Sequence record: NC_027356.1
From: Escherichia phage DT57C
Direction: 5' to 3' (one strand)
Length of the DNA stretch: 64,000 bases
The notes below the pieces were generated by a model. The model was not told the origin of the DNA and searched no databases. It saw only the letters and a list, made by a program, of their open reading frames with translations. Shown piece after piece: positions 1-64,000 of the stretch; the stretch's first letter is position 1; every line of letters begins with the position of its first letter. A program made the translations under genes and the position numbers.

Positions 1-70
1 GCTCACCGCCGGAGGCGAAAATACTTAGTCTGCTAACCGCCACCCCCCGTTACTATTACTCTGCTAACTA

Positions 71-98
71 TTTCACCTTGCAACCATTTTAATTGCAA
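71..98. other. 10-bp perfect inverted repeat (caccttgcaa / ttgcaaggtg) immediately 3' of dmp; possible RNA hairpin
   Basis: Perfect complementarity read directly; no clear U-tract so terminator role uncertain. Confidence 0.3.
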
Positions 99-123
99 GG
101 TGAAACAAATTCAACTGTAATTA

Positions 124-858
124 TTACGCTACTTTTAATTTCTCAATATATTGTTGTGGGCTGCAACTATATTCTGCGCGCTCCTCCTCGGTCATACCTT
201 CCCAACATAATTGCAAGCGGTCGGCTAGGAACTGATAATCATTATCATCTTCAAGAGATTCATCAATAAAGGTTTCGCCGATCAATGTGACGCCTATTGA
301 TAGAATATCGTTAACGGCTTGCGCGTCCAGCGTTTTAAATCCATATGCCGCCGCCGCTGATAATACGCCTTTATGATCATCAATCATCGTGAAATCAGCG
401 TTCGGATATAGCTGTTTGAATAGCTCAAAATAATGGCTTTTATATATAGCGTCTTTACTGTGGTATATTTCGCTAACCTTATCAGCCGTAAAATATTTGT
501 GAAGTGTATCGCGGGAAAATACGCGGATATTGCTATTCCCACGCCCTCGCAGACCTTGTTTGCGCAAATAATAATAATCCGACTTACTCATCAGGCGAGC
601 GGTGCAAATAATGTTTAACGTGTTGGCGTCATTCATGCATTGGCGCATATAGGTAACGAGCGGCAAAAGCGTATCCTGCATTATTAACTCATGTTTGCAC
701 GCTTCATTTTTATACTTATTTAAATCTAAATCGCCTTCAATATCAAAGCAAGGCGCTACACGGTGGGCGGAGTTAATGATCGTGCCGTCCAGATCCCAAA
801 TCATTACGCGGGAAATATGCGGGTAATTGCGGGAAATATTCTTTTTATCTTGATTCAT
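124..858 (-). CDS. dmp: 5'-deoxyribonucleotidase (HAD-superfamily phosphatase), T5 dmp-like
   Basis: 244-aa ORF; N-terminal HAD motif WDLDGTI; context upstream of A1-like gene as in T5 pre-early region. Confidence 0.75.
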   Translation of the reverse strand: MNQDKKNISRNYPHISRVMIWDLDGTIINSAHRVAPCFDIEGDLDLNKYKNEACKHELIMQDTLLPLVTYMRQCMNDANTLNIICTARLMSKSDYYYLRKQGLRGRGNSNIRVFSRDTLHKYFTADKVSEIYHSKDAIYKSHYFELFKQLYPNADFTMIDDHKGVLSAAAAYGFKTLDAQAVNDILSIGVTLIGETFIDESLEDDNDYQFLADRLQLCWEGMTEEERAEYSCSPQQYIEKLKVA

Positions 859-898
859 TTTGTTACGTTCTCCATTAAAGGGATTAAGTTAATTTAAT

Positions 899-921
899 CC
901 AGCCCATACAGTGGGCTGGAG
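899..921 (-). other. Perfect 8-bp stem hairpin (ccagccca tacag tgggctgg) between 133-aa ORF and dmp
   Basis: Inverted repeat read directly; could be attenuator or processing site; lacks strong U-tract. Confidence 0.35.
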
Positions 922-932
922 TATTTCAGTCA

Positions 933-1334
933 TTAAAATACCAGACCATAAGCCAAAGCATCAGCGATAACAGTAATATCCTCGCCAGATACACCGGAAC
1001 GAATACCGGCGCATGTAAATACCTTCGCGCTCATTAACTGATCATCAAGACAAGCGGGGCAAGGCGCGACAACTGCGAAAGCTAAACCAGCTTTTGCGGC
1101 GTCAATAATAGTCGTTTCTTGTTTCATCGTATCAATGTAAACGCCTTTCGCCTTGATGCGGCTAGATAGCTTGCCCGTGGTGTAGGCGAAAGTAGTGATC
1201 TGTAGCGCCTCATTAAATTCGATTAAGTCATCAACAACGTGCCCCGCCTCGACGTGATAGCGCTCACCGGTAGAATAAACTAGGACGATTGCAGACTGCG
1301 CGCGATCGAATGGGATACGGTTGTAAGTAGTCAT
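933..1334 (-). CDS. Pre-early hypothetical protein (possibly A2-like)
   Basis: 133-aa ORF directly downstream of A1-like gene on same strand; assignment to A2 by position/size only. Confidence 0.45.
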   Translation of the reverse strand: MTTYNRIPFDRAQSAIVLVYSTGERYHVEAGHVVDDLIEFNEALQITTFAYTTGKLSSRIKAKGVYIDTMKQETTIIDAAKAGLAFAVVAPCPACLDDQLMSAKVFTCAGIRSGVSGEDITVIADALAYGLVF

Positions 1335-1403
1335 GCGTATAACTCCAATTAATTTAATAAACTTTTATGGCGGCGGTATATTTCGCCCGCCCGCCTGATT
1401 TAT

Positions 1404-3068
1404 TTACGCGAAAAATTTGCCGTTTTTAAAGTCGATTAACGTGCGCTGCCCGTTTGCATATGTAATTACATGCGTTTGCGTCCAGCTTGATGCGCCGACG
1501 TTGTAGCCCATATCGAGGCTGCCCGATACGCCAGCAGTATATACGCCGCCGTAAATGCTGGCGGTATGGGTGTGCCCCGTGTTTAATTTGCCCAACTTTT
1601 TAAATTGCTTCGGATTGCCGCGGCTCCCGTTGATGCCGTTGTGACCGTGTACGCCGCACTCAATGCCTGCAATCTTGAATGATTGATCAGTCGTTAGGAA
1701 TATGGCGTTAAACTCACAGCCTGCAACCTTGCGCAGCGCATAATCCAGCACGTTGAAAGTATCGTCATTTTCTGCAATAGCTCCATAGATCGCGGCGTTG
1801 AGGCGGTGATATAGCTCTGCGTTTGCTGGATCGTCTTTAATGTTAGCGTTGCGATCATCCAGCCAACGGGATAACGCCAGATCGTGGTTTGACTCAACAA
1901 TGATTGTTTGCGAGAAATCGCGCTCCATTGATTCCAATACACGCCCCGTGTCGATAAGATCATCTAAAACCTTATCACGTCCGGCGGCGTACTGTTTTGC
2001 TAGGAATACGCCAGATGCGCGATTGTGGTGGTTGCGTGATGTAAAGTCATGCACATCATGCACGAACTGATATTTAGGTTTAAGAATATCAAGCAAACTA
2101 TTTTCGCCCGCCCATGACGCTTCAGCACACGCCTTATCTAATTTTTCAGCGTGCACGTCGCCATACTGTAAACCTAAAACATGCCCCGATGTTTCATAAC
2201 ATCCGGCGGGAGTGGCGCAAATATTCAAATCATAAAAAACGCCGGTTTCATCCATCGTCTCAAGCTGGCGAACAAAAAATGCCCCGTCCTCGTCAAACTC
2301 GACAATCAGCGCGCCAAAGTTATGTAACGCTTCGGCCTTTTGCCCTGCTTTCTGCTGAATGTAGTTTTTTAGCGTTGCCGCTCCCGTTGAGTACATACGG
2401 CGCACTACTTCACCTTTGAGCGCTGGAACGCTTTCTGCGGTGATTTTAGCTGCTCCAATTGCCAAACCTTCAAGATCAAGCGCTGTTGCAGTCTCAGCGA
2501 ATCCAGAAAGCGGGTAGTCTGCCGTTGGCAAAACATTAATCTCAGCCATGAAAGCAAAGCGGCGACTATTTAAAAACACGTTTTTATTACAGATATATTT
2601 ATCAAAAGCGGAATCATATTTGATCCCGTCCGCACCTTCTCCATTCTGGAATCCTTTTTTGTTATAAATGAACTTGCTAACCAGCAAATCAGCGCCGATA
2701 AATTGGGCGTAATGTTCAAGTGAGGCTAAAAAGTTTTTATGCGGGAACGTGTTGTTCTGGATTGATGTTATAATGAAGCGTTTGCCCTGCTTTACTTCCC
2801 ACTGTTCAACCGTGCTAGAAATAATTCCCGCCGCCTCTGGGCGCTCGTCGTTTTTAACGGCTTTTGATGCTTTCGCCTCTTTTGGTTTCGCTGGTTTGTT
2901 TGCTTCCAGCCAATCACAAATTGCGGTCGAATGTTTTGCCGTATCGTACACCGCTTTTGATATATCGTCGCAGACTTCCAATCTAGTAGCGCGCAGACGT
3001 TTACCGTAAAAATTAAAATCAGCGGCCAGCTTCAGGATAACGGTTTGTTTTTCTGCGGAAATAACCAT
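1404..3068 (-). CDS. A1: A1-like pre-early protein, calcineurin-like metallophosphoesterase
   Basis: 554-aa ORF; phosphoesterase-type motifs (GVHGHNG, NTGHTHTAS); size and position match T5 A1. Confidence 0.7.
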   Translation of the reverse strand: MVISAEKQTVILKLAADFNFYGKRLRATRLEVCDDISKAVYDTAKHSTAICDWLEANKPAKPKEAKASKAVKNDERPEAAGIISSTVEQWEVKQGKRFIITSIQNNTFPHKNFLASLEHYAQFIGADLLVSKFIYNKKGFQNGEGADGIKYDSAFDKYICNKNVFLNSRRFAFMAEINVLPTADYPLSGFAETATALDLEGLAIGAAKITAESVPALKGEVVRRMYSTGAATLKNYIQQKAGQKAEALHNFGALIVEFDEDGAFFVRQLETMDETGVFYDLNICATPAGCYETSGHVLGLQYGDVHAEKLDKACAEASWAGENSLLDILKPKYQFVHDVHDFTSRNHHNRASGVFLAKQYAAGRDKVLDDLIDTGRVLESMERDFSQTIIVESNHDLALSRWLDDRNANIKDDPANAELYHRLNAAIYGAIAENDDTFNVLDYALRKVAGCEFNAIFLTTDQSFKIAGIECGVHGHNGINGSRGNPKQFKKLGKLNTGHTHTASIYGGVYTAGVSGSLDMGYNVGASSWTQTHVITYANGQRTLIDFKNGKFFA

Positions 3069-3165
3069 AATATTAAAACTCCATTAAAGGGATTAAGAAC
3101 GTTTGTTATTGGCAAATATTGCCAAATATAACGCTGCTTATTAACAGCGTTATAATTTGCAATAC

Positions 3166-3411
3166 TTAACTGATCGGCATCAGGCTAGAACTAACACCAC
3201 AAACAACGGCGGTAATAAAACAAAATAAGCCTAAACGCTTTGCTAACTTTGATTTGCGTTTAAAGTAATATGAATCCAGATCATTCTGGAAATAAGCGAA
3301 CAATAATGAGGCCGCTACAATAAATAAACCTAGAATTAACGATTCAGTGGGATAAAAGATCATTTTAATAATTCCAGTTAAAGGGAAATTATAGTGGGGA
3401 ATATTCCCCAC
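3166..3411 (-). CDS. Small membrane protein (2 predicted TM helices)
   Basis: 81-aa ORF, hydrophobic segments; RBS GGAG 8 nt upstream of ATG. Confidence 0.5.
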   Translation of the reverse strand: MGNIPHYNFPLTGIIKMIFYPTESLILGLFIVAASLLFAYFQNDLDSYYFKRKSKLAKRLGLFCFITAVVCGVSSSLMPIS

Positions 3412-3420
3412 TAATTAAAT

Positions 3421-3837
3421 TTATTCACCTGCGGATTGTTTTACTTCATCTGCTACGCCTAGTAATTGCGCTACGGCGTCCAGCGTTTCTAATTTTGCGC
3501 TTTCCAGACTTGCCAGATCGTCGGCGTCTTTGATAATGCCGGAATCAATGGCATGTTTAGCAATAACGCGCACATAATGCGCCTTGCGGATTGAACTACC
3601 GCCGCCAACTTTGCGCGGTTTATCGCTTTTCTGATACGCTTTTGCGCTGGTCAATTTTGAGCGAACAGACACAGGGGAAGTAGCGCCCACTGTTTTGGCG
3701 ATCTCTTTCAGGCCGTCGCTGTTTGCGAACTCTAAACCGTTTTCATTGATTAATTGCTGATACATAGAAACGGCTTTTTGGGTATTTTCTTCATTCCATG
3801 CAAATTTTGCGGATTTTTCGGTTTTAACGTTAGTCAT
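3421..3837 (-). CDS. Hypothetical pre-early protein
   Basis: 138-aa ORF; conserved initiation region tggagtttataccATG shared with ORF 3938-4189. Confidence 0.55.
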   Translation of the reverse strand: MTNVKTEKSAKFAWNEENTQKAVSMYQQLINENGLEFANSDGLKEIAKTVGATSPVSVRSKLTSAKAYQKSDKPRKVGGGSSIRKAHYVRVIAKHAIDSGIIKDADDLASLESAKLETLDAVAQLLGVADEVKQSAGE

Positions 3838-3937
3838 GGTATAAACTCCAATTAATTTAATTTAAGGGATAAGATTAACATAATGTTAATCGTTATATTT
3901 CCCCAATAGTTCGGGGAAATATAAAGTTAACACTAAA

Positions 3938-4189
3938 CTATGCTACAGCTTCCAATTTTTCGTTACGTTGAACAACTTTTACAACGTCGCCAGATTTAAC
4001 GCGAACACTAAAAACGGTTTTTCCGTTGTTGCTACGTTCCGTTTCTGCATATACTGCATCAATTACATCGAACGGCATGAGCGCCGCGCCTTTGATGCGT
4101 TCGGCCTTTCCGGTTGCCTCGTCTGTTTTAGTAACGAAAGGGATGAAAACGGATTGACCAATTTTTGGCGCGGTGATAGCGTTTTTCAT
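3938..4189 (-). CDS. Hypothetical pre-early protein
   Basis: 83-aa ORF; same conserved RBS/start context as neighbour. Confidence 0.5.
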   Translation of the reverse strand: MKNAITAPKIGQSVFIPFVTKTDEATGKAERIKGAALMPFDVIDAVYAETERSNNGKTVFSVRVKSGDVVKVVQRNEKLEAVA

Positions 4190-4422
4190 GGTATAAACTC
4201 CAGTTATTTGATGGATTGTTCCGCATTACCTGCTAAAAAATAATAACAGGTAATAAGAAAAAATCCGCTCACCGTTAAAATCAATTTAAGGAACTCCACA
4301 CAGGCCGCTATATCCCGTTAGGGGGCGGGGCACATTATGGCAAGTACCGGCCGTCAAATTTTACCAAGTTATCGCTCTTGTTGAATCGGGTACATTTTAA
4401 AGCCTATCGGCTAGGGCGTCAA

Positions 4423-4593
4423 ATTATTTTTCGTTTTCTTTTAAATTAGAATTCTCCCAACTGAATTGCATCTCGCAAAATATTTTCCCATCTTTATGAT
4501 GGTAAGCGATCTCGCTCCCGTGGTTAGCACAGAAAGCGATCACTGCCTCAGCTTGTTCTACCGTGATATTGTTGGCCGTTTCTTTGATTTTCA
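4423..4593 (-). CDS. Small hypothetical protein (~56 aa), not in ORF track (below size cut-off)
   Basis: Read by eye: AAGGAGACGACGAT-ATG; translation MKIKETANNITVEQAEAVIAFCANHGSEIAYHHKDGKIFCEMQFSWENSNLKENEK; coordinates approximate. Confidence 0.3.
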
Positions 4594-5220
4594 TATCGTC
4601 GTCTCCTTATAAGGTTAATAAGTTTGCCGCCGATGGGCTTTAAAATGCACCTGATTTTTAAAGAGCGCGGCGGTAAACTTTCCGCCGTGTAGTTCGTCAT
4701 TGCCGCCCTACGAGATAAATAATAGGGAATACCCAAAAAAGGTGCAACCTTAATTTTGTAAAGAAATGTAAAGAAAGCAAATACCCGCACCGCGTCCGGC
4801 GATCGCCCAAGTTTAAAGGAAACAGGCGCGCGGATACCATAAAACCGAGCTGATTGGCAAGTAATTTTTTCATTTTTATTTGCCTTGCCCTACTTGACAA
4901 AACTTAAAAAGCTCGTGGTGACGATAAACGGGCTATCCCTTTATGATGGGATACCTGAAAAATTTACCGCGTTGTAGGACGTTTTAGGCCGCTTATCTTC
5001 GATTTAACAAATATTTAACAAAAGCAAAATTGAAAAATAGTTTGAGAAGGTATTGACTTTTTAAAATCAAGACTAAACGAGTTATTTTAAAAAATTAATT
5101 AATTGACTTTTATTTGTTGTTGTGTAGTAGAAAGATAGCAGACTAATAATTGCTAGAATGATAATCATGCTGGTGATTGTAACAGACTGAACTATTAGCA
5201 GACTACTGATCCCGGAAAAT

Positions 5221-5260
5221 CTCATTAGCCAACTAACTATCTCATTAGCCAACTAACTAT
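5221..5260. repeat. Direct repeat 2 x 20 bp (ctcattagccaactaactat)
   Basis: Identical tandem copies read directly. Confidence 0.8.
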
Positions 5261-5265
5261 TTCAT

Positions 5266-5450
5266 AAGTTATAATAACTATAAAAATAATCACCGTTAAA
5301 ATAATCACTATAAAAATAATCACCATTAAAATAATAACTATAGAAATAATCACCATTATAATAATCACCATTAAAATAATCACTATAAAAATAATCACCA
5401 TTAAAATAATCACTATAAAAATAATCACCATTATTATAATCACTATAAGA
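5266..5450. repeat. AT-rich tandem repeat block (units ~12/24 bp, aataatcac[ct]a[t]taaaa)
   Basis: ~8 reiterations visible; explains spurious I/V-rich ORF 5237-5443. Confidence 0.8.
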
Positions 5451-5486
5451 AACTATCGGCTTAAGTGAGAACCACTATCATTTAAG

Positions 5487-5568
5487 TTATCCACAACGTT
5501 ATCCACAGCACAAAATGATTTGACACGATAGGCGGCGATATAAAGATTTATCCACAGACTTATCCACA
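5487..5568 (+). promoter_or_regulatory. Cluster of four DnaA boxes (TTATCCACA) in direct orientation
   Basis: Exact 9-mers at 5487, 5499, 5548, 5560; followed by LexA-like half-site ctgtatatttatccag (5579-5594). Confidence 0.6.
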
Positions 5569-5872
5569 GGTTATCCTACTGTATATTTATCCAGGGTAAA
5601 AAGATAGTGTTTACAACTGCAATCAATTTTGAGCGGCCTAAAACGCTTTCTAACGAGCTGATCGCTGTAGGGTAATATTAAAGTAAAGCCTTTACCCGTC
5701 GGCCTAGAGGCTTCGCCGTGTTTTGCTCTTTACTGCACCGCTGCGCGGTTAGCATAAAACTAGGTGTTAGGCAAGAAAAATAAAAAGTAAAGTAAACGTT
5801 GCCCCTAGAAAGAAAATAATTTTACCGGTAACATCGAAAGCGGGTAATAATTAACCTAATGTAAAGTTTTGT

Positions 5873-5902
5873 AAGGCCCGCCATAATCAGCGGCCTTTTT
5901 TG
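5873..5902 (+). terminator. Rho-independent terminator-like hairpin with T6 tract
   Basis: aaggcccgcc...gcggcc stem followed by tttttt. Confidence 0.45.
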
Positions 5903-5965
5903 TTATACTGCCCTTACACCGTTTAAGGACGGTTAAAAATTTCCCGAAAAATTTGGAGGCTTAAA

Positions 5966-6145
5966 ATGGTTATTTTTCGATCTATTCTGGCGGGTATCTT
6001 GGGCGCTATTTTAACTCTATTTGCTACCGCTTACGGTATTCAAGATTCTTATTGCGGTTTAGTAAATACTAAACCTATGGTTATTATTGGCGCGGGTATC
6101 GCTGTTTTTTCTTATTTGCTGGGCTGCATGAATAAAGGAGAATAA
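5966..6145 (+). CDS. Small membrane protein (~59 aa), first gene of small plus-strand operon
   Basis: GGAGG RBS then ATG; hydrophobic translation MVIFRSILAGILGAILTLFATAYG...; not in ORF track (size). Confidence 0.35.
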   Translation: MVIFRSILAGILGAILTLFATAYGIQDSYCGLVNTKPMVIIGAGIAVFSYLLGCMNKGE

Positions 6146-6147
6146 AA

Positions 6148-6360
6148 ATGATCCGCAACGTTTCTCTTGCTCGTTCCAAAGGTTTTAAGCTGGTGGATGT
6201 AAACACGTTCGAGCGTCCTGGTTGTAAAATCGAATATATAGCGCGGAATAAAAACGCTTTCCGCGTTACAGAAAAGAGATTCGATAAACGCGGCAACGTG
6301 ATAGCTGAAACGGTTAAATATTTTGCCACCTTTTACGCGGCCTTTCGTGGGGTATTATGA
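6148..6360 (+). CDS. Hypothetical protein
   Basis: 70-aa ORF; AGGAG RBS; translationally coupled to neighbours. Confidence 0.45.
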   Translation: MIRNVSLARSKGFKLVDVNTFERPGCKIEYIARNKNAFRVTEKRFDKRGNVIAETVKYFATFYAAFRGVL

Positions 6361-6483
6361 AGAGCGTTGTTATTGTTATCCTTGCAATGGTTGGCGGTTT
6401 TACCACCACCTTGTTTAGAAATGATCCTCTTTTGCTAGGGATCTTTATGCTTTTATCTGGTTATCTGATCGGGAGGTTATAAA
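6358..6483 (+). CDS. Small membrane protein (~41 aa)
   Basis: ATG overlaps upstream stop (ATGA); hydrophobic; by-eye call. Confidence 0.25.
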
Positions 6484-6828
6484 ATGGTGATTTATGAAGG
6501 TGATCGCCTTGTTGCTGATTGCCGTCCGGCATTGTTAGCAAACTACTTAAACCAGCTTTCGCCAGTATATAAAGGCGTTATAAATATTTATGAAGGCGGG
6601 GCGCATTATAAGATTAATGCGGTCGTTGCCCGTGAACTAGCGTTTCAATTTTTAACCTTTTCATCTTGCAATATTCAGGTCATGGGTGAGGCGTTAATTG
6701 CAGAAAATGAAGATGATTTTATTAATATCTTTCGCAAGATATGCACCGAGCGCCTGATAATGAAAGGGGCATATATTCAATCCACTGCGGATAGTATTGA
6801 AACGGCTTTTCGAAAGGTGGCACAATGA
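6484..6828 (+). CDS. Hypothetical protein
   Basis: 114-aa ORF; GGAGG RBS 6 nt upstream. Confidence 0.5.
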   Translation: MVIYEGDRLVADCRPALLANYLNQLSPVYKGVINIYEGGAHYKINAVVARELAFQFLTFSSCNIQVMGEALIAENEDDFINIFRKICTERLIMKGAYIQSTADSIETAFRKVAQ

Positions 6829-6952
6829 AGCTATATATTTTCGCGGGTAATGTTGAGGCTGCAAATGATTCCGCTGGTGGCGATAGCGTTCGCCATTATT
6901 GGCAAAATTATATTTACTAGGCGTAATGATCACGGGGCACAACTATCAGGGA

Positions 6953-6979
6953 GTGCCCCTGATTCTCAAATGAGAATGA
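6953..6979 (+). terminator. Hairpin (ggggcac...gtgcccc) at end of small operon
   Basis: 7-bp GC stem read directly; weak U-tract. Confidence 0.3.
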
Positions 6980-7182
6980 TTCTCATTTGACCGCGCCCGC
7001 GATGGTTAGCACACTAATGATTAGGGTGTTACGTGTCGCCTTGTGTGATCGTTAGCGGGCTAACTAATTTTCAAGCCTCCTCCAGATTTGCCCTTGTTTT
7101 AGTATCCCCATCAAAATAAAACGCGTTAGAAAGCGATTCAGGGCGTTTTAGGCCTATATTAGAATTATCCACTGCGTAGGAA

Positions 7183-7202
7183 TACTGTATATTTATACAG
7201 TA
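7183..7202. promoter_or_regulatory. LexA (SOS) box-like palindrome TACTGTATATTTATACAGTA
   Basis: CTGT-N8-ACAG with AT-rich spacer, matches E. coli LexA consensus at nearly all positions. Confidence 0.5.
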
Positions 7203-7211
7203 GAATAACCT

Positions 7212-7292
7212 GGGGATAAGTCGGTGGATAACGCTTCAAAATGGCTAGAATTTTGTCAAGGCAAATCGTGCTGTTGATAAGTCTGTGGATAA
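7212..7292 (-). promoter_or_regulatory. DnaA-box cluster in inverse orientation (TGTGGATAA and variants)
   Basis: Perfect box at 7284-7292, 1-mismatch box at 7224-7232, partial ttatc-core boxes nearby. Confidence 0.5.
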
Positions 7293-7309
7293 CTTAAATA
7301 ACAGTGTTT

Positions 7310-7590
7310 CTCACTTCCGTTTTTAAATGCGAATCATTATCATTTGCATTCCACTTCTTAAATGAGAATCATTTCACTTCTTGAATAGTTCTCATTCCCT
7401 TTCTTAAATGAGAATCATTTCACTTCTTGAATAGTTCTCATTTCACTTCTTGAATAGTTCTCATTCCACTTCTTAAATGAGAATCATTCCACTTCTTAAA
7501 TGAGAATCATTCCACCTCTTAAATGAGAATGATTATCATTCGCATTCCACTTCTTAAATGCGAATGATAATCATTCTCATTCGCATTCCG
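7310..7590. repeat. Tandem array of ~22-bp repeats (cacttctt[a/g]aat[g]agaatcatt), ~10 units, flanked by palindromes
   Basis: Repeats read directly; iteron-like organisation next to DnaA boxes. Confidence 0.8.
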
Positions 7591-7594
7591 GCGA

Positions 7595-7612
7595 GCAGGG
7601 CAATTGCCCTGC
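7595..7612. repeat. Perfect 18-bp palindrome GCAGGGCAATTGCCCTGC
   Basis: Self-complementary sequence read directly. Confidence 0.8.
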
Positions 7613-7617
7613 GCTTA

Positions 7618-8361
7618 TGTGCAAATCCGACAATTGCTCCAAGGGTTACGCGAGGGCATGTATGTGCAAATCCGACCCATTTTTTGGTAGTGTGCAAATC
7701 CGACCCCAAAAATTTATAAATTCGTGAGAGTGACAAATCTGTCTCCCAAAAACTCCAGCAATCACGAACTGCGTTCGAATCCTGTGGGGTATGTGCAAAT
7801 CCGACACGGTTTTTCTAGGATTAAGATGTGCGAATCCGATGAAATTTTTGTGACTTCGATGAGAGGGTGTGTGATTGTATAGGTTTGAGGAGAAGATGAG
7901 AGAGCGAGAAAAATTTTGGGGCTAGAAGTGTATGGGCGCAGGATTGGTGCGGAGCACCTGATTTGCGGGGGTTTTGGGGGATAGTGGAGATAATTTGGGG
8001 AAATTTGAGATAGGTGCAGAAAAAGTAAAATTTTATTAGCTAAAGGGGGCAATATAGCTTGACAATTGAAAATTCTTGTGGCTCTAAAAACTCAGGCAAT
8101 CATGGGCCTTCGGCCCGAAATAATGCTGCTATTTTCAGGAGATTATATGTTCCTAAAAACTTAGGCGTTTGTGCAAATCCGACCATAAATTTCTAGAAAC
8201 ACAATGTGCAAATCCGACAGTAATTCCTGGAAATGTGTTTTCAAAAAATGTCTCCTAGAAATAACCGCCCTCCCTATAACCGCCCTCCCTATAACCGGCC
8301 TAGGTATGTAACGTTGGAGGGAAACTGCCCTAGAATATGTGCAAATCCGATTAATATTTTT
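7618..8361 (+). repeat. Dispersed array of 8 copies of 13-mer TGTGCAAATCCGA(C/T), most followed by N4-6 and a T-run; interleaved CCTAGAA motifs
   Basis: Copies at ~7618, 7663, 7692, 7792, 7827 (variant), 8169, 8206, 8347; a ninth inside CDS at ~10394. Confidence 0.75.
8261..8300. repeat. Direct repeat ataaccgccctccct x2 (+ partial third)
   Basis: Read directly. Confidence 0.7.
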
Positions 8362-8725
8362 GTGTGATCCCTAGAATTTGTGCTTATCAATTTCCTAGAA
8401 ACTTAGGAGTCTGCTAGAAAGTGTTGAGCCATCCTAGCAGATGAGCGGCAACCGGTGTATCATCTTGAACACAGATATTGCCTTTAAATTTTTATCAGTT
8501 ATTTAAAAGTAAATAGTCCCCCATTTCATGTGAGATTCCTCGTGGGGCGCGTGAGTATTACGGAAGACTTAGTAATTAGATCTATACTCGTGCTGTCGCA
8601 ACGTATAGACGTAATACTAAGTGTAATAATCATCGCCCCTAGAGTTCAAAACAAGAGTTGTTTTTAATCTATGAGATTATTATAACATGTTTGGGTATGA
8701 GAATGCAAGAACTTTTTGTTAACGT

Positions 8726-9082
8726 TTATACTTCCTCCTCGAGATTGGTATTAGGATCGTAAATTTTCTTGGCTCCTGTATTTAATAGGAATCGCTCTGC
8801 AAGTAGTGGGTGAATATCAAAGAACTCTGTGCATCCTTCGAATCCCTTTAAATTACAGCGGTATTTCTTAAAGTAGATATGAGCAGCGGCTTCTAGATCT
8901 CTAGGATTATGGGTTTCATAAATCCCATACACGTATAAATCGTCAAAACCACGATAAACTATATTATCTAAGTTTAGTGTTTGAATCCTATTATGTGGAT
9001 TCACACTGATACCGATCTTTGTTCTTTTAGGGATCTTCGTCAGATCCCTATTTGCAAGAATATATGCTTTATATAGTGACAT
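8726..9082 (-). CDS. Hypothetical protein; possible GIY-YIG/T5orf172-like motif (YKAYIL...KIGIS)
   Basis: 118-aa ORF; weak motif resemblance only. Confidence 0.45.
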   Translation of the reverse strand: MSLYKAYILANRDLTKIPKRTKIGISVNPHNRIQTLNLDNIVYRGFDDLYVYGIYETHNPRDLEAAAHIYFKKYRCNLKGFEGCTEFFDIHPLLAERFLLNTGAKKIYDPNTNLEEEV

Positions 9083-9809
9083 TCTTTCTAGCCTTTAGAT
9101 AGATTCCTTTAGATGCTAGATAGATATATGTAGCAAGGAATGAAGATGTAGATCCTGTTTCTTCAAGAGTAATAGATCCTTTTGCATAACGCTTAGTTCT
9201 AGGAGCCTGGTTAAGCACAAGTGCAGTGAGACTACCTAATCCTAGCGCATCCATTAAACGTTTGAAGGAGTCCTTTTCATCGTGGATAGCATATAGAATG
9301 TAATCTTCCGCTGTAGTTAGTTCTATATCGCGATGATGTGCCACTGCAATCCGTGCTACTACAGCTCCAATCGTTCTATAAATATCTTCAAACGTAATGC
9401 TAGTTTCAAAAGCTAATGCTGGAAGATGATCGAACTTACATTTCTTAGGCGGAATAAGAAGTTGTTCAGGATAAGCTTCTAGTGCCTGACGAACGTTTGC
9501 TTCTGGGTATGTTGGCAAAGGTTCATCTATAATAACATGTAAGAAATTAGCTCTGTGTCCTTTAGCAGTTGGATCTAAAGACTTCAATACTTTGTTCATA
9601 TCTACGTATGAATACGCTAGATCTGCTTGTGGGGCATTAATATCAAACTTAATCTTCTTACCCTCCCATTTAGCAGGGAACATCTCACAAACAAACATTA
9701 CTGCATGTTTAACCTCTGGCTCCAGCTCTGATAGACATTTGTGATCTGCTGTTACTGCTAGAGCGAGAATATTCTTAAATTTATTAGCTTCTTCAATCAT
9801 ATATCCCAT
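9069..9809 (-). CDS. Hypothetical protein
   Basis: 246-aa ORF, co-oriented, overlapping stop/start with neighbours. Confidence 0.55.
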   Translation of the reverse strand: MGYMIEEANKFKNILALAVTADHKCLSELEPEVKHAVMFVCEMFPAKWEGKKIKFDINAPQADLAYSYVDMNKVLKSLDPTAKGHRANFLHVIIDEPLPTYPEANVRQALEAYPEQLLIPPKKCKFDHLPALAFETSITFEDIYRTIGAVVARIAVAHHRDIELTTAEDYILYAIHDEKDSFKRLMDALGLGSLTALVLNQAPRTKRYAKGSITLEETGSTSSFLATYIYLASKGIYLKARKNVTI

Positions 9810-10138
9810 GCCTGCTGACTATTATCACTAACTTGTGTCTTTTTCTCTCTTCGTGGTTTAAAAGTTCCTGTAGTATTACTTTTACTAGGTTCTAATTTAT
9901 ACCACAGCATTCCTAGCTGGTTAACCATATGAGCAACATTTCTAGGGGTCAATGGCGGTAGGGATTCACAGTTTGATATCTCCCTTAATATATTAAATAG
10001 TTCTGCCTCTTTAGCTTTATTGTTTACTACCACCACGTACTCTAATGTTTCTACCTCAGAATCCTCATCCTTATAGTAGAGGCTAAGAGTAATTAAATTC
10101 TCCCCAGCAGGGGCTATTTTTGTTTTACCAAATATCAT
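9797..10138 (-). CDS. Hypothetical protein
   Basis: 113-aa ORF in operon context. Confidence 0.5.
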   Translation of the reverse strand: MIFGKTKIAPAGENLITLSLYYKDEDSEVETLEYVVVVNNKAKEAELFNILREISNCESLPPLTPRNVAHMVNQLGMLWYKLEPSKSNTTGTFKPRREKKTQVSDNSQQAWDI

Positions 10139-10734
10139 TAACTACCTCTCTTATCTTCGTTAAGAGCAGCTCCTAGTGCTTCCATAATTGCATCTTCTAT
10201 ACTTCCATGCTTACTAGGATTGCTTAAGTGAATAGTATATGAGTTCCTAGAAACTCCAGAGTCCACAGGTGCTGCGCTTTTCCTATCAGACTCAAAAGCT
10301 TCTTGGGTATGTTTCAACTGTACAGAAGGCCCATAGTCTTCCCCAACTCGATAGGACTGATTAGACGACAGCGTACCACCGCAGGGAACATTGTGCAAAT
10401 CCGATGGATTATTTAATAGTGCAATACCACCTCTTGGCCACGAGTCACTAACATGAGTACTAGGACGGTTAACCTCAGTCTTCACGAGTTTATAACCAGC
10501 ATCTATTAATGCATTAATAAGGTTATCAGCTGGAATGCGAGCCTTGCCAAAAATCTCACGAGCGTTGTTGAGCCTACCTTCAAAACCTTTACATGCTCTA
10601 ATATTAGTGTGTGCAAAGGTTAGCTTCATAGATTTGAATTGTACAGTAGCAGTTAAATCTTTAAAGCTATAATCCCACGTATTCAGTTCATGATCTGGTA
10701 CTACTTGAATAGATTGCTGTGCATATAAAGTCAT
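10138..10734 (-). CDS. Hypothetical protein
   Basis: 198-aa ORF; contains one copy of the 13-mer motif. Confidence 0.55.
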   Translation of the reverse strand: MTLYAQQSIQVVPDHELNTWDYSFKDLTATVQFKSMKLTFAHTNIRACKGFEGRLNNAREIFGKARIPADNLINALIDAGYKLVKTEVNRPSTHVSDSWPRGGIALLNNPSDLHNVPCGGTLSSNQSYRVGEDYGPSVQLKHTQEAFESDRKSAAPVDSGVSRNSYTIHLSNPSKHGSIEDAIMEALGAALNEDKRGS

Positions 10735-10919
10735 TATTTATTCTCCAGTTTGTCTAACAGCTTATGAGCTGCTAGATTATATTGTTTAAGCTCACGGTTA
10801 AGAATCTCATTCTCACTATTTAATTCTAAATTCTTAGTATTGAGGCGGCTGCACACAATTATCAAGCCTAGGATGGTTAAGAGTGAGCCACCTAGTAATA
10901 CAAGAAGTAATGTTCCCAT
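10734..10919 (-). CDS. Small membrane protein
   Basis: 61-aa ORF with N-terminal TM segment. Confidence 0.45.
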   Translation of the reverse strand: MGTLLLVLLGGSLLTILGLIIVCSRLNTKNLELNSENEILNRELKQYNLAAHKLLDKLENK

Positions 10920-11152
10920 TATTTGATTCCCATGTAACGTTTGAGATATACGATAAAGTCTTCCGCTTTATGTTCTAGGCTACCTTGAGCCACGAATAAC
11001 TTGAGAGCTTCACGCTGTTGTTTGAGATTAGTAACTTCGCTACGCAACTTCACGTTATCGTCAATAACCTGATTGGCTTCACGAGTCTTATGCACAGCAG
11101 TGCTAATAGCAAATACTAATGCAATTGCTAAGATAATTAATATATATTCCAT
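10919..11152 (-). CDS. Small membrane protein
   Basis: 77-aa ORF with N-terminal TM segment. Confidence 0.45.
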   Translation of the reverse strand: MEYILIILAIALVFAISTAVHKTREANQVIDDNVKLRSEVTNLKQQREALKLFVAQGSLEHKAEDFIVYLKRYMGIK

Positions 11153-11442
11153 TAGTTACTCCAAATTAACATCCAACTCTTATCAAGGTTAGATGCTCTA
11201 TTAATTAATTCGCCCATAGAAATGTTATTGTTGCCTATGGCTTCTTGTACAAACTCTTTACCGAAATCATCTACTAGGTATTCTGTATCATTTATAATAA
11301 TCTTGTAGAGAGCTGGGACTAAAGGATGTTGATGATTAAGAGGACTCTCGTTAACAATTATCTCATTCCTTCCCCACGTCGTCTTGAACATTTTGTGGGA
11401 GAGTAGAGCTAAGTGGTTTGACCATACAATATAGCTACTCAC
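11152..11442 (-). CDS. Hypothetical protein
   Basis: 96-aa ORF. Confidence 0.45.
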   Translation of the reverse strand: MSSYIVWSNHLALLSHKMFKTTWGRNEIIVNESPLNHQHPLVPALYKIIINDTEYLVDDFGKEFVQEAIGNNNISMGELINRASNLDKSWMLIWSN

Positions 11443-11983
11443 TACTTATCTCCATTCTTAACTTTGAGAACTTATTATACCAAACTATATGATTATCGTC
11501 AATTACAAATTTATGATAACATGCTGGTACGGTATAAGTTCCATAATCCGTGACACGCTGCACAACCTTGTGTGCACACAGTCGACATCCATGCCCTTCT
11601 AAATGAGATCTAGCAGTCTGCCAGTAATAACCATCGTGGTCTGGACAATAGATCTCAACTTGCTGTTGCATTGTTTTATAGTTTACACGCTCATACCCAA
11701 AGAAAGCCCCATGAGCTGCAATGGCTTTCTTGATAAATATAAGGTTTAGTGCTTCTTGTTGAAAGTCGGGGTGTAGCTGCTTAATCTTAGTTCTATTAAT
11801 AGACCCATCCGATTTGATGAACCTATTTATTGGAAAGTTATTAGCTTCCTCGATTAATAATTCATTTACTTTCTCTCTCATATTATATGCTCTCACAACT
11901 AAGGTGGAAACATTCGTAAGCATCCCCAGTAAACTCTTTACCCTGTAATAAACACTTAGCCTGGTCTTCTGGTACTCCAACAT
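11435..11983 (-). CDS. Hypothetical Cys/His-rich protein (possible Zn-binding); true start may be internal Met (~11881)
   Basis: 182-aa ORF; 5' end overlaps ORF 11883-12086 so an internal start is likely. Confidence 0.45.
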   Translation of the reverse strand: MLEYQKTRLSVYYRVKSLLGMLTNVSTLVVRAYNMREKVNELLIEEANNFPINRFIKSDGSINRTKIKQLHPDFQQEALNLIFIKKAIAAHGAFFGYERVNYKTMQQQVEIYCPDHDGYYWQTARSHLEGHGCRLCAHKVVQRVTDYGTYTVPACYHKFVIDDNHIVWYNKFSKLRMEISSE

Positions 11984-12086
11984 CTAATAATTGTTGTTTA
12001 CTTGGCTTTTCAGCAAATACCTTTACAAAATACTCACCATCCTGATTATATTCATTTATACCTCTAGTAAGGACATATACTTGCAT
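11883..12086 (-). CDS. Hypothetical protein
   Basis: 67-aa ORF. Confidence 0.4.
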   Translation of the reverse strand: MQVYVLTRGINEYNQDGEYFVKVFAEKPSKQQLLDVGVPEDQAKCLLQGKEFTGDAYECFHLSCESI

Positions 12087-12109
12087 TTGAAGTTCCTTGA
12101 AAACATAAA

Positions 12110-12135
12110 AGGCCAGAACAATTAAGTCCTGGCCT
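12110..12135 (-). terminator. Hairpin (aggccag...ctggcct) between ORFs
   Basis: 7-bp GC-rich stem; T-rich flank on minus strand. Confidence 0.4.
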
Positions 12136-12142
12136 CCTAAAA

Positions 12143-12580
12143 TTAATGAAGTTGTTTACCACTTCTTAACATAGTGGCCGTTTCCATAAGACCTAGCGTA
12201 GTATCACGCTTATTGATCTGTTTACCAAGTTCATCAGTACGTTTACTGATGTAAGCATTAATAGCCATATTCATAGCTGTAGCGAGATCTTCTTTGGTTA
12301 TCTCTTCATCATCTAAAGCTAGGTTAGCCAAAGAATCAAATGTGCTAGAGAGTCCTACAAGATCTGAGGTTTCTCCAGCCAAAATAGGATTAATATTATC
12401 TACTGTTACTTCTAGCATGGAGTTAACAATATCTTCACCGTCTATTAGACCAAATTCAATATTACTCTCCCACTCCTTCATCTGTTCCAGCAATGGATTT
12501 TTCTTTTCTGTCATGATAGAGGTTTCCTGTGTCAGTTGGTAAGAAGGATGATTGTGTCTTAGGAGGATGTTGCTTAGCAA
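12143..12580 (-). CDS. Hypothetical acidic protein (start probably internal)
   Basis: 145-aa ORF overlapping upstream ORF. Confidence 0.45.
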   Translation of the reverse strand: MLSNILLRHNHPSYQLTQETSIMTEKKNPLLEQMKEWESNIEFGLIDGEDIVNSMLEVTVDNINPILAGETSDLVGLSSTFDSLANLALDDEEITKEDLATAMNMAINAYISKRTDELGKQINKRDTTLGLMETATMLRSGKQLH

Positions 12581-12923
12581 TCCAGTTAAGAATCAGCACG
12601 CGACTAGGAACAATATCGGTATTATACCAAAAATCGTGAACCCATTGACGAGCATCTTCAAACTTACCAAATTTATACGCTTTCTTAAACAATTCAAATC
12701 CAAAACAATCTGGTGTAAAGTCTACTTCGCGATATTGAACTACTTTAGAGCCAGTTAGGTCTTGGATCGCTGCATTAATTTCTGTATGTGAGAATTTTGT
12801 TTCATGAAACTTATTAAAGAATCGGTAGTTGAAGCGTCCGTTCGTTTCGACAAATAACTGGATGAAGAGATCGTTAAATTGGTTATCAAACCAGTAATTC
12901 TGTAGTTGTTGTAGTGCTGTCAT
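12462..12923 (-). CDS. Hypothetical protein
   Basis: 153-aa ORF. Confidence 0.5.
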   Translation of the reverse strand: MTALQQLQNYWFDNQFNDLFIQLFVETNGRFNYRFFNKFHETKFSHTEINAAIQDLTGSKVVQYREVDFTPDCFGFELFKKAYKFGKFEDARQWVHDFWYNTDIVPSRVLILNWIAKQHPPKTQSSFLPTDTGNLYHDRKEKSIAGTDEGVGE

Positions 12924-13120
12924 TTACGAACCCCGTTAATTGCCACAATGATGCCTTCGTACATAAAAGGAAGTAACCCAGAAGTATAGAATATATTTTC
13001 CGTTATTCCTAGATGTCGAAAAAGTATATTAAATAATGCTGTTAGAAATACAATCTGAGGAAGTAATACAAAATACTCAGTTACAATCTTTGGTGCTTGA
13101 TAAACAAGACGTTTTATCAT
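12920..13120 (-). CDS. Small membrane protein
   Basis: 66-aa hydrophobic ORF. Confidence 0.4.
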   Translation of the reverse strand: MIKRLVYQAPKIVTEYFVLLPQIVFLTALFNILFRHLGITENIFYTSGLLPFMYEGIIVAINGVRK

Positions 13121-13219
13121 TGTTTTTAAGTCTCCTTATTACTTTGGCCTGCTCCACAATAATGAAAACTGCGAGCACTAATAGTGCTATTAGCCCCGCA
13201 GTAATTGGTACTAAATCAA

Positions 13220-13564
13220 TCATGGGAGACGCCATACGTAATTAGCTGTCTGTAGAACTTCGGAAACATCATCATGTTGCATCACTACAGACGTTGGAGA
13301 GTAACTATCCGCCAGTTCTGTACGAACCATCTCACGTTCTTCTCCAGTATCAATATTTTTAACAATCACTTTCATACTAAGAGGTGTTAATGCAGAAAGT
13401 GGTTTCCAAGAATCCTCAAGTTCAACCCCTACCTTTTTCTCGATTAACATGAGAACTTCTAGTGTATCATCTGGAATACTAATATTATTATTTACAAACT
13501 GTAACAGCTCATGCAAAGTATTTAACTCATTGAAATTAAGTTTCATCTTTAATAATATCCTCAA
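13220..13564 (-). CDS. Hypothetical protein
   Basis: 114-aa ORF. Confidence 0.5.
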   Translation of the reverse strand: MRILLKMKLNFNELNTLHELLQFVNNNISIPDDTLEVLMLIEKKVGVELEDSWKPLSALTPLSMKVIVKNIDTGEEREMVRTELADSYSPTSVVMQHDDVSEVLQTANYVWRLP

Positions 13565-13781
13565 TCATATCACAGGACTGTTGCAATTCGTCAGCAATGC
13601 GCTTAACATCGGTCTTCGTCACTTTACCAATTAACATCACCAGTAACATAGAAAGTATAATAAGTGGTACTGGGATAACAAATAATGCTACCTTAGCTAT
13701 ATTCTTTGGTGTCCAAGTGCGGTACTTAGTAACTAGAACTCCCACCACGACTAGATAAAATGCTAGAATAAACATTATCAT
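13536..13781 (-). CDS. Small membrane protein
   Basis: 81-aa ORF, two hydrophobic segments. Confidence 0.45.
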   Translation of the reverse strand: MIMFILAFYLVVVGVLVTKYRTWTPKNIAKVALFVIPVPLIILSMLLVMLIGKVTKTDVKRIADELQQSCDMIEDIIKDET

Positions 13782-14059
13782 TTTTTAATCTCCGTGATTA
13801 TCTGTGTACGCATTACTTTAGCAGGTAATTTATTATTCCCAACTATTGCTTCTATATTATTTAATTTTTCTTTAAGAATATCCGAGCGTCTTTGTGCTAT
13901 TTCAATATCTTGTTCTTGCTCTATTAACCGGTGGTGTAGTCCATCATTAGTAATAAGCATACTTTCCATGTTTTTCCGTGCGTTTACAATCCCAATAACT
14001 CCACCAATCGCTACTAGCGTAGTAAGGACCAGTAACCCAATAAGAATTTCAATCAACAT
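13778..14059 (-). CDS. Small membrane protein
   Basis: 93-aa ORF with N-terminal TM. Confidence 0.45.
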   Translation of the reverse strand: MLIEILIGLLVLTTLVAIGGVIGIVNARKNMESMLITNDGLHHRLIEQEQDIEIAQRRSDILKEKLNNIEAIVGNNKLPAKVMRTQIITEIKK

Positions 14060-14081
14060 TAATTATATACTCCCCTAGCCC

Positions 14082-14351
14082 TTATTTCTTACCTTTCAGT
14101 TGCTTAACTTCACGCTCAAAAGATGCTGCACGACGTTCGGCGGTTGCCTGATGCTCTTTAGCAAAACGTGCTTCTTGTTTTGCAAGGTTGAATGCCATAG
14201 CGTTCTTATTAAGAGAATCGTACATCTTTTTCATTGCTGGGATGGACATTTTCATCAGTTGCCCCTCAAATCCTTGCATATCGAGGAGAATTGCCAGAAC
14301 GTTAGCCATTTCATTTTTAGTCATGTTTTCCATTATAATTTCCTCTCTCAT
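14082..14351 (-). CDS. Hypothetical protein
   Basis: 89-aa ORF directly downstream of consensus early promoter. Confidence 0.55.
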   Translation of the reverse strand: MREEIIMENMTKNEMANVLAILLDMQGFEGQLMKMSIPAMKKMYDSLNKNAMAFNLAKQEARFAKEHQATAERRAASFEREVKQLKGKK

Positions 14352-14364
14352 TAATTTATGAACT

Positions 14365-14393
14365 TATTATACAGAATTTTGAGGTTTAAAGCA
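14365..14393 (-). promoter_or_regulatory. Sigma70-type early promoter (TTGCTT-17-TATAAT)
   Basis: -10 at 14365-14370 and -35 at 14388-14393 (plus-strand coords), AT-rich upstream, conserved downstream aaattaatgagagagg RBS region. Confidence 0.6.
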
Positions 14394-14411
14394 ACTGAAT
14401 TTTTTAATTAC

Positions 14412-14840
14412 TTACCAATCGTTAACGAAACCTGAGAACTCAGAAGTTAATACTTGTTCAAATTTCTCTGCAATTTCAGGATGATCTTTGCAGATCAGCT
14501 CAATACATGCTTCTGGAGTCATTCCTTCATCTTCAGGATCACCATAATACTTGTCCCAAAGATCATCAGGGATGATGTGCTCTGCCAAATCTTGGAAATA
14601 GACTGCCTGATAACGTGGGGCTTCTTCAGCAAAGAGTTCTTCGATCTCTTCATCTGCCTCACCTTTGTAATCTGCCATTAATAGGGCATCAGTTGCGTAA
14701 CACTCCCAAACCATCAAGCGTTCAGAAATAGGATTAGACTTATCCTGAACGTAAGACTGAAACAGGGTTCGGAAAGTTGCCTTAACTTGTTCAAATTTAT
14801 CTGCTGCTGCGAAAACTAGAGCTTTATCAACTTTGTTCAT
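14412..14840 (-). CDS. Hypothetical acidic protein
   Basis: 142-aa ORF. Confidence 0.55.
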   Translation of the reverse strand: MNKVDKALVFAAADKFEQVKATFRTLFQSYVQDKSNPISERLMVWECYATDALLMADYKGEADEEIEELFAEEAPRYQAVYFQDLAEHIIPDDLWDKYYGDPEDEGMTPEACIELICKDHPEIAEKFEQVLTSEFSGFVNDW

Positions 14841-14870
14841 TTTTATTCCTTCTCATCAATTTATAAAGTA

Positions 14871-14899
14871 ATTATACAGAAACTTAGGCATTTTAGCAA
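14871..14899 (-). promoter_or_regulatory. Sigma70-type early promoter (TTGCTA-17-TATAAT)
   Basis: -10 14871-14876, -35 14894-14899. Confidence 0.6.
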
Positions 14900-15007
14900 A
14901 TAAAACTTTTAATTAAAATGCCTAGTCCTGTACCAACAGCAATACAAATGATTATAAGTATTGCTACTGCTTGTATGATTCGTTTAATAATAACCTCAGC
15001 TATACAC

Positions 15008-15529
15008 TTAGACATTTAACATCCAGCTAGTTTTATCCTGAGAAGTATACTTACCACTCATGATGTCTTCCAGGCGTACTGGTGATTTTGCATACTCTAC
15101 ACAAACGTTAATATAACGAGGGTCTCCCATTAACTCAAAATGGGTATGCCCGTGTAAGTTCTTCTTGCCCCTTAGCTCTCCTGGATGTACTGGAGCGTGG
15201 GAAAGCCAAAAGTTTTTATACTTAACTAGGGATTGTACATTATCTACAATTCCCACTAAGTCTTTGAAAGATAACCCTTCTCGTTCTAAGTCGTGGTTCC
15301 CCAAAACTAATGTAGTTCTAACATTGCTAAAGAGTTTTTCGAACTTCTCCAAACCATTTCTAGATACAAATGCATCTCCTAAAATATAAAATACTGTACG
15401 CTTATCTTTCATGGATGTAATAGTATCCATGATAAATTCATCATGCTCTTCCATAGTAGAGAAGATTGGTCTGAATTTAGTAATATTTGCATGTCCTAAA
15501 TGGAGATCACTCCAAAAGCAGACTTTCAT
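15008..15529 (-). CDS. Calcineurin-like metallophosphoesterase
   Basis: 173-aa ORF; motifs DLHLGH, GDAF, GNHD, GHTH. Confidence 0.6.
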   Translation of the reverse strand: MKVCFWSDLHLGHANITKFRPIFSTMEEHDEFIMDTITSMKDKRTVFYILGDAFVSRNGLEKFEKLFSNVRTTLVLGNHDLEREGLSFKDLVGIVDNVQSLVKYKNFWLSHAPVHPGELRGKKNLHGHTHFELMGDPRYINVCVEYAKSPVRLEDIMSGKYTSQDKTSWMLNV

Positions 15530-16404
15530 TAAAGAATCCTCTGTATGCCACAGCTATCTTCTCGAAGCGTGGTAAATGTTGTGATTTTGCCAGTTTCATC
15601 ATTAACTTGCGCAACCGTCAACTGCCCGTTGAAGACACCGCCAGTATCTAGGTAAACACGATTCTGGTATAAAATAGGGTAAGGTACTCCAGTATGCCCA
15701 TGAAACACAAAGTCTACTCCATTAACTGGAGGTACTTCTACCATGTATTTTTCTTTAAATCCTGCATAACGCTGGAAGTACGGGTGTTCCTCACTATTTT
15801 TGGACAAATGGAAGCCTATTTCTTGTATTACATCTCGATCCCATAAGTATGGTTCAACATGGTATTCAGGATGGTCATGTGGGTCTTCCTTAGCTGCTTC
15901 TACTTGTGCAATAAGGCTATCCCATACTGGGGTTTCTACTTCGTTACCGCATTCTTTGTACGTAAAAGGTACACCACCATGAACAACACCATATTTCTTG
16001 CCACGATGCAGCACAGTCAGAAATACTGGAAGTTTTTCAGCCATGTCTTCGGCAATATTTTTAATGGTATCTGTATCTAGTTCATTCATAGCCCACATAC
16101 CACCGTTATACATCCAGTTAGTCCAATCTCCTCCAATCATAAACTGGTCGTGGTTTCCACGAACGCTACAGAAACGTGGATTATACAGGAATTTGGCTAA
16201 AACTTGCAGATTCTGTGTGCCTCGATCAATTAAATCTCCCACGCATACAACGCAATCTTTCTTGCCGTTATAGCCAGCTAATTGTAGTGCATCTTCTAGC
16301 AAATCGTTGCATCCATGAATATCACCAACAAAGAATAAGTTAACATCATCAGGTACTACTAGTGTTTTATGTACATTAAATTCTTTTTTCATAATTATTC
16401 CCAA
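15529..16404 (-). CDS. Serine/threonine protein phosphatase (PPP family)
   Basis: 291-aa ORF; GDIHG, GDLIDRG, GNHD motifs. Confidence 0.7.
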   Translation of the reverse strand: MGIIMKKEFNVHKTLVVPDDVNLFFVGDIHGCNDLLEDALQLAGYNGKKDCVVCVGDLIDRGTQNLQVLAKFLYNPRFCSVRGNHDQFMIGGDWTNWMYNGGMWAMNELDTDTIKNIAEDMAEKLPVFLTVLHRGKKYGVVHGGVPFTYKECGNEVETPVWDSLIAQVEAAKEDPHDHPEYHVEPYLWDRDVIQEIGFHLSKNSEEHPYFQRYAGFKEKYMVEVPPVNGVDFVFHGHTGVPYPILYQNRVYLDTGGVFNGQLTVAQVNDETGKITTFTTLREDSCGIQRIL

Positions 16405-16640
16405 ATAACATTTAAAATAGTTGTACCATAGTTATTAGATAGTTTGAGAGTATAACCCTCTTTATAAATGGCTTTCATAGCTTCATAACTAATTTCATCA
16501 CGGTTAAACTGCACATAAGAACCACCAATCTCCACAGAAGAAACTATTCTCTTTTTAACATACTTATATGGTTTCTTTCTACTCTTGAGAAGAGTAGCTC
16601 TATTAACCCTAGCTAAATGTTTTGCTTGTTCCGCTAACAT
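16395..16640 (-). CDS. Hypothetical protein
   Basis: 81-aa ORF downstream of early promoter. Confidence 0.5.
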   Translation of the reverse strand: MLAEQAKHLARVNRATLLKSRKKPYKYVKKRIVSSVEIGGSYVQFNRDEISYEAMKAIYKEGYTLKLSNNYGTTILNVIWE

Positions 16641-16667
16641 TTAATCCTCCTATCAATTTATATAAGT

Positions 16668-16696
16668 ATTATACCAAAATTTTTAGCTGAAAGCAA
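16668..16696 (-). promoter_or_regulatory. Sigma70-type early promoter
   Basis: -10 16668-16673, -35 16691-16696 (TTGCTT). Confidence 0.6.
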
Positions 16697-16705
16697 GTAA
16701 AATAA

Positions 16706-16731
16706 AAGCCTGATCCGCTAAGATCAGGCTT
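16706..16731 (-). terminator. Rho-independent terminator (aagcctgatc...gatcaggctt)
   Basis: 10-bp stem, T-rich tail on minus strand. Confidence 0.55.
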
Positions 16732-16737
16732 GATTTA

Positions 16738-17028
16738 TTAATCTTCTGGATTATCATCCAGGAAATTTTTAATGGCTTCGTGCATAGTTTCCTTACGAAG
16801 CTGACGTCCAATCAAAATATGATTAGCTTCTATTCGACCATTAGGTAAGCGATCTGCCAGAACTACTACAGGTACTTGGCGCACACCAAATTTCTGCATT
16901 AATTCTGCATTATCAGTCTCTTTATGGACTTCCAAATTATAGTCATTGACTACTTTATCAAATACTGGCTCAAACATTTTGCAAGGATTGCAAGTGGAAC
17001 CTTTTAATAGATATACTAATTTACTCAT
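16738..17028 (-). CDS. Thioredoxin/glutaredoxin-like redoxin
   Basis: 96-aa ORF; CNPC active-site motif. Confidence 0.55.
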   Translation of the reverse strand: MSKLVYLLKGSTCNPCKMFEPVFDKVVNDYNLEVHKETDNAELMQKFGVRQVPVVVLADRLPNGRIEANHILIGRQLRKETMHEAIKNFLDDNPED

Positions 17029-17452
17029 AGTTATTAATGGCCTCTAAGAAGTTTTTCATAGTTTTTACTGTTGCGGTGCTCAGATCAAGATTTACACCCA
17101 AACACTCGGTTAGTGCTTCCTGATAAGGAGCCTTTAATCTGCCTTCCGGGACTTCTACCTTTTTATATTCTTTATTTTTGACCTTTTTAATCATAGTCTC
17201 TAGTACAAGAAGTGGTAATTTAGCACCTTCAATATCAGTACCCAAAAGTTCAGTTAAAATTTTATTAAGATCAAGACGAGTTAACTTTTTGCCCTTAGAC
17301 ATAGATGCACCTACCTTTGTACCAATAGATTTTTCCGCTTTCTTTTCGAGCTTTTTGTACTCAGGAGAGTCATGATCACGGAGTGCAATGTTTAGCTCGT
17401 AATGTGGTATATGAAAATGTTCAGCCATTTGAGTGTAGAAACGATCAGACAT
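17021..17452 (-). CDS. Hypothetical protein
   Basis: 143-aa ORF. Confidence 0.5.
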   Translation of the reverse strand: MSDRFYTQMAEHFHIPHYELNIALRDHDSPEYKKLEKKAEKSIGTKVGASMSKGKKLTRLDLNKILTELLGTDIEGAKLPLLVLETMIKKVKNKEYKKVEVPEGRLKAPYQEALTECLGVNLDLSTATVKTMKNFLEAINNYE

Positions 17453-17485
17453 AATATATACCTCTCTTAACTAATTTATGTATAT

Positions 17486-17514
17486 ATTATATAATAACTA
17501 GGACTAAAAGTCAA
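17486..17514 (-). promoter_or_regulatory. Sigma70-type early promoter (TTGACT-17-TATAAT)
   Basis: -10 17486-17491, -35 17509-17514. Confidence 0.5.
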
Positions 17515-17527
17515 CTACTTTTTTATC

Positions 17528-17944
17528 TTAATCTACTGTATGTATACATCTTTTCCTAACTAGATACATAGTTATTGGGTAAATTGAGTACATAAGTATC
17601 GGGGAGAAAAGGGTGAAATATGCTGTAACTCCCCCAGCTAACATCAAAGGTATTAATGCTAGAGTAAGGGCCATAAGAATCATACCGAATGAAACAGCCA
17701 AAGCTATGGATATAGGATTCTCTAGTTCCACCCATAACCAACAATATTTCGAATCTCTGTGGCAATTGCATTTACAAACGCCGAATGAACCCATAATTAT
17801 ATACTCTAGTCCGTGAATAACCTTTATTAATAAGCTATTTCGGGTAGTTAATGCAATGATAGTAAAGACTACCATTAAAACGAATACTACTAGACTTATT
17901 TTCCAGATGCCTAGCAGCATCATAGTGAATATTTCTGCAAACAT
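17528..17944 (-). CDS. Integral membrane protein
   Basis: 138-aa ORF with several hydrophobic helices. Confidence 0.45.
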   Translation of the reverse strand: MFAEIFTMMLLGIWKISLVVFVLMVVFTIIALTTRNSLLIKVIHGLEYIIMGSFGVCKCNCHRDSKYCWLWVELENPISIALAVSFGMILMALTLALIPLMLAGGVTAYFTLFSPILMYSIYPITMYLVRKRCIHTVD

Positions 17945-18024
17945 GGCTTTCTCCTATCTTCAAGAAAAAATTATTAAAGCCCCCTTTGACTAAAGAGCGG
18001 GAATATTCCCGCCTAAGTTATTAA

Positions 18025-18438
18025 TTAAACTAGTTCGACATGACCGCCATCATAGGTACCACGTTTTATTTCGTCGTGATAGTCTCCTGAAGCATTCCAA
18101 TCAGCACCAAAACGAAGTTTAATGCCTAGTTCTTTACCAGCTTGTTCAAAAGCCTTTTTAATTGCCCAAAATGCTTCTAAGTCATTCCAATCAATTTTGC
18201 CATTAATATATGGAGCAAAATCGATAGCATCCCCGGTAATATGTTTGCTTTTACTAGGATCTTTTAGAAATGAAGTACCATTAGCAATGTTCTGGGCACT
18301 TTGTGCTACTGTACGAATACCTTGCACGATTGTGAAATCATATGGAGATAATTCTAAAGCCCTACGAGCTACTTTTTGTAGTTCAGGCTTAACGGTTGCT
18401 AATTGTTTTTCGCTATTTTTACCAAATTTAAAACTCAT
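18025..18438 (-). CDS. Endolysin, Zn-dependent L-alanyl-D-glutamate peptidase (EndoT5-like)
   Basis: 137-aa ORF; N-terminus MSFKFGKNSEKQL and size match T5 endolysin as recalled; overlaps upstream holin-like gene. Confidence 0.75.
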   Translation of the reverse strand: MSFKFGKNSEKQLATVKPELQKVARRALELSPYDFTIVQGIRTVAQSAQNIANGTSFLKDPSKSKHITGDAIDFAPYINGKIDWNDLEAFWAIKKAFEQAGKELGIKLRFGADWNASGDYHDEIKRGTYDGGHVELV

Positions 18439-19118
18439 ATTGACCTACCTAAAGATCTCTGTTGTGGGGAACAGAGCTTTGCTAAATATTCCTTGAACTG
18501 TTCAGAATCAGCTGTATCTACCGGATTATCTTTCCAAGCAATACCAATGTACCCAGCATAGATATTTTTTAGATTGAAGTATGGACAAGTGTATATGTAC
18601 TTAAAAGTAACGTTTTTAAACGCTGGTATATTTAACCCCATATATTTATTTACTCTTACCCTTAAATCCGATACGTAGTTAAAGCCCTCTAAATGACGTC
18701 TATATAATTCAGACGTTTTATTTACCGCTTTATCGGCCAAGTCAGCCCTATCTAATTGCGCATTACTTTCCCATGCAATAATATTGGAATAATCATTGAT
18801 AGCATCTGGTTTATACTTGACTACAAAAACAGCATCTGCACCCGTCTGAGAGAAGAGAACCATGCTCTTTTCCCTCGCCACATTAGGGAAGTTATCTATC
18901 CTCTGGGTTTGTAAATCTTGTAAAACTGCAGACGTGGAAAAAGTCTTTAAGAATGACATCACTTCACTGGTATGACTAACAAATAAGAAAATAATGACAG
19001 CAACTAAGATAGTTAGCAGACGTTTAAGAAGCGATGCTGGGTCTTTCGCTTCTTGGAGCAGTACTGTTAATAATTGTAAGAACTTTTCCAATTTGTAACC
19101 TCCTCTAACCATTACCAT
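18435..19118 (-). CDS. Putative holin / membrane protein upstream of endolysin
   Basis: 227-aa ORF with TM segment, position immediately 5' of endolysin. Confidence 0.5.
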   Translation of the reverse strand: MVMVRGGYKLEKFLQLLTVLLQEAKDPASLLKRLLTILVAVIIFLFVSHTSEVMSFLKTFSTSAVLQDLQTQRIDNFPNVAREKSMVLFSQTGADAVFVVKYKPDAINDYSNIIAWESNAQLDRADLADKAVNKTSELYRRHLEGFNYVSDLRVRVNKYMGLNIPAFKNVTFKYIYTCPYFNLKNIYAGYIGIAWKDNPVDTADSEQFKEYLAKLCSPQQRSLGRSI

Positions 19119-19248
19119 TATACTAATTTTGGAGGAAAATTACAATGTGTTTTTAAAGATTTTCTTTGGAGCACAAAATTATGTCGTTGTCAAGAAGAAT
19201 TTTAGATAAAAGAAAAGCCAGAGTCGTTAAACCCTGGCTTAAAATTAC

Positions 19249-19848
19249 TTACTCTTCGTTGTGCTCCTCGGATTGAGGTAACTGAGCTTTATTATATTGC
19301 TCAGATCGATATTTTGCCAAGATTTCAATACGCTTATGGATTTCCTCGCTATCTAGATAGATGTTTTTGTTGTCTTTTACCATCTCGTCGATTTCATCTA
19401 TTGAGAAGAACGGATAGTAGACATCTAGCATCATATCTTCTACGAACTTATTGTAAGATTCATAGGCTTTCTTGATTTCTTGACCTTTCTCACAGAACCC
19501 GCCAGAGAACGTGTGTCCCATTAGTGTAGCATGTGGATGTACTACCCATCCATGACAAGATAAGAAAATTGTGCAGTAAGCAGAAGCACTAGGACCAATC
19601 AGGTGTCCTATAACTGTTCCACGGCAATTAGCAATTAAGTTAGATAACTGTGCAGCGGTATCAACATAGCCACCAGGGCCATTAATCATCAGATTAATTT
19701 CGTCGTCCTCATTTGCCTGCATAAGTACCATTGATAAATCACGGTATTCATCCGGCGGACCTAGTTCTTCATCAAAGAAAAAGGTATACTCGTTAGATTG
19801 GCGAATGGAGTGAAACAGGTTAGTCTTTTCTTCTTTTTTATTAGTCAT
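19249..19848 (-). CDS. ClpP-like serine peptidase (S14 family)
   Basis: 199-aa ORF; GPSASA Ser-nucleophile-like motif and overall ClpP-like pattern. Confidence 0.45.
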   Translation of the reverse strand: MTNKKEEKTNLFHSIRQSNEYTFFFDEELGPPDEYRDLSMVLMQANEDDEINLMINGPGGYVDTAAQLSNLIANCRGTVIGHLIGPSASAYCTIFLSCHGWVVHPHATLMGHTFSGGFCEKGQEIKKAYESYNKFVEDMMLDVYYPFFSIDEIDEMVKDNKNIYLDSEEIHKRIEILAKYRSEQYNKAQLPQSEEHNEE

Positions 19849-19860
19849 AGCAATCCTTGA

Positions 19861-20613
19861 TTATCCAACTAGTGGTTCTAGCTCTAAGTCACAGAAGTTA
19901 TATACTTCTAGTTTAAGGTTATTGATACCATTGAATTTATTAACTAATTCGTGAGTAATATATTTTGCAGGAATACCACTTTCAGATGAATGATCTGATT
20001 TAATAGTGAACTTCTGCTCAGCGGGCACTATATTTACTAGTAAAGAATCCATATCTAAATGGTTCGTTTCTCTGAGTAACTCTCCTTCATTGGGGAATCT
20101 CACATCTGTTACTACGGCGACATCTGGGTCATCTTTAGCGATGGATTGCTCCAGAATTATAAGCCAAATGCGTTCATGTACCAGCTGCCTTCCTAGCTCT
20201 GTTCCTACGAGCTGTAACATTTTTCTTGGAGAAATAAATAAACTATAAAGTCCGTCTTCTTTATTCTCTGAGATAAGTTGTTGAGGATTAAGATATTTTT
20301 TCTCAAAAATCGGCCAAACGTACGAGAAGTCTTCAAACTTATCAATACCGTATTTAGACCATACATCTCTAGCTCGCTCCAATTGAGATTGTGTGATCGT
20401 AAACCATTGGTCAATCTCTTTTCCTCTGCGCTCTCCTAGAAACTCTGGAGTTACACCGAGGATTACGGATGCAAGTTCATAAACGGGCTTAGCAAAACTA
20501 TAACGACGGGGTAAACACGTTGGATACATATCATTACACCAGTCGATAATTAATTTTGCAACAGTGTCTTTTCCAGAACCAGCCCCGCCATGTAAACCTA
20601 CTAATACTGACAT
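19861..20613 (-). CDS. Deoxynucleoside monophosphate kinase
   Basis: 250-aa ORF; P-loop GGAGSGKDT at N-terminus. Confidence 0.6.
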   Translation of the reverse strand: MSVLVGLHGGAGSGKDTVAKLIIDWCNDMYPTCLPRRYSFAKPVYELASVILGVTPEFLGERRGKEIDQWFTITQSQLERARDVWSKYGIDKFEDFSYVWPIFEKKYLNPQQLISENKEDGLYSLFISPRKMLQLVGTELGRQLVHERIWLIILEQSIAKDDPDVAVVTDVRFPNEGELLRETNHLDMDSLLVNIVPAEQKFTIKSDHSSESGIPAKYITHELVNKFNGINNLKLEVYNFCDLELEPLVG

Positions 20614-20966
20614 TAATCTTTCCTATTGTTAATTGGTGGATAGTAAACTAAGCAACGTTTTTCTTGTAAATCTTGGCGGTAGAAGCAAACCATACTAGTT
20701 AATCGTGAGATATATGAATATTCTGCCTCCCGGCATTTTGCTAACATATTCCAATCTTTATAGGGTACAACAACTACTACGCCATCTTCGCCATTTGTAG
20801 CTAATTTCTTTTCGAATTTGAAATCAAAGCTACAAGGCTGAAGTCCTTTAGGCCAATCTACGTGAGCTGTTGGTAGCTCATGTGACGGCTCTGGTACTAC
20901 CGTTTCTGCACAGCCTGTGATTGTGATTGCGGCTGCGAGCAGTATTCCACGCTTCCAGAAAGACAT
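20613..20966 (-). CDS. Lipoprotein; candidate o-spanin
   Basis: 117-aa ORF; signal peptide with lipobox ITGC; 5' end overlaps preceding TM/coiled-coil ORF. Confidence 0.4.
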   Translation of the reverse strand: MSFWKRGILLAAAITITGCAETVVPEPSHELPTAHVDWPKGLQPCSFDFKFEKKLATNGEDGVVVVVPYKDWNMLAKCREAEYSYISRLTSMVCFYRQDLQEKRCLVYYPPINNRKD

Positions 20967-21340
20967 GCTAATCTCTCCTCAAATTCTTTACTCTGCTTTT
21001 TAGCAATTAATGTAACCAATCCAGGCTTTGCAGCGATAATATCTTGACGACTAAGTGCTTTATCAAGCTGACTAATTTTCTTGTCTAGATCTGCTTGCGA
21101 AACATTATTCATAGTGAAATACTGATTCATTCTAGTCTCACGAAGTTCACTCTCAGCCCTCACATTATTAAGGGAGGTTTCTAGAGTAGAGATCTTTTTA
21201 GTAGCTACTGCAAGATCACCTGATAGAGTCTCAACCTTATTAAGTAAGTGATAAGCACCGAATCCGATGCCTATCGCTAGACCTGCTCCCAGGATAAACC
21301 ATTTACCTTGCCATAGAGAACTAATAAAGTTTTTTATCAT
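20897..21340 (-). CDS. N-terminal TM + coiled-coil protein; candidate i-spanin
   Basis: 147-aa ORF; architecture and overlap with lipoprotein gene typical of spanin pairs. Confidence 0.4.
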   Translation of the reverse strand: MIKNFISSLWQGKWFILGAGLAIGIGFGAYHLLNKVETLSGDLAVATKKISTLETSLNNVRAESELRETRMNQYFTMNNVSQADLDKKISQLDKALSRQDIIAAKPGLVTLIAKKQSKEFEERLACLSGSVEYCSQPQSQSQAVQKR

Positions 21341-22017
21341 CTTTTCATATTCCTAAAAGAAGTAACAGTATCAAATCCATGTGCTGCTAGGCGGTCTTTA
21401 TCTGATACAGTAATCATATCAGGCTCACCAGTACCTAGTACTCCCCAAATATACTGTTCTATAACCTGATGTAAACGGTATAGGTTAGGTTCCACACTCT
21501 GCCACGGAATACCTGATAGGTGTAGACGCGGATTAGTTATAACCTTGAAGTATTTATTGTTATCTTTATCATTTGGAACTAATGAATCTAGAATCGCTAA
21601 CGGTACTCTTATCTCAGATAATGCTTCTTTAGCTTTCGGGGTAACTTCCTCTTGCCATGCTAGGATAGACTCTTTTGGCTTCTCCCTATTTATGTCTAGT
21701 AAAGAAAATCCTGCTGACCATCCATTCTCCTCCAGAATTTCTAATGCTTCATCCAGACTGAAGGTTTTTACTTGGGTATCCAGTACATCAATGTGGTATA
21801 ACCAGTAAATCTCTCCAGCTAGGAAGAAAGGCAAAATTTTAAAGTAGCCAATCTTTCCCTCAATACGAGCGACCATACGTTCCTGCATGATCATATAGTT
21901 GCCATCATCTGGGGCTTTTATTGTTAGCTCTTCAGTTTTACGCTCCCAAACACGATCTGAGTCAAATAAACTGTTCTGCAAATCATACACATCTGCAAAT
22001 TTAGAAATGATTCTCAT
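21337..22017 (-). CDS. Hypothetical protein
   Basis: 226-aa ORF directly downstream of early promoter. Confidence 0.55.
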   Translation of the reverse strand: MRIISKFADVYDLQNSLFDSDRVWERKTEELTIKAPDDGNYMIMQERMVARIEGKIGYFKILPFFLAGEIYWLYHIDVLDTQVKTFSLDEALEILEENGWSAGFSLLDINREKPKESILAWQEEVTPKAKEALSEIRVPLAILDSLVPNDKDNNKYFKVITNPRLHLSGIPWQSVEPNLYRLHQVIEQYIWGVLGTGEPDMITVSDKDRLAAHGFDTVTSFRNMKR

Positions 22018-22048
22018 ATTTAATCCTCTTGCCTCAATCTATGAATAT

Positions 22049-22077
22049 ATTATACAAAAGTTTGGGCATCTATGCAA
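22049..22077 (-). promoter_or_regulatory. Sigma70-type early promoter (TTGCAT-17-TATAAT)
   Basis: -10 22049-22054, -35 22072-22077. Confidence 0.55.
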
Positions 22078-22098
22078 CTAAAATTTTATCACAAAAAT

Positions 22099-22127
22099 AG
22101 CCCAGTCGCAAAAGTGCAAGCTGGGCT
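22099..22127 (-). terminator. Rho-independent terminator (agcccag...ctgggct)
   Basis: 7-bp stem, T-rich tail on minus strand. Confidence 0.5.
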
Positions 22128-22171
22128 TTGTCATTATTTGCTTTTGCTAGTAAGTTGACTTAGAGTCAATC

Positions 22172-22552
22172 TTATGTAATATTAGTTTCTCTAGCTTTGC
22201 GTAGTACCCCTGCATTTCTCCATAATTTGATATTAGCAACTGTTTCTTTATACGGAGCAATAGTAGAACCAATTGGGCCAGCAATTAATAACCCCAAGAA
22301 CCCTATAATACGTAGGTAGAATAAACATTCTTTGGCTGTCAGTTTCTCTATTGCCTTTTTCTGTTTTTCATCCTTAAATTCACGTTCCTGATCATCAATA
22401 CGAAGGTGTTTAATGAACCATTCAGCAGAATATTCATCTAAGTGTCTAAGTATGGCTACTGCATACCCAGCACCAATTAAAAACCAGGTGGTAATAAGAA
22501 TTAATACTATAGTCATATCATCTCCAGTTAGGGCTAGCAGCCACCTCACCAC
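22172..22552 (-). CDS. Membrane protein
   Basis: 126-aa ORF with TM helices. Confidence 0.5.
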   Translation of the reverse strand: MVRWLLALTGDDMTIVLILITTWFLIGAGYAVAILRHLDEYSAEWFIKHLRIDDQEREFKDEKQKKAIEKLTAKECLFYLRIIGFLGLLIAGPIGSTIAPYKETVANIKLWRNAGVLRKARETNIT

Positions 22553-22626
22553 TCACCGCACTAAGGGGCACGACTCCCTTATCCGTAACAGTTGCAGGTG
22601 ACGCAACTCGGTCCTACGCGAGTTCT

Positions 22627-22911
22627 TTACTTCCCAAAGTATTTAGCTTTGAGTTGTTTCATCTTGCGGGTTTTACGATAGAATCCGTAGAGAGCTACTG
22701 GCCCCAATAATGTGTCAATTATAATAAACATCGCTAGGGCGATCTTGTATCCCTTTTCCGCACCAAAGAAGATTAAGGTATCTGGGGAAGTTCGCCACAG
22801 ATGCTCTAATAATACAGCCTTGTTTTTCGAGAAGAACACATCGTCAACACAGCTGTAAATCGCAACGACTGCACCAATGACGAACCAAAGAGCAAATGGA
22901 GAGATAATCAT
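22627..22911 (-). CDS. Membrane protein
   Basis: 94-aa ORF with TM helices. Confidence 0.45.
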   Translation of the reverse strand: MIISPFALWFVIGAVVAIYSCVDDVFFSKNKAVLLEHLWRTSPDTLIFFGAEKGYKIALAMFIIIDTLLGPVALYGFYRKTRKMKQLKAKYFGK

Positions 22912-23064
22912 CTCAGATCCTTTTCATTAATTAGAATATCAGTAAACAGAGGGGCAAATTCTAAACTCATAGTAGGTCCAAATGTTTTCATAACTACAGA
23001 GTAATCATGCCATCTTTAATTTCTAGATCATATATCAGCAATTCTTTTAACCTTTCTTGTGTAA

Positions 23065-23472
23065 TCATTCTTCCACCTCAATATCACAATCGTAACGACA
23101 AGTAAAAGAACTAGAGCTATTAGTACGTTGAGTAGTTATCTCACCACGTTTGCTAACAGTAACAGCCGGAGTAGAGAAGTTTTTGTTAGTATATATCTCT
23201 ACTTTACCATTACGTTCTTTAACATCACGAACTTTACCATATTCGGTAATAATGCCGTTCTGTTGTATCCTAACACTACCGTTTTTCATAAAAACTTTGG
23301 TAGATGCTAGAGAACCGAAACTAACTGCGGAGATCATCAGTGCAATAATAAACTTATTCATCTTCATCCCCCCCACTACAATCACGACATACATCATAAT
23401 CGTTGAAGGAATGTTCGTGAGCTTCACACCACCAGGAGCAGGAATCACAGAGGAATATTTCTGTTTTCTCAA
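23065..23472 (-). CDS. Secreted/periplasmic protein (signal peptide after internal Met)
   Basis: 135-aa ORF; MNKFIIALMISAVSFGSLAST signal-like segment. Confidence 0.45.
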   Translation of the reverse strand: MRKQKYSSVIPAPGGVKLTNIPSTIMMYVVIVVGGMKMNKFIIALMISAVSFGSLASTKVFMKNGSVRIQQNGIITEYGKVRDVKERNGKVEIYTNKNFSTPAVTVSKRGEITTQRTNSSSSFTCRYDCDIEVEE

Positions 23473-23635
23473 GTGCTTGACCTAAAAGATCATCAGCTTC
23501 ATCAGCAGTAATCTTCAATCCACATACATCTGCCACACGTTCTTTGATTAAGCGACCTGCTTCATGGTAAGACATACAGGTTCCAACAACACTATGCTCG
23601 ACAACGTGAATAGCACAGTCTAGACGATTTTTCAT
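23354..23635 (-). CDS. Cys-rich acidic protein (putative Zn-binding)
   Basis: 93-aa ORF; CxxC-type Cys pairs; downstream of early promoter. Confidence 0.5.
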   Translation of the reverse strand: MKNRLDCAIHVVEHSVVGTCMSYHEAGRLIKERVADVCGLKITADEADDLLGQALEKTEIFLCDSCSWWCEAHEHSFNDYDVCRDCSGGDEDE

Positions 23636-23664
23636 TTCAAACCCCTCTCATCAATTTATATAAA

Positions 23665-23693
23665 TATTATAACAAGAAAAGAGAGGTTTAGCA
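23665..23693 (-). promoter_or_regulatory. Sigma70-type early promoter (TTGCTA-17-TATAAT)
   Basis: -10 23665-23670, -35 23688-23693. Confidence 0.6.
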
Positions 23694-23711
23694 AATGAAT
23701 TATTTCAGAAG

Positions 23712-24059
23712 TTAATCATATGCCCACCATAACCCACGCTTACGCATGTCATGATCGCGATTATAGTCGTAATTTTCTGGATCTTTCATCACGCGGTGGA
23801 GTTCTTGACGATTCCCTTGACGAACCATTTTATTAGAATGCCACTTAACATTCTTACTAACAGAATTCCAGTTATAACCATCCTTTTTCTCATTACGAAT
23901 GGTTGCTTCTTCCATTTCCTGTTCTACCACATCCCAGGATTTAGCATAAGTAACACGAATCCAGCAGCCACTTGCTTTGAGGAAAGTATATCCCTGGGTG
24001 TAATTAGCTTTAGACTTCCACCACTGATCACCAGATTGTTTGCGATAAGTACGGCTCAT
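23712..24059 (-). CDS. Hypothetical Trp-rich protein
   Basis: 115-aa ORF. Confidence 0.5.
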   Translation of the reverse strand: MSRTYRKQSGDQWWKSKANYTQGYTFLKASGCWIRVTYAKSWDVVEQEMEEATIRNEKKDGYNWNSVSKNVKWHSNKMVRQGNRQELHRVMKDPENYDYNRDHDMRKRGLWWAYD

Positions 24060-24138
24060 ATTACCTCCATTAAGTCTTTTGAATTAACCTAATGTGGATG
24101 AATTTTATTATACATAAATTATTTACCTGTATACAGAA

Positions 24139-24172
24139 AAACCCCAGACTACTTATTCAATAGCTGGGGTTT
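24139..24172 (-). terminator. Rho-independent terminator (aaaccccag...ctggggttt)
   Basis: GC stem with T-rich tail on minus strand. Confidence 0.5.
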
Positions 24173-24180
24173 GTTATTAA

Positions 24181-24495
24181 TCACAGATCGGGGTACTTAT
24201 CTTCTAAACAGTCCGAGCTAATATATTCTTCGAGTCCTACAAAGCCATCAAATTCATCATTTGAAATATCCGTAATCAGTGCTTCCATTTTCCTAATTTC
24301 CGAGGTTTTCATGCCTGCTTTACTATTCTTAAAGTATTTGCGAGGATTCCCGCACATCCAACAAGAACAGATGCAAGGAGTAGTAGCGATAATACCTAAC
24401 CGCGTAGGACTTTCTTCATGAGGGAAGACTGTCCAATACTTCTTGCGGTTGTTCTTTACACGTTGCCGGTGATGACGTCTTAATGCTCGATCCAC
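24181..24495 (-). CDS. Cys-rich basic protein
   Basis: 104-aa ORF. Confidence 0.45.
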   Translation of the reverse strand: MDRALRRHHRQRVKNNRKKYWTVFPHEESPTRLGIIATTPCICSCWMCGNPRKYFKNSKAGMKTSEIRKMEALITDISNDEFDGFVGLEEYISSDCLEDKYPDL

Positions 24496-24576
24496 ACATT
24501 TCTCCTAAAACTTGGGAGATAAATGGAGTTTGCTCGACTACCTTACGTAGTTCGTAGAAACCGTATCCAAGCCCCA

Positions 24577-25020
24577 TTACATCGCCTGAGTAAATGTACG
24601 ACTAATAACATCGTTCTGCTGTTCACGCGTCAGTGCGTTAAAACGTACAGCGTACCCTGAAACACGGATAGTTAATTGAGGGTATTTTTCAGGATGTTTC
24701 TGTGCATCCAAAAGCTGATCACGACTTAACACATTGACATTTAGGTGTTGACCCCCTTCAATTTGAGGGGCGACTTCCACCTTGACTTCACGAAAGGATT
24801 CAGAGTCAAAGTGAGGTGTGATACCTTCTAGATCTTCAACTAGAACTTTCTGCTTAAGTTCGCCATCTTTAGAGTACAGTTGAATAATCTGATTATTATG
24901 AACAATATTAATCACGCCAGATTTAAGATTTTGATATGCTTTCATTAGCTCTCCTGTTTGGTAGTTAGTATTGGATTTGAACCACTGTAGTCGCTCCGTA
25001 TGAAGGAGGTGCATAACCAC
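24577..25020 (-). CDS. Autonomous glycyl radical cofactor (GrcA/YfiD-like)
   Basis: 147-aa ORF; C-terminus [29 protein letters not shown] closely matches the glycyl-radical domain of E. coli GrcA/PflB as recalled. Confidence 0.8.
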
Positions 25021-25220
25021 TATGCCAACTAACTATTATGTTTTACTAGACTAAGTAAGTATTCTTTATACTCTTTAGACCAGCTAGCTTTTTTAAACTT
25101 TCCTGGACGCATAGTCTTAATTCCTAGATTTGGTACTCCGGGAGGGATTTAACCCTGATCTCTCGGTTATCCGCCGAGTGCTTTGGATCGCTAAGCTACC
25201 GAAGCATTAAAATATTTACA

Positions 25221-25511
25221 TCACACACTGTCTAAGTAAGAAGTATAATGGAATTTAGTTTCTCCAGTCTTATCTACTTCTACCTCAGTTCGTGGTACTT
25301 GACGAACCACACCATGAATCATCTTATAGCGAATGCCTTTAGCTGGTTCATGATCTTTTGGAAATACTTGTTTAACCGTTACTACTTTATATCCTTCACG
25401 CGGTGTTAACACTACTACTTGATCCCCCTCTTTGATTTTCCAAGAGGGTGGAAATTCATAGGTGTATCTTTGGCCACCAATTTGTAATACTACAGAAAGA
25501 TAACGTTTCAT
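25221..25511 (-). CDS. Hypothetical protein
   Basis: 96-aa ORF directly downstream of early promoter. Confidence 0.5.
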   Translation of the reverse strand: MKRYLSVVLQIGGQRYTYEFPPSWKIKEGDQVVVLTPREGYKVVTVKQVFPKDHEPAKGIRYKMIHGVVRQVPRTEVEVDKTGETKFHYTSYLDSV

Positions 25512-25541
25512 TTGGTTTCCCTCTCATTAATTTATATAAAT

Positions 25542-25570
25542 ATTATAGCAATAAATAAGAGAGAAAGCAA
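25542..25570 (-). promoter_or_regulatory. Sigma70-type early promoter
   Basis: -10 25542-25547, -35 25565-25570 (TTGCTT). Confidence 0.6.
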
Positions 25571-25585
25571 ATGAATTTTTAAATT

Positions 25586-25660
25586 TGGTGCGGGATACGA
25601 GAGTCGAACTCGTGTCTACTGGTTGGAAGCCAGTTATTCTAGCCGCTGAACTAATCACGC
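25586..25660 (-). tRNA. tRNA, probable tRNA-Gly (anticodon UCC)
   Basis: By-eye cloverleaf: T-arm ACGAG-TTCGACT-CTCGT, acceptor with 1 mismatch, 3' CCA encoded. Confidence 0.45.
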
Positions 25661-25671
25661 ATTAATTTGGC

Positions 25672-25749
25672 TGGCAGGGGATATTGGATTTGAACCAATG
25701 ATCTCGACTTCAAATGCCGTAGCTTTAGGCCAAGCTAAGCTAATCCCCA
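25672..25749 (-). tRNA. tRNA, probable tRNA-Gln (anticodon UUG)
   Basis: T-loop TTCAAAT, U8, U33; 1:72 U-U mismatch. Confidence 0.45.
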
Positions 25750-25755
25750 ATTGTT

Positions 25756-25831
25756 TGGCAGAAGGTAGTGGATTTGAACCACTGATCAGGATTTCAGAGA
25801 CCCCGGCCTTAACCGACTTGGCTCAGGTTCT
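25756..25831 (-). tRNA. tRNA-like, possibly tRNA-Gln (CUG); acceptor stem imperfect
   Basis: Good T-arm and anticodon arm (CU-CUG-AA), two C-C mismatches in acceptor; overlaps 3' end of ORF 25786-25995. Confidence 0.3.
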
Positions 25832-25995
25832 TCAAGGCGCTTACCTTCATGATCTACTCGAATGACTCCGCATCCTTCGCAAACCACAACTGCACCATAA
25901 CCTTCTTTGACTTCGGCTTCTGTAATTAGACCAGATAAGTCACCAGTATCTCTGCCCCACATATCAATGGAGCATTGTTTGCAGAAATCAGCCAT
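25786..25995 (-). CDS. Small Zn-ribbon protein (CxxC...CxxC)
   Basis: 69-aa ORF; two CxxC pairs; C-terminal codons overlap tRNA-like sequence. Confidence 0.4.
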   Translation of the reverse strand: MADFCKQCSIDMWGRDTGDLSGLITEAEVKEGYGAVVVCEGCGVIRVDHEGKRLEEPEPSRLRPGSLKS

Positions 25996-25997
25996 AA

Positions 25998-26225
25998 TTA
26001 ATCCTTATTACAAGTGGTAGAGAGGATGGTACGATCGGAGATCCAACCGCCAGTGTAAGCACCATTGACTTTATATTCAGTCAAAGTACCGTGACCACGA
26101 ATAGCGAAAACTGTTAGGGTTTTCGTGCCCCCATAACCATCTTTAACAGTTACGGTACAATCTAATGATGTGCCGATAGTGCAGCCAGCTAAAGTCAGAG
26201 CAGCAATCAATACTAAGTATTTCAT
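25998..26225 (-). CDS. Small lipoprotein
   Basis: 75-aa ORF; signal peptide with lipobox LAGC. Confidence 0.45.
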   Translation of the reverse strand: MKYLVLIAALTLAGCTIGTSLDCTVTVKDGYGGTKTLTVFAIRGHGTLTEYKVNGAYTGGWISDRTILSTTCNKD

Positions 26226-26248
26226 GTTGTTATCCTTGTTAAGTTAAT

Positions 26249-26323
26249 TGGTGCATCCTCAGGGAATCGAACCCCAATCGTAAAGTTCGTGGCTTTACAT
26301 TCTTTCCATTGAAATAAGGACGC
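26249..26323 (-). tRNA. tRNA, probable tRNA-Arg (anticodon ACG)
   Basis: Acceptor 7/7 (with G-U), T-loop TTCGATT, anticodon loop CC-ACG-AA, CCA encoded. Confidence 0.5.
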
Positions 26324-26329
26324 AATATT

Positions 26330-26406
26330 TGGGGTGGCTAGTGGAATTCGAATCCACATAGGCCTGATTCACAATCAGGATCATTAACCAATTATGATAT
26401 AGCCAC
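26330..26406 (-). tRNA. tRNA, probable tRNA-His (anticodon GUG)
   Basis: Perfect acceptor GTGGCTA/TAGCCAC, T-loop TTCGAAT, anticodon loop TT-GTG-AA. Confidence 0.55.
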
Positions 26407-26630
26407 AATTGAAAACTCGCAGGGTTAGCGAAACCATCCTCAATTAGCATGTTCTAGAATACTAATCAAGTTATCTACTATTGCACGCAGCTCAAGACGA
26501 GTACGAATTTTCAATTGTGGCGGCTCTCAGAAACTCTTCTACTCTAGTCTTAGCAGCTTACTCCCGAACGCATGTCGGGGAAGTCTTACCAAGAGCATCA
26601 AATAGCACCGTTACACTTTGAGCCATTATT

Positions 26631-26725
26631 TGGAGGTAGGTAAGGGGATCGAACCCTTACACCGTATCACTACGATCAACCGATTTCAAGTCGGAGTCCA
26701 GCGCCAGCCGTTGGATTGACTTACC
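26631..26725 (-). tRNA. Long tRNA, probable tRNA-Ser (anticodon UGA)
   Basis: T-arm AAGGG-TTCGATC-CCCTT, long variable region, anticodon loop CU-UGA-AA. Confidence 0.4.
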
Positions 26726-26737
26726 ATATAAGTTGTT

Positions 26738-26829
26738 TGGCGGAAGAGGAGAGATTTGAACTCTCAAGCCGTTTTACCAGTCAGCCACTTTCCAAGCGGT
26801 TTTCGTCGCCAATTCGATTTGCTCTTCCA
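26738..26829 (-). tRNA. Long tRNA, probable tRNA-Ser (anticodon GGA)
   Basis: Perfect acceptor GGAAGAG/CTCTTCC, T-arm GAGAG-TTCAAAT-CTCTC, long variable arm. Confidence 0.5.
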
Positions 26830-26940
26830 ATAATAAGATGATGCCTCTATCACGCCAGGCAGTTACGCCTCGCTGGGATTCGAACCCATTAAAACAGCTC
26901 AACCGAGATAGTAGGTTTAATTTACTCTGACCATCAAATT

Positions 26941-27017
26941 TGGTGCGTGACAAGGGATTCGAACCCTCAAAACCCGACTTCTAGGGACGGTATGTATGCC
27001 AATTCCATCAATCACGC
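26941..27017 (-). tRNA. tRNA (anticodon uncertain, possibly UAG)
   Basis: Acceptor GCGTGAT/GTCACGC, T-loop TTCGAAT, CCA encoded. Confidence 0.45.
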
Positions 27018-27022
27018 GTATT

Positions 27023-27096
27023 TGGTGGAGAAAGAGGGAGTTGAACCCTCGTCTTCTGCGTGCAAAGCAGATGTTCTACCATTAAACTATATCCCC
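27023..27096 (-). tRNA. tRNA, probable tRNA-Ala (anticodon UGC)
   Basis: Perfect anticodon stem TCTGC/GCAGA with loop TT-TGC-AC, T-loop TTCAACT. Confidence 0.5.
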
Positions 27097-27334
27097 AAAT
27101 TCTTTAGTTTACTAAGGCTATTAGCTCGGCGTAACTATAGCACCTTCGCTTCGAGCGGAAGGAACTACGTCATCTCGCAAACCCGATACACTATTCAGTT
27201 GCCGCTGAATCTAGTGGACTAATCTAGAACCTCTCCCGAGTCATAGGGATCGTGCTTTTTGGCAGCCAGTCCTAGGTCGAGCTAATACCTTAGTGAACTA
27301 TGATGAGGATTTCTCCCCATCAATTTATATAAAT

Positions 27335-27363
27335 ATTATAACAAGAAATTAAGCATTAAGCAA
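27335..27363 (-). promoter_or_regulatory. Sigma70-type early promoter driving an ORF-free stretch
   Basis: -10 27335-27340, -35 27358-27363; downstream minus-strand sequence has only a 12-codon ORF. Confidence 0.55.
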
Positions 27364-27383
27364 ATGAGTTTTTTCTTGAAATT

Positions 27384-27460
27384 GGTAGCGGGTTCCAGTA
27401 CTGCCCTGGACTTACTTAGCTTATGAGACTAAGAAGAACTCTATGCCTTCCACCCGCAAT
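27384..27460 (-). tRNA. tRNA-like, possibly CAU anticodon (Met/Ile2); non-canonical T-loop
   Basis: Anticodon loop CU-CAU-AA with stem TTAGT/GCTAA; T-loop GGCAGTA atypical. Confidence 0.35.
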
Positions 27461-27463
27461 TAT

Positions 27464-27540
27464 TTGGTCAGTGCGGCAGGACTCGAACCTGCGACCCGCA
27501 TCATCCGAGGGTCCCACGCTACCAACTGCGCTACACACTG
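27464..27540 (-). tRNA. tRNA (anticodon not resolved)
   Basis: Acceptor CAGTGTG/CGCACTG, T-arm GCAGG-TTCGAGT-CCTGC, D-loop AGTTGGTA, CCA encoded. Confidence 0.45.
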
Positions 27541-27548
27541 AAATTTTA

Positions 27549-27896
27549 TTAGTTTAACCGTAAAGTATTATCTACTTCACCATTAATTGTTCGGCATTCC
27601 TCTGGGATTGCTGGGGTGGCCTTGTATTCCCACCACTCAGCACCATCATATTCCCCACGTTCTAGCCAAGTTCCATCGGCAAACCATATATTACCATAAA
27701 GTAATTGTCCACCGTACCCAGAATCATATTCAAAGTCTAGGTTATTAAGAAAATCCTCAATATCTTCTTCTGTATAACCTAAAGGTAGTACCCAAACTTT
27801 TTTATCCCCATAATACCCGAATTCTATTTTAATACACTTAACTTCAGAATTAATATTTTTTAAGGCGAGTAACAGCTCTTCTTTAGCATTACGCAT
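27549..27896 (-). CDS. Hypothetical acidic protein
   Basis: 115-aa ORF. Confidence 0.5.
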   Translation of the reverse strand: MRNAKEELLLALKNINSEVKCIKIEFGYYGDKKVWVLPLGYTEEDIEDFLNNLDFEYDSGYGGQLLYGNIWFADGTWLERGEYDGAEWWEYKATPAIPEECRTINGEVDNTLRLN

Positions 27897-27921
27897 AGTA
27901 TATTCTCATACTGAGTTAATT

Positions 27922-27996
27922 TGGCGCGACCGATGGGATTTGAACCCACATTCCCCGTGACAGGGGAGTACCATTACCAAGCCAGCCCCTGTCGCA
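27922..27996 (-). tRNA. tRNA (anticodon not resolved)
   Basis: Acceptor GCGACAG/CGGTCGC (1 mismatch), T-arm GTGGG-TTCAAAT-CCCAT, CCA encoded. Confidence 0.45.
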
Positions 27997-28004
27997 TAAT
28001 TCAT

Positions 28005-28190
28005 TTACTCATATTTGAGTTTTTCAATAGCTGCATTAAGTTCTTTTAGAGCTTCACGACGTTCTACCTGACCTTGAAGTTCTTCAAGAAGTTCCGCTTT
28101 CAGAGTCTCAATAATTTTACCACGAACCTTGATATTATTAATCAGATTATCACGATCAGCTTCTAGTCGAGCAATTGCATGAGTTGTCAT
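28005..28190 (-). CDS. Small coiled-coil protein
   Basis: 61-aa ORF. Confidence 0.4.
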   Translation of the reverse strand: MTTHAIARLEADRDNLINNIKVRGKIIETLKAELLEELQGQVERREALKELNAAIEKLKYE

Positions 28191-28292
28191 ATCTATTTCC
28201 TCAGTTATTAATGAAAATGGTATCTGTGGCTGAATTCGATGTCAGCAATGATAGCTGGTTGGCTACCGGTTTACTTAACTCTACACAGAATT

Positions 28293-28372
28293 TGGCGGGC
28301 CGTGTAGGATTCGAACCACCAACCCCGAAGGGCACGGATTTACAGACCGCTGCAATAGCCATTCTGCCAACG
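28293..28372 (-). tRNA. tRNA-like element (possible tRNA-Tyr-like anticodon loop CU-GUA-AA); stems imperfect
   Basis: T-loop TTCGAAT and variable-arm hairpin CCC-TTCG-GGG present, but acceptor/T stems do not pair cleanly. Confidence 0.25.
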
Positions 28373-28448
28373 ATGTATATTTAAAAGTATTCAAATACTT
28401 GTTTAAACACTTTTAAATATGTTTCCAACTTAGATAACTATTATATCT

Positions 28449-28487
28449 AGTTTTAAGGCACTGAGCAAGTCAGATTTTGAAGAATTT
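28449..28487. other. 10-bp perfect inverted repeat (cactgagcaa...ttgctcagtg) in promoter-proximal leader
   Basis: Read directly; lies between promoter at 28572-28601 and the tRNA-like element. Confidence 0.6.
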
Positions 28488-28571
28488 GCTCAGTGCTATA
28501 TTAGTTAGTCGAACTTAGGAGTAACAATTAAAGAGAATGGGAGTTCGAAAACTTCATCAATTTATATAACT

Positions 28572-28601
28572 ATTATATCAGAAATTTAAAGCAAAAGGCA
28601 A
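28572..28601 (-). promoter_or_regulatory. Sigma70-type early promoter (TTGCCT-18-TATAAT)
   Basis: -10 28572-28577, -35 28596-28601. Confidence 0.45.
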
Positions 28602-28631
28602 GTACTTTTTTAAAAATTCTGTTTGGAGGAG

Positions 28632-28838
28632 CTAAACTCCAGATTCTTCAGCCAAGTCTAGACTAATAAGAGTTATAGCCATAATTGCCGCACCGTGTTC
28701 TTTTTCTCCGGTGTTTTTAGCAGAGTCTATAATACCCTTAATCTGTTCGTAATAACTTTTTACTTCTTGTTCAATGCCGGCCTCGGCTATCATGCCTTTA
28801 GTCATGAGTCGTTGCATGGTAATTTCACGGTTAGCCAT
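28632..28838 (-). CDS. Hypothetical protein
   Basis: 68-aa ORF. Confidence 0.45.
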   Translation of the reverse strand: MANREITMQRLMTKGMIAEAGIEQEVKSYYEQIKGIIDSAKNTGEKEHGAAIMAITLISLDLAEESGV

Positions 28839-29013
28839 GATGTTTCTCCAGTTTCATCTTTAATAGTTTACAAATGAAGTCAATATCTTCATCCGTGCCT
28901 AGATCTCTATCTTCAAGAGTTGCCTTGAAGTTTTTAGTCAACTCCATAAGGATGACTTCCCTAGAACGACGTGTTGGCGGAGGTGGATGTCTATACATCT
29001 TATTTCCTTAATT

Positions 29014-29088
29014 TGGTGGGTCGGAGGAGAATCTAACTCCTACTCGTTAGCTTATGAGGCCACCGCTTTAACTTTAAGCTACCGACCC
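29014..29088 (-). tRNA. tRNA, probable CAU anticodon (Met or Ile2)
   Basis: Perfect acceptor GGGTCGG/CCGACCC, T-arm AGGAG-TTAGATT-CTCCT, loop CU-CAU-AA. Confidence 0.5.
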
Positions 29089-29094
29089 TATGTT

Positions 29095-29183
29095 TGGCGG
29101 AAGAAGCGGGAATCGAACCCACAAGGCTATATTTCAAACCGACAGATTAGCAATCTGCTGCAATACCGTTATGCTATTCTTCC
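29095..29183 (-). tRNA. Long tRNA, probable tRNA-Ser (anticodon GCU)
   Basis: Perfect acceptor GGAAGAA/TTCTTCC, T-arm GTGGG-TTCGATT-CCCGC, loop TT-GCT-AA, long variable arm. Confidence 0.5.
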
Positions 29184-29204
29184 GAATTTATAAGATATAT
29201 TATA

Positions 29205-29741
29205 TTAGAAATTTAGCTTCATAGCAAGAAAATTTTTCAAGTTTTCGGTAGACATCTCATCCACATCTACAGGAGAAACAAACCCATCTAATTGTCTAGC
29301 AAATTTTTCACCGGCAGGATCATTATCCCCAACAGCTACCAATTTAAAAGGTAGTAATTTCAATTGCTTTAACAACGCTTTTCCGGGGGAAGAACCCAAC
29401 ATTGCTAGGGCAGGATAACCAGCATTATGTAATGCTACAGCCTTAAATACAGATTCAGCAATCAATACTACTTTTTCATCCCCATTGAGAGTTTCTAGCC
29501 CCCATACACACTGTGTGGTAGAATAAGTAAAATATCTAGCTTCAGAGGGGCACTTACCATGACCTTTTGGAGCAGAAGGATTATAAATCTGATAGCCTCT
29601 CAGCATCCCAGAGAAGTCGTACAATGGGACTGTTAGCCATCCCTCCGGGCTTAACCAGCAATGATATTTATCTGTATCAAACCCTCTGGATAAGAGATGT
29701 TCTGTTAGTTCATCAACAGTCATATTAGATTCCTCTCTCAA
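29205..29741 (-). CDS. Hypothetical protein with TOPRIM-like motifs
   Basis: 178-aa ORF; LIAESVFKA and VAVGDNDPAG resemble TOPRIM E / DxD motifs. Confidence 0.4.
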   Translation of the reverse strand: MREESNMTVDELTEHLLSRGFDTDKYHCWLSPEGWLTVPLYDFSGMLRGYQIYNPSAPKGHGKCPSEARYFTYSTTQCVWGLETLNGDEKVVLIAESVFKAVALHNAGYPALAMLGSSPGKALLKQLKLLPFKLVAVGDNDPAGEKFARQLDGFVSPVDVDEMSTENLKNFLAMKLNF

Positions 29742-29761
29742 ATTATAAATATATTATACAG

Positions 29762-29790
29762 AGAATTTAGCATTCAAGCAATTGAATTTT
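29762..29790 (-). promoter_or_regulatory. Sigma70-type early promoter
   Basis: -10 29762-29767, -35 29785-29790 (TTGCTT). Confidence 0.6.
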
Positions 29791-29867
29791 TAAACTTTTT
29801 AGTGGAAAATCTCAAGACATTTAATGGCAGCACGTTGTTGCTGTAATAAGAGTATATGGTTCTAAAG

Positions 29868-29910
29868 AACCAAACAATAAAGCCCTGCGCTCTCCAGGGA
29901 ACGCAGGGCT
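29868..29910 (-). terminator. Rho-independent terminator (agccctgcg...cgcagggct)
   Basis: 9-bp stem followed on minus strand by T-rich tract. Confidence 0.55.
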
Positions 29911-29934
29911 TACTTCAGAGATTACATGCGGGTG

Positions 29935-30882
29935 TTATTTGTTACGCATGTCCATGATCATCTGGCCATCGTAACCAGTTCCCACAACTGTTTGCGGTAC
30001 ACCACCTTGATACTTCTGAGCACGAATCATTTCAACTTCTAGTTGTTTCCAACGAATCATCTCAGGAGTAATGGTACGTTGCAGAGCGGCGTTAGCCTCA
30101 GCTTCTTTCTTAGCTGCGTACAGTTTAGCATCTGCATCACGTTCGTTTGCAATAGCTTGGTTGTTACGAGCTTCACGATCTGCTTCTGCTTGTTTAACCT
30201 TCTGCTGTGCTTCTTGTTCAACACGAGCCAACTCAGCTTTCGCAGCATTAACTTGTTCTTCACGAACTTTGGTATTCTGTACCTGTTCCATGATTACAGG
30301 CGGCAAAGTAATATCCTGAAGGAACACTTGCTTAACTGTGTAACCATAAGGGCGTGCATACTCTTCAACTTCCTGTTGAATTGCAGTTTGTAATTGAGCC
30401 TGAATTTTAGCATCAAACAAATCTTGTGCTTTAGGAACAGACTTGCCGAACTCACGAATAGTAGACAGTAATTTTTCAGTTACATATTTGTCTAACGCTT
30501 GATCCTGAGTACCTGCATTAATACGGTTAATCGGTGCCTTAGAACCATCAAATTGTAACATAACAGTCAGGTCAACAGTGGATTTAAACTTATCCTGACT
30601 AGGAACCTGAAGTTTATCTAATTTTACAGCAATATCTTTTGTACTAAAAGTATCGAAAGATGCAAAGGGGTTTACAAGATGGAAGCCAGGTAATACTGGG
30701 TTAGGATCTACTTTACCAAGAAATGTTTGGGTTTTAACCGTACCATCGGAAACAATAGTATATGAATTAAAAGCTAGGATTAAACCTGCTAAACCAACTA
30801 CAGCACCAATACCCCAACGTTTAATAGTGCGCATTACTTTTTGCTCAGAAGTCAGTTCTTTCATATTTTTAGTATTAAACAT
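29935..30882 (-). CDS. SPFH/band-7 family membrane protein (HflC/prohibitin-like)
   Basis: 315-aa ORF; N-terminal TM helix, long Ala/Glu/Gln-rich coiled-coil C-terminus typical of SPFH proteins. Confidence 0.55.
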   Translation of the reverse strand: MFNTKNMKELTSEQKVMRTIKRWGIGAVVGLAGLILAFNSYTIVSDGTVKTQTFLGKVDPNPVLPGFHLVNPFASFDTFSTKDIAVKLDKLQVPSQDKFKSTVDLTVMLQFDGSKAPINRINAGTQDQALDKYVTEKLLSTIREFGKSVPKAQDLFDAKIQAQLQTAIQQEVEEYARPYGYTVKQVFLQDITLPPVIMEQVQNTKVREEQVNAAKAELARVEQEAQQKVKQAEADREARNNQAIANERDADAKLYAAKKEAEANAALQRTITPEMIRWKQLEVEMIRAQKYQGGVPQTVVGTGYDGQMIMDMRNK

Positions 30883-30916
30883 GTATTTCCTTTGTTTTAG
30901 TTACAGTTAATAAAAT

Positions 30917-30991
30917 TGGCCGAGGTGACAGGATTCGAACCTGCATAAAGGAATTTAGAAGACTCCTGCCTCTCCCTTAGACTACACCCCG
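30917..30991 (-). tRNA. tRNA, probable tRNA-Arg (anticodon UCU)
   Basis: Acceptor CGGGGTG/CACCTCG, T-arm GCAGG-TTCGAAT-CCTGT, loop CU-UCU-AA. Confidence 0.5.
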
Positions 30992-31492
30992 TTTAAGTAT
31001 TTTTAAGAACTCTCGTAAAAACTCTTAAAAATACAGACGATACCGGGAGAGTCATAAGTCTCACTCATTAAGTATTTCAAGACAAAATACAGTAACGTCT
31101 ATTATTTTCCAGTTTAAGTCAAGGTGACTTAGTGGTTATGCCCTGCGGTATACTGAGGACTCGGTTAGGCTAGGGTCATGACTCCCCGCTTTTTGCTGCT
31201 ACTCAACAGGAATTATCGCGAATTACCTGTGCTATTGTGCACCATTAGTGGCATCTCTCATGCCAGCATTTCCCACTTTGTGGATAGTTTGAAAAACTAC
31301 TCCGATATGGAGGGAGAACTTCACTATCCTAGAATACCTTCTAAAGTTCTTCTTTAGCCTGGACATAGTTAAATCGTAATAAAACTATTCAGCAGACTGG
31401 TTGATTAGCCTGGAACCAACTACCGCGTGGTTTAGGCAGTGCGCAACTAACCTCGGAAGCTTTTACGTTAAAAGCACCAGTTATCCAGCTCT

Positions 31493-31562
31493 TACCGATC
31501 GTAGGATTCGAACCTACATCTTCCACCAGTTACGGCTTGATAATACCGTTTATACTAGATCG
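31493..31562 (-). tRNA. tRNA-like (anticodon not resolved; no encoded CCA)
   Basis: Perfect T-arm GTAGG-TTCGAAT-CCTAC and acceptor GCCGATC/GATCGGT. Confidence 0.35.
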
Positions 31563-31640
31563 GCAGTGTTACTACATAAGTGATTTCCACACCCCACCAT
31601 CAATAAATTAGGGAAGAATTACTCTCTAATTTATGAATAT

Positions 31641-31669
31641 ATTATACAGAATTTATAAGCATTTAGCAA
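31641..31669 (-). promoter_or_regulatory. Sigma70-type early promoter (TTGCTA-17-TATAAT)
   Basis: -10 31641-31646, -35 31664-31669; transcribes toward tRNA-like gene and ORF-free 31000-31490. Confidence 0.55.
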
Positions 31670-31677
31670 ATGAATTT

Positions 31678-32112
31678 TTAGAAAAATTCACTAGCAATCA
31701 GAGCGGCTGTTTTACCATCATAACGCCCTGGAAACTCTGCCTTAATAGTTTTCATTAAGAGAGCTTTGGTAATACCTGGGTTTAGCTTAACCAATTCTGC
31801 AAAATATTTACGAATTTCGGTTTCAGTCAGTTGACTTGGCTGATACTCTTGCAGCATGAAATAAAGCAGTTGCTCGTAGTCTACATCAGTAGGAACTTTC
31901 GTACCAACTTTAATAGCACGCTGCTTTGCAGTTTCTAGAGCTTTAATCTGGGCTTTCAGATAAGCTACGAACTCGGTTCGAGTAACAACGTCTTTATTAA
32001 TGCGTTGCAAGTCACCAATCATAGTCTGGAGATTGATTGCCCGCTCTTTGTCACCGTGGATACGTGCTAGACTAAGCAGTCCACGAAGGGTCATTAGAAT
32101 ATTTTCACCCAT
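31678..32112 (-). CDS. Hypothetical protein
   Basis: 144-aa ORF; start overlaps stop of upstream small ORF. Confidence 0.5.
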   Translation of the reverse strand: MGENILMTLRGLLSLARIHGDKERAINLQTMIGDLQRINKDVVTRTEFVAYLKAQIKALETAKQRAIKVGTKVPTDVDYEQLLYFMLQEYQPSQLTETEIRKYFAELVKLNPGITKALLMKTIKAEFPGRYDGKTAALIASEFF

Positions 32113-32282
32113 TATTTCATCCCCAATGCTTGGTTGAAAGATTGTTCTGTCATAACTGCTGAGACTTTGGCGAAATCAAACTTTTTAGGGTTCGTAGTGA
32201 TCTCAGCAACGTTGGAAGTTTTAACAGTTTTCGTAGTACGAATACCGCGAGTGTTAACACCAATAATTACAACTGATTTCAT
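32112..32282 (-). CDS. Small hypothetical protein (~56 aa), not in ORF track
   Basis: By-eye: GGAAGCGAAAT-ATG context; MKSVVIIGVNTRGIRTTKTVKTSNVAEITTNPKKFDFAKVSAVMTEQSFNQALGMK; downstream of promoter. Confidence 0.35.
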   Translation of the reverse strand: MKSVVIIGVNTRGIRTTKTVKTSNVAEITTNPKKFDFAKVSAVMTEQSFNQALGMK

Positions 32283-32313
32283 ATTTCGCTTCCTCTCATT
32301 AATTTATGAAAGT

Positions 32314-32342
32314 ATTATACAGAAGTTTAAGTATTTAAGCAA
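32314..32342 (-). promoter_or_regulatory. Sigma70-type early promoter
   Basis: -10 32314-32319, -35 32337-32342 (TTGCTT). Confidence 0.6.
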
Positions 32343-32350
32343 ATAAATTT

Positions 32351-32818
32351 TTAAGTTTTAGTGACAGCAGGCTTATAAAATGTATGTCCCTTAATCTTGG
32401 TTGTTTTCTTAAACTTCTTTGTCCAGTATGGTTTATCTTTACCACTATGGAAGTATAAGGCCCCATGTGTAGGATCTTGTGGTAAATCAACGTAGTATAT
32501 CACTCTAGCTAAATTCTTGGCGGTTTGCCAAGCCTCATCGGTTTTATCAACTTTTGGTCTCTTAGATACCCAAGAGAACTGGTTAGACTGATATACTACT
32601 TTACAGTAGGAATCTGGGAATTTACCGGAGTTTACACGGTTTTTAGTAACGTGTGCAATCGCCGTCATTCCCTTTATGCCCTCACCACGACTTTCGAAAT
32701 AGATATTTTTAGCAATGCAATCTATTTCTTTTGCATCGTGCGATGCTTGACTACTAAAGCTGAAGGTAAGGGCAGCTACTAAAAGCAAAGCTGCCTTCAT
32801 TCTTTTTACTCCTGCCAA
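32351..32818 (-). CDS. Cell wall hydrolase (SleB/CwlJ-like) with signal peptide
   Basis: 155-aa ORF; signal peptide, motif CIAKNIYFESRGEG. Confidence 0.55.
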   Translation of the reverse strand: MAGVKRMKAALLLVAALTFSFSSQASHDAKEIDCIAKNIYFESRGEGIKGMTAIAHVTKNRVNSGKFPDSYCKVVYQSNQFSWVSKRPKVDKTDEAWQTAKNLARVIYYVDLPQDPTHGALYFHSGKDKPYWTKKFKKTTKIKGHTFYKPAVTKT

Positions 32819-33123
32819 TCGTATTCAATACGATTGGGGTTTTCTTTGTATCCCAAGTCAAGCAAATCATTACGCATAGTTTGCTTAGCTACGGGATTCG
32901 AGGTTACTAGTACCACTTTCTTTGGTCTCTGCCCAAATTCTAAGAGTAAACGAAGAATTTGATAACCTTCCATACCATCTACAGCCAAATCGTTGTCGAA
33001 ATAAACAAAATGGCCAGTGGTATCAGTCTTATTCAGAAACTCAACAGCGGCTTCTGGGGTTCGAATGATAATGTCCATTCCGTGAAGATTACGCACATCA
33101 TCAATCAAAATATGAAAAGTCAT
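32806..33123 (-). CDS. Hypothetical protein
   Basis: 105-aa ORF downstream of promoter. Confidence 0.5.
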   Translation of the reverse strand: MTFHILIDDVRNLHGMDIIIRTPEAAVEFLNKTDTTGHFVYFDNDLAVDGMEGYQILRLLLEFGQRPKKVVLVTSNPVAKQTMRNDLLDLGYKENPNRIEYDWQE

Positions 33124-33153
33124 AATAGCCTCGTTTCATCAATTTAAAAATAT

Positions 33154-33182
33154 ATTATACAGAGAACTTAATAAATTAGCAA
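33154..33182 (-). promoter_or_regulatory. Sigma70-type early promoter (TTGCTA-17-TATAAT)
   Basis: -10 33154-33159, -35 33177-33182. Confidence 0.6.
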
Positions 33183-33565
33183 ATACATTTTTAAATTGTG
33201 AAACTAGTAAACCGATAAACAGCCTAGGGGCGCCACAGGCCATATCTTACGAGCCATGTACCTTTGATCTAGGGTTTGAATCATCAACGAATACTTTGCA
33301 TCTTTTAGCTTTAGAAGTTTAGAAGTTTGAGTTCTTTAAACTTTTCAGCTTTCATACTTAAATGTTGATCTTTGAAGTTGTGTCGGTAATATCAACGACT
33401 CTTTGTTTTTACGTGTCAGATTAAATGTCCGATGTAATAAACATAATCTCCAATAGATTATACTTTATAGTATGGTCAGCGGTCTTATTTAACCTCGTAT
33501 TTCAACCGCTGCTGCGAGGTAAGATGCTTGGGCTTTCGTCTACCGATTTACTAGCTTTTAAATTA

Positions 33566-34204
33566 TTACTCTACTTCAATGAAAGTAGAGGCGTTAGACT
33601 CGGACAGAACAAAGTCAACATTAGTTGCAAAGTCCTGATATTCCTCGTCATGTTGTTTAATCAGCTTCTCCAGTTCCAGCGGATCAATCAAGAATGGGGT
33701 ATTCTTGAGTTCCAACAGGTTGAGCTGCATTTTAACTTCATCTTCGGAAGTTTTCTTATCGCGGGTAGCCATGCTATCCTGCAAACGCTCATATTTAGCA
33801 TCAAACTGTGCTTTCTGCGTATTAAACTTAACCGTAGCGGCATGGAACTGCTTACGCATATTAGCCAGCAACTGAGCTTTAAGCTCCATAGAACGCTTAG
33901 CTTCAATTGCTTCTGCAACAGTCATTTTACGAGAGCCAATCTCAACGATTGTTTCCGCATTGCTCTTAATCAATGCTGCTTTGATACGATCACGCTGGGA
34001 CATCATATCCAGCAGAGACTGGAAATCTGTCTTAATACGATTAGACAGATCTTCTACTTCGATTGCAGCGCCAACTACAACCTTATTTTTATCCTTACCT
34101 TCACCAACAGCGATCAGAAGCTGTTGTTCAGTAGCTTTACGGATTTTAGCTTCCAGAGATTTGATGGTTGCCAGAGCACGAGTTTTAGAGATACGAGCGG
34201 GCAT
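33566..34204 (-). CDS. Hypothetical coiled-coil protein (host-optimal codon usage)
   Basis: 212-aa ORF; codons dominated by ctg/cgt/gct/ggt; plus-strand 265-aa ORF on opposite strand judged antisense artefact. Confidence 0.6.
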   Translation of the reverse strand: MPARISKTRALATIKSLEAKIRKATEQQLLIAVGEGKDKNKVVVGAAIEVEDLSNRIKTDFQSLLDMMSQRDRIKAALIKSNAETIVEIGSRKMTVAEAIEAKRSMELKAQLLANMRKQFHAATVKFNTQKAQFDAKYERLQDSMATRDKKTSEDEVKMQLNLLELKNTPFLIDPLELEKLIKQHDEEYQDFATNVDFVLSESNASTFIEVE

Positions 34205-34256
34205 TGTTTATTCCTTACATGAAGTTTAAGATTTGAATTTGTTTAAAGTTGGTCTA

Positions 34257-34439
34257 TTACAGACCCATTGCCAGTAAGGTACGCAGAACAGTATCTTTAC
34301 TGTTATCAATTTTAGGATTAACACGATTTAGCAGATCAAAGATTTTCTGGACACCTGATTGACGTTCAGCCATACGACGGATACCCAGATTACGAGTAGC
34401 TTTCTTACCATTTTTACGGACATTTTTAGATACTGGCAT
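34257..34439 (-). CDS. Small basic protein
   Basis: 60-aa ORF downstream of promoter. Confidence 0.45.
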   Translation of the reverse strand: MPVSKNVRKNGKKATRNLGIRRMAERQSGVQKIFDLLNRVNPKIDNSKDTVLRTLLAMGL

Positions 34440-34467
34440 ATTTGTTTTCCTTTTGTTGTTTTCTCAA

Positions 34468-34511
34468 ATTTATGAATATATTATACAGAATTTATGAATA
34501 TATTATACAGA
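34468..34511. repeat. Tandem duplication of 22-bp promoter -10 region (tttatgaatatattatacagaa x2)
   Basis: Identical tandem copies read directly. Confidence 0.8.
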
Positions 34512-34530
34512 ATTTTGGAGCCGGAAGCAA
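34502..34530 (-). promoter_or_regulatory. Sigma70-type early promoter
   Basis: -10 34502-34507 (second copy), -35 34525-34530 (TTGCTT). Confidence 0.55.
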
Positions 34531-34531
34531 A

Positions 34532-35233
34532 TCAAATTTTCATTTTTTCGATCATAGCTGCAACACAATAGCTCTCAACTAAGGCATCGAATGCTGGGTC
34601 GTGCTTAACCGGATATATCCCGTAACGAATGGTGTCCATCTTCTCCATCTTGGCTTTTGCCCAGCTAATACCTTCGGTCTCTAGAGCCTTATAACTGTAT
34701 CCAGCTTGCATCCAGAGATTACGAAGAGATCGAACATTACCCAAATTCCAGAATTTCCACGGAACTATTTCTTCATTGGTTCCAGCATGGAAAGTGTTTG
34801 CAGAGTAGATAGTCATATCAAACTCTGGGCCATTGCCGTAATATAAAGCATTTTCGCCTAGAGCCAACTCCATAATATTTTGGGTCATAGAGAAGGCAGC
34901 ATGGTTAGAGCCGAGCTTATTAGTACAGTGATGTTTACCATCTCGAAAAGCAATCAGCTTTGGATTATGCTCATTCATAGCTTCCATAATGTGGAGAGCA
35001 GACGGACTATTTTTAGCTTGATCCATCCAGAATGCTAGAGTAGATGCCGTAACTTTAGCTCCAGAATTAAGCTGGTCTTGCACATCCAAAGTAACAAACA
35101 CTAGATCAGGGTCTTTATCAATTCCATGCATAGCCACAAAAGCGAAGGAAGGCATTGCGATATGAGTAGTACCACAATCTCCTGGAGTTCCTAGAGATTC
35201 AATATCTAACATACCAAATGGTTTTACTTTCAT
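34532..35233 (-). CDS. Putative 3'-5' exonuclease (DEDDh/DnaQ-like)
   Basis: 233-aa ORF; MLDIESLG (Exo I-like), HDPAFD (Exo III-like H-x4-D). Confidence 0.4.
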   Translation of the reverse strand: MKVKPFGMLDIESLGTPGDCGTTHIAMPSFAFVAMHGIDKDPDLVFVTLDVQDQLNSGAKVTASTLAFWMDQAKNSPSALHIMEAMNEHNPKLIAFRDGKHHCTNKLGSNHAAFSMTQNIMELALGENALYYGNGPEFDMTIYSANTFHAGTNEEIVPWKFWNLGNVRSLRNLWMQAGYSYKALETEGISWAKAKMEKMDTIRYGIYPVKHDPAFDALVESYCVAAMIEKMKI

Positions 35234-35261
35234 AACTTATCCTTTATTGTGTAGAAAACTA

Positions 35262-35498
35262 TTAAAGAGCTGTCTCTTTAATAGACTCCCACTTCTTGGG
35301 GTCTTTAAAACCAGGAAGCATATCTTCACTAACATCCCAGTTTTCTTCCGTAGAAAAGTCTGGCCATTCATTCCAGTTACCTTCCAGCTCTTCATACCAG
35401 GTATCCATTACCTCGCGATTAGAAAGTCGTGTATAGTCTCTAGCGGACTTATGAGTGCTAGCACGGTTAAAATCATTCTTTGCTACAAAATTACGCAT
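35262..35498 (-). CDS. Hypothetical acidic protein
   Basis: 78-aa ORF. Confidence 0.45.
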   Translation of the reverse strand: MRNFVAKNDFNRASTHKSARDYTRLSNREVMDTWYEELEGNWNEWPDFSTEENWDVSEDMLPGFKDPKKWESIKETAL

Positions 35499-35514
35499 AG
35501 TTTCTCCAAAAATA

Positions 35515-35532
35515 TGAGGGGCTTTCGCCCCT
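35515..35532 (-). terminator. Rho-independent terminator (gaggggc tttc gcccctc)
   Basis: 7-bp GC stem, tetraloop, T-rich tail on minus strand. Confidence 0.55.
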
Positions 35533-35540
35533 CTTATCTA

Positions 35541-36056
35541 TTACTTCGCTTTACGTTTACGAGCTGGTTTAGCAGATTTACGAGCAGAATCACCCGTAAA
35601 TTTAATACCCACACCATAGCACAGAGCACGAACGTTATCTTTGCTATATTCTACGCCGAAGATATTTGGCTTAACAGAACCAAACTGGCCACGAGTATCA
35701 CGCAGTACATCTGCCGTTGGTTTACGCTTCTGGTTAACTGCTTTTTCGTAATCTTTCATGGCCATGCCATTACGAGGGAACAATTCAGCTCCAGCATTGA
35801 AACTCAGTGTTACTGGAACAGATTTGTGACCGTAACCCTGTACATAGGTTACGAGGCGGACTACAGAACGAGTAGCATTCTTAGCCTTCGGCTTTTGACG
35901 AATCGGAGCCGGACGATTCAGTGCCTGTGCAGCTTGAGCATCAGTAGGATGCTTGCGCAGGTGGCGTTCCAGACGAGCTTTGCGGTTAGCCTCAGTCTGT
36001 GGGAAAGTTTTAACTGCCGGAGCTGCTTGAGTTTTTGCGTTTTTCTGCTTAGCCAT
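35541..36056 (-). CDS. Basic hypothetical protein (host-optimal codon usage)
   Basis: 171-aa ORF; plus-strand 280-aa ORF opposite judged antisense artefact. Confidence 0.55.
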   Translation of the reverse strand: MAKQKNAKTQAAPAVKTFPQTEANRKARLERHLRKHPTDAQAAQALNRPAPIRQKPKAKNATRSVVRLVTYVQGYGHKSVPVTLSFNAGAELFPRNGMAMKDYEKAVNQKRKPTADVLRDTRGQFGSVKPNIFGVEYSKDNVRALCYGVGIKFTGDSARKSAKPARKRKAK

Positions 36057-36094
36057 TATTTGTTTTCCTTTTTGTTTATCAATTTATGAAGTAT

Positions 36095-36123
36095 ATTATA
36101 CGAGAATTTGAAGCGTTCAGCAA
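36095..36123 (-). promoter_or_regulatory. Sigma70-type early promoter (TTGCTG-17-TATAAT)
   Basis: -10 36095-36100, -35 36118-36123. Confidence 0.55.
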
Positions 36124-36139
36124 ATGAATTTTTTAAAAA

Positions 36140-36418
36140 TTATCTGCCAACCATCTTAGCTTGTTCGGCATCTGAGACATATTGATACGCTCCTTTATTA
36201 TACGCTGGAGCAGTACACATTTTCTTACGCTCAATCTCTTCTTGAGCTTTTCTTTCGCGTTCAGCTAATTCTTCATCCAGATAAACTAAACGTTGTTCTG
36301 GAGGAGGTGGAAGACGTGTTTCTGGCTCACCAATATTAGCCTTTCTTATTTGACGAGGTGATTGTGCACGTTTTCTCAACGGTTTAAATCCTAATGAATT
36401 TGAGTTATAAATTCGCAT
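36140..36418 (-). CDS. Hypothetical protein
   Basis: 92-aa ORF. Confidence 0.5.
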   Translation of the reverse strand: MRIYNSNSLGFKPLRKRAQSPRQIRKANIGEPETRLPPPPEQRLVYLDEELAERERKAQEEIERKKMCTAPAYNKGAYQYVSDAEQAKMVGR

Positions 36419-36445
36419 AAAGCCCTCCTCACTTTCAATACGAAT

Positions 36446-36474
36446 ATTATACTAAATTAGAGGGCTTTAAGCAA
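36446..36474 (-). promoter_or_regulatory. Sigma70-type early promoter enclosed by 8-bp inverted repeat (aagccctc...gagggctt)
   Basis: -10 36446-36451, -35 36469-36474. Confidence 0.55.
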
Positions 36475-36494
36475 CTGAATTTTTAAATTATTTA

Positions 36495-36971
36495 TTACAT
36501 CTCCGCAAGTTCTTGCTCAGTAATAACTGTATTACACAGTGCATCTACAGCTTCATTACCACTAATACCAGAATGTCCTTTAACCTTAATAAAGGTAGGA
36601 TTAGTATTGTGAAAGTTGATATACTGCTGTGTTAATTTAAATGCTTCCTGCCAAAGTTCTAGATTAAGAGGAACCTCACCATCTGCTTTCTTCCAGCCTT
36701 TCCTTTGCCAAGAAAACATCCAGCTTTCCATGCCATTTTTGCAATAAGCAGAGTCAGTATAGATAACAATTGGTCTATTATCCTTTTTAACGGACCAACG
36801 TAGAGCTTCTACAATAGCTGTGAGTTCCATCTCATTATTTGTAGTTTTAGGACTATAGCCAGATTTAGAGCCTAGACGATCGTCATTATCATCATAGACA
36901 ATAAAACCCCAAGCACCGGGACCTGGGTTGGACTTACAAGCACCATCTGTGTAAATGTGGAAAACCGACAT
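36495..36971 (-). CDS. rnh: Ribonuclease H (RNase HI)
   Basis: Motif DGACKSNPGPGAWG; start set at ATG 36971 (GGAG RBS) rather than upstream TTG of track ORF 36495-36983. Confidence 0.75.
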   Translation of the reverse strand: MSVFHIYTDGACKSNPGPGAWGFIVYDDNDDRLGSKSGYSPKTTNNEMELTAIVEALRWSVKKDNRPIVIYTDSAYCKNGMESWMFSWQRKGWKKADGEVPLNLELWQEAFKLTQQYINFHNTNPTFIKVKGHSGISGNEAVDALCNTVITEQELAEM

Positions 36972-37032
36972 TATTTGCTCCAATTAATAGTTACCCAATA
37001 GCCTTCACGCTAATTACGATCAAGTAAAATAT

Positions 37033-37062
37033 ATTATATTTGAAATTATACCTAATAAGCAA
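37033..37062 (-). promoter_or_regulatory. Sigma70-type promoter embedded in ~20-bp inverted repeat
   Basis: -35 TTGCTT (37057-37062), -10 TATAAT (37033-37038); flanking IR atattatatttgaaattatac / gtataatttcaaatataat. Confidence 0.45.
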
Positions 37063-37080
37063 GTATAATTTCAAATATAA

Positions 37081-37096
37081 TAGCCCCGAAGGGCTA
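37081..37096 (-). terminator. Rho-independent terminator (tagccc cgaa gggcta)
   Basis: Hairpin after thyA stop with T-rich tail on minus strand. Confidence 0.5.
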
Positions 37097-37102
37097 TTTA
37101 AG

Positions 37103-37942
37103 TTAAGAGGACATTTTAGCTTTAAGAGCTGGATGAGGATCGTACCCCTCTAAGTGGAATGACCAGGCTGCTGTATTATTTTCTAATAAGTCGTAAAGAT
37201 CTACAAATTCTGGCATTACTAGAGTTGGTAAAGAACGAGGTTTACGTTTTACCTGTTCTTCTACCTGTTCCATGTGGTCATTATAGATATGAGTATCACC
37301 GCCACTAAAGATAAGATAACGAGGTTTTAATCCTGTCAGTTTTGCTAATATATGCGTTAATAAAGCATAACTAGCGATATTGAAAGGTAAACCGAGGAAA
37401 CAATCCACAGAGCGTTGTGTCCATTTAAGATCTAAGTACCCATCATTACTTACATAGCACTGGAAGCCGTAGTGACAGGGTGGTAATGCCATTTTATCAA
37501 GTTCAGCTACGTTCCATGCAGAAACTAGATGTCTGCGGCCATGTGGATTATTCTTGAGTCCTTCAATAAGTTCTAGAATCTGATCTCGCCCACCAAAGTT
37601 ACGCCACTGTTTACCATATACTGGTCCTAGATTACCATTATCATATCCCATACTTATAGCTTGGTCTTCATAATTTGGAGTCCAGATGGTCCACTGTCCT
37701 TCGTCACGACCAAATGTGAATACACGTAGATCATGAAGATTTGTGGAACCAGACAAGAACCATAAAAGTTCTCCAACTACCGATTTCCAAGCTAGACGTT
37801 TAGTAGTTACAGCCGGGAACCCGTCACGTAGATCGAACTTAGCATAGGAATCAAAAATTGAAACTGTGCCTGTTCCTGTACGGTCATTACGGGGTTCACC
37901 TAGTAAAATTACATCTGTCAAAATTTTTAAGTATTGTTGCAT
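37103..37942 (-). CDS. thyA: Thymidylate synthase
   Basis: 279-aa ORF; active-site motif LPPCHYGFQCYV. Confidence 0.8.
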   Translation of the reverse strand: MQQYLKILTDVILLGEPRNDRTGTGTVSIFDSYAKFDLRDGFPAVTTKRLAWKSVVGELLWFLSGSTNLHDLRVFTFGRDEGQWTIWTPNYEDQAISMGYDNGNLGPVYGKQWRNFGGRDQILELIEGLKNNPHGRRHLVSAWNVAELDKMALPPCHYGFQCYVSNDGYLDLKWTQRSVDCFLGLPFNIASYALLTHILAKLTGLKPRYLIFSGGDTHIYNDHMEQVEEQVKRKPRSLPTLVMPEFVDLYDLLENNTAAWSFHLEGYDPHPALKAKMSS

Positions 37943-38475
37943 TAATAAGTAACCAATTCCTGTACAAATCGCAGGCTGTTATCACTGTTTGCGCCAGTTG
38001 CGTAAACTAATCGAGTAGATTCATAGTTGTAATCTAGAATCGTATTATCCAGATGTACATCTGCCTCTAGCTTCTGTTCGCTAAAGATTGTAGATACAAA
38101 AGCACTTTCTATATGCCCATGTTGGTACATCTCTAGAAGAAGATTAGCTCCGCCTAGAACTACTGTTTGCTGATCTTTTAAGAACGTGGGCAATGTATCC
38201 CCAATCTTAGAAATTGGGGTGTAAATATCATGTGTAATATCGTCTGGCAATGGACGATCAGCACGAATAAATAGGTCAGAAGTTCCAATCATACGTTCCC
38301 TAACGGCGTATGGAAGAGCTAAATAAGTACCAGCACCAATAATAATATTATTAGGATTTAGTACATCTAATTGTGAATAAAAAGCACCTAGTTCTTCTTT
38401 AAAAGAACCCCAGGGAAGCTTACCTCGGAGGCCGAACTCCCCATTCGGCCCAACTGCATACATTGCTGTAATCAC
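37942..38475 (-). CDS. frd: Dihydrofolate reductase
   Basis: 177-aa ORF; size, position next to thyA, DHFR-like N-terminus. Confidence 0.6.
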   Translation of the reverse strand: MITAMYAVGPNGEFGLRGKLPWGSFKEELGAFYSQLDVLNPNNIIIGAGTYLALPYAVRERMIGTSDLFIRADRPLPDDITHDIYTPISKIGDTLPTFLKDQQTVVLGGANLLLEMYQHGHIESAFVSTIFSEQKLEADVHLDNTILDYNYESTRLVYATGANSDNSLRFVQELVTY

Positions 38476-39617
38476 AGGAAATCTCCAAATTCATTGCCCA
38501 GATCTTTCAGAGTATCAGTAGAAGTCTCAGTTACCTGACCTACACGATAGGCTGCACCAATCTGGATTTCTTGTGGAGCAGGCTGTAGAGAAGTAGTATC
38601 CAACCAGTTCATGATCCACGGAATAGGGTTTTTAGTGATTACTGGTAAGTGACTAGGCCATTCTACGCCAATGTGCATAAACGCGTTGCGTCCTACAAAG
38701 TACAGGTACTCTTCTAACAGTTCTGCATTCAAACCAATCAGGCTACGACCGTTGAAAATGAAATGACCCCATTCAATTTCAGTTTTCAGAGTTTTCAGGA
38801 GCTGTGCTGGTGCTTTAGCCACTGCTTCATCTACCAGATCTTTGTCAAACTGCTGGAACATAATCTGGATGATTGTTTTAGACATCTGAGTATGTAAGGC
38901 TTCATCTTTAGCAATCAATTGCAGATTTTTAGCAATACCTTGCAGAATATCGTTCTCTGCTAACGCAAAGGTACATGCAAAGGATGCGTAAAACTGCATT
39001 GCTTCCAGACCGTAGATTGCAAAATAAGCATCTAACAGTTTAGCCTGAGTTTCACGCTTAACTTCAGGGAACTCAGTTTCTGGATACGTATTGTCACCAC
39101 GATGATCACGTACTGCGATGAAATACTGACCTAACTGGTACAGTTCATCAAACAGTTCAACAGAATCTGCGATACGTGCGAATGCTTCTTGGTTTTTGGT
39201 TACAGAATCAATAAATTCTGCTGGATCAGTCAGCACATTACGAATAATATTACTATATGCACGGCTATGCAGATCTTCGAAGTAGCTCCACTGCTTGAGC
39301 ATACCTTCCAATTCTGGACGGCTTACCAGCGGCATAATAGCTGCTTCAGGCGCTCGACTGATAAAGGAATCAGTTTGAGTCTGCCATGCTAAGTTCAGGA
39401 GTGTGATTTCCTGAATTTCACGTGGGAGATTGGGCCATTGTTTCTTATCGGCTTCTAAACTGATTTCTGTCTCAGTCCAAAATTGAGAGCGAGCTAATAA
39501 CGCCAGCCTTTCCAGCTCTGGATGGGCTACTCGTACATAATCTGCGATACCTAGAGAATCACCGAGAAATAGATCTTTATTGGTATGATCCCAGTTTAAG
39601 TTAAGTAAAGTTGTCAT
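38472..39617 (-). CDS. nrdB: Ribonucleotide reductase class Ia small subunit
   Basis: 381-aa ORF downstream of nrdA; ferritin-like pattern. Confidence 0.7.
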   Translation of the reverse strand: MTTLLNLNWDHTNKDLFLGDSLGIADYVRVAHPELERLALLARSQFWTETEISLEADKKQWPNLPREIQEITLLNLAWQTQTDSFISRAPEAAIMPLVSRPELEGMLKQWSYFEDLHSRAYSNIIRNVLTDPAEFIDSVTKNQEAFARIADSVELFDELYQLGQYFIAVRDHRGDNTYPETEFPEVKRETQAKLLDAYFAIYGLEAMQFYASFACTFALAENDILQGIAKNLQLIAKDEALHTQMSKTIIQIMFQQFDKDLVDEAVAKAPAQLLKTLKTEIEWGHFIFNGRSLIGLNAELLEEYLYFVGRNAFMHIGVEWPSHLPVITKNPIPWIMNWLDTTSLQPAPQEIQIGAAYRVGQVTETSTDTLKDLGNEFGDFL

Positions 39618-39625
39618 TAGTTCTC

Positions 39626-40141
39626 CTATTTATCTGTGTTTCTAAGTAGTGTTGGATCTTTGGTTATAGAGAGGATTAAAGAATCTCGATACTCTATCGC
39701 CTCTTCTAGAGTTGGAAGAGTTTTCACGTATTCTTTTCCGTTAATGGATTTTCTAACTTGAAATCCAGACCCTTTCTTCCGAATATTCTTAGTACCCAAT
39801 ATATTGTTTTTACTGGTTTTTCTATTTTGACTATTTAACTGCCAGTCTGCTTCTCTTAGATTAGTCCACTTATAGTTTAGTGGATCTCCATCTATATGGT
39901 CAACCATAACTTTGGGTAAGTTTCCTGTCATGTACAGAAAAGCAATATTTTGTGCAGGGTACTTCTTACCCTTGATTTGTATTACTAAGTCTTTTCGGTT
40001 AGGATCTACTGAGTGTGGTTTTAAACAACCAGCAGGTAGTCCTCTTACTTTATTGTGTACTTCTTGGTTATTTAACCAAGTAAATGTTCCTTCATCTGGA
40101 TTATACTCCAGAATCCTTTTTAATTCATCTTGTGTTATCAA
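39626..40141 (-). CDS. HNH homing endonuclease (AP2-like C-terminal domain), TTG start
   Basis: 171-aa ORF between nrdA and nrdB; HIDGDPLNY HNH-like motif; own promoter and AAGGAG RBS. Confidence 0.6.
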   Translation of the reverse strand: MITQDELKRILEYNPDEGTFTWLNNQEVHNKVRGLPAGCLKPHSVDPNRKDLVIQIKGKKYPAQNIAFLYMTGNLPKVMVDHIDGDPLNYKWTNLREADWQLNSQNRKTSKNNILGTKNIRKKGSGFQVRKSINGKEYVKTLPTLEEAIEYRDSLILSITKDPTLLRNTDK

Positions 40142-40167
40142 AACTAATCTCCTTAACTAATAGAGAT

Positions 40168-40196
40168 ATTATAGCAAATCAGATAGCGATTAGCAA
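40168..40196 (-). promoter_or_regulatory. Consensus sigma70 promoter for HNH endonuclease gene (TTGCTA-17-TATAAT)
   Basis: -10 40168-40173, -35 40191-40196. Confidence 0.6.
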
Positions 40197-40213
40197 GTAA
40201 AATTTCAAAGAAA

Positions 40214-40243
40214 AAGGAGACCCGAAGATCTCCTTGTTTTTAT
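40214..40243. terminator. Hairpin terminator (aaggaga cccgaag tctcctt) with T-runs on both sides
   Basis: 7-bp stem; candidate bidirectional terminator after nrdA. Confidence 0.5.
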
Positions 40244-42573
40244 TAAATAGTACAACCGCCTGATGCACAACCGGCTGCTTCTTCACCAGCCCCACCACCA
40301 TTTGCAGTGTTGAAGTTAGCATAATACCAAGTTTTCCACCCGTATTTAACAGCAGTCATGAAATCACGAACTACTACTGGGCCAGGAATAATTTCATTCT
40401 CAAACTTGGTGTAGTCATAGTACATATTCGTACTGATAGACTGACTGAAGAATTTCTGCATAGTTGCTACCCATTTGATCCATTCAATACGATCCACATC
40501 GTAAGCCAGTTTATAGCTCATGAGAGTATCCCAATCAGTTGCACCTGGAGCGATTGCAATTACTTTATTCACTGCACTACCCTTAATAGATACAATCTTA
40601 CGGGGTGGTTCAATAGAGTTAGTAACCCCTAACAGAACGGAAGAACTTTCTCCTGGCATCTGAGCAGTCAGAACAGAGTTACGCATACCGTATTTCAGAA
40701 TATCTGCACGCAGAGATTCCCAATCCATTTCTAGACCTACTGATACCAGCTCATCAACAGTTTTCTTGTACGTGTCGATTACCAGAGTTCCTTTGGATGG
40801 TTTAGTACGATTAAACCATTCACATGCACCTTGCTCTTTGGCTAGACGTACAGAGGCTTTATGCAGGAAGTAAGACAGTTTTTCAGCTTCACGATGAATC
40901 CAGTTACGTGCTTCAACGCCTTCATAAGCCAAACCTTCCGCCGCCATTGCACCTGCTGCGTTCATCAGACCAATACCAACGTTACGACGTTTCTTAGCTG
41001 TATATTCCATAGTTGGGAACGGATAATCCTGAATTTCAATAATTGTATCAACGAATTTCAGGAGGATGTAGCAAGTTTTTTCCCACTCAGCCAGAGATTC
41101 CATGCGTCCAAGTACAACACCACCTAAGTTACACAGAGATACTTCACCAATATCCTCCGGCTTCATTTGATCAAGTTGTTCTTTTGTTTTATACAGCTCT
41201 GTAATGTGGTGGAATGGGCGTGTAGGCTGATTAATTTCAAGGCATAAATTACTCATACGGATTGGATCAAGGAAGTTACCGTGACGATTAGATTCCCCGA
41301 TGTGGTGCGCATACATACGTCCTGTTTCCATTCTGATACGTAGCCAAGTATCTAGGATTTCTTTTGCAGAGACTTTAGGAGCTGCTGGAACTGTTTTTCC
41401 TTCATGGTCGATCTTTGTAAGAGATGCCACACGTTTCTCCGCTGCCACATAGATTTCTTCAAATTTAGCCTCGTCATCACTATAAAACGCTTCATGAACT
41501 TCTGGAGCATAGAAGTATGACATTAGCGTAATATCTTCATTTTTCAGATAACGTTTTAACAAAAGATTATTAAAGTTCAGAGAATAATCCATCTTATCGA
41601 TTTTATTCTCGTCTGTAGCACGTTGCTGCTTAACCTGCATCAATTGGATGATTTCAGGGTCAAAGTAAGGATAGGATACAGTAGCAGAACCACCACGAGT
41701 TTGCTGAGTATTAGCCTTTACTGATCGGTCAATGTGTCGATAATATGGCAGTTTTCCGGAATGCGGGAATGCCCCGTTTCGCACCGGATCAGCAATTGAT
41801 CGGCTTTCAAGATGATACCCGATTCCCGCTCTGGCTGCAACCATTTTGAAGACGATGTGTTCGGCTGTGTCGATTGAATCCAATGTGTCAGTGGAATCAA
41901 CGAGGCAACAACTAGCAAATCCACGGTCACTAGAGCGCAAGCCAACCAATGGCGGCGTAGGAACGTTGATCTTGTGGAGCGACATTGCATTGTAGAGATC
42001 GATTGCATCTAGAATTGTCCAATTAGGTTGAGATAACATCGCCATTGCCATACCCATATAGGCAAATTGCGGGGTTTCGTAAATTTCGCCAGTTGCGATA
42101 TTACGACGGGAATACTTATCAAAGAATTGTTTCAGTCCTCCACTAGTGAAAAGACGGTCGCGATCATGGTCGATAACCTGATTCAGAGCTTCAAATTGCT
42201 CATCGGTAATCCATGCACTCATGTCTTCCCATGCACCTACACTAACCATATGATCGTGGAAGAAGCGTAGGGAAGGTGGTTCGAAGGAATCATAAAGACG
42301 TTTACGCATCTGCGCAAGACGTAATTCCTTTGCGGGCACGTCGTATGCTGGGTTATCTTTGATAAGACTTTCAGCAGCTTTAATTAACGCATCCATCAGA
42401 GTATCGGAATCTACAACCCCTTTAGGTAGAGTTTTTTGAGCAGCCATAGTAATGGCTGACCAACTTACATCAACTGTTTTGCAACCATACTCTGCCCAAC
42501 CATTGAGTTTTTCAGGAGCAAAGTCTTCTACAGTACCGTCACGTTTAATTACTTTTTCAATGCGATGGCTCAT
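40243..42573 (-). CDS. nrdA: Ribonucleotide reductase class Ia large subunit
   Basis: Motifs incl. SNLCLEINQPTRP; start moved to ATG at 42573 (MSHRIEK..., AAGGAAA RBS) from track ORF 40243-42678. Confidence 0.8.
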   Translation of the reverse strand: MSHRIEKVIKRDGTVEDFAPEKLNGWAEYGCKTVDVSWSAITMAAQKTLPKGVVDSDTLMDALIKAAESLIKDNPAYDVPAKELRLAQMRKRLYDSFEPPSLRFFHDHMVSVGAWEDMSAWITDEQFEALNQVIDHDRDRLFTSGGLKQFFDKYSRRNIATGEIYETPQFAYMGMAMAMLSQPNWTILDAIDLYNAMSLHKINVPTPPLVGLRSSDRGFASCCLVDSTDTLDSIDTAEHIVFKMVAARAGIGYHLESRSIADPVRNGAFPHSGKLPYYRHIDRSVKANTQQTRGGSATVSYPYFDPEIIQLMQVKQQRATDENKIDKMDYSLNFNNLLLKRYLKNEDITLMSYFYAPEVHEAFYSDDEAKFEEIYVAAEKRVASLTKIDHEGKTVPAAPKVSAKEILDTWLRIRMETGRMYAHHIGESNRHGNFLDPIRMSNLCLEINQPTRPFHHITELYKTKEQLDQMKPEDIGEVSLCNLGGVVLGRMESLAEWEKTCYILLKFVDTIIEIQDYPFPTMEYTAKKRRNVGIGLMNAAGAMAAEGLAYEGVEARNWIHREAEKLSYFLHKASVRLAKEQGACEWFNRTKPSKGTLVIDTYKKTVDELVSVGLEMDWESLRADILKYGMRNSVLTAQMPGESSSVLLGVTNSIEPPRKIVSIKGSAVNKVIAIAPGATDWDTLMSYKLAYDVDRIEWIKWVATMQKFFSQSISTNMYYDYTKFENEIIPGPVVVRDFMTAVKYGWKTWYYANFNTANGGGAGEEAAGCASGGCTI

Positions 42574-42611
42574 TTGGTTTTCCTTTTTATGGTTATCAGA
42601 ATTTAGGAAAT

Positions 42612-42640
42612 AGTTTACTTTATTCTCAGTCATTTGGCAA
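42612..42640 (-). promoter_or_regulatory. Putative promoter for nrdA (TTGCCA-17-TAAACT)
   Basis: By-eye match; weaker -10. Confidence 0.35.
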
Positions 42641-42660
42641 ATAAAATTTTCTGATAGAAA

Positions 42661-42689
42661 AGGCCTGGGTATTTTCATACCCAGGCCTT
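42661..42689 (-). terminator. Rho-independent terminator (aggcctgggta...tacccaggcct)
   Basis: 11-bp perfect stem, T-rich tail on minus strand. Confidence 0.6.
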
Positions 42690-42717
42690 CTGTGTTGTCA
42701 GTCTAGTTTTTGGCCAC

Positions 42718-42915
42718 TTAAGTTCTCAGCAGAATATCTATTGAGGTACTTAGTTCATTATAATTGAAGGGCCGATTTGGATTTGAGGTTACAATTTTCC
42801 ACGCTAGGGTAGTCTTAGGACTATCTTCCCCTTCCTTACGTGTAATCATATTAGCAGCACTCAATGAGGTATGATGAATTTTAGTTTTTCGGCGTAGATG
42901 TACAACGTTTCCCAT
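42718..42915 (-). CDS. Hypothetical protein (start at internal Met of track ORF 42718-42984)
   Basis: ATG overlaps phoH stop; ~65 aa. Confidence 0.35.
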   Translation of the reverse strand: MGNVVHLRRKTKIHHTSLSAANMITRKEGEDSPKTTLAWKIVTSNPNRPFNYNELSTSIDILLRT

Positions 42916-42916
42916 A

Positions 42917-43678
42917 CTACACCTTCCCCATGTCTTTAAAAATATCGTAGAATGCTTTAGACTCAGCAGAACGAACGTTATCAATCAATTCGATCATTGA
43001 GAATGGGGCATTTTCATACTTCTCATAAACTTCCATAAGAAGTGCTAGACCTGAGTCACCTTTAATGTCTTTTTGGGCTATATCTCCACAGATAATTAAA
43101 CGGCAGTCTTGTCCTACACGAGTTAGGAGACAAACCATTGCCTCAACGGAAATATTCTGAGCTTCATCGACAATTACATAGGAGTTGTTGAAAGTTCTGC
43201 CACGAGCATGTTCTATAGCCAAAAATTTAATTTTCTGACGTTCGACATATCCCTTATAGGCGTGATCACCGATGGCCCATTTCATACCATCAGCTATTGG
43301 CTCCAACCAAGGCTCTAGCTTTTCTGCTAGATCACCAGGAAGCATACCAAGAGACTTACCTAGAGGTTCATTAGGACGGACGAGAATCACTTGCTCAATA
43401 TCTGAGTGAATGTCTACGAGTTCCTGAGCTGCAAGAACGGACGGAATAAAGGTTTTGCCAGTACCTGGCTCACCGATACCCACAGTCACTGTGTTGTTCT
43501 TGATCATATTGATATATGATTTTTGCTCGCGGTTTTTACCTACTAGGGATTTAGCAACTGGGTTGACGTAATCATTAGAAAAATCAGCCTGAATTACGTT
43601 ACTCTCATATTTGTTGCCACGCTTTCTTGAACCATTGCGGTTCTCTCTTTTTTGACGTGCTTTTCCCATAAATAACAC
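42917..43678 (-). CDS. phoH: PhoH-like ATPase
   Basis: 253-aa ORF; Walker A GEPGTGKTF. Confidence 0.75.
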   Translation of the reverse strand: MLFMGKARQKRENRNGSRKRGNKYESNVIQADFSNDYVNPVAKSLVGKNREQKSYINMIKNNTVTVGIGEPGTGKTFIPSVLAAQELVDIHSDIEQVILVRPNEPLGKSLGMLPGDLAEKLEPWLEPIADGMKWAIGDHAYKGYVERQKIKFLAIEHARGRTFNNSYVIVDEAQNISVEAMVCLLTRVGQDCRLIICGDIAQKDIKGDSGLALLMEVYEKYENAPFSMIELIDNVRSAESKAFYDIFKDMGKV

Positions 43679-43744
43679 TCCTATAGTGTACTTTGCTTCT
43701 AACAGAGGATCAACAAAAGATCTTGTTTATCAACTTACAAATAT

Positions 43745-43773
43745 ATTATACCAGTATATACAGTAAAAAGCAA
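43745..43773 (-). promoter_or_regulatory. Sigma70 promoter for phoH operon (TTGCTT-17-TATAAT)
   Basis: -10 43745-43750, -35 43768-43773. Confidence 0.55.
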
Positions 43774-43818
43774 CTACAATTTTAAATAAGCCTATGATAT
43801 TGCATTTAAATAAAAAAT

Positions 43819-43847
43819 TTGCTTGCTTATAAAGGTAAAAGTATGAT
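43819..43847 (+). promoter_or_regulatory. Sigma70 promoter (TTGCTT-17-TATGAT), rightward
   Basis: Read directly in divergent intergenic region. Confidence 0.45.
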
Positions 43848-43910
43848 ACTAGATAATCATTTATTTATACGCGAAATATTACAGTATTAGATGGCGAAAG
43901 AAAAATTTAA

Positions 43911-43939
43911 TTGACATAGTGGGTAATATTTAGTATAAT
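43911..43939 (+). promoter_or_regulatory. Consensus sigma70 promoter (TTGACA-17-TATAAT), rightward, upstream of nrdD
   Basis: Perfect -35 and -10 hexamers with 17-bp spacer. Confidence 0.65.
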
Positions 43940-44073
43940 AAGTGTAAAAATTCTGAGGAGAAAACTAATCCACAGTAACTACTGTAAAGAGTAGAACTGT
44001 CAGTACAGAAGTTTTAACGGGGGTATAGAGGTCCTCGGTACTGTAGCTACAAAATTTATAGAGGAAATAATTA

Positions 44074-45900
44074 ATGACAGAGAATGAATTAATTGAGAAT
44101 TGCAAAGGTCTGCTCACTCTAACTGCGGATAAAGACTTACAACATAATAATGCTAATAAGCCTAGTGAGATGTTCCATACTCAAAGAGACTTATTGGCCG
44201 GAGAAATCAACAAGTATCTAGTATCGCAGGAATTACCCAAACATCTATTAGACGCCCATAATCTAGGTAAGATACACATTCATGATATGGATTACAGAGC
44301 GCAGGGGTACACTAACTGTTGCTTAGTAGACCTTGGTGGCATGCTGAAGAATGGTACTAAAATTGGTAATGCAAATATTGAAACTCCTAAATCCATAACT
44401 ACTGCGTGTGCAATCACTGCTCAGATTATTGCCCAAGTATCTGGTGCTCAGTATGGTGGCACTTCTATTGATCGTATCGATGAGGTTCTAGCACCATATG
44501 TCAGAAAGTCTTACAATAAACACCTGGGTCGTGGTCTACGTTGGCTCAAGGATGAAAGAAAAGCTGCTGTGTACGCTACTGAGCTTACTGAAAAAGAGTG
44601 TTATGATGCATTCCAAGCCCTAGAGTATGAAACTAATTCATTATTTAACTCTAACGGACAGACTCCTTTTGTTACGCTTGGCTTTGGGCTAGGACAGGGG
44701 TGGGAGGAAAGGATGATTCAGAAAGCCATCCTCCAAAACCGTATTAAAGGTTTAGGTGCTGCTGAGTCAACCCCTATCTTCCCTAAACTAGTATTCTCAG
44801 TTAAAGAAGGATTAAATAAAAATCCAGGCGATCCTAACTACGATATAAAACAGCTAGCACTTGAGTGTTCTGCTACCCGTATGTACCCGGACTATTTAAG
44901 TTACGAGAAAGTTGTAGCTGTTACTGGTGATTTTAAAGCCCCTATGGGTTGTCGTAGTTTTTTATCTGCCATCCCCTCTGGAGAAACCGCAGGGCGTAAT
45001 AATTTAGGTGTTGTGTCTATCAATCTACCTATGGTTGCTGCTGAGGCAGATGGAGTTTTTGAAGATTTCTGGGATATTCTAGACAAATATGTGGATGAGG
45101 CTTTTGAAGCGCATGACTTCTTCTTAAACAGACTGAAGAAAGTTAAGGCTAAACAAGCCCCTATTCTTTATATGCACGGTGGTTTTGGTGTGCGTTTAGA
45201 TGGGGAAGAGTATGTATGGCCTATTTTTGAAGGTAGATCTTCTGTATCTCTTGGGTACATTGGGGTCTATGAGATGTGCCAAATAATGTTTAGTCTACCA
45301 CAAACTCATAGGGACTGTATTGAATTTACAGAGGAAGTTCTCACTCACCTAAAAAATCGTTGCGAAGTTAAAGCTAATGAGACTAATCTTGGGTTTAGCT
45401 TGTATGCTACTCCTAGTGAGTCTCTATGTAATCGCTTTAATAAACTACTGGAACGTAGATTCCCAGAGTATTCTTGGTTAACAGATAAAGGCTATCTTAC
45501 TAATAGTCACCATTTGGACGTAAGAGAGAAGGTAGCTCCAGATACTAAATTTGAGTATGAAGCTCATTTCACCAAAATAGCTAATGGTGGTAATATATCA
45601 TTTGTGGAACTACCACAAATGAAAAAGTTCCATAAAGCTCTTGAATACGTAGTAGATAAGGGACTAGAATGTAGCCATTATATTGGTGTTAATATACCGA
45701 TTGATGAGTGCTTCAACTGTGGGTATATGGGTGAATCTGTTGCCTCTGAACGTGGGTTTGTATGTCCGAGTTGTGGATCTGAAGAAATAGAGGTTACACG
45801 TAGGGTTTGCGGGTACCTGGGGTCCCCGGGCAGTAGGCCTTTCAATTCTGGGAAACAAAAAGAAGTGCTTGGTAGAGTAAAACACTTAAATCTTAAGTAA
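44074..45900 (+). CDS. nrdD: Anaerobic ribonucleoside-triphosphate reductase
   Basis: 608-aa ORF; C-terminal Zn-ribbon CxxC...CxxC and glycyl-radical motif RVCGYLGS. Confidence 0.8.
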   Translation: MTENELIENCKGLLTLTADKDLQHNNANKPSEMFHTQRDLLAGEINKYLVSQELPKHLLDAHNLGKIHIHDMDYRAQGYTNCCLVDLGGMLKNGTKIGNANIETPKSITTACAITAQIIAQVSGAQYGGTSIDRIDEVLAPYVRKSYNKHLGRGLRWLKDERKAAVYATELTEKECYDAFQALEYETNSLFNSNGQTPFVTLGFGLGQGWEERMIQKAILQNRIKGLGAAESTPIFPKLVFSVKEGLNKNPGDPNYDIKQLALECSATRMYPDYLSYEKVVAVTGDFKAPMGCRSFLSAIPSGETAGRNNLGVVSINLPMVAAEADGVFEDFWDILDKYVDEAFEAHDFFLNRLKKVKAKQAPILYMHGGFGVRLDGEEYVWPIFEGRSSVSLGYIGVYEMCQIMFSLPQTHRDCIEFTEEVLTHLKNRCEVKANETNLGFSLYATPSESLCNRFNKLLERRFPEYSWLTDKGYLTNSHHLDVREKVAPDTKFEYEAHFTKIANGGNISFVELPQMKKFHKALEYVVDKGLECSHYIGVNIPIDECFNCGYMGESVASERGFVCPSCGSEEIEVTRRVCGYLGSPGSRPFNSGKQKEVLGRVKHLNLK

Positions 45901-45909
45901 GCTAATCAG

Positions 45910-45940
45910 CCAGGTTGCTAGTCGACCTGGCTTTTATTTT
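45910..45940 (+). terminator. Rho-independent terminator after nrdD
   Basis: ccaggt...acctgg hairpin followed by cttttatttt. Confidence 0.5.
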
Positions 45941-45942
45941 AT

Positions 45943-45971
45943 TTGCTTTCAGCCAAAAATTTATATATAAT
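45943..45971 (+). promoter_or_regulatory. Sigma70-type promoter (TTGCTT-17-TATAAT)
   Basis: Followed by aaatttgagaggag RBS region and ATG at 46000. Confidence 0.6.
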
Positions 45972-45999
45972 AGATTTGTAAATTTGAGAGGAGAAAGCT

Positions 46000-46212
46000 A
46001 TGAGGATTCATAAGGTAGATAAAGATCGTATCTATTTTGTTATGGACTCCGGAGCATATGGATCTATTCTAAGAGAAGATGTTACTAAATTTTGCTTAGT
46101 AAATACTTGGATGGATAAGGAGAAGATTGACCCTAGATCAGGCATATGCTTATCGGAACCAGCTCTTTTAATTGCAAATGCAGAAATTGAATTGTTTGAG
46201 GACATAGAATGA
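46000..46212 (+). CDS. Hypothetical protein
   Basis: 70-aa ORF with GAGGAG RBS. Confidence 0.5.
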   Translation: MRIHKVDKDRIYFVMDSGAYGSILREDVTKFCLVNTWMDKEKIDPRSGICLSEPALLIANAEIELFEDIE

Positions 46213-46439
46213 AAAACGTAAAACACCTTAAATATCGTTTAATCTATAACGGACGTATGGAAACTGAAGAGCTAGCTCAATTAGCTATTAACTCTAATGA
46301 GGTTATGGTGCGTGCGCTAGCAATTGAAAAGTTGCGGGCTTCTTATGAAAGTCATATTATGGAACTAGAGGAGAAACTTTATGGACTTCTCGAAGCCGAA
46401 GCTAGAAGCAATCCAGAGGACAGGCCTACTAAGCAATAG
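46209..46439 (+). CDS. Hypothetical protein
   Basis: 76-aa ORF, ATGA overlap with upstream gene. Confidence 0.5.
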   Translation: MKNVKHLKYRLIYNGRMETEELAQLAINSNEVMVRALAIEKLRASYESHIMELEEKLYGLLEAEARSNPEDRPTKQ

Positions 46440-46492
46440 AAGGTATGTATATGGGGAGTAATTTTACCTCAAAACATTATCGAAGGATTTAA

Positions 46493-46765
46493 GTGAGGGA
46501 TTGTACAGTGTTTTTGACTGGTAATACCAGTCAAGATATGATTATTGTGGTTGGTTGCTCTAACCAAGTAATTAACTTCTACTGGGAATTATTCCCTGTT
46601 CTTAACCGTACTGCTGCGAAACTTATGGTAGTTAACTACTATGATGTATCAGTATCCAACGGTAGAACTGGAATAAATCTTCAAGATTTAAGAGCTGTTA
46701 GCTATATGCTAGAATTTAGTCCAGATCTTGAAATGTGTAAAGCCCTACAACAATTTAAGGTGTAA
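46493..46765 (+). CDS. Hypothetical protein (start codon uncertain, GTG or internal ATG)
   Basis: 90-aa ORF. Confidence 0.4.
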   Translation: MRDCTVFLTGNTSQDMIIVVGCSNQVINFYWELFPVLNRTAAKLMVVNYYDVSVSNGRTGINLQDLRAVSYMLEFSPDLEMCKALQQFKV

Positions 46766-46767
46766 AT

Positions 46768-47196
46768 ATGTTTAATAATGTATTCTCTAAAGAAGCTAAC
46801 CCAATATTGGTTAATTTTTGGCGTACTCTTCCAGACAACCTGTACAATGAGGCTATTAATGCTCTGAAAATATGGTGTGAGAATAATGAAATCTCCTTTG
46901 CTTTTAAGGGTGAGATTGAAGAAGCTCCCTGTATTGGTTTAATTGTGCAGGTAGAGGATGATCTGGAAGAGATTGTCGGATGGAAAGAGTTGGATGAAAT
47001 GGGATTGGTTTTTGCATTAAACTATAAGCTGTTTATGCCTAATAAACACCGTATTGTTGTTAATTATAAAACCAGTGAATCTCCGGGCTTTCAAGTTAAT
47101 GAACATTACGGTTGGTCTTACTCACCGGAAGAAGTAAATGATGGTATCCAAAGACTTCGTCGTTTTGGTTATCAAATTCCGGGTTTAACCGCCTAA
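46768..47196 (+). CDS. Hypothetical protein, paralog of 47206-47598
   Basis: 142-aa ORF; shared blocks (C[IV]G..., W.EL..MGL[IV].ALN..LF.P) with neighbour. Confidence 0.55.
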   Translation: MFNNVFSKEANPILVNFWRTLPDNLYNEAINALKIWCENNEISFAFKGEIEEAPCIGLIVQVEDDLEEIVGWKELDEMGLVFALNYKLFMPNKHRIVVNYKTSESPGFQVNEHYGWSYSPEEVNDGIQRLRRFGYQIPGLTA

Positions 47197-47205
47197 GGGG
47201 GCACA

Positions 47206-47598
47206 ATGGAACAAGTATATTGGCGTCAGATTGATCCTAGTTTGGTGAAGCGTGCGGAGAAGCTGCTACAACGTTGGTTGGGGGTAAGACAAGCCTCCTT
47301 CACTTTTCCGGAGCAGCAAATAGACGATCCCTGTGTTGGTGTTTTCCTATCAGGCTACGCTAGGGAAGTGGAATTGGATTGGAATGAATTGTCTGCTATG
47401 GGTTTAATTGTTGCACTAAATTTCTCTTTGTTCCATCCACGTGGCTTGGCCATAAGTCGTGTGCCTGATGACGGTTGTTCGCCCCATCTTTTACAGGTGG
47501 AAGATGATATTTGGGAGTACCCTCCAGATATTCTCAAAGAAGCTAAAGAACAATTAAATCGTGTTGGGATTTATGTTCTAGGCCTGAATGATGAATGA
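47206..47598 (+). CDS. Hypothetical protein, paralog of 46768-47196
   Basis: 130-aa ORF. Confidence 0.55.
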   Translation: MEQVYWRQIDPSLVKRAEKLLQRWLGVRQASFTFPEQQIDDPCVGVFLSGYAREVELDWNELSAMGLIVALNFSLFHPRGLAISRVPDDGCSPHLLQVEDDIWEYPPDILKEAKEQLNRVGIYVLGLNDE

Positions 47599-47619
47599 TT
47601 TTTATTAGCTGAACTCTAA

Positions 47620-47648
47620 TTACCGAGTCATTTTGGCTCGGTTTTCTC
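47620..47648 (+). terminator. Terminator-like hairpin (ccgag...ctcgg) with T-run
   Basis: Read directly after 47598 stop. Confidence 0.4.
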
Positions 47649-47689
47649 TATGTTCAAAGACACTGGTAGCAGCCCCTGGAAAAATTTAC

Positions 47690-47718
47690 TTGCTTGATGC
47701 TCAAAATCTTGATATAAT
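47690..47718 (+). promoter_or_regulatory. Sigma70-type promoter (TTGCTT-17-TATAAT) followed by ~600 nt without ORF
   Basis: Exact hexamers with 17-bp spacer; no start codon/ORF until ~48315. Confidence 0.55.
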
Positions 47719-48314
47719 ATTTATATTGAATTGAGAGACATTAGTAAAAATTGATTTTGCTAATTTTTCTTAGTGAAGCTGACAAGGGATTTACGGCGAG
47801 AGGAATCGATGACCCGTAAATAGCTGCATAAGGTACGTTGCTAGAGCTTTACGAAAAAGTTTTTTCTTGTTTACAATCCGCGATACGGAACAGTTAGGCT
47901 GCCCCATTAAGGGTTGTTTTAACTGTTACGTGTTAGTTTTTAAACAAATAGTTAATAGAATACTTAGCGATCTACACCCCGTAGGAACCCTGGTAAGGCC
48001 TCGAAGCAACCTAGTGTGAGGTGGTTGTGAAGTGAGACGGGAAGAGTGAAAAACTCTGAGAAGTGATGACGTAAGGTATACTGCATCTAGTATGAGCTAG
48101 TACATGAAGCATTAGGTGAGCAAATCTGGCTTAGCGGCCATCCTCAAGGATTTGTGCGGTATAGTGAAGCGGCAGTGTAGCGTGAAAGTGGAAGTTGCCA
48201 CCCCACTTCAGTATTTGCGATTAATTTGTTGAGAAATTGACAGTAACAGTTGTTCTATTCTTTCTGAATAGTCCTAAAGAAAACTTATTTCATTTCCAAC
48301 ACAGGAGTATTGTT

Positions 48315-51104
48315 GTGTTTTCAATCCTACAAGGTCATGCAGGATTTCATCGCGATTTAGCCACAGGCAATTGGCGAGAAGTTAAAGCAGAAGATTATCT
48401 TTTTGCTAAAAGATTTTCCTCAAAGCATCCTGAAGGTAAACCAGCTTCAATGCCCTTCAAGTTTGATGTAATTGATGAAGTTGATCCTCAAACCCTAGTA
48501 GAAATGCTCCCTCTTATGAGACGTTTAACGTCTGATCCTCATATCGTTGCGGTACGAGGTCGATGTCTTGCACCTAAAAATAATGTGCGGCGTAAGAAGG
48601 GCAACTTTAATGTATCTAATCCTAGTAGTATTATTGCTATGGACGTGGATGGTATTGTAGATACAGGTGGTTGTAACAAGTTTGATCTTGTTGGCATGGC
48701 TCGTCATATTATTAGGATGTTAAATAGTATTAGTGAGGATATGTTTCCTCTTGATGCAGGGTTTATTGCTCATGCATCGTCTTCGGCTGGGCTAAAACCA
48801 GGTATCCGAATGCACTTAATACTAGAATCTAATGTTAAAGTAACTCAGGGTCAAATCAAGTTCTTATTTACATCTATCAACGAAAGTAGTAGACAAAAGT
48901 ATGGCTTTGATATTGCCGACTTAGCTTATTACTCTTCCGTACAGCTCCATTACTTTGCAGATCCTTTATTTACCGATGGTATAGTTGATCCGTTTAAAGC
49001 GGAGGGTGCTTCACGTCTGGTATTTGTTAAAGGCTCAAAAGTAAATTTACCTAATAATCTAGTTGACTATGAAACAACTAGAGGGGAGTTTAAAGAGGAA
49101 TTCTATTCTTTACTCGACCAAATTAAAGGTAAAAAAGCTGCTTCTGATAAAGTAGAGGAAACTATCAGTGAGCTAGAAGAGGCTGATGATGGGGTATACT
49201 TACGTATTATTCCAAAGCTATATCACCGAGCGTTAGAGGATGGGGTAGATTTTGGTTGGCTAGAAAAAGAAATCCGCCCAGCTTTATCAGAATATATTGC
49301 AACTAAAGATAATAGCCGTAATATTCAAGACTACTTTAACAACGGTCGAAAACAGGCTCTGAAAGCATTTGTTAATAATTCTAAACGTGATATACCCGAT
49401 GTTTTAAAAGGTATTCCGCTTAAAAAGCTAGAAACTAATTCACTAGAGACCGACAACTTCTTGAAATTAAATACTGTACCACCAGAAGGCTATATGACTT
49501 TTGTAAAAGCAAGTCTAGGTACAGGTAAAACCACGGCTGTTGTGCGTTGGTTAGATTCAGGAGTTATTAAAGGTAATTTCTTAGCAATTACCAACACTAG
49601 AGCACTGGTATCTTCAAATGCTAAGAAATTTAGTGCAGGACAATACGATAAGTCTGTAGATATGCTTAATTTTAAGCGTGGTGCTATTGACCGTATGTCC
49701 ACAACCATTCACTCTTTGCATAAGTTTAAGAGTTTTATTGGTCAAATTGATGCAATCTTTATAGACGAATGTGATGCAGTAATGAATGACCTATTATTCG
49801 CCCCCGTTGTTAAACAACGTCGTGAGTGTATTCAGGTTCTTCGTGATATTCTTGCAACTGCAAAAATCATTATACTATCCGATGGTGACATTAGTTCTGA
49901 GACGATTGAAGCATATGGTTCTTTGATTGAGTTCGATAAACCAGTTGCATTCTATAATCACCACCGTAAAATGCTGTCAAAAGCTCATGCTTATGAGTTC
50001 CCTGATGAGTCCAGTATTTGGGTTGCACTTCAGACCTCTCTAGAGATGGGTGAGAAATCTATTCTAGTATCTGATTGTGGCCCAGATGAGCTGAATGAGA
50101 AGGGTATGGCACTACGTCGTAATACTGGTGCATTAGTTAAAGAAATCCATTCAAACTCCACTTCAGATGTGGATATTCGACGTATTCTGGATTATACAAC
50201 TAATGAGCTAATTGATCAACAAATTGATTGCTTATTATGTAGTCCATCCGTAACGAGTGGAGTTGACTTTAACTATTTTGATAACGTATTTGTTATTACT
50301 AGAACCAGTAATCAGGCGCCAAACATGCGTTTCCAAGCAATCAGGCGCGACCGTGGTGCTCAGAATATCTATTATTTTATTGATAAATCCACTAGTGGAT
50401 TCTCTGCAGGTTCTGAACAATATAATATTGATGAAGGTTGGCTGGAGTTAGCGCAGCAATTATATGCACGTCGCAGGGAGCTGGAATCTAGAAACTATAC
50501 TAGTACTTTACGTTATTACTTGCTTGATCAAGGTGCAACTATTGATATTTTCAGTGAAAGCTGGGGAACTATTGAAGGTGCTGGTAAAGAATACACAGAA
50601 GAGCGAATCAAAGCTATTCTGCACTCAACTCCTGATTATTGTGCTCCACGTCATGCGGATGCGTATGAGGCTAAACTACTTATTGTTCGCTATTATCATC
50701 TTGAGTCTATTAAAGATGTAACAGTTGAGCATGTTGAACAATATATCAAAGATAAGCCGAATGATCGAGCTGCATTCTTCCATAAGATGCACGAGATGTT
50801 CTGGGAAGATATTAAGAAGTGTTCAAATGTGACCATTAAACCATTCATAGAAGCTCTGAAAGGTAAGAAGAAAGATTTCTTCCTTAAAACGGGTCAGAGT
50901 GCTAACCCAAAATATGCTAGAATGTATCTTGGTATGATGGGTATTGGTAAAGATATGAACACGGAGAATATCGTAGACTGGTACAGAACCTATTGTAAAA
51001 TCGAGTGTATGCCAATTCCTTTCAAATTTATGACAGAGGAAGAGAAGGCTATGGCAGAAGAAGCAATGTCAGAGCTAGGTGCTAGAAATGACAGTGAAGA
51101 ATAA
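48315..51104 (+). CDS. Large P-loop ATPase / helicase-like protein (possible replication initiator)
   Basis: Track ORF 48237-51104; start proposed at GTG 48315 (AGGAG RBS 7 nt upstream); Walker A GTGKTT, Walker B-like IFIDECD. Confidence 0.5.
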   Translation: MFSILQGHAGFHRDLATGNWREVKAEDYLFAKRFSSKHPEGKPASMPFKFDVIDEVDPQTLVEMLPLMRRLTSDPHIVAVRGRCLAPKNNVRRKKGNFNVSNPSSIIAMDVDGIVDTGGCNKFDLVGMARHIIRMLNSISEDMFPLDAGFIAHASSSAGLKPGIRMHLILESNVKVTQGQIKFLFTSINESSRQKYGFDIADLAYYSSVQLHYFADPLFTDGIVDPFKAEGASRLVFVKGSKVNLPNNLVDYETTRGEFKEEFYSLLDQIKGKKAASDKVEETISELEEADDGVYLRIIPKLYHRALEDGVDFGWLEKEIRPALSEYIATKDNSRNIQDYFNNGRKQALKAFVNNSKRDIPDVLKGIPLKKLETNSLETDNFLKLNTVPPEGYMTFVKASLGTGKTTAVVRWLDSGVIKGNFLAITNTRALVSSNAKKFSAGQYDKSVDMLNFKRGAIDRMSTTIHSLHKFKSFIGQIDAIFIDECDAVMNDLLFAPVVKQRRECIQVLRDILATAKIIILSDGDISSETIEAYGSLIEFDKPVAFYNHHRKMLSKAHAYEFPDESSIWVALQTSLEMGEKSILVSDCGPDELNEKGMALRRNTGALVKEIHSNSTSDVDIRRILDYTTNELIDQQIDCLLCSPSVTSGVDFNYFDNVFVITRTSNQAPNMRFQAIRRDRGAQNIYYFIDKSTSGFSAGSEQYNIDEGWLELAQQLYARRRELESRNYTSTLRYYLLDQGATIDIFSESWGTIEGAGKEYTEERIKAILHSTPDYCAPRHADAYEAKLLIVRYYHLESIKDVTVEHVEQYIKDKPNDRAAFFHKMHEMFWEDIKKCSNVTIKPFIEALKGKKKDFFLKTGQSANPKYARMYLGMMGIGKDMNTENIVDWYRTYCKIECMPIPFKFMTEEEKAMAEEAMSELGARNDSEE

Positions 51105-51330
51105 AAAATGGGAAACAAGGAAGTTTCCAGTAAAAGAACGTAAAGTTCCTGTTTACGATACTTCGGAAAAGCTATGTAGGGTGGTACCACCTAGATTAGC
51201 TGGCATCCCTAACATATCCGAGTGGTTACTTAAACAACGGAGGACTAGCGTATCCCTTCGCATAGGGTTTGAGTTAGATAAAGTATATGCTGAACTTTCT
51301 TCTTTGCTCAAAGAATCATAAAAAATTTAT

Positions 51331-51359
51331 TTGCTTTCAGGAAAATTTTTCTGTATAAT
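51331..51359 (+). promoter_or_regulatory. Strong early promoter resembling T5 PN25 as recalled (TTGCTT-17-TATAAT with A-rich upstream element)
   Basis: Sequence tcataaaaaatttatttgctttcaggaaaatttttctgtataatagattcataaatttgagagaggag read directly; identity to PN25 is from memory, not a search. Confidence 0.65.
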
Positions 51360-51390
51360 AGATTCATAAATTTGAGAGAGGAGTTTAAAT

Positions 51391-52095
51391 ATGGCTGGTT
51401 CTCGCAGAAAGAAACATATCCATGAAATCCCGGATGAAGTCTTTAAAAAGGTTATAGAGCATCTGGAGAACGGTGGTACTAAGAAAGCAGCATGTGAAAT
51501 GCTCGGCGTATCATCCAATCCGACTATGGAAAGGATGATAGAAGAGTGGCAAGATCGCCAAATTCAAGTTGCCGAGATGAAGAAAAAGAAACGTGGCACA
51601 CTCATTGAAGGCATCGAGTTAGCTAACGTTATTGAACAGTATTTATCTGGTGATTCTTTTGAAGAGATTGCCGATCGTAATTACCGCTCTGTAGCAATGG
51701 TTAAATCTGTTCTGGAACGATATGGTGCTCTACTTCGTTTAAACGATATTGTAGACCCGTTGAATCCACCAATTATTCCTGATGATGCTGTAGCAGAAGA
51801 ATTTGAAGTAGGTGAGCTAGTTTGGGTTCCTGGATACCAGTGTATCGGTGAAATCAAAAAAGCAATGGATAATCCTGTTGGTTGTTACCGTGTATGGCTT
51901 CTATCAGAAGGCAAACAACAGAACGTTCATTATATGAATTACGAGCTGGCTTCTGTTAAACATCTGGAAAAGCTAGGGGTTGACGTAAAATCTCTGGGGT
52001 ATAAATGGTCCCGGGAAGAAGTTATCACACTGATTAACGAAGCTGTTAAGGCTGCCTTGAAACTTGATAAAGAAAAAGGAAAACGCCGTGAGTAA
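51391..52095 (+). CDS. Hypothetical early protein
   Basis: 234-aa ORF immediately downstream of PN25-like promoter with GAGAGGAG RBS. Confidence 0.6.
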   Translation: MAGSRRKKHIHEIPDEVFKKVIEHLENGGTKKAACEMLGVSSNPTMERMIEEWQDRQIQVAEMKKKKRGTLIEGIELANVIEQYLSGDSFEEIADRNYRSVAMVKSVLERYGALLRLNDIVDPLNPPIIPDDAVAEEFEVGELVWVPGYQCIGEIKKAMDNPVGCYRVWLLSEGKQQNVHYMNYELASVKHLEKLGVDVKSLGYKWSREEVITLINEAVKAALKLDKEKGKRRE

Positions 52096-52339
52096 ACTAA
52101 CTGATTTGCTTAAAGATGGGGAAGTAAAAACACTATATCGTAGAAGCTGGGATAACGATAATAACGGCTTAGTGTTACTAACTTTAGATGCTGACTCGGA
52201 TGTAGTTACTCAACATACTTGGGTAGCCGGTAACTATCCATATAGTGAGATTGTTTCATTAACAGTATGCGAAGCTGTTGCAGACGATTGGGAGATTGCC
52301 AGCATTGATGATATGCTCGCTGTTGGCCTGGTGGAGTAA
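52088..52339 (+). CDS. Hypothetical protein (GTG start overlapping upstream stop)
   Basis: Track ORF 52064-52339; AAGGA RBS 7 nt upstream of GTG. Confidence 0.4.
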   Translation: MSKLTDLLKDGEVKTLYRRSWDNDNNGLVLLTLDADSDVVTQHTWVAGNYPYSEIVSLTVCEAVADDWEIASIDDMLAVGLVE

Positions 52340-52356
52340 CTACTTAAAAATTTCAG

Positions 52357-52385
52357 TTGCTTAATCCTACAATTCTTGATATAAT
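52357..52385 (+). promoter_or_regulatory. Sigma70-type promoter (TTGCTT-17-TATAAT)
   Basis: Read directly. Confidence 0.6.
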
Positions 52386-52442
52386 ATTCTCATAGTTTGA
52401 AAGAACTATTCTGTTTAATTCTTAATTAAGGAAATATAAAAT

Positions 52443-52853
52443 ATGACTACTCCAACTCAGTGGACTGATGAACTGTTCGAAAAAATGTCTTCCGAATACG
52501 TTGCTCGTATGGAGCAATTCCCAGAGGATGAACGTCCGAGTGTTAGCATGGAAATTGTTAGTGAAATTGCCCAGGAAAATGGTGTAACTCCGAACGGTTT
52601 TCGTATGAAGCTGACTAAAGCAGGTTTGTATATTAAGAAAGCTGCTGGCTCTGCTTCTAAATCTAGTGCATCTACTGGAGAAAAAGCTTCCGGTGGTTCT
52701 CGTACCTCCAAAGCCCAGGCTCATGCCGACCTTCGTTCAGCGTTCTCTGATGCTGGCTTAGCACCAGATTTTCTGGATGATGCAATTATCGACAAACTGA
52801 CCGGTAAAGCGGCTGCTCATCTGGCAGAAGCAATCCGAGCTATCACTAAGTAA
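52443..52853 (+). CDS. Hypothetical protein (host-optimal codon usage)
   Basis: 136-aa ORF; antisense track ORFs 52422-52724 and 52457-52711 rejected. Confidence 0.6.
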   Translation: MTTPTQWTDELFEKMSSEYVARMEQFPEDERPSVSMEIVSEIAQENGVTPNGFRMKLTKAGLYIKKAAGSASKSSASTGEKASGGSRTSKAQAHADLRSAFSDAGLAPDFLDDAIIDKLTGKAAAHLAEAIRAITK

Positions 52854-52867
52854 TAGGGAGATTATAC

Positions 52868-53155
52868 ATGAATAAACAAGAAATTATCTCCGCATGTGAA
52901 GCCCATAATGAGTTCTACCTTCATTATGAGAAACTACGCCAAAAGGGTACTACATACCTTCAGGGTACTATGGATTTTTCTGATAAGTACCTAAGTAAAC
53001 GTTTTGCTCAGGAGCGTATCCGTCAACCAAAAGATGACGAAATTCTAGTGTTTAGTCGCACTAATGACAGCTTCCGATTTATTCCTGTTGCGAAAGTTCG
53101 TCGCATTACGAGCCTTCAGTCAGAGTTAGATCGTGCTTCTCCAGTAGGCCGATAA
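52868..53155 (+). CDS. Hypothetical protein
   Basis: 95-aa ORF with GGGAG RBS. Confidence 0.5.
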   Translation: MNKQEIISACEAHNEFYLHYEKLRQKGTTYLQGTMDFSDKYLSKRFAQERIRQPKDDEILVFSRTNDSFRFIPVAKVRRITSLQSELDRASPVGR

Positions 53156-53164
53156 GAAACCAAT

Positions 53165-53188
53165 TAGCCCCTATATGGGGCTTTTTGT
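53165..53188 (+). terminator. Rho-independent terminator (agcccc tatat ggggct ttttt)
   Basis: Read directly. Confidence 0.6.
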
Positions 53189-53205
53189 GTATTTGAGAAA
53201 CGTAA

Positions 53206-53514
53206 ATGAGCGATCAGGTAAACCAAAACTATGAAGGACACGTTGATGATCAGTCAATCCTTCTATGGGAAAAAGAAGGGGAACAAGTAAGATTGACAGT
53301 ATCTGAATTTCGTGGGAATCTATACATGGGAATTAGGTATTGGCTCCAGGATATTACTGGAGAATGGTTTCCAACGAAATCCGGCTTCTCTTTTCCGTAC
53401 ACTCTAGAAACTACTTCGCAGCTATTCTATGCTTTTACGCAAATCCTTAGTGAATCTGAGGTTTTACATGAAGTACAGAAACGAGCTGAAGAACTCAAAG
53501 CCAAGAATGCCTAG
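53206..53514 (+). CDS. Hypothetical protein
   Basis: 102-aa ORF. Confidence 0.5.
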   Translation: MSDQVNQNYEGHVDDQSILLWEKEGEQVRLTVSEFRGNLYMGIRYWLQDITGEWFPTKSGFSFPYTLETTSQLFYAFTQILSESEVLHEVQKRAEELKAKNA

Positions 53515-53528
53515 TTCTTGGCTTTTTC
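53500..53528 (+). terminator. Rho-independent terminator (gccaagaa...ttcttggc ttttt)
   Basis: 8-bp stem plus T-run, overlaps 3' end of CDS. Confidence 0.55.
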
Positions 53529-53541
53529 TTTATAAATGTAT

Positions 53542-53570
53542 TTGCTTTCAACTCAGTTTTGATATATAAT
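53542..53570 (+). promoter_or_regulatory. Sigma70-type promoter (TTGCTT-17-TATAAT)
   Basis: Read directly. Confidence 0.6.
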
Positions 53571-53599
53571 ATTTATATAAATTAATGAGAGGATCAATC

Positions 53600-53800
53600 A
53601 TGGCAATGACAGTAACACTTCCCAAGATTCAAGCAAAACTTAATCTGCTTTCCACAGCACGCATTAATTATCAAGATAACATAGGCACAGTAAATCAAAA
53701 GGCGTACAAAGATGCGTTTCTGAAAGAATCTGCTGATTTGATGGATATGGTTACACAATATAATAAAGAACTCAAGATGGAAATCGCCGATGATGAATAA
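53600..53800 (+). CDS. Small hypothetical protein (start at ATG 53600)
   Basis: Track ORF 53585-53800; GAGAGGA RBS favours internal ATG. Confidence 0.45.
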   Translation: MAMTVTLPKIQAKLNLLSTARINYQDNIGTVNQKAYKDAFLKESADLMDMVTQYNKELKMEIADDE

Positions 53801-54764
53801 TGTAAAAGGCTTTATTAAGCGTTGTCAAGAAGCATATTATCAAGGCATGTCTTTAATCTCTGATGAAGAATATGATCGCCTAGTAAAACGCTTCCCGTTA
53901 GAGGAAGAGATCGGGCCTAAGGGTGATATTCCACATCTGTACCGTATGTATTCTTTACAGAAAGTTTATTATAATCGTGGAGATAAACCCCCATTTAACC
54001 CATTAGGTCAAGTAGAAACTGATAAGTTAGATGGTTGTGCAATTTCCTTATTATATATTAATGGCGAATTTGTTCAAGCATTAACTCGTGGTAACGGTAT
54101 TCTAGGTAATGATGTCACAAGCAACGTAAGATTGCTGAACATCCCTAAAAAGATTTCTCAAAAAGTACCTACTCAAATCACTGGTGAAGTTCTAATTACA
54201 AAAGAAGTAGAAAATAAACGTAACTTTGCCTCTGGTGCTATTAACCTCAAAGATAGTGATGATTTCGTACAGCGTATCGGGGAAGGTGGTTTAATCTTCG
54301 TTGCATACGGTATCCAGTGTTCTGCTGAATCTGTAGGTATTACAGAAGCGTATTTAAAAGATATGCTTTGGCTAGAGAATGAGAACTTCTTAACAGTTGT
54401 TAATGTACGTTCCTTCTTTAAATGGATTCCAACGGACGGTAAAGTTGTTCGTATTAATGATAACAACAAATTCTTCCGTGAAGGCTGGACTAATAAATTT
54501 CCTCGCGGTGCATTTGCTATTAAAGAGGATGAAGAAGGTGAGACTACAACTCTTACTAAAGTTGAATGGAATGTAGGGGCTTCTGGTAAAGTAACTCCAG
54601 TCGGTTATTTTGAACCAGTAATTATTGATGATGCTACAATTGTTAAAGCGACTCTTAATAACGTTGATTATATTAACTCTCTCGATCTAGAGATCGGTTG
54701 CCAGATTCGAGTGATTCGTGCTGGTGGTGTAATCCCGTGCATAGTAGAGCGAGTTTACGATTAA
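53790..54764 (+). CDS. lig: NAD-dependent DNA ligase, N-terminal (adenylation/OB) part
   Basis: 324-aa ORF; adenylation motif KLDG (ETDKLDGCAISL). Confidence 0.7.
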   Translation: MMNNVKGFIKRCQEAYYQGMSLISDEEYDRLVKRFPLEEEIGPKGDIPHLYRMYSLQKVYYNRGDKPPFNPLGQVETDKLDGCAISLLYINGEFVQALTRGNGILGNDVTSNVRLLNIPKKISQKVPTQITGEVLITKEVENKRNFASGAINLKDSDDFVQRIGEGGLIFVAYGIQCSAESVGITEAYLKDMLWLENENFLTVVNVRSFFKWIPTDGKVVRINDNNKFFREGWTNKFPRGAFAIKEDEEGETTTLTKVEWNVGASGKVTPVGYFEPVIIDDATIVKATLNNVDYINSLDLEIGCQIRVIRAGGVIPCIVERVYD

Positions 54765-54907
54765 TACATAACCCTTTGCTACCCCTCTACCATATCGGAA
54801 TTATAAAGTGGTTATTGACATTTTCGCCGCTTAGGTATATACTATTATCATTCAGTTGAGGGATAGAAAGTTATGGCGAGGGTAAGCAAAGTTAGTTAAA
54901 ATTGTAG

Positions 54908-54936
54908 TTGCTAAATGCTTAAATACTTGCTATAAT
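54908..54936 (+). promoter_or_regulatory. Sigma70-type promoter (TTGCTA-17-TATAAT) between the two ligase ORFs
   Basis: Read directly. Confidence 0.55.
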
Positions 54937-54966
54937 ATTTATATAAATTGATAAGGAAGAAATTTG

Positions 54967-55746
54967 ATGAAAATCGAAATTCCAACACAATGTCCCTCTT
55001 GTGGTTCTAAGCTAGATCTTGTCAACGGACAATTATTCTGTCGTAATAAGTCCAACTGTCCAGCGCAATCAAGTAAGTTAATTGAGAACTTCTGTTCAAA
55101 AATGAAGTTAAAGGGCTTTGGCCCGAAAACTATTGAGAAGCTGGAGCTGACGAAGATTTCAGAACTATTTTACCTAACCGAAGAAGATTTGGTTAGAGCC
55201 GTGGGTAGCAAGGTTGCCGCTAAGTTAATTAGCGAATTAAATACTAAAGTTCGCGGAGACATTGACTTTGGTTCAGTTCTCGGTTCTTTAGGAATCCCTC
55301 TAATTGGAGAGGTTGCAGCAAAGAAATTATCCCAAAATTGCACTAGCTTCCACGATGTGAAGGCTGACGGCAAGGCTGGAGAAAACTATAAAGCCTGGCT
55401 AAATTCCCCACAAGGCAAGGATGTTATCGAATTACCGTGGAAATTCTCAAATGGTATTAAAGGTGCTAAAGCTGACATCATCATTACAGATGAATTAGTT
55501 GCCCCGCCAAATGGAATCACGGTGTGTATTACCGGATCTTTGCAAGATTTTGCAAATCGAACGGATGCAACAAACTATCTAGAAGGTCTAGGGTATACTG
55601 TTAAAAAATCAGTTACCAAAGACGTTAAATACCTCATCTGTGAGGATGAATCTAAGCGTTCTTCCTCATCTTATAAGAAAGCCGAAACGAATGGGATAGA
55701 AATCCTGTCGATTAAAGAACTATTGGAGAAAAATAATAATGTCTAA
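54967..55746 (+). CDS. lig: NAD-dependent DNA ligase, C-terminal (Zn-finger/HhH/BRCT) part
   Basis: Cys4 Zn finger CPSCGSKL...CRNKSNC; ATG 54967 with AGGAAG RBS. Confidence 0.65.
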   Translation: MKIEIPTQCPSCGSKLDLVNGQLFCRNKSNCPAQSSKLIENFCSKMKLKGFGPKTIEKLELTKISELFYLTEEDLVRAVGSKVAAKLISELNTKVRGDIDFGSVLGSLGIPLIGEVAAKKLSQNCTSFHDVKADGKAGENYKAWLNSPQGKDVIELPWKFSNGIKGAKADIIITDELVAPPNGITVCITGSLQDFANRTDATNYLEGLGYTVKKSVTKDVKYLICEDESKRSSSSYKKAETNGIEILSIKELLEKNNNV

Positions 55747-56506
55747 ACTGAACTGGAACGTAGAAGGTGTAACCGAGTCTCTGAAAGCAAAAGCCACTGC
55801 TCTGGGTGTTGCTGTAATCTCTCAAGAACAAGTAGCTGCTATCGCTGCTGAACTGGCTGCTGAAACTGGCAAAGACGTTACCGCTCGCTCTGTTGGCTCT
55901 AAGCTGCGTAAAGAAGGTTTCGAAGTACAGAAAGCTAACGAAGTACAGAAATCCCCGTGGACTCCTGAGCAGGAAGCTGAACTGGTTGATTTCCTGAACT
56001 CTCATGCTGGTCAGTATACTTATGCTGAAATCGCTGCTGCTGTAGCTGGTGGTCAGTTCGGTGCTAAACAGGTACAGGGTAAGATCCTGAGTCTGGAAAT
56101 GACCGCCTCTGTTAAACCAACTGAAAAAGCTGCTGCTGTTCGTTCCTTCACTCCGGATGAAGAAACTGATTTTGTTAATCAGGTTGTTGCTGGTGCTACT
56201 ATTGAAGCTATCGCTGCCCACTTCGGTCGCAATATTAAGCAGATCCGTGGTAAAGCTCTGAGTCTGCTTCGTGAAGGTCGTATCGCCGCTATGCCGGTAC
56301 AGGAAACTTCAAGTGCTAAAACTCGTGAAGATCTGCTAGAAGGTCTGGATCTGGCTAACATGACTGTTGCTGAGATCGCTGAGAAAACTGGTAAGTCTGA
56401 GCGCGGTGTTAAATCTATGCTGTCTCGTCGTGGTCTGGTTGCTAAGGACTATGATGGTGCCGCTAAGCGTGCTAAACTGGATGCAAAAGCTGCGGCTGCT
56501 GAATAA
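55739..56506 (+). CDS. Abundant early protein with host-optimal codons (possibly D5-like DNA-binding protein)
   Basis: 255-aa ORF; Ala-rich; codon usage ctg/gct/ggt/cgt; strong terminator downstream. Confidence 0.4.
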   Translation: MSKLNWNVEGVTESLKAKATALGVAVISQEQVAAIAAELAAETGKDVTARSVGSKLRKEGFEVQKANEVQKSPWTPEQEAELVDFLNSHAGQYTYAEIAAAVAGGQFGAKQVQGKILSLEMTASVKPTEKAAAVRSFTPDEETDFVNQVVAGATIEAIAAHFGRNIKQIRGKALSLLREGRIAAMPVQETSSAKTREDLLEGLDLANMTVAEIAEKTGKSERGVKSMLSRRGLVAKDYDGAAKRAKLDAKAAAAE

Positions 56507-56523
56507 TCTGGTAAATTAAACCT

Positions 56524-56557
56524 AAGGGGAGGGGGCTATGCTCCTTCCCCTTTTTGC
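56524..56557 (+). terminator. Strong rho-independent terminator (aaggggagg...cctccttcccc ttttt)
   Basis: GC-rich stem plus T5. Confidence 0.6.
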
Positions 56558-56588
56558 ATTTAGAAGGCACGAAAGCGTGCAAAGGAGA

Positions 56589-58061
56589 ATGACCTTGTTT
56601 AACGTGCAAGCTGTAGTGTTGAAGATGCTTCTAGCTTCCGAACAGAAGCAAATAGCATTGGAAACATTCTCAAAACTGCATAAAGATCATTTTAATGACG
56701 CTTTCTCCTCAATTTACCAAGCCGTCCAGAATTATTATAAAAAGTATAACACAATGCCGTCCATTGACGCACTGATGCTTGAGGCTAATAGGAACGCCCG
56801 CCTTTCTCAAGCTCTAGTCGTTTTAGCTAACACTCAAATTCCAGAAGTTAGCATGGAACAGGCACTTGAAGTCCTAGAGGCCGAGTATACACAGGATTTA
56901 TTCCTGAAGCTTCTAGAAACAGACGTGCTTCAAGATTTAACAATGCTGGATCAGGGAGAAATTCTTAACCGAGTTGCCTCCCTTCACTTAAAATTAGAAG
57001 AGAAAGTAACGAATACTGGAAAAGTATTCAACGCAGATAACATGCGTATTTTCCAGAGAGAAGAAGATACCAAACTGAACTTAATCGCTCTTGGTATTTG
57101 TAATGAGTTCGACGCTCAAATTGGTTTAGCTCGCACAGAAACGTTACTGCTTGGTGGTTGGCGTGGTACTGGTAAATCCATTATCTGTTCAAACATACAG
57201 GTTCAGCAATATTTGAATGGAGATATTGCTCCATACTTCTCAATTGAGATGAAAGAACATGAAGTATTTAGACGTAATCTAGCTATGTTAGCTGGTGTAT
57301 CAGCACTAGCAATGCGTAATAATACTCTAGAAGGTGCAGCTCTGTTGAGATTAGCCAGAACTAGAGCTAGGATGTTTAACGGTGGTGAAGAGCTTTTCGA
57401 TAACTTCGTTAAACAGTATACAATGGCTAAGATGTGTGATTTCTACGATATGGAAAGTAAGCTAATAGAAGGGTATGAGCTACATACTCCTATGATTATT
57501 GTTTATGATCCTGAGCTGTCTATTACAACAGTTGACGTAGAATTAAATAAATTAGTTGCTAGATATGGGGATAAAGTTACAGTAGCTTTACTAGACTATA
57601 TTAACCAAACCCGACTTCCAGACTCTAAAACCATTGATATGTATGACTGGAAAGAACAGATGGTTGTTAGCTCGTCTTTCAAATCTATCTGCCAGAAACA
57701 TAACGTGGCTGGTGTAGCTCCTTACCAGATCGATCAAGATGGTAGAACACGTATGTCGAAGGGGATTCTTGATTCCGCAGACATGGCTGCTAATCTTAAT
57801 GCTGCAAAAGCTGATAATGGTCAAGGTGCTATTATGTTTGACTTCGTTAAGACTCGGTCTTCTGATAGCGTGAAGTTTATGCCTAAAATGAACTGGGAAA
57901 CCCTGCGGATGGATAACACTACCAACCTAGCAATGGAAGATATATCTCAAATGGAAGCTGAGTTCGTTATCCCTATTGAGAAGGATAAGCCGGCTCAATC
58001 TAAACGTGCTAAGAAAGACAAAGCTGAAAATTCAACAGGTGAACAGGCCAGCGATATATGA
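56589..58061 (+). CDS. Replicative helicase-like ATPase (DnaB/RecA-fold)
   Basis: Track ORF 56538-58061 begins inside the terminator; start moved to ATG 56589 (AAGGAG RBS); Walker A GGWRGTGKS. Confidence 0.5.
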   Translation: MTLFNVQAVVLKMLLASEQKQIALETFSKLHKDHFNDAFSSIYQAVQNYYKKYNTMPSIDALMLEANRNARLSQALVVLANTQIPEVSMEQALEVLEAEYTQDLFLKLLETDVLQDLTMLDQGEILNRVASLHLKLEEKVTNTGKVFNADNMRIFQREEDTKLNLIALGICNEFDAQIGLARTETLLLGGWRGTGKSIICSNIQVQQYLNGDIAPYFSIEMKEHEVFRRNLAMLAGVSALAMRNNTLEGAALLRLARTRARMFNGGEELFDNFVKQYTMAKMCDFYDMESKLIEGYELHTPMIIVYDPELSITTVDVELNKLVARYGDKVTVALLDYINQTRLPDSKTIDMYDWKEQMVVSSSFKSICQKHNVAGVAPYQIDQDGRTRMSKGILDSADMAANLNAAKADNGQGAIMFDFVKTRSSDSVKFMPKMNWETLRMDNTTNLAMEDISQMEAEFVIPIEKDKPAQSKRAKKDKAENSTGEQASDI

Positions 58062-58948
58062 GTAGAATAACAGAACTACTTGATCTGAAAGGCATTGAGT
58101 ATAAAGACACAGGTGGGGACATCCTCATCTGTTGTCTCAACCCAGATCATGACGATAAACACCCAAGTTTGCGTATTGACCCTGAAACAGGTATTATGCA
58201 CTGCTTGAGTTGTGGCTTCGGTAAAGGTATACCGAGCATTTACCATTATTTTAATGAGACTCAGTACCGACAGTCCCCAAGACTATCCCAAGTACGTAAA
58301 AAGATTTCAGAGATTAGAAATGGATCTACAAATCTTGCAATCCCAGAATCTGCTTTTCTTTTTGAAGGTGATTTCCGGGGTATCAGTTCTAAGACCTTAA
58401 AGAAATATTTTGCTTTCCAACACCAAGAGGACTGGGAGGGCAGAATTGTATTCCCAATCACAGATGCTGTTGGACGCAATATCCTATTTTTGGGTCGTTC
58501 TATAAACAGTTCTGCCCCTCCTAAATACTTAGTAAAACCAAAACAAGTTTCACCACCAATTTTCCCTGTACGATATAATACTCCAGTTCTTATTCTAGTT
58601 GAAGGCATCTTTGATATGCTGAAGCTAGAGGATAATGGTATAGACTATGCTTCCTGCTGCTTTGGTACACATCAGTTTACTTCTGATAACATTGCAGATA
58701 AGTTCAGTCCTTATATTATTGCCGGCGTAAAAGTTGTTGTTATCTTACTAGATAATGATGCTTCTGGTAATAAAGCTGCACAAGCACTGGCCAAGCTAAT
58801 TCGTACAAAAACACGTTTAACACCTGTAGTTGCTAACTTTCTTCTGCCTGAAGGTAAAGACCCTGGTGACTTAAATAAAGAAGAAGTCGATACGTTAGCA
58901 AAACGTATTGAAATTTTAGTTGCTGAATCACTTAAAGATTTGGTATAA
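58058..58948 (+). CDS. DNA primase (Zn-ribbon + TOPRIM)
   Basis: 296-aa ORF; CCLNPDHDDKHPSL...CLSCGF Zn-ribbon; TOPRIM-like VEGIFD and LDNDASG. Confidence 0.65.
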   Translation: MSRITELLDLKGIEYKDTGGDILICCLNPDHDDKHPSLRIDPETGIMHCLSCGFGKGIPSIYHYFNETQYRQSPRLSQVRKKISEIRNGSTNLAIPESAFLFEGDFRGISSKTLKKYFAFQHQEDWEGRIVFPITDAVGRNILFLGRSINSSAPPKYLVKPKQVSPPIFPVRYNTPVLILVEGIFDMLKLEDNGIDYASCCFGTHQFTSDNIADKFSPYIIAGVKVVVILLDNDASGNKAAQALAKLIRTKTRLTPVVANFLLPEGKDPGDLNKEEVDTLAKRIEILVAESLKDLV

Positions 58949-59010
58949 TATATTGGTAAGTTAGAGAAGAAACACTGAAGTTATACTTACTTACCAAGAG
59001 GAGATTAAAT

Positions 59011-61578
59011 TTGAAAATCGCAGTAGTTGATAAAGCTCTAAACAACACTCGTTACGATAAACATTTCCAGCTATACGGCGAGGAAGTTGATGTATTCCAT
59101 ATGTGTAACGAGAAGTTGTCCGGTCGTTTGCTCAAAAAGCATATTACTATCGGGACCCCGGAAAACCCATTTGACCCGAATGATTATGATTTTGTTATAC
59201 TGGTAGGTGCCGAACCTTTCCTGTACTTTGCGGGTAAGAAAGGTATTGGTGATTATACTGGTAAACGTGTAGAGTATAATGGATATGCTAACTGGATTGC
59301 TAGTATCAGCCCAGCCCAGCTACACTTTAAACCTGAAATGAAACCAGTTTTTGATGCAACAGTAGAGAATATCCACGATATTATCAATGGTCGTGAGAAG
59401 ATTGCAAAAGCTGGTGATTACCGTCCTATTACTGACCCTGACAAGGCAGAAGAATATATCAAGATGGTGTATAATATGGTTATCGGACCTGTCGCATTCG
59501 ACTCCGAAACCTCAGCACTATACTGTCGAGATGGTTATCTGCTTGGTGTTTCTATGTCTCACCAAGAGTATCAGGGTGTATATATCGATTCTGATTGTCT
59601 CACAGAAGTTGCAGTATATTATCTCCAGAAAATTCTGGATAGTGAAAACCATACTATTGTTTTTCACAACTTGAAGTTTGATATGCACTTTTATAAGTAC
59701 CATCTGGGACTTACTTTTGATAAAGCACATAAAGAACACAGGCTCCATGATACCATGTTGCAGCATTATGTTCTAGATGAACGTCGTGGTACTCATGGCT
59801 TGAAATCTCTAGCAATGAAGTATACCGATATGGGTGACTATGACTTCGAACTAGATAAGTTCAAAGATGATTACTGCAAAGCACATAAAATCAAGAAAGA
59901 AGATTTCACCTATGATTTGATTCCATTTGATATTATGTGGCCTTACGCTGCAAAGGATACAGATGCTACCCTACGTTTACACAACTTCTTTTTACCAAAA
60001 ATTGAGAAGAATGAAAAACTTTGCAGTCTGTATTACGATGTTCTAATGCCTGGTTGTGTATTCCTACAGCGTGTCGAAGATCGTGGCGCACCTATCTCTA
60101 TTGATCGTTTGAAAGAAGCTCAGTATCAATTGACTCATAATTTGAATAAAGCCCGTGAGAAACTGTACACTTATCCAGAAGTTAAACAGCTAGAACAAGA
60201 TCAGAATGAAGCATTTAACCCGAACTCTGTTAAACAACTTCGTGTTCTTCTATTCGATTATGTTGGTTTGACTCCAACTGGTAAGTTAACGGATACTGGT
60301 GCAGATTCTACAAACGCAGAAGCTCTGAATGAACTGGCAACCCAGCATCCGATTGCTAAAACTCTTCTAGAGATTCGTAAGCTGACTAAGCTGATCTCTA
60401 CTTATGTTGAGAAGATTCTACTGAGTATTGATGCAGATGGTTGCATTCGTACTGGTTTCCATGAACATATGACTACTTCTGGTCGTCTGAGTTCTTCTGG
60501 TAAACTGAACCTGCAACAGTTACCACGTGATGAATCTATCATTAAGGGTTGTGTAGTTGCACCACCTGGATACCGTGTAATCGCATGGGACTTAACAACT
60601 GCGGAAGTTTATTATGCTGCTGTTCTATCTGGTGATAGAAATATGCAACAAGTATTTATTAATATGAGAAATGAACCTGATAAATACCCTGACTTCCACT
60701 CTAACATCGCTCACATGGTATTTAAATTGCAATGTGAACCTCGTGATGTTAAAAAGTTATTCCCAGCTCTGCGTCAAGCAGCTAAGGCAATTACCTTTGG
60801 TATTTTGTACGGTTCTGGCCCGGCTAAAGTAGCACATTCTGTTAACGAAGCATTGCTAGAACAAGCAGCCAAAACTGGGGAACCATTTGTTGAATGTACT
60901 GTTGCAGATGCTAAAGAGTACATTGAGACTTACTTTGGTCAATTCCCACAGCTTAAGCGTTGGATTGATAAGTGCCACGATCAGATCAAGAATCATGGAT
61001 TTATCTATAGTCACTTTGGTCGTAAACGTCGTCTGCATAATATCCACTCCGAAGACCGTGGTGTTCAGGGTGAAGAAATCCGTTCTGGATTTAACGCAAT
61101 CATTCAGTCTGCTTCTTCTGATAGTCTCCTTTTAGGTGCTGTAGATGCAGATAATGAGATCATTTCTCTTGGCCTAGAACAAGAGATGAAGATTGTTATG
61201 CTGGTTCATGACTCCGTAGTTGCTATTGTTCGTGAAGACTTGATTGATCAATACAATGAAATCCTGATTCGTAATATTCAGAAAGACCGTGGTATCAGTA
61301 TTCCTGGCTGTCCGATTGGTATTGATTCAGATTCTGAAGCTGGAGGTTCTCGTGACTATTCTTGTGGTAAGATGAAGAAACAGCACCCATCAATCGCTTG
61401 TATTGATGATGACGAATATACTCGTTACGTTAAAGAAATGCTTCTTGATTCTGAATTCGAGTATAAGAAATTAGCTGCAATGGATAAAGAGCATCCAGAC
61501 CACAGCAAGTACAAGGATGATAAGTTTATTGCTGTATGTAAAGATCTGGATAACGTGAAAAGGGTTCTCGGTGCTTAA
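59011..61578 (+). CDS. DNA polymerase, family A, with 3'-5' exonuclease domain (T5-type, TTG start)
   Basis: 855-aa ORF; Pol A motifs (RLSSSGKLNLQQLPR, KAITFGILYG, VHDSVV); size matches T5 DNA polymerase as recalled. Confidence 0.85.
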   Translation: MKIAVVDKALNNTRYDKHFQLYGEEVDVFHMCNEKLSGRLLKKHITIGTPENPFDPNDYDFVILVGAEPFLYFAGKKGIGDYTGKRVEYNGYANWIASISPAQLHFKPEMKPVFDATVENIHDIINGREKIAKAGDYRPITDPDKAEEYIKMVYNMVIGPVAFDSETSALYCRDGYLLGVSMSHQEYQGVYIDSDCLTEVAVYYLQKILDSENHTIVFHNLKFDMHFYKYHLGLTFDKAHKEHRLHDTMLQHYVLDERRGTHGLKSLAMKYTDMGDYDFELDKFKDDYCKAHKIKKEDFTYDLIPFDIMWPYAAKDTDATLRLHNFFLPKIEKNEKLCSLYYDVLMPGCVFLQRVEDRGAPISIDRLKEAQYQLTHNLNKAREKLYTYPEVKQLEQDQNEAFNPNSVKQLRVLLFDYVGLTPTGKLTDTGADSTNAEALNELATQHPIAKTLLEIRKLTKLISTYVEKILLSIDADGCIRTGFHEHMTTSGRLSSSGKLNLQQLPRDESIIKGCVVAPPGYRVIAWDLTTAEVYYAAVLSGDRNMQQVFINMRNEPDKYPDFHSNIAHMVFKLQCEPRDVKKLFPALRQAAKAITFGILYGSGPAKVAHSVNEALLEQAAKTGEPFVECTVADAKEYIETYFGQFPQLKRWIDKCHDQIKNHGFIYSHFGRKRRLHNIHSEDRGVQGEEIRSGFNAIIQSASSDSLLLGAVDADNEIISLGLEQEMKIVMLVHDSVVAIVREDLIDQYNEILIRNIQKDRGISIPGCPIGIDSDSEAGGSRDYSCGKMKKQHPSIACIDDDEYTRYVKEMLLDSEFEYKKLAAMDKEHPDHSKYKDDKFIAVCKDLDNVKRVLGA

Positions 61579-62068
61579 TTTCAAATTGCCCGTCTATGCG
61601 TTACGGGCGTTTGTATCAATTGAGCAAGAAGGTGATTATTCCGTAATTACAACAAGATATAATAAATATGTGCTAGATAACAGGAAGTTGCCTGGCACGT
61701 TTTCTCAACGTAGGCTTATTCTATTTGAGAAACGGAAAGAATTACCATATAAGCTCTATCCTATTAGAGGTAGAATATCAATGTTGTCTCAATTAGTTGG
61801 GTCAAAGCGTAACCAATTTGTAGATTCTGATGGAAATCTTATTAATTGGAAGAAAACTACGTTCTATGATGTTGTCACCTCTAAAGTTTTGCATTCAGCT
61901 AGAATTTACAATGGAAAATACCAATGCTATGTGGCTAAAGTCCCTTATCCATTTGTATTATCCTATGTTCCAGCTTATATAAGCTATATTCTGGTAAATA
62001 ATAGCCCTGTTATTTATCAAGTCCATCAAGAGGAGCCTGAAATTCCTAGACTTAGAATAAAATTATGA
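61571..62068 (+). CDS. Hypothetical protein
   Basis: 165-aa ORF overlapping pol stop. Confidence 0.45.
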   Translation: MLNFKLPVYALRAFVSIEQEGDYSVITTRYNKYVLDNRKLPGTFSQRRLILFEKRKELPYKLYPIRGRISMLSQLVGSKRNQFVDSDGNLINWKKTTFYDVVTSKVLHSARIYNGKYQCYVAKVPYPFVLSYVPAYISYILVNNSPVIYQVHQEEPEIPRLRIKL

Positions 62069-63417
62069 AGGTTGTTATATCTAATAAAGCCTATTTCAAG
62101 CCCGATGATGAACTTTGGGATTATTGTAGTAAGCAAACCACTTACCACATAGAGACAATGACTAGTAAATACCCTATTATGTATAAGAATAGTGGTGTTG
62201 TTGCCAAAGAGATTAAGTGGATTCCTATTACACGTCTGGATTTACTAGATGCTAAAGGAATAAAATACGAATTAGTTGATAAACGCACGTTAGCTCCGGT
62301 AGATATACCAAAACCGTCGTTTAAACTGCGTGAAGAAGATCAGCTTCCAATATATGAAGAATGCGATGATACCTGCATTATTAATGGTAAGCCTGGGTTT
62401 GGTAAAACTATCCTAGCCCTTGCACTTGCGTATAAATTTGGCCAGAAAACTTTGGTAATCTGTACGAATACATCCATTCGTGAAATGTGGGCAGCAGAAG
62501 TTCGTAAATGGTTTGGGTTTGAACCGGGCATCATAGGTTCTGGGAAATACAATATCGATCCACCAATTGTAGTCAGTAATATTCAAACAGTGAATAAACA
62601 TGCGAATAATCTTTCTAAAGTATTCGGTACTGTTATAGTTGATGAAGTTCACCATTGTGTGGCTACAACTTTCACTAACTTCCTAGAAATATCATGTGCT
62701 CGCTATAAAATTGGACTATCTGGTACGTTAAAACGTAAGGATGGCTTGCAAGTTATGTTCAAAGATTTCTTTGGATATAAAATATTTAGCCCGCCGGTTA
62801 ATAATACTGTTGCACCTACAATCCATAGGTACTCCGTACCAGTTGAATTGTCTGGAAACCAAAACGTACCGTGGGCATTACGTGCTAACGATGTGTATAA
62901 CCACCCTGAATATCGAGGAGCTATTATAAACCTAGCACATTTATATGTGAATATGGGACATAAAGTACTCATTGTAAGTGATAGAACAGAGTTAATCCAA
63001 ACAGTACTAGAAGCTCTTACGCAGCGGGGTGTCACAACATATGAAATTATAGGGGCAACCCACTTAGATGACCGATTAAAAATTCAGGAAGATATAGCAA
63101 AAGGTGGGCCTTGTGTACTTGCAGCAGCTCAAAGTATCTTCTCTGAGGGTATTTCCCTTAATGAGCTATCTTGTTTAATAATGGGAAGCCTCATTAATAA
63201 TGAATCTCTCATTGAACAGCTTGCAGGCCGTGTTCAACGTATTGTCGAGGGTAAACTCGACCCTATTGTTGTAGATCTAATTATGAAGGGTGGCACTGGG
63301 CTAAGACAGGCTTCTGGACGTATGGCAGTATATCGTAACAACGGGTGGAAAACTATTACTATGACTCCAGAGAAAGCAGTTCAATTAGCTAAAATTGCAT
63401 TTGGCAACAGCTCATAA
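62065..63417 (+). CDS. SF2 DNA helicase (DEAH-type)
   Basis: 450-aa ORF; Walker A GKPGFGKT, Walker B VDEVHH. Confidence 0.65.
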   Translation: MKVVISNKAYFKPDDELWDYCSKQTTYHIETMTSKYPIMYKNSGVVAKEIKWIPITRLDLLDAKGIKYELVDKRTLAPVDIPKPSFKLREEDQLPIYEECDDTCIINGKPGFGKTILALALAYKFGQKTLVICTNTSIREMWAAEVRKWFGFEPGIIGSGKYNIDPPIVVSNIQTVNKHANNLSKVFGTVIVDEVHHCVATTFTNFLEISCARYKIGLSGTLKRKDGLQVMFKDFFGYKIFSPPVNNTVAPTIHRYSVPVELSGNQNVPWALRANDVYNHPEYRGAIINLAHLYVNMGHKVLIVSDRTELIQTVLEALTQRGVTTYEIIGATHLDDRLKIQEDIAKGGPCVLAAAQSIFSEGISLNELSCLIMGSLINNESLIEQLAGRVQRIVEGKLDPIVVDLIMKGGTGLRQASGRMAVYRNNGWKTITMTPEKAVQLAKIAFGNSS

Positions 63418-63429
63418 ATGATGTATAAT
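63401..63429 (+). promoter_or_regulatory. Sigma70-type promoter (TTGGCA-17-TATAAT)
   Basis: Read directly; followed by small hairpin tttcgga...tccgaa. Confidence 0.45.
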
Positions 63430-63500
63430 ATATACATAAATTTGAGAGAGAAAGTTTCGGATTGATAAGAAAGTCCGAAGCAGAAAAATAAAAATTTTAG

Positions 63501-63530
63501 TTGCTAAATTCTCTCGAAATCTAGTATAAT
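63501..63530 (+). promoter_or_regulatory. Sigma70-type promoter (TTGCTA-18-TATAAT)
   Basis: Read directly. Confidence 0.5.
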
Positions 63531-63637
63531 ATATACATAAATTCGAGGAGAAAACAAAAATTAAATTCTTCGATTATGAAAGGCTATATTTACTAGCTAG
63601 AGGAAATTCCGACCTAATTATTAAGCTATTCAAAAGA

Positions 63638-63922
63638 ATGCTTACAGAGCCTGATGCTCACCAATTATTGGTCGGTTCCTCATTCATTTTGAATGAATCA
63701 ACAATAGTTGATAATCCAAATAAATTGTCTAATAGACAACTGGCAGAATATCTAGGAATTTTAAGTCTACGAAATTATGCCGAATACAAGTTTACAAACG
63801 ATCCTAGTTTGGACATACAATATGTTCCAGTATGGATACCACGTTTAGTAATCGACACTAACCCACTAATCGCAATTAACAAATCGAAATTAATCTTTAA
63901 AGAGGAAATAAAATATGGCTAA
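63638..63922 (+). CDS. Hypothetical protein (weak start context)
   Basis: 94-aa ORF; no clear RBS. Confidence 0.3.
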   Translation: MLTEPDAHQLLVGSSFILNESTIVDNPNKLSNRQLAEYLGILSLRNYAEYKFTNDPSLDIQYVPVWIPRLVIDTNPLIAINKSKLIFKEEIKYG

Positions 63923-64000
63923 GTCTTGGGGCGAAACTACTGGCGGTTCTAACGATAAAATCGAATTCCTGAAGTTCAACAACGGTATCACTCGTGTTCG
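63916..64000 (+). CDS. Hypothetical protein, 5' partial (continues beyond window)
   Basis: AGAGGAAA RBS then ATG; MAKSWGETTGGSNDKIEFLKFNNGITRV... Confidence 0.45.

Follow-up and report, generated by a model that had tools for sequence, protein, structure and literature searches.

The 64,000-nt stretch of Escherichia phage DT57C DNA analysed here (NC_027356.1; hereafter the window) carries an NAD+-dependent DNA ligase on two separate open reading frames (ORFs), which raises the question of whether the enzyme works as two subunits, whether the gap between the genes is the remnant of an insertion, or whether the break is simply an error. An earlier note on this sequence had offered the first two as alternatives and had named a sequencing frameshift as what would refute its reading. 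The window is 99.1% identical to Escherichia phage DT571/2, a T5-like phage, and its two proteins share 97-99% identity with the ligA and ligB products of the T5 group; in many of the 517 phage records that match the region, both genes are annotated, as subunits A and B of an NAD-dependent DNA ligase. We are highly confident that the pair represents ligA and ligB of a T5-like phage (Tequintavirus), encoding a heterodimeric NAD+-dependent DNA ligase. The two-gene ligase of these phages is already known and routinely annotated (for T5 ligA/ligB, the T5 genome paper of Wang et al. 2005, as cited in PMC1684257; the names ligA and ligB are also used in PMC3632103). The feature looks functional and is conserved, but it is not new.

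As the note had described, the two ORFs are separate (53790-54764 and 54967-55746, both on the + strand), the adenylation and OB domains lie in the first and the zinc finger, helix-hairpin-helix (HhH), and BRCT domains in the second, according to Pfam together with alignment to Escherichia coli LigA, and the spacer, estimated at about 200 bp, measures 202 nt. The large subunit, LigA, has 324 amino acids comprising domain Ia, the nucleotidyltransferase domain, and the OB fold, with Pfam matches to DNA_ligase_aden (PF01653; E = 2.3e-23) and DNA_ligase_OB (PF03120; E = 6.2e-22, residues 252-322). The adenylated lysine of its KLDG motif is K79 (codon 54024-54026). Among the best 120 homologue clusters of this ORF, which range from 98 to 46% identity and from 240 to 337 amino acids and contain adenylation and OB domains only, residues K79, D81, G82, R100, E133, D216, R221, K245, and R310 are invariant, and 62 columns, including all nucleotidyltransferase motif residues, are at least 97% conserved in the cluster representatives. 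R310 is the conserved equivalent of E. coli R379. An NMN-binding domain Ia is also present: the pattern AYYQG...SDEEYDRL aligns to domain Ia of the E. coli and Deinococcus enzymes, the counterparts of E. coli Y22/H23, D32, Y35, and D36 are Y16, Y17, D25, Y28, and D29, and Y16, Y28, and D29 are nearly invariant in the same 120 clusters. The NMN-binding residues of domain Ia confer NAD+ specificity on LigA. The AlphaFold model of the large subunit (pLDDT 88.9) has two N-terminal helices and finds its best PDB matches in 9I5I and 9HU3, and the sequence matches chain 9hu3_A with E = 8e-103.

The small subunit, LigB, has 259 amino acids counted from the ATG at 54967, and consists of a Cys4 zinc finger, an HhH domain, and a BRCT domain. 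The four zinc-finger cysteines (C9, C12, C25, and C31, at 54991-55059) are invariant in nine genera. The BRCT domain (about 55510-55728) is recognized by Pfam with E = 1.3e-8, and the HhH match (E = 3.3e-5) scores 24.4 bits, below the gathering score of 27. LigB aligns to residues 402-529 of E. coli LigA (PDB 2OWO; E = 2e-12), which span the zinc finger and HhH, and to residues 581-666; its match to chain 9hu3_B ("DNA ligase subunit B") has E = 1.3e-79. The start at ATG 54967 is conserved across genera, fits the MKI... N-terminus of the PDB chain B, and is preceded at a distance of 7 nt by the ribosome-binding site AAGGAAG (54953-54959). A TTG at 54964 was considered as an alternative start and rejected, as it is not conserved across genera.

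Together the two subunits reproduce the single-chain LigA of E. coli (PDB 2OWO and 5TT5) module by module: domain Ia, nucleotidyltransferase, OB, Cys4 zinc finger, HhH, and BRCT occur in the same order, with key residues conserved, at about 25-28% identity. The alignment to bacterial LigA that the note had proposed places the break at the OB/zinc-finger linker, at about 393|400 in E. coli LigA; ORF1 residue 321 pairs with E. coli position 390 and ORF2 residue 3 with position 402, and nothing is lost between them. The matching E. coli segment exceeds the large subunit by about 70 residues, the invariant R221 of motif IV stands where E. coli has K290, and the OB residue R333 is replaced by alanine, substitutions that suggest that catalytic details may differ from those of the E. 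coli enzyme. Whereas in the LigA family all domains lie on one polypeptide, here they are spread over two ORFs that differ in frame and lie 202 nt from each other, and it is this two-polypeptide state that sets the phage enzyme apart from the family.

The split is old. The same arrangement, with its 202-nt spacer, is found in 29 of 30 T5-like loci, and a split at the same break point occurs in at least nine genera of the Demerecviridae, taking in T5-like phages, phages of Klebsiella, Pectobacterium, Providencia, Proteus, and Aeromonas, and three lineages of Vibrio phages. None of the best 120 ORF1 homologue clusters contains a fused ligase. The closest reference is phage T5 itself (NC_005859), in which ligA (T5.116) and ligB (T5.117) show the same genes, order, and break point as in the window, apart from a few per cent of substitutions and one additional small ORF in the window described below. 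The genes would have parted exactly at the OB/zinc-finger linker before the Demerecviridae diversified.

The non-coding spacer (54765-54966) has stops in all six frames and carries two promoters. The note's intervening promoter and ribosome-binding site are both there, but a single promoter had been expected and two were found. The T5 RefSeq record annotates them as P-K 28b and P-K 28a, and both of these 75-nt stretches are 100% identical in the window. P-K28b (54795..54869, + strand) is of sigma-70 type and matches 11 of 12 consensus positions, with TTGACA at 54815-54820 and TATACT at 54838-54843 separated by a 17-nt gap. P-K28a (54888..54962, + strand), likewise of sigma-70 type, matches 10 of 12, with TTGCTA at 54908-54913, a 17-nt gap, an extended -10 element (TGcTATAAT) ending at 54936, and an ATATT early-type discriminator; its stretch also includes the ligB ribosome-binding site. 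ATATT is a signature of T5 early promoters (PMC7472727). In a spacer alignment covering six genera, the hexamers of both promoters fall within invariant blocks, and no other non-coding stretch of more than one base is invariant. A generic promoter scan of this A+T-rich region shows no overall enrichment (7 found, 7.2 expected), and the prediction of P-K28b and P-K28a as promoters rests on their cross-genus conservation and on the T5 annotation. The early-type family TTGCT-N18-TATAATATT, which includes P-K28a and a site upstream of ligA, has 24 sites where 2.2 are expected; the P-K28b type is found once in the window. P-K28a and P-K28b are historically important strong promoters of T5. Our literature search on P-K28a/b gave nothing relevant.

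Two further interpretations of the spacer were examined and rejected. It is identical to that of T5 at 201 of 202 positions and 95-99.5% identical across 29 T5-like loci, and its mean identity of 99% compares with 85-86% at third codon positions of ligA and ligB; the D5 gene and promoter regions elsewhere (52380-52500) reach the same level, however, so the spacer is not an exceptional, ultra-conserved element. A mini-ORF, MARVSKVS (54874-54900), lies behind a GAGGGA motif, but its ATG is absent in Klebsiella and Pectobacterium phages, and its conservation among T5-like phages simply reflects that of the spacer as a whole.

Of the competing explanations, the one that fares best holds that a mobile element, either a group I intron or a free-standing homing endonuclease gene, once inserted into an ancestral gene for a single-chain ligase and broke it in two; the spacer would be its footprint and the two-subunit enzyme a by-product. 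What speaks for it comes from relatives. Salmonella phage SP3 and one other phage carry a 213-amino-acid GIY-YIG endonuclease gene in the ligA/ligB gap, inserted right at the ligA stop codon, and Vibrio phages have a DprA-like gene (phrog_768) and small ORFs there; the gap is thus a tolerated landing site. The SP3 ORF, comparable to the free-standing GIY-YIG homing endonuclease genes of phages (T4 seg/mob type), separates the two halves of an essential replication function, but in the window such a gene is absent and the spacer contains no endonuclease coding remnant. The search of the spacer for intron or endonuclease remnants that the note had suggested found none. Rfam (E ≤ 1) returned no intron family, its only two hits lying far below gathering scores and outside the spacer; the predicted RNA fold of the spacer is not significant (z = -0.77), and a structured RNA or riboswitch there was rejected on the same results; and a tblastn search of the window with the SP3 protein gave nothing significant, the best match (E = 0.81) lying away from the spacer. 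Over its last 13 codons (frame +0, ...PSTISEL*) the SP3 endonuclease ORF does overlap sequence shared with the spacer; we rejected this as a remnant because the inserted ORF simply runs into the flank to the first stop. It is the promoter hexamers that the spacers of different genera have in common. The endonuclease occupies the gap in only 3 of 50,697 phage records (two phages), which points to a secondary arrival, and since the split is older than the family, no trace of a founding element can now be detected. The note's idea of an intron or endonuclease remnant is therefore not supported for the present sequence, and we consider this explanation quite unlikely. Given the mobile and accessory genes in relatives, the gap may have originated by insertion, an event that would then predate the whole phage family.

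The note's other alternative, a two-subunit enzyme, gains support from the genes themselves, both halves being complete and under purifying selection, and from an orthologue. PDB entries 9HU3 and 9I5I, released in January and February 2026, bear the title [quoted passage not shown], and the ligase chain B is 100% identical to that of Providencia phage PR1. Its two chains have the same domain split as the pair in the window, and the PR1 spacer also carries the tandem promoter hexamers. The heterodimer on nicked DNA is known for PR1 from these entry titles, and would extend to the window by analogy, the PR1 orthologues being only about 52-60% identical to its subunits. Literature searches found no paper on the PR1 ligase structure or on T5 ligase biochemistry, and no biochemical data on the T5 or DT571/2 pair itself. 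From the conserved residues and the PR1 complex we infer that the LigA and LigB of the window would likewise assemble and seal nicks with NAD+. The large subunit would react with NAD+, become adenylated at K79, and carry the catalytic chemistry, and the small subunit would supply the DNA-binding half of the clamp; associating non-covalently around the nick, the two would do the job of the single-chain bacterial LigA, probably acting on Okazaki fragments as well as on interruptions in the phage's own DNA strands.

A different possibility is that the products are not parts of a single enzyme: the small subunit would serve mainly as a DNA-binding/BRCT scaffold in replication or late transcription, and the large one would ligate alone or with a host partner. 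That ligB has its own strong promoters and overlaps the start of D5, and that in Vibrio phages other genes lie between the two, at distances of up to about 1 kb, would fit such a division of labour. Against it, the PR1 orthologues form a heterodimer in crystals with nicked DNA, LigA enzymes cut after the OB fold self-adenylate and do not ligate (Haloferax LigN, PMC1684257), and the two genes still lie close together in all lineages surveyed, the distance never exceeding about 1 kb. We judge separate functions to be very unlikely. Weakest of all is the proposal that the two ORFs reflect an error or gene decay, whether through the sequencing frameshift envisaged in the note or through recent disruption of a single ligase gene, and it has virtually no chance of being right: nothing favours it beyond the existence of two ORFs, and these lie in different frames on either side of a spacer with 4-7 stops in each frame, lose no LigA residues at the junction, keep their catalytic residues invariant without a fused form in any of the 120 clusters, and recur in the same layout in hundreds of independent genomes; 29 of the 30 T5-like loci have this arrangement, and the nine genera listed above share the split.

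The heterodimer would draw its subunits from two transcription units. Upstream of ligA, a terminator-like hairpin (53497..53525, + strand; a 12-bp stem followed by a T run) closes the preceding unit, that of the T5.115 homologue, and a T5 early-type promoter (53542..53570, + strand; TTGCTT-17-TATAAT, then ATT) heads the ligA unit; T5 has an annotated promoter at the equivalent place, and the 19-mer TATAATATTTATATAAATT of this promoter is identical to the copy before ligB. Between this promoter and ligA, the window differs from T5 in having an extra accessory ORF of 66 amino acids (53600..53800, + strand), which matches phrog_8267 (E = 7e-43), is annotated in DT571/2, and is missing in T5 and L020; its stop codon overlaps the ligA start. 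The ligA gene would be transcribed from its own early promoter upstream. A terminator is annotated after ligA in PR1, whereas none was detected after ligA in the window, so that read-through into ligB is possible. P-K28b and P-K28a, as promoters for the host RNA polymerase, would start a new unit comprising ligB and D5 and probably continuing into the helicase gene. D5, a DNA-binding protein gene (55739..56506, + strand; identified from sequence and from its annotation in DT571/2 and T5), has a start that overlaps the ligB stop by 8 nt (ATGTCTAA), as it also overlaps the ligB end in T5; the overlap places D5 in the same P-K28-driven unit, and the two genes are presumably co-transcribed.

The promoter inputs of the two genes differ: ligA has one early promoter, and ligB has the unusual P-K28b together with the early-type P-K28a and is coupled to D5. 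One could imagine that the split is regulatory rather than a neutral accident, the phage controlling the supply of one subunit so as to permit nick sealing during replication and to stop it before packaging; we regard this as unlikely, and what bears on it is the cross-genus conservation of the tandem promoters and the single P-K28b-type site in the window. Progeny T5 DNA carries characteristic single-strand interruptions, and if the regulatory reading were true, progeny DNA would keep them by this means.

The T5-type phage ligase is a textbook example of a naturally split LigA, and the value of the feature described here lies mainly in its correct annotation; nothing here alters the known picture. 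The modest additions of this analysis are the fixation of the split in all homologue clusters down to 46% identity, the conservation of the tandem promoters across genera, and the occasional presence of a GIY-YIG endonuclease or other genes in the gap. The feature puts P-K28a and P-K28b inside what would otherwise be one gene, and it shows that LigA can do without a covalent connection between its catalytic core and the Zn-HhH-BRCT clamp.

The NAD-dependent DNA ligase of Escherichia phage DT57C is encoded by two open reading frames. ORF1 (ligA, plus strand, 53790-54764; 324 aa) contains the NAD-dependent ligase adenylation domain (E = 2.3e-23) and the ligase OB fold (E = 6.2e-22); ORF2 (ligB, plus strand, from an ATG at 54967 to 55746; 259 aa) contains a BRCT domain and weak HhH matches. 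DT57C is a T5-like phage; across 53500-56000 it shares 99.1% identity with Escherichia phage DT571/2, and of the 517 phage records that match this stretch, 427 do so over at least 80% of its length. In the annotation of DT571/2, T5, and many others, the pair is labeled as large and small, or A and B, subunits of an NAD-dependent DNA ligase. An earlier note had described a two-ORF ligase here; because ORF calls, domain matches, and the records' annotation agree, both that observation and its coordinates were correct.

The note had proposed an alignment to bacterial LigA; with E. coli LigA (PDB 2OWO) it pairs residue 321 of ORF1 with residue 390 and residue 3 of ORF2 with residue 402, which places the cut within the short linker between OB fold and zinc finger, at approximately 393|400 of E. 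coli LigA, without loss of residues. ORF1 also contains domain Ia, the determinant of NAD+ specificity: its AYYQG...SDEEYDRL aligns with the region of E. coli Y22/H23, D32, Y35, and D36. Residues K79, D81, G82, R100, E133, D216, K245, and R310 are invariant among 120 cluster representatives of ORF1 homologs, as are the small-subunit zinc-finger cysteines C9, C12, C25, and C31 across nine phage genera. At motif IV, all 120 clusters of the split ligase have an arginine (R221, codon 54450-54452), whereas the single-chain E. coli LigA has K290. The position of E. coli OB-fold R333 is Ala, Lys, Arg, or Gly in the split-ligase clade. The best solved matches to an AlphaFold model of ORF1 (pLDDT 88.9) are the ligase of phage PR1 and then bacterial LigA.

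The consensus promoter that the note had seen between the ORFs proved to be one of two. A pattern scan of the 202-nt noncoding spacer (54765-54966) identified sigma-70-type sites at 54815-54843 (TTGACA-17-TATACT) and 54908-54936 (TTGCTA-17-TATAAT, with an extended -10 TG), and the T5 reference genome carries "promoter P-K 28b" and "promoter P-K 28a" as annotations in its ligA-ligB spacer. The two spacers are identical at 201 of 202 positions, and the 75-nt stretches of P-K28b (54795-54869) and P-K28a (54888-54962) are 100% identical to T5. In a six-genus alignment, invariant blocks longer than two bases occur in the noncoding part only around the hexamers of both promoters. Conservation of the spacer exceeds that at synonymous sites in the genes on either side; since it is matched in other promoter regions and in the D5 gene, it is a feature of these genomes in general. 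No significant RNA fold was found in the spacer (z = -0.77).

The type of P-K28b occurs once in the window. P-K28a belongs to a family of promoter-like TTGCT-N18-TATAATATT sites, 24 of which were seen (14363-54939) versus 2.2 expected in the window; it has the ATATT discriminator reported for all known T5 early promoters (PMC7472727). Its 19-mer TATAATATTTATATAAATT recurs exactly at 53565, upstream of the ligA unit. Family sites up to 43.7 kb are minus-strand and those from 43.8 kb onward plus-strand, which is the mark of a divergent switch in early transcription. One site, at 51331-51362 (TTGCTTTCAGGAAAATTTTTCTGTATAATAGA), appears to match the core sequence of T5's classic P-N25 promoter. On the minus strand, 13 tRNA genes cluster at 24959-31565; one of them (31492-31565) is called as tRNA-Ser with ACT, an unusual anticodon.

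An origin of the split by insertion is a slim possibility. The ligA-ligB gap is a tolerated site for extra genes. In Salmonella phage SP3 and one other phage it contains a gene for a 213-aa GIY-YIG endonuclease (Pfam E = 1.1e-5), annotated only as a hypothetical protein (4965-5606 of our SP3 locus, L024, equivalent to MG387042 64022-64660). This ORF is present in 3 of 50,697 phage records, representing SP3 (GenBank and RefSeq copies) and vB_Sen_SG_WM_RUS_R2; the SP3 insert, of 592 bp, lies exactly at the ligA stop codon, with the P-K28 promoters intact downstream. The gap of Vibrio phages JSF10 and Luma holds a DprA-like gene (phrog_768) and a small ORF, and that of Vibrio phage 70E35-1 two small ORFs; such phrog_768 or small-ORF stretches span 3453-4285, 3469-4364, 3457-3917, and 2005-2517 of the Vibrio and Pectobacterium phage loci L034, L037, L035, and L033, respectively. 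The same phrog_768 gene lies directly upstream of ligA in Pectobacterium phage My1, and a 73-aa ORF behind JSF10 ligA matches phrog_13916, labeled "DNA ligase" but far too small for one. Against an insertion origin, these genes are lineage-specific additions, later than a split that predates the family, and the intron or endonuclease remnant suspected in the note was not borne out: a search of the DT57C spacer for both found neither, nor any Rfam match.

A sequencing frameshift, the artefact that the note had raised, is ruled out because the ORFs are in different reading frames, the spacer has 4-7 stops per frame in all six frames, its length is exactly the same in 29 of 30 T5-like loci, the split recurs in phages of Klebsiella, Pectobacterium, Providencia, Proteus, and Aeromonas and in three Vibrio phage lineages, and none of the best 120 homolog clusters (98 down to 46% identity) from a search of 5.8 billion proteins is fused, all being 240-337 aa with adenylation and OB domains only. 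Among the lineages examined, all phages with the split ligase are Demerecviridae or close relatives.

A two-subunit enzyme, the other possibility given in the note, is the best explanation, because a LigA-type enzyme truncated behind its OB fold can self-adenylate but cannot ligate (PMC1684257) and because structures exist for Providencia phage PR1. The two PDB entries, 9HU3 and 9I5I (release dates January and February 2026), bear the title [quoted passage not shown]; of their chains, one matches ORF1 (E = 8e-103) and the other ORF2 (E = 1.3e-79), with chain B showing 100% identity to Providencia phage PR1. The DT57C proteins are the matching orthologs, from which we infer assembly and activity of the pair. 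The large subunit would perform NAD+-dependent adenylation and catalysis, the small subunit would provide the DNA clamp, and the two would assemble noncovalently on the nick.

An early promoter at 53542-53570 would drive ligA, with a small accessory ORF between them, and P-K28b and P-K28a would drive ligB. The small ORF (53600-53800; phrog_8267; 66 aa from an ATG at 53600), whose stop overlaps the ligA start, is missing from T5 and some relatives, and in phage oldekolle two small ORFs occupy its place; the promoter-ligA interval is a variable slot for accessory ORFs. The end of ligB and the beginning of D5 share 8 nt (ATGTCTAA, 55739-55746), which points to coupled translation of the small ligase subunit and the D5 DNA-binding protein.

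The split ligase of T5 was already described in the T5 genome paper, and T5 has the same ligA/ligB pair and the same two named spacer promoters. The finding is thus real, correctly read, and already known, having been published with the T5 genome and routinely annotated, with promoters named in the T5 record and an orthologous heterodimer structure public. The one further point of some interest is that the separate promoter inputs might, as a long shot, let the phage regulate the sealing of nicks.
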